Source: Fonticula alba ATCC 38817
Lineage: Eukaryota; Protista; Nucleariida
Reading direction: 5' to 3' (one strand)
Length of the DNA: 18,183 bases
Assembly: GCA_000388065.2 (NCBI GenBank)
Contig: KB932208.1
The position numbers were made by a program, and so were the translations under genes. The notes under the pieces are model-generated. The model did not search any database and was not told where the DNA came from. It worked only from the letters and a program-made list of their open reading frames with translations. How positions within the stretch are numbered: position 1 is the first letter of the stretch; each line of letters starts with the position of its first letter. Shown piece by piece: positions 1 to 18,183 of this stretch.

Positions 1-10100: not shown

Positions 10101-11279
10101 CGCCACCGCCACACCCTGCCGGTGCAGGCGCGCGCCTGATGCGCACTTGCCCTTCCCCCACCACTGATCCCCTCTGCCCCCGCCTATGCATCCCCCTTCT
10201 TTTCTTTTCTTTTCCTTTTTTTCTCCCGGCCATGCCCGACATGATGGACACGCGTGCCATGGCTCGAAAATGCGCCGGCTCCCACGCGCACGCGTGCACT
10301 TGACAGCGTCTTCAACCAGATGCTCGAGCAAGGTGTCATCCGCATTTCCGAGGATGTCACCCGCCACATCACCCTTCACATCCTGACCGAGCGCCGCGCC
10401 GAGCGGCAGCTCCTGCTCCGGGGGGCGGATGCGGCGACGCTCGTCCGTCAACCGGACCTTTATCGGTCGATCACGGCCGTGGCAGATCGCGCCGGGCGGG
10501 AAATCAGCAACCTGTCGCTGCTGCTCATTCGTCGGATCCCCTCGCCGGGGCTGGTGCTGCACATTCTCCGGCAGCTGGCCAACGCCGGAGGTGGCGGTCC
10601 CACGGCCGGCTCCGGGCCGGGCTCCGATCTTGCGTATCCCCCGGGGGCCGGCATGAGTGATGTTGCCAGCCTCATTTGTGAGATTTCCGTCTCCTCGATC
10701 CTCACCCAGCTGCAGTTCATCTCCCTGCTCTATCGGCACCGGTACCAGAACCAGATCCACCACCAGGCCCAGGCCCAGGCCCACACGCAGGGCGGCCTGC
10801 TACGCACGAGCAGTGGCACCGCCCCGGGTGTCGGCGTCGGCGGCCAGGATGCCCCCTTGGGCATTCCCCGGCCGCTGTATGGCAGCGGGGCGGCCGTTGC
10901 CGCTGCGCCGGCCGCTCTGCATCAGCTCCCGCCGGAGGTGCTGAACGAGCTCCTCCTGGCTGATGATGGCCTGTCTTCGGCCGAGGCGGCCTTGGGGCAG
11001 GACTTCCAGCCGCTGGACACCAGCGACATCGAGGAGGATGACTATGCCCTGGTGGCCGGGACGCAGGCTCCCTCGCACAGCTTCGCCCCGATGGCCTACT
11101 TTTTGGTGTATCTCTTCCGTCAGGCATCGCGCCTGGCCCAGGCTCAGGCCGTGGATCCGAGTCTGCAGCCGCGCCCGTCGCTGGCCATGGCAGGGTCCCG
11201 TGGCGGCGGCACCCCAAGTGACCCGGTGGCCGATGTCCACTTCTTGGCGGCCGTCTATCGCTACGCCTTCAAGCATTGA
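4619..11279 (+). CDS. GSAP: Gamma-secretase-activating protein (GSAP/PION/pigeon) homolog, about 12 exons, interrupted by an assembly gap
   Basis: Phase-consistent exon chain: 4619-4936, 5121(or 5130)-5253, 5401-5573, 5704-5904, 6040-6277, 6416-6697, 6815-7015, 7189->7270 (gap), ~7871-8762, 8877-9262, 9390-10014, 10307-11279. Colinear matches to human GSAP (recalled): MLRLEHVFRLGHEL~MALRLVADFDLGKDV; LRLVGQERGDILLYT~LHVLNVERNGNIIYT; AIWSQWDISRQLLYYI~FVWAQWDMSEQRLYYI; NLLIIYLPG~YYVAVYLPG; SIYDCKTGTAYR~LVLDCCSGKLYR; APPEGFEDCFSLLGFYVLPRLVFNQMLEQGVIRISE~PLPPGFHTLHTILGVQCLPLHNLLHCIDSGVLLLTE. Confidence 0.85.
5121..5253 (+). CDS. GSAP: GSAP homolog exon 2 (acceptor at 5120 or 5129)
   Basis: KTFGTILFSYNIKQSRSTLMYLSWTPINIVNATQSHDESIF aligns to the GSAP stretch VVFGLYDCQTRQNELLY...; GTGCGT donor at 5254, phase 1. 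Confidence 0.7.
5401..5573 (+). CDS. GSAP: GSAP homolog exon 3
   Basis: CAG acceptor at 5398-5400, upstream GCTGAC branch-like motif, phase matches; GFVTFQQGPH...YSSDTYQRLVMIDHRRNEDDK; GT donor at 5574. Confidence 0.7.
5704..5904 (+). CDS. GSAP: GSAP homolog exon 4
   Basis: CAG acceptor at 5701-5703; contains the conserved IWSQWDISRQLLYYI; GTGCGC donor at 5905. Confidence 0.8.
6040..6277 (+). CDS. GSAP: GSAP homolog exon 5
   Basis: AAG acceptor after a poly-C tract; TMNALVLYILEFLSD...; GTACGT donor at 6278, phase 1. Confidence 0.7.
6416..6697 (+). CDS. GSAP: GSAP homolog exon 6
   Basis: CTAAC branch motif and CAG acceptor at 6413-6415; NGALALCHHGAPCEVTRQLRVSVF~TGSLCVCYSPKCASWGQITYSVF; GTACGC donor at 6698. 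Confidence 0.75.
6752..6808 (+). repeat. Intronic compound (CT)n(CA)n(CAAA)n microsatellite
   Basis: Lies inside GSAP intron 6698-6814. Confidence 0.85.
6815..7015 (+). CDS. GSAP: GSAP homolog exon 7
   Basis: TAG acceptor at 6812-6814; NLLIIYLPGIYIGMVDC; GTGCGT donor at 7016. Confidence 0.8.
7076..7120 (+). repeat. Intronic (CA)n microsatellite
   Basis: Lies inside GSAP intron 7016-7188. Confidence 0.95.
7189..7270 (+). CDS. GSAP: GSAP homolog exon 8 (truncated by the gap)
   Basis: CAG acceptor at 7186-7188, phase 1; SIYDCKTGTAYRFSLDPTTIRSLFVL; runs into N at 7271. Confidence 0.75.
7271..7684. other. Assembly gap inside the GSAP gene
   Basis: N run. Confidence 1.
7871..8762 (+). CDS. GSAP: GSAP homolog long exon (5' boundary uncertain; an extra exon may end at 7801)
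   Basis: TAG acceptor at 7868-7870 after poly-C; GAYFSFQLELL~SSYWSVYSE, followed by a Ser/Ala/Pro-rich insert; GTGCGT donor at 8763 is phase 2 and matches the next acceptor. Confidence 0.65.
8877..9262 (+). CDS. GSAP: GSAP homolog exon
   Basis: GCTAAC branch motif near 8834 and CAG acceptor at 8874-8876; SPEPFCFDRLFPPGKLL...PMRRFLQRILTSSD; GTGCGT donor at 9263. Confidence 0.65.
9390..10014 (+). CDS. GSAP: GSAP homolog exon
   Basis: Phase-1-compatible CAG acceptor at 9387-9389; YYDHIIAHHFGSCYPKLHRSIVDDWAHRYTRCLFTQL...PPEGFEDCFSLLGFYVLPR matches the GSAP C-terminal half; GTGCGT donor at 10015. Confidence 0.75.
10307..11279 (+). CDS. GSAP: GSAP homolog last exon
   Basis: CAG acceptor at 10304-10306, phase 2; VFNQMLEQGVIRISE...SFAPMAYFLVYL...VADVHFLAAVYRYAFKH then TGA at 11277-11279. 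The end resembles human EFLPLNYFIEIL...VDAEFVEEAALKH. Confidence 0.8.
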
Positions 11280-11677
11280 GAGGCCCCTGTCCGCGAGAGG
11301 CATGCCGCATAGGGATGCTGCCCTCTTGAAATACATCAGCGCCCCCCCCCCCCCTCCCGAGCAGCAGGCTGTGCGTCCGTATGCGTGTGTGTCCGAGGAG
11401 GAGAGGGGAAGCCGGAGGGGAGAAGGAAAGAGGGGAAGTCTATCTATTGGGGGAGGGTGACTTTGCCAGGACGCAAAAATAGGGCTCCATGGACTACAAC
11501 AAGGACAGGGAAGAAGAAAGGGGAGGGGAGAGGAAAGAGCAGGGGCGAAGCAGGGTGTGCTCGGGGGAATCTGAAGTATCGCCGCCATCACTCGCGAGGA
11601 AGAGGAGGAGGGAGGGGGCGGGGGCGGGGATCTGAGGGAATGGGTGGGGGGGGGGGGGGGGGGCAAAGGGCAGCACA

Positions 11678-13048
11678 TCAGTCCAATGGCGAAGGCCCGG
11701 ACTGGTGGATGGCTGATGGGTGGATGCCGAACAACCGTGCCAAATCCTGAGAAGAGCGGATATTCACCCGCACTGGGGATCGAGCGAGTGGGGCTGCAGG
11801 AAGGTCGGCCGGCGTGCCGGTCGGGGGGATGGTCGACTCATCGGCCGCCGGGGCCAGGCCACTGGGGGAAGATGGACCGCCGCCGGAAGGGGCAGGATCC
11901 AGGGCCGAAGACCGGGTGGACCGAAGAGCAGCATGCCCGCCGGCTGTGGCATTCTCACCGAGGGCTGACCCCTGGTTGGTGAGCTGGCGTGAGATCGCAG
12001 TGGGCGCAGGGCTCCCCGCTGTGGCCGTGGCCGTGGCCGTGGCCGTGGCCGTGGCCGTGGCTGCCGGCATGCCTGCCCTCGCTGTGGCATGGGGAATGGA
12101 TGACGGCAGCTTGGGGGGGATTGGTGCGGCGCTCCATGGCTGGTGTGCGCTGCCCCGGGGCTTGGGTGAGGCGCGCTTCTTTGGGCCGCTGGGTGCCGGG
12201 GTGGTGCCGACCCGCAATATCCGAGCCACGGTTCCGCAACTGACACCAACCGCCTGGGCAATCTGCCGATAGGAAATGCGCGGCCGGGTTTGCGCCCCGA
12301 GCTCGAGAATGCGACTACGCTGGGCGTCGGTCAGTGTCTTCCGGTCGCTGCGCCACTCGGGCAACTCCGCGCGGATGATGCGCGACACGCTGGTGTGGGG
12401 GACACCCAGCTGCCGGGAGATGGCGGCAATCGACAGCCGCGGCGAGGTCTGACTGGCCAGACGGACAATGGCCCCGCGGGTGCCGGCGGCGATTGGCTGC
12501 CCAGCTGGCCGGGCTTGGCGAATTGCCTCGGGCGGCAGGGCTTGCCGGAGGACACGCATCACGGTCGACTGGCTGACCCCCGTCTCGAAGGCCACCTGTC
12601 GAGTGGACAGGGCCGGCGAGCTGAGGAGCGCGTAGCGTAAAACCGTTCGCCGGATTTGGATGTTGATCGAACGGAAGGGGGTCGGCGCATGGACACGTCC
12701 CTCCATCAGGGGCGGATGCATGGGCGAATGCCGAGGCCCGGTCCCCGGCGATCCGGCCGGGGGACTGCAGACCCGAGGAGGGCCGGGTGCCGTGGGAGGG
12801 GGTGGCTCTACGAAGGCCGGACCGGCGCCAGTACCTGGCCGAGTGGGCGGCGTCCCGGCTGGCGCCGCGGCCCGGGCAGGTACCCCGCGACCGGAGGCCG
12901 GCGTGGAGAAAGTGGCTCGAGATACAGTGGCGACGGTGAAGCTGGCACATGGCAGCTCACAGCGAAAGGGGCCCAGGCCGGCCAAGGAAACTAGGCGCAG
13001 CATGCACCGGTCCAGGACAGAGGCCGACCCCAAGTCGCCATTGGAAGT
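11678..13048 (-). CDS. Multi-HTH putative DNA-binding protein (three tandem Tc1/IS630/paired-PAI-like HTH modules), main exon
   Basis: Open frame of more than 450 codons with three homologous ~42-aa units: SINIQIRRTVLRYALLSSPALSTRQVAFETGVSQSTVMRVLR, PIAAGTRGAIVRLASQTSPRLSIAAISRQLGVPHTSVSRIIR and TLTDAQRSRILELGAQTRPRISYRQIAQAVGVSCGTVARILR. A basic PKKRASPKPR follows. A minus-strand CAG acceptor lies at 13051-13049. Confidence 0.8.
   Translation of the reverse strand, partial: TSNGDLGSASVLDRCMLRLVSLAGLGPFRCELPCASFTVATVSRATFSTPASGRGVPARAAAPAGTPPTRPGTGAGPAFVEPPPPTAPGPPRVCSPPAGSPGTGPRHSPMHPPLMEGRVHAPTPFRSINIQIRRTVLRYALLSSPALSTRQVAFETGVSQSTVMRVLRQALPPEAIRQARPAGQPIAAGTRGAIVRLASQTSPRLSIAAISRQLGVPHTSVSRIIRAELPEWRSDRKTLTDAQRSRILELGAQTRPRISYRQIAQAVGVSCGTVARILRVGTTPAPSGPKKRASPKPRGSAHQPWSAAPIPPKLPSSIPHATARAGMPAATATATATATATATAGSPAPTAISRQLTNQGSALGENATAGGHAALRSTRSSALDPAPSGGGPSSPSGLAPAADESTIPPTGTPADLPAAPLARSPVRVNIRSSQDLARLFGIHPSAIHQSGPSPLD
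12021..12060 (-). repeat. Coding (GGCCAC)n hexamer repeat encoding poly(Ala-Thr)
   Basis: GTGGCC x6.7 on the + strand; translates as ATATATATATATATA in the multi-HTH ORF. Confidence 0.95.
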
Positions 13049-13067
13049 CTGCGCGGGGAGGCAGGAT

Positions 13068-13069
<2 letters not shown>

Positions 13070-13115
<46 letters not shown>

Positions 13116-13130
13116 CTTGTGTGTGTGTGT
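13070..13130 (-). repeat. (CA)n microsatellite on the - strand, in the putative HTH-gene intron
   Basis: (GT)n on the + strand. Confidence 0.95.
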
Positions 13131-13453
13131 GCTTTCTTTTTGCTTGCCGTGTATATGTGCAGGGGGGGGGGGGGTTGTGAAGAGGAGTGCCGGGCAACCG
13201 GGTGTGCGCCATGCCTGGGGATCTGAAAAGAGGGTCACCCCCGGGCCCAGGCGGAACACCCCGCCTCCCCACCGATGGGTGCCAGAACAGGATACCCCCC
13301 CCCCCCCCCCTCTCGGGGGCAAGAGCGAGGACAGCGCGCTGGGGCGATGTAGAGGCCGCCCCGAGGTGATCTCGGGAGCAAACCTTTGTTCCGGCGCCGG
13401 GCTCCAGGCGTGGGCAGCCACGATCCGCCCCCGCGCCGCAGGTAGCCACGCAC

Positions 13454-13459
13454 ATCCAT
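13454..13459 (-). CDS. Putative first coding exon end (Met-Asp) of the multi-HTH gene
   Basis: Minus strand reads ATG GAT|GTGCGT, the dominant donor in this window. Phase 0 joins the acceptor at 13049 in frame, giving MDTSNGDLGSAS. The exon may extend further upstream. Confidence 0.4.
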
Positions 13460-14111
13460 GCGCGAAGCGTGGGGAGCAGCCGTCGTGCTGATGCCGGAGA
13501 AGATGCCCCAGTTAAGACCCGGCCGAGCGGCACAGGCAGAGAGCTCTCCGCTCGCCCTGGTGATCAACTCACAGCCCCAGCCACACACTTCCGCCCCGCA
13601 CAGGAGGAGGAGGAAAGAACGGCACACAGCACGCAGCTCCACACAGGGGGATGGCCGCCTCCTGGGGCGGAGCGCGGCTCGGTCCTCCAACCACATCATT
13701 GGAGTAGCCCAGGCGCGGTGGGCAGCCGCGAGCAGAGCAGAGCAGAAGGCCGTCTCCCTGGTGCCAGGCAGCAGGGACCCCTCTCTGTCGAGGAGGGGGG
13801 GAAGGCACAATGGCGGGAGGCAAATGGCGGTGTGCCTGACACACACACACACACACACACGGAGGAAGAGGAGGAAGGGAGCATAGGCCCTGCGTTTATT
13901 GTGGACCGTGTGCCTTGCGTGGGGGGGGGGGAAGGGGGCTGCACATGTGCGTGCACACGCTGCACACAGGGTGTGATTCAGGGGGGGAGGGAGAGGGGGA
14001 AGGAGAGACGGAGATGAGGGGCGGCGTGTGCGCACACGCGGCCAGCGAGCCAGGATCTAGAGGTCGGAGACCCACAGATACTCCCTCTACGGGAGGAGGA
14101 GGATGTACGTG

Positions 14112-14178
14112 TGTGCGCGCGCGCGTGCGCGTGCGTGCGTGCGTATGTGTGTGTGTGCGTGCGTGCGTATGTCAGTGT
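14112..14178 (+). repeat. Compound (CG)/(GTGC)/(GT) microsatellite
   Basis: Directly visible. Confidence 0.8.
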
Positions 14179-14718
14179 GTCCGAGCAGGCCGCGCAGAGG
14201 AATGTCCATGGACGACACACAACAGCGAACTGACAGGCGCGACGCGGAGGAGGGGCGGGGGGACACGCGCGGTGGAGCCCTGCTCTCCCGACCCCGGGGG
14301 GGATATTGGTACAAAGAGAGCGGAGGGGGGGGGGACACGTGTGCGCGACAGCTGCTGGGGACACAGACACACCGGCGGCACCATTGGACGGACACAGGAG
14401 CGGCGAGGGGCACGGTGTAAGGGGGGGGGGATACGGTGGGCACGAGGAGGAGACCCCGCACAGTCGCAGACATGGAGAAGGAGAGGCAGGACAGGGGAGA
14501 GGGGGGAGGCAGGCGCACCGCTAGACCCATATCACGACGGGAGGGGGTGCTGCGTGAGGGCGTGGAGCCGGGCCGGTGGTGGCGGCGGCGGCGGCCACGC
14601 CGCATGCAGTGTGAGGAATGCGAGGCGCGGCATGTGGGCCGGGGGGGCACGCGCACGCGAGGCCGGCAGCCGCCGAGCGGAGGGGGGGGGGTCGGGGCTT
14701 GCCAGCAAGTACGCGCGC

Positions 14719-14964
14719 TTAGTCGAGCTTGGTGGGGAAGACACCGTTCTCGACCTGGTCGGTCCAGCGGTCGACCCACTCAATCGGGCAGAGAGAGGTG
14801 AAGGTCTTCTTGAACTGGACGCAGACGGGGAAGTCCTCGCCGCGGGCGTTGGCGCAGCGGTGGAAGTCCACGAAGTTCTGCCAGCAGTTCTTGGTCTGGT
14901 TGACGTTCGGGAAGCGGGCGTCGAACTGGGGGGTCTGGAGGACGGTCTCGGGGCGATCGGACAT
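14719..14964 (-). CDS. COX6B: Cytochrome c oxidase subunit 6B (COX12 in fungi), 81 aa
   Basis: MSDRPETVLQTPQFDARFPNVNQTKNCWQNFVDFHRCANARGEDFPVCVQFKKTFTSLCPIEWVDRWTDQVENGVFPTKLD contains the family signature FDARFPNxNQTKxCWQNxVDFHRC, the Cx9C/Cx10C cysteines and LCPxEWVxxW. ATG context is GCCACCATG. Confidence 0.97.
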   Translation of the reverse strand: MSDRPETVLQTPQFDARFPNVNQTKNCWQNFVDFHRCANARGEDFPVCVQFKKTFTSLCPIEWVDRWTDQVENGVFPTKLD

Positions 14965-14976
14965 GGTGGCGAAAGG

Positions 14977-15339
14977 CTGATGCAGAGGGAGGAGGTCAGC
15001 GGGGCAAGGGACCGCGGTTGGGGAGGGGGAAGGGGGAGAGCGAGCGCGAGGGGGAAGGAGGGAGGNNNNNNNNNNNNNNNNNNNNNNNNNNNNNNNNNNN
15101 NNNNNNNNNNNNNNNNNNNNNNNNNNNNNNNNNNNNNNNNNNNNNNNNNNNNNNNNNNNNNNNNNNNNNNNNNNNNNNNNNNNNNNNNNNNNNGGGGGGC
15201 ATGGGGGGGGGGGGGCGCGCTTCCGCGCGCAGCAGACATGCTCCGGATGTCGGTGGCCTGCGTGGCGGGGCTGCGCGCGCGCGGCCGCCATGGAGCCCGG
15301 GAGGCGGGGGAGAGGGGGGAGGGGGCGAGAAGGACATAC
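14977..15339 (-). other. Probable 5'-UTR intron of COX6B
   Basis: Minus strand shows a GCTGAC branch motif, a pyrimidine tract and CAG ending 12 nt before the ATG. A candidate GTATGT donor lies at 15339; the donor is less certain than the acceptor. Confidence 0.45.
15066..15193. other. Assembly gap
   Basis: N run. Confidence 1.
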
Positions 15340-15992
15340 AGGAAAGTGCAGGAGAGGAAAAGGGAAACCAAGGGAGCACAGTTCTGGTCCCTCGGGTGGG
15401 CCTCGCCGGAGTGGACGCCACCACAAAAAAAGGCCCGAAAGGCCGAAGTCGCCGCCGGGGGGGGGGGGGGCAGACCGAACACCGGCGGGCCCCGGGCCGC
15501 GGCGCCGCGTCAGGGGGGGACGGCCGGGGGGGGCGAAGGCGGGGGTGGCCGAGGGCCGGCGGTGTCGCAGAGACGGGCGTGTCGTATCCAGGCGCGCCGC
15601 GCTGACCCGGGCAAGCCCGCCCGAATCTGGACCTGGAGCATTGCGCGTGCGCCCTCCCCCGCGCCCGTGGAAGAGAAACGAAAACACGGCAGCCCGCCAA
15701 AATAACGCCGCCCCATCACCTCCTCTTCCCTGTCACTCGCAGGCGGGCGGGGGGGGCCTGCGCATCCCCTTGCCGGGCTTGGGCCAACCGGGGTGTCGTC
15801 CGTTGGTTGCACGGAATCGATGCCCTTCCGGAGGGATGCCTCCAGGCCGCTTCTGGCCGCAGGGCGCACCGAGCACAACGTGCTTTTGCATGCCCAAGGC
15901 CCCCCCCCCCCCCCCCCCCCTCCCGGTCCTGTCCCGTGGGCAGGAAGGAGGACCCCATCTGCCAGGCCCTGGCAGAAGGGCAGCAGCACCCT

Positions 15993-15995
<3 letters not shown>

Positions 15996-16056
<61 letters not shown>
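15996..16056 (+). repeat. Poly-G run of about 61 nt (probably artefactual)
   Basis: Directly abuts the duplicated segment that starts at 16056. Confidence 0.9.
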
Positions 16057-16057
<1 letters not shown>

Positions 16058-16150
16058 AAGGCTGATGCAGAGGGAGGAGGTCAGCGGGGCAAGGGACCGC
16101 GGTTGGGGAGGGGGAAGGGGGAGAGCGAGCGCGAGGGGGAAGGAGGGAGG
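16056..16150 (+). repeat. 95-bp direct duplicate of 14971-15065
   Basis: Identical sequence gaaaggctgatgcagagggaggaggtcagc...aaggagggagg at an offset of 1085. Confidence 0.95.
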
Positions 16151-16281
16151 GAGGGAGGGAGGGAGGGAGAAGGAAGGCGAGCAGACAAGTGCGCTGACCA
16201 TGGGGCGCAAATGCCGCGAGAGCCGTCATGAGGACGTGGTAGGGGGAGGGAGGAAGCAGGACAGCAGGGATAACGGGGGGC

Positions 16282-17111
16282 NNNNNNNNNNNNNNNNNNN
16301 NNNNNNNNNNNNNNNNNNNNNNNNNNNNNNNNNNNNNNNNNNNNNNNNNNNNNNNNNNNNNNNNNNNNNNNNNNNNNNNNNNNNNNNNNNNNNNNNNNNN
16401 NNNNNNNNNNNNNNNNNNNNNNNNNNNNNNNNNNNNNNNNNNNNNNNNNNNNNNNNNNNNNNNNNNNNNNNNNNNNNNNNNNNNNNNNNNNNNNNNNNNN
16501 NNNNNNNNNNNNNNNNNNNNNNNNNNNNNNNNNNNNNNNNNNNNNNNNNNNNNNNNNNNNNNNNNNNNNNNNNNNNNNNNNNNNNNNNNNNNNNNNNNNN
16601 NNNNNNNNNNNNNNNNNNNNNNNNNNNNNNNNNNNNNNNNNNNNNNNNNNNNNNNNNNNNNNNNNNNNNNNNNNNNNNNNNNNNNNNNNNNNNNNNNNNN
16701 NNNNNNNNNNNNNNNNNNNNNNNNNNNNNNNNNNNNNNNNNNNNNNNNNNNNNNNNNNNNNNNNNNNNNNNNNNNNNNNNNNNNNNNNNNNNNNNNNNNN
16801 NNNNNNNNNNNNNNNNNNNNNNNNNNNNNNNNNNNNNNNNNNNNNNNNNNNNNNNNNNNNNNNNNNNNNNNNNNNNNNNNNNNNNNNNNNNNNNNNNNNN
16901 NNNNNNNNNNNNNNNNNNNNNNNNNNNNNNNNNNNNNNNNNNNNNNNNNNNNNNNNNNNNNNNNNNNNNNNNNNNNNNNNNNNNNNNNNNNNNNNNNNNN
17001 NNNNNNNNNNNNNNNNNNNNNNNNNNNNNNNNNNNNNNNNNNNNNNNNNNNNNNNNNNNNNNNNNNNNNNNNNNNNNNNNNNNNNNNNNNNNNNNNNNNN
17101 NNNNNNNNNNN
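16282..17111. other. Assembly gap
   Basis: N run. Confidence 1.
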
Positions 17112-17992
17112 GGGGGGGGGGGGCACGGGTAGGACGTCCACAAGAAGGGGCCCCCCGCCCCCCCCTGGCTCGGCGCGAAGAATCCCGCTGGATGAGGGAT
17201 GGTGCGCCATCGCCGCACCCGGGAAGGGCCTCCGAGGGTTTAACCCTCGCGGGATGAGTCAGTGGAAATGGTCTTCTGAATGGTGTTTTCCTCCGGACCG
17301 AGGGCTCCCTCCGCCCGGACCCATGGCAAATTGGTGAAAATGCCGCCCTTGGAGCCAAAATGCGTCTTTTAAAATCGGTCGGACTATTCGTTTCCCGGGA
17401 GGCGCGCTACAGGGGGGGGGGGGGGAGGAAGTACGGGCGGGAGAATGCCCCCGGGCTCAATAGTGCGCGCGGGTCTCATCTGGCGCTCTTCCTCGGCCGG
17501 AGACCACCTCCGCTTGGCATGCGCCGCGCACCCTGGCGCCCGCCCGCGGCTGCCCCTGTGCCAGCCATGGGGGCAGGTCCAGCCGGCTCGCGCCCCTTCT
17601 TGGCTGCGTTCCGCCTTGTGGCGCGCGCGCGGGAACGCGGGCGGCGACAAAGGATCCCAAGGTCTCGGACACGCACGAGCCCTCTCCGCAGAGCGCGCCT
17701 GCGGGAGCGGGTGCGAGAAGCCGGGCGGCGAGGCCTGCGTGTCGGGCGGCTTGGTCTCCCGGAGAGGCCCCCTGGAGTGTGTGGTGGCTTGTCTGCCTCT
17801 TCGGGCCCGGCACGCTGTTTTTGGCTCGTGGTGTGCGTTCTCGCTGGCTCTTGCCGCCTGCTGCACCGGCGGTGGGGGGCAGGGTGGCGGAGGGCGCTCG
17901 TGCGCGCTTTCTCGAGCGGCAGGATATTCGAAAATGTGCGTGGCTCTGTGTGGCGCGGGAGTGCCCGACCCTGGGCCATTTCCCCCCCCCCC

Positions 17993-18000
17993 TATATAAG
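17993..18000 (+). promoter_or_regulatory. Candidate TATA box for a gene starting at or beyond the window end
   Basis: TATATAAG stands out in a very GC-rich background and is followed by a pyrimidine-rich, 5'-UTR-like tract at 18091-18130. Confidence 0.4.
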
Positions 18001-18183
18001 GAGGGATGGTGGCTGGTGTCCAGCCAGGGAAGAAGAGGCCACCCGGACTGTTTGGTCCGGGTCGCCCCCTTGCTCTGTCGGTACGGACATCCCTTTCCTC
18101 CTCTCCTCGCCTCCCTCGCTGCTCCCTCCTCTCGTGCGCTTCGGCCTCTGCTGCCGCCAGGCCCGAGAAGGGTTGGCGCCCCC

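What the first reader, a model, noticed from the sequence alone, without database searches (positions are those of the whole stretch)
12212..12670. Triple tandem paired(PAI)/Tc1-like HTH array in a catalytically empty protein: candidate domesticated transposase-derived, Pax-analogous transcription factor
Seen: three homologous modules at 12670-12545, 12502-12371 and 12337-12212, with consensus [IL]xxxxRxx[IV][LV]xxx...[LI]SxxxI[AS]xxxGVxxx[TS]VxR[IV][LI]R. They are followed by an NLS-like PKKRASPKPR and a low-complexity Ala/Thr/Pro/Ser tail. There is no DDE/D catalytic domain and no terminal inverted repeats were seen. Module 2 (GQPIAAGTRGAIVRLA...ISRQLGVPHTSVSRII) closely resembles the Pax3/7 PAI subdomain (GRPLPNHIRHKIVEMA...ISRQLRVSHGCVSKIL, recalled). 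Module 3 resembles IS30/IS630-type LTxxxRxxI...IAxxxGxSxxTVxR HTHs. Established: Pax paired domains derive from Tc1/mariner transposase DNA-binding domains and true Pax genes are essentially animal-specific. Inference: an independent domestication with module triplication in a non-animal lineage, reading a long or tripartite DNA site. The paired-domain N-terminal beta-hairpin and RED subdomain are not evident, so this is not a true Pax.
Basis: partly seen in the sequence, partly recalled or inferred. Interest (0 to 1): 0.78.

Follow-up and report, generated by a model that had tools for sequence, protein, structure and literature searches.

The report
Short Fonticula tandem-HTH array protein
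A single-copy gene of the amoeba Fonticula alba, apparently missing from public protein sets, encodes a very basic protein with three DNA-gripping helix-turn-helix modules in a row; it is a short member of a multi-gene family of such arrays in this genome, not a demonstrable Pax-like tamed transposase.

Summary
Window 12212-12670 (minus strand) encodes three homologous tri-helical HTH modules, 55-56 aa apart. There is no nuclease domain and there are no terminal inverted repeats. The DNA is single copy.

The Pax/Tc1 reading is only weakly supported:
- The PAX model scores 15.5 bits, under its cut-off of 22.
- Sequence searches of solved structures find no Pax chain.
- Structural matches to Pax5/6 (Z about 6) tie with Tc3, Myb, IS21 and ordinary bacterial regulators.
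- No Tc1/IS630 transposase domain is found in the genome.

The genome is Fonticula alba. The gene is a three-module paralogue of a family of tandem-HTH array proteins present at 14 or more loci. A profile built only from other members scores it 79 bits, and it keeps the family's LPEW tail motif.

This scan has already reported the family on other DNA of this genome. New here:
- This member is absent from the public protein sets searched.
- The family is not wholly without outside look-alikes. Similar arrays occur in a Mycobacterium protein and in metagenomic HNH endonucleases that share the tail motif.

The most likely function is binding an extended nucleic-acid site. Cellular location and expression are untested.

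The parts
11678..13003 (-). Proposed intron-free coding sequence, 441 aa plus stop. The first ATG is at 13003 and the stop at 11678-11680. The stop-to-stop frame reaches 13234.
   Evidence: GC3 signature in the HTH block; no further modules in any frame of 9500-15500
12722..13003 (-). N-terminal leader, 94 aa, starting MLRLVSLAG. It is rich in Arg/Ala/Pro/Gly, has 8 K+R against 2 D+E, and a pI of 11.5. It resembles the ML..R-rich N-termini of annotated family members. It may be a mitochondrial presequence, or the true start may lie at Met 12721 or 12706.
   Evidence: no Pfam hit; GC2>GC3 here, so coding status is less sure
12503..12670 (-). HTH module 1, the most diverged. Helices lie at 12623-12679, 12581-12604 and 12539-12571. 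The tail motif ALPPE is at 12527-12541.
   Evidence: Pfam HTH_7 19.2 bits; family leave-out HMM 13.9 bits; AF2 helices
12338..12502 (-). HTH module 2. Helices lie at 12452-12487, 12407-12430 and 12365-12397. The family tail motif ELPEW is at 12353-12367.
   Evidence: HTH_23 25.2 bits, PAX 15.5 bits; leave-out HMM 35.6 bits; best match to paralogue module C7a_B, z 13.7
12185..12337 (-). HTH module 3, with an LTDAQR start. Helices lie at 12296-12328, 12248-12271 and 12206-12238. It has no PEY-type tail.
   Evidence: HTH_38 26.3, HTH_23 25.5, HTH_32 24.4 bits; leave-out HMM 36.5 bits
12155..12184 (-).
   Evidence: function not tested
11774..12154 (-). Low-complexity Ala/Thr/Pro/Ser/Gly tail, including (Ala-Thr)n coded by the hexamer repeat at 12021-12061
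   Evidence: no Pfam hit
11702..11773 (-). C-terminal HTH-like remnant of 24 aa. It is not significant on its own.
   Evidence: HTH_Tnp_4 13.9 bits, E 0.041 alone; family HMM -2.8 bits; BLASTP to a paralogue module E 0.59
13071..13131 (.). (GT)30/(CA)30 microsatellite just upstream of the start codon. It is one arm of the only 'inverted repeats' found.

Best explanation
This is a short, three-module paralogue of the Fonticula alba tandem-HTH array family.

Shown: three tri-helical helix-turn-helix modules, 55-56 aa apart, sit in a strongly basic block (pI 12). Each module has the family signature: a helix-1 start like L-T/S-x-x-Q, a P-x-L-S/T step, an I-A/S-x-x-x-G-V-S turn, and a T/S-V-x-R recognition helix. 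Module 2 also keeps the L-P-E-W tail.

Inferred: the protein binds nucleic acid, most likely double-stranded DNA. Each recognition helix would sit in a major groove. The flexible 12-15-residue linkers would let the three modules read one extended or composite site, as the bipartite domains of Pax and Tc3 and the R1R2R3 repeats of Myb do. It has no enzymatic part.

Where it acts is open. My estimates:
- Mitochondrion about 45%, because the N-terminus resembles the Arg-rich, acid-poor leaders of annotated family members.
- Nucleus about 35%.
- Not expressed or not functional about 20%.

Origin: duplication within the family. The module type is the generic HTH_23/HTH_38 class. That class is also used by IS630/IS30/Tc1 transposases, by Pax, by phage regulators and by the DNA-binding arrays of HNH homing endonucleases, so the donor lineage cannot be named.
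For: Genome identity: annotated Fonticula alba protein H696_04164 (P0037) is encoded at 100% identity over its full length in G000.

Family membership:
- Own-genome tblastn finds paralogues.
- An HMM built from 14 modules of four other genes, with no window sequence, scores the ORF 79.3 bits (modules 13.9, 35.6, 36.5). That is above any Pfam HTH model, which reach 26.3 bits at most.
- The A1 module profile finds 37 matches at 14 or more loci, with up to about 10 modules per gene.
- BLASTP against the C7 paralogue gives 32% identity over 145 aa, collinear over three modules, E 1e-12.
- The period and the LPEW/PEY tail are shared.

Fold: AF2 gives 3 x three helices and no wing.

Charge: 27 K+R against 8 D+E in the HTH block.

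Not a transposon: single copy, no TIRs, no DDE.

Coding signal: high GC3 in the HTH block, and no decayed modules in other frames.

Leader: N-termini of H696_04164, H696_02184 and H696_06061 start ML(S/Q) and are Arg-rich, like this one.
Against: - The protein is in neither public protein collection searched, although it was a row of the query profile. It therefore seems unannotated, and expression is unknown.
- In a genome of roughly 65-70% G+C (window profile), long open frames arise by chance.
- The leader and tail lack a clear codon-position signal.
- It has only three modules, where other members have five to ten.
- No orthologue is available for a selection test.
- DNA binding, the target and the location are inferences.
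- AF2 gives no confident packing between modules (pTM 0.37), so cooperative reading of one site is not shown.
- No targeting predictor was available.
Confidence: 0.7

Rival explanations
1. One reading: a domesticated Tc1/mariner or IS630 transposase DNA-binding domain, triplicated independently, now acting as a Pax-like nuclear transcription factor.
For: - HTH_23 is just over its cut-off for modules 2 and 3. HTH_38, HTH_32, HTH_SB and HTH_Tnp_Tc3_2 give sub-threshold hits, and PAX gives 15.5 bits for module 2.
- Modules 2+3 align to Pax5 (Z 6.0, 32% identity over 89 residues), Pax6 (Z 5.8) and Tc3 (Z 6.2).
- Foldseek probability is 0.93-0.95 for Pax5/6.
- The SETMAR HTH scores E 0.022 with the tri-module profile.
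- The three modules are slightly more alike to each other than modules 1 and 3 are to their collinear partners in the paralogue.
- A basic KKR patch follows the array.
Against: - PAX is below its cut-off, and no Pax or Tc3 appears in PDB sequence searches at E<=10.
- All structural matches are tied at Z<=6.8 with unrelated HTH regulators.
- No DDE_3, mariner or pogo domain was found in the genome (the last two had no positive control).
- The gene belongs to a family whose members mostly hit HTH_24, IclR and MarR-type models.
- Equally good outside matches are a Mycobacterium array and phage-type proteins.
Confidence: 0.12
2. A non-functional relic: a partial duplicate of a longer family member. 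It stays open only because stop codons are rare in this GC-rich genome.
For: - It is absent from public protein sets.
- It is the shortest array in the family.
- Half of the ORF is low-complexity sequence coded partly by microsatellites.
- The leader and tail lack a coding GC3 signal.
- Overlapping long ORFs occur in every frame.
- Other loci of the family show fresh disruptive duplications.
Against: - All three modules keep the hydrophobic core, the turn glycine and the T/S-V-x-R helix. Modules 2 and 3 score like good members against a leave-out profile.
- GC3 reaches 0.93 in the HTH block.
- There are no frameshifted module remnants around it.
- An ATG with a family-like leader is in place.
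Confidence: 0.18
3. An origin hypothesis that can coexist with the best explanation: the family descends from a prokaryotic or phage tandem-HTH array, such as the DNA-binding arm of an HNH homing endonuclease. On this view it was acquired by this bacterivorous amoeba and then expanded.
For: - The tri-module profile finds 1283 proteins at E<=1e-3, many with 2-11 matched stretches.
- The Mycobacterium sp. protein WP_421845497.1 aligns at 32% identity over three collinear modules, E 5e-12. That is as good as the best paralogue.
- Metagenomic P0029 and P0062 carry HNH_3 plus 7-8 modules, each ending in a hydrophobic-P-E/D-Y/F/H tail like the Fonticula LPEY.
- P0091 repeats end in APEW.
- PHROG hits include HNH endonuclease HTH regions.
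Against: - Summed scores over repeats of a generic HTH inflate significance.
- The reciprocal HMM gives only 12-29 bits per module.
- Those arrays fall into different Pfam HTH types (HTH_11/24 against HTH_23/32), so they are not one family.
Confidence: 0.25

Closest known systems
Fonticula alba tandem-HTH array family (annotated only as hypothetical proteins: H696_04164, H696_02184, H696_06061, H696_05870, H696_05449; plus loci on contigs C1, C3, C4, C7 and others)
   Same: Module sequence signature, 52-56 aa period, LP(E/D)(Y/F/W) tail after helix 3, high pI, ML..Arg-rich N-terminus, no introns, no enzymatic domain.
   Different: It has only three modules, against five to ten. A long low-complexity tail follows them. 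Module 3 has lost the tail motif. It is not present in public protein sets.
Pax paired domain (PF00292; PAI + RED sub-domains)
   Same: Two or more tri-helical HTH units about 55-60 aa apart on one chain, read as one extended site. Modules 2+3 superpose on Pax5/Pax6 at Z 5.8-6.0 with 26-32% identity.
   Different: It scores below the PAX cut-off (15.5 against 22 bits). There is no N-terminal beta-hairpin. No sequence hit to Pax chains was found. It has three equivalent modules rather than PAI and RED. The host is not an animal.
Bipartite DNA-binding domains of Tc3 / Sleeping Beauty / IS630 (HTH_23, HTH_Tnp_Tc3_2) and of IS21 IstA
   Same: Same simple HTH class. HTH_23 is over its cut-off for two modules. 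Tc3 1u78 matches at Z 6.2 and IstA at Z 5.9 over modules 2+3.
   Different: No DDE domain, no TIRs, single copy. No DDE_3 anywhere in the genome.
Pipsqueak (four tandem Psq HTH motifs) and Myb R1R2R3 repeats (from my own knowledge: Lehmann 1998; Siegmund and Lehmann 2002; Ogata 1994)
   Same: Tandem arrays of roughly 50-aa tri-helical HTH units forming one DNA-binding domain. Cdc5 Myb repeats match modules 2+3 at Z 6.3.
   Different: No HTH_psq or Myb Pfam hit for this protein. The regularly spaced Trp residues of Myb are absent.
Prokaryotic and phage tandem-HTH arrays: Mycobacterium sp. WP_421845497.1; metagenomic HNH_3 endonucleases with 7-8 HTH modules (P0029, P0062)
   Same: Same module class (HTH_23/HTH_32), a similar 48-53 aa period, 32% identity over three collinear modules, and a shared hydrophobic-P-E/D-aromatic tail in the HNH-linked arrays.
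   Different: Those carry a nuclease or near-identical young repeats. The Fonticula modules are old and diverged, sit in a eukaryotic nuclear genome, and have leaders. Homology as opposed to convergence is not settled.
Organellar helical-repeat families (PPR, mTERF, OPR, FASTK 'HTH repeats'; PMC12687428)
   Same: Lineage-expanded repeat proteins behind organelle-type leaders. This is a possible functional analogy if the family is mitochondrial.
   Different: Those repeats are helical hairpins that stack into solenoids and bind RNA. Here each unit is a classic DNA-binding HTH, and AF2 shows no stacking.

Membership tests
Pax paired domain (PF00292) | Score at or above the curated PAX cut-off (22 bits) | tested here: not met
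   15.5 bits, E 0.017, module 2 only, profile positions 15-54. The best PAX match in the whole genome is 19.2 bits, at another locus.
Pax paired domain (PF00292) | N-terminal beta-hairpin before the PAI HTH | tested here: not met
   The AF2 model has helices only, with no strand.
Pax paired domain (PF00292) | Two distinct sub-domains (PAI, RED) detectable by sequence against solved Pax chains | tested here: not met
   phmmer and hmmsearch against PDB give no Pax at E<=10. There is only a tied structural match, Z 5.8-6.0.
Tc1/mariner/IS630 transposase or a non-autonomous derivative | DDE/D catalytic domain in the ORF or in parent copies in the genome | tested here: not met
   No DDE family appears in the Pfam scan of the ORF. 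PF13358 has no match in G000. PF01359 and PF03184 have none either, but without a positive control.
Tc1/mariner/IS630 transposase or a non-autonomous derivative | Terminal inverted repeats and multiple copies | tested here: not met
   Only microsatellite arms were found. The 1.8-kb locus is unique in the genome.
Tc1/mariner/IS630 transposase or a non-autonomous derivative | HTH of the HTH_23 / HTH_Tnp_Tc3 type | tested here: inconclusive
   HTH_23 scores 25.2 and 25.5 bits against a cut-off of 24.6. HTH_24, AsnC, IclR and HTH_38 score within 1-6 bits of that.
Fonticula alba tandem-HTH array family | Modules match a profile built from other members only | tested here: met
   79.3 bits in total; modules score 13.9, 35.6 and 36.5.
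Fonticula alba tandem-HTH array family | Head-to-tail period of 52-56 aa, and collinear alignment with a paralogue's array | tested here: met
   Module starts are 56 and 55 aa apart. Identity is 32% over 145 aa with the last three modules of the C7 gene, E 1e-12.
Fonticula alba tandem-HTH array family | LP(E/D)(Y/F/W) motif after the recognition helix | tested here: met
   Module 2 has ELPEW. Module 1 has the weakened ALPPE. Module 3 has none.
Fonticula alba tandem-HTH array family | Arg-rich, acid-poor N-terminal leader (proposed mitochondrial presequence) | tested here: inconclusive
   The leader has 8 K+R against 2 D+E and a pI of 11.5. It starts ML like H696_04164, H696_02184 and H696_06061. 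No targeting predictor was available, and the composition is also what a GC-rich genome produces.
Fonticula alba tandem-HTH array family | Five or more modules | tested here: not met
   There are exactly three modules, and none in any other frame of 9500-15500. The C-terminal HTH-like stretch is not significant.
Pipsqueak / Myb tandem HTH repeats | Match to HTH_psq or Myb_DNA-binding models | tested here: not met
   Neither is among the Pfam matches shown at E<=1 (the best 25 of 46 and of 58 families) or at E<=0.1 for the single modules, where all rows are shown.

The most novel reading that the evidence does not exclude
The Fonticula tandem-HTH proteins, this one included, might be a eukaryotic, nuclear-encoded and organelle-targeted set of modular nucleic-acid readers built from classic HTH units. 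That would be an HTH-based counterpart of PPR, mTERF or TALE arrays. They would be seeded from the DNA-binding arm of phage or bacterial homing endonucleases, with each module reading a few bases and each paralogue addressing a different mitochondrial or nuclear site.
Probability: 0.1. Interest if true: 0.8.

Novelty: new variant of a known kind. Interest (0 to 1): 0.4.

Why it matters
Multi-HTH DNA readers are known (Pax, Myb, Pipsqueak, Tc3). A lineage-specific expansion of long HTH arrays in a close relative of fungi is not described in the papers I could search.

This locus adds three things:
- A minimal three-module member, small enough for binding and structural work.
- Evidence that the public gene set appears to miss some members.
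- Evidence that look-alike arrays exist outside Fonticula. Some are fused to HNH nucleases and share the same tail motif. That gives a concrete, testable origin and a mechanistic precedent: arrays that read long target sites.

It also corrects an attractive but unsupported Pax/transposase story.

Tried and rejected
- Word-index protein search with residues 115-285: no hit, not even the protein itself.
- Exact look-ups of three start variants and two paralogue ORFs: not in the collection.
- A fourth C-terminal HTH: rejected. HTH_Tnp_4 scores only 13.9 bits on the isolated piece, and the family HMM scores -2.8.
- Extra decayed modules in other frames: none.
- A module tree to decide between internal triplication and an inherited array: unresolved with 56 columns. 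Pairwise scores point both ways.
- Foldseek against PDB: nothing at E<0.001. The VIA second look gave only ties at Z<=6.8. Structure therefore cannot assign an HTH sub-family.
- ESM Atlas: all scores below 0.9, generic phage and bacterial HTH_23/28/38 clusters.
- Neighbouring ORFs in the window: no Pfam domains.
I could therefore get neither the gene context of the outside arrays nor the public gene calls at this locus.
- Literature searches found no paper on Fonticula HTH arrays. The 'HTH repeats' of FASTK proteins are helical hairpins, not this motif.
Full report
**Observation**

The minus strand of the window carries an open frame from 13234 to the stop at 11678-11680. Its first ATG is at 13003, which gives 441 aa.

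Each stretch is a helix-turn-helix by Pfam:
- Module 2 scores 25.2 bits on HTH_23.
- Module 3 scores 26.3 on HTH_38 and 25.5 on HTH_23.
- Module 1 scores 19.2 on HTH_7.
- The 153-aa block scores 48.8 bits on HTH_23 in three stretches.

Pairwise Smith-Waterman scores among the modules are 67-70 (z 9.2-10.0). None of 500 shuffles reached them. AlphaFold2 run on a five-row family alignment gives three units of long helix, 8-residue helix and 11-residue helix. There are no strands and no confident packing between units (pLDDT 72.9, pTM 0.37).

The ORF has no catalytic domain. The only inverted repeats nearby are (GT)n/(CA)n microsatellites. The 1.8-kb locus is unique in the 31.3-Mb assembly.

**What genome, what family**

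A tblastn of the block against the window's own assembly found weak paralogues on contigs C7, C1 and C4. Notes from earlier sessions of this scan named the organism Fonticula alba and described a family of tandem-HTH array proteins at other loci.

I checked both points myself. The annotated protein H696_04164 of Fonticula alba is encoded at 100% identity over all 744 residues on contig C6 of this assembly.

The paralogous ORFs carry the same module again and again. The module runs as follows:
- a start like L-S/T-x-x-Q;
- a helix ending in L-A;
- a proline step;
- L-T/S-x-x-x-I-A-x-x-x-G-L/V-S;
- a recognition helix with V-x-R;
- a tail L-P-E/D-Y/F.

The period is 52-56 aa.

An HMM built from 14 modules of four other genes, without any window sequence, scores this ORF 79.3 bits (modules 13.9, 35.6, 36.5). 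That is well above any Pfam HTH model. Module 2 keeps the tail as LPEW and module 1 keeps it as LPPE.

A 17-module profile finds 37 matches at 14 or more loci of the genome. Some genes carry up to about ten modules. BLASTP aligns the three modules collinearly with the last three modules of the C7 gene (32% identity over 145 aa, E 1e-12).

I could not decide whether the three arose by internal duplication or were inherited as a block. They are about as similar to each other as module 2 is to its C7 partner, and a module tree is unresolved. A six-frame scan shows no further or decayed modules around the gene. The C-terminal HTH-like stretch is not significant.

**The Pax/Tc1 idea**

- PAX scores 15.5 bits for module 2 only, under the cut-off of 22.
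- Sequence searches of all solved structures list no Pax or Tc3 chain at E<=10. I ran them with the 170-aa block, with modules 2+3, and with the tri-module profile. The best rows are TtgV, ParB, topoisomerase V HTH repeats and the SETMAR HTH (E 0.022).
- Foldseek has nothing below E 0.086. Pax5 and Pax6 do appear (E about 0.3, probability 0.93-0.95, 25-27% identity), next to AraC-type, SelB and DUX4 two-domain proteins.
- The VIA second look gives Z 6.0 for Pax5 (32% identity over 89 residues) and Z 5.8 for Pax6. These tie with Tc3 (6.2), Cdc5 Myb repeats (6.3), IstA (5.9), TtgV (6.8), TrpR and DeoR.
- The genome has no DDE_3 match and no mariner or pogo DDE match, although those two searches lacked a positive control.
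- Across 17 family modules the commonest Pfam hits are HTH_24 (7), then IclR, HTH_23, ISL3 and sigma-70 region 4 (4 each). PAX never appears.

The modules therefore belong to the broad simple tri-helical HTH class that Pax and transposases also use. A specific descent from a Tc1-type element is not shown.

**Outside the genome**

The tri-module profile was searched against 1.84 billion representative proteins. It found 1283 proteins at E<=1e-3 and 147 at E<=1e-10. Many have 2-11 matched stretches.

At least six of the best 150 are annotated Fonticula 'hypothetical proteins'. The window's own protein is absent, as are the C7 and long C1 genes, although all three were rows of the query. They therefore seem to be missing from public gene sets.

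The remaining hits checked are tandem HTH arrays from other organisms:
- A Mycobacterium sp. protein, WP_421845497.1, has seven to eight near-identical HTH_32/HTH_23 repeats. It aligns to this protein at 32% identity over three collinear modules (E 5e-12). That is as good as the best paralogue.
- Metagenomic proteins P0029 and P0062 join an HNH_3 endonuclease domain (42.7 bits) to seven or eight modules. Each module ends in a hydrophobic-P-E/D-Y/F/H tail like the Fonticula LPEY.
- P0091 has repeats ending in APEW.
- PHROG families hit by this protein include HTH regions of phage HNH endonucleases, transposases and repressors.

These arrays are heterogeneous (HTH_11/24 against HTH_23/32 types). 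Summed repeat scores also overstate kinship. Even so, the earlier notes' statement that nothing similar exists outside the species needs softening.

**Mechanism**

Shown: three HTH folds in a block of pI 12.0, with 27 K+R against 8 D+E, joined by 12-15-residue linkers, and no enzyme domain.

Inferred: each recognition helix enters a major groove, and the array reads an extended or composite site. This is how the bipartite Pax and Tc3 domains, Myb R1R2R3 and, by fusion context, the HNH-linked arrays work.

The N-terminus (ML..., 8 K+R against 2 D+E in 94 residues) resembles the leaders of annotated family members. That fits a mitochondrial presequence. However, such composition is also what a genome of about 65-70% G+C produces, and no predictor was available. 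The KKR patch after module 3 could equally serve nuclear import.

Coding evidence is good for the HTH block (GC3 up to 0.93) and poor for the leader and tail.

**Verdict**

This is an apparently unannotated, minimal member of an undescribed Fonticula family that the scan has already logged on other DNA. Expression, location and target remain open.

Public gene calls at the locus and the contexts of the outside arrays could therefore not be inspected.

Noticed in passing
L012:5341-5689 and L012:4738-5123 (G000 contig C7, about 20.7-21.7 kb): The closest paralogue locus holds two perfect tandem duplications. One is 185 nt at a spacing of 201 and stays in frame. The other is 167 nt at a spacing of 182, which shifts the frame and splits what looks like one long array gene into two overlapping ORFs (5402..7477 and 3447..6098). 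It is either a very recent disruptive duplication or an assembly artefact.
   Followed up: partly
P0002, P0004, P0007-P0012, P0029, P0062, P0091 (hits): Tandem arrays of 4-11 HTH modules, with periods of about 46-73 aa, occur in a Mycobacterium sp. and in metagenome sequences. Some of the metagenome proteins are acidic and haloarchaeal-like by composition (not checked by taxon), and some are fused to an HNH_3 endonuclease or a helicase. I found no paper treating them as a class.
   Followed up: partly
P0067, P0080, P0127 (H696_06061, H696_05870, H696_05449), C-terminal ~60 aa: Three annotated Fonticula array proteins share a conserved non-HTH C-terminal stretch with a Y-x-R-H-P-C motif. This gene lacks it. 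Its nature was not examined.
   Followed up: no
window 4367-4491, 15996-16056, 4218-4246: Long homopolymer runs (C x125, G x61, G x29), with several runs of N elsewhere in the window. These are probably gap-edge or sequencing artefacts of the assembly.
   Followed up: no
window 10254-11279 (+): The 3' end of a neighbouring gene converges tail-to-tail on this one, with about 400 bp between the stops. It and all other long ORFs of the window have no Pfam domain.
   Followed up: partly
window 13071-13131 and 12021-12061: A (CA)30 microsatellite lies 70-130 bp upstream of the start codon. A (GTGGCC)6.8 repeat inside the CDS codes an (Ala-Thr)n run, and a similar Ala-Thr run sits in the C7 paralogue.
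   Followed up: no
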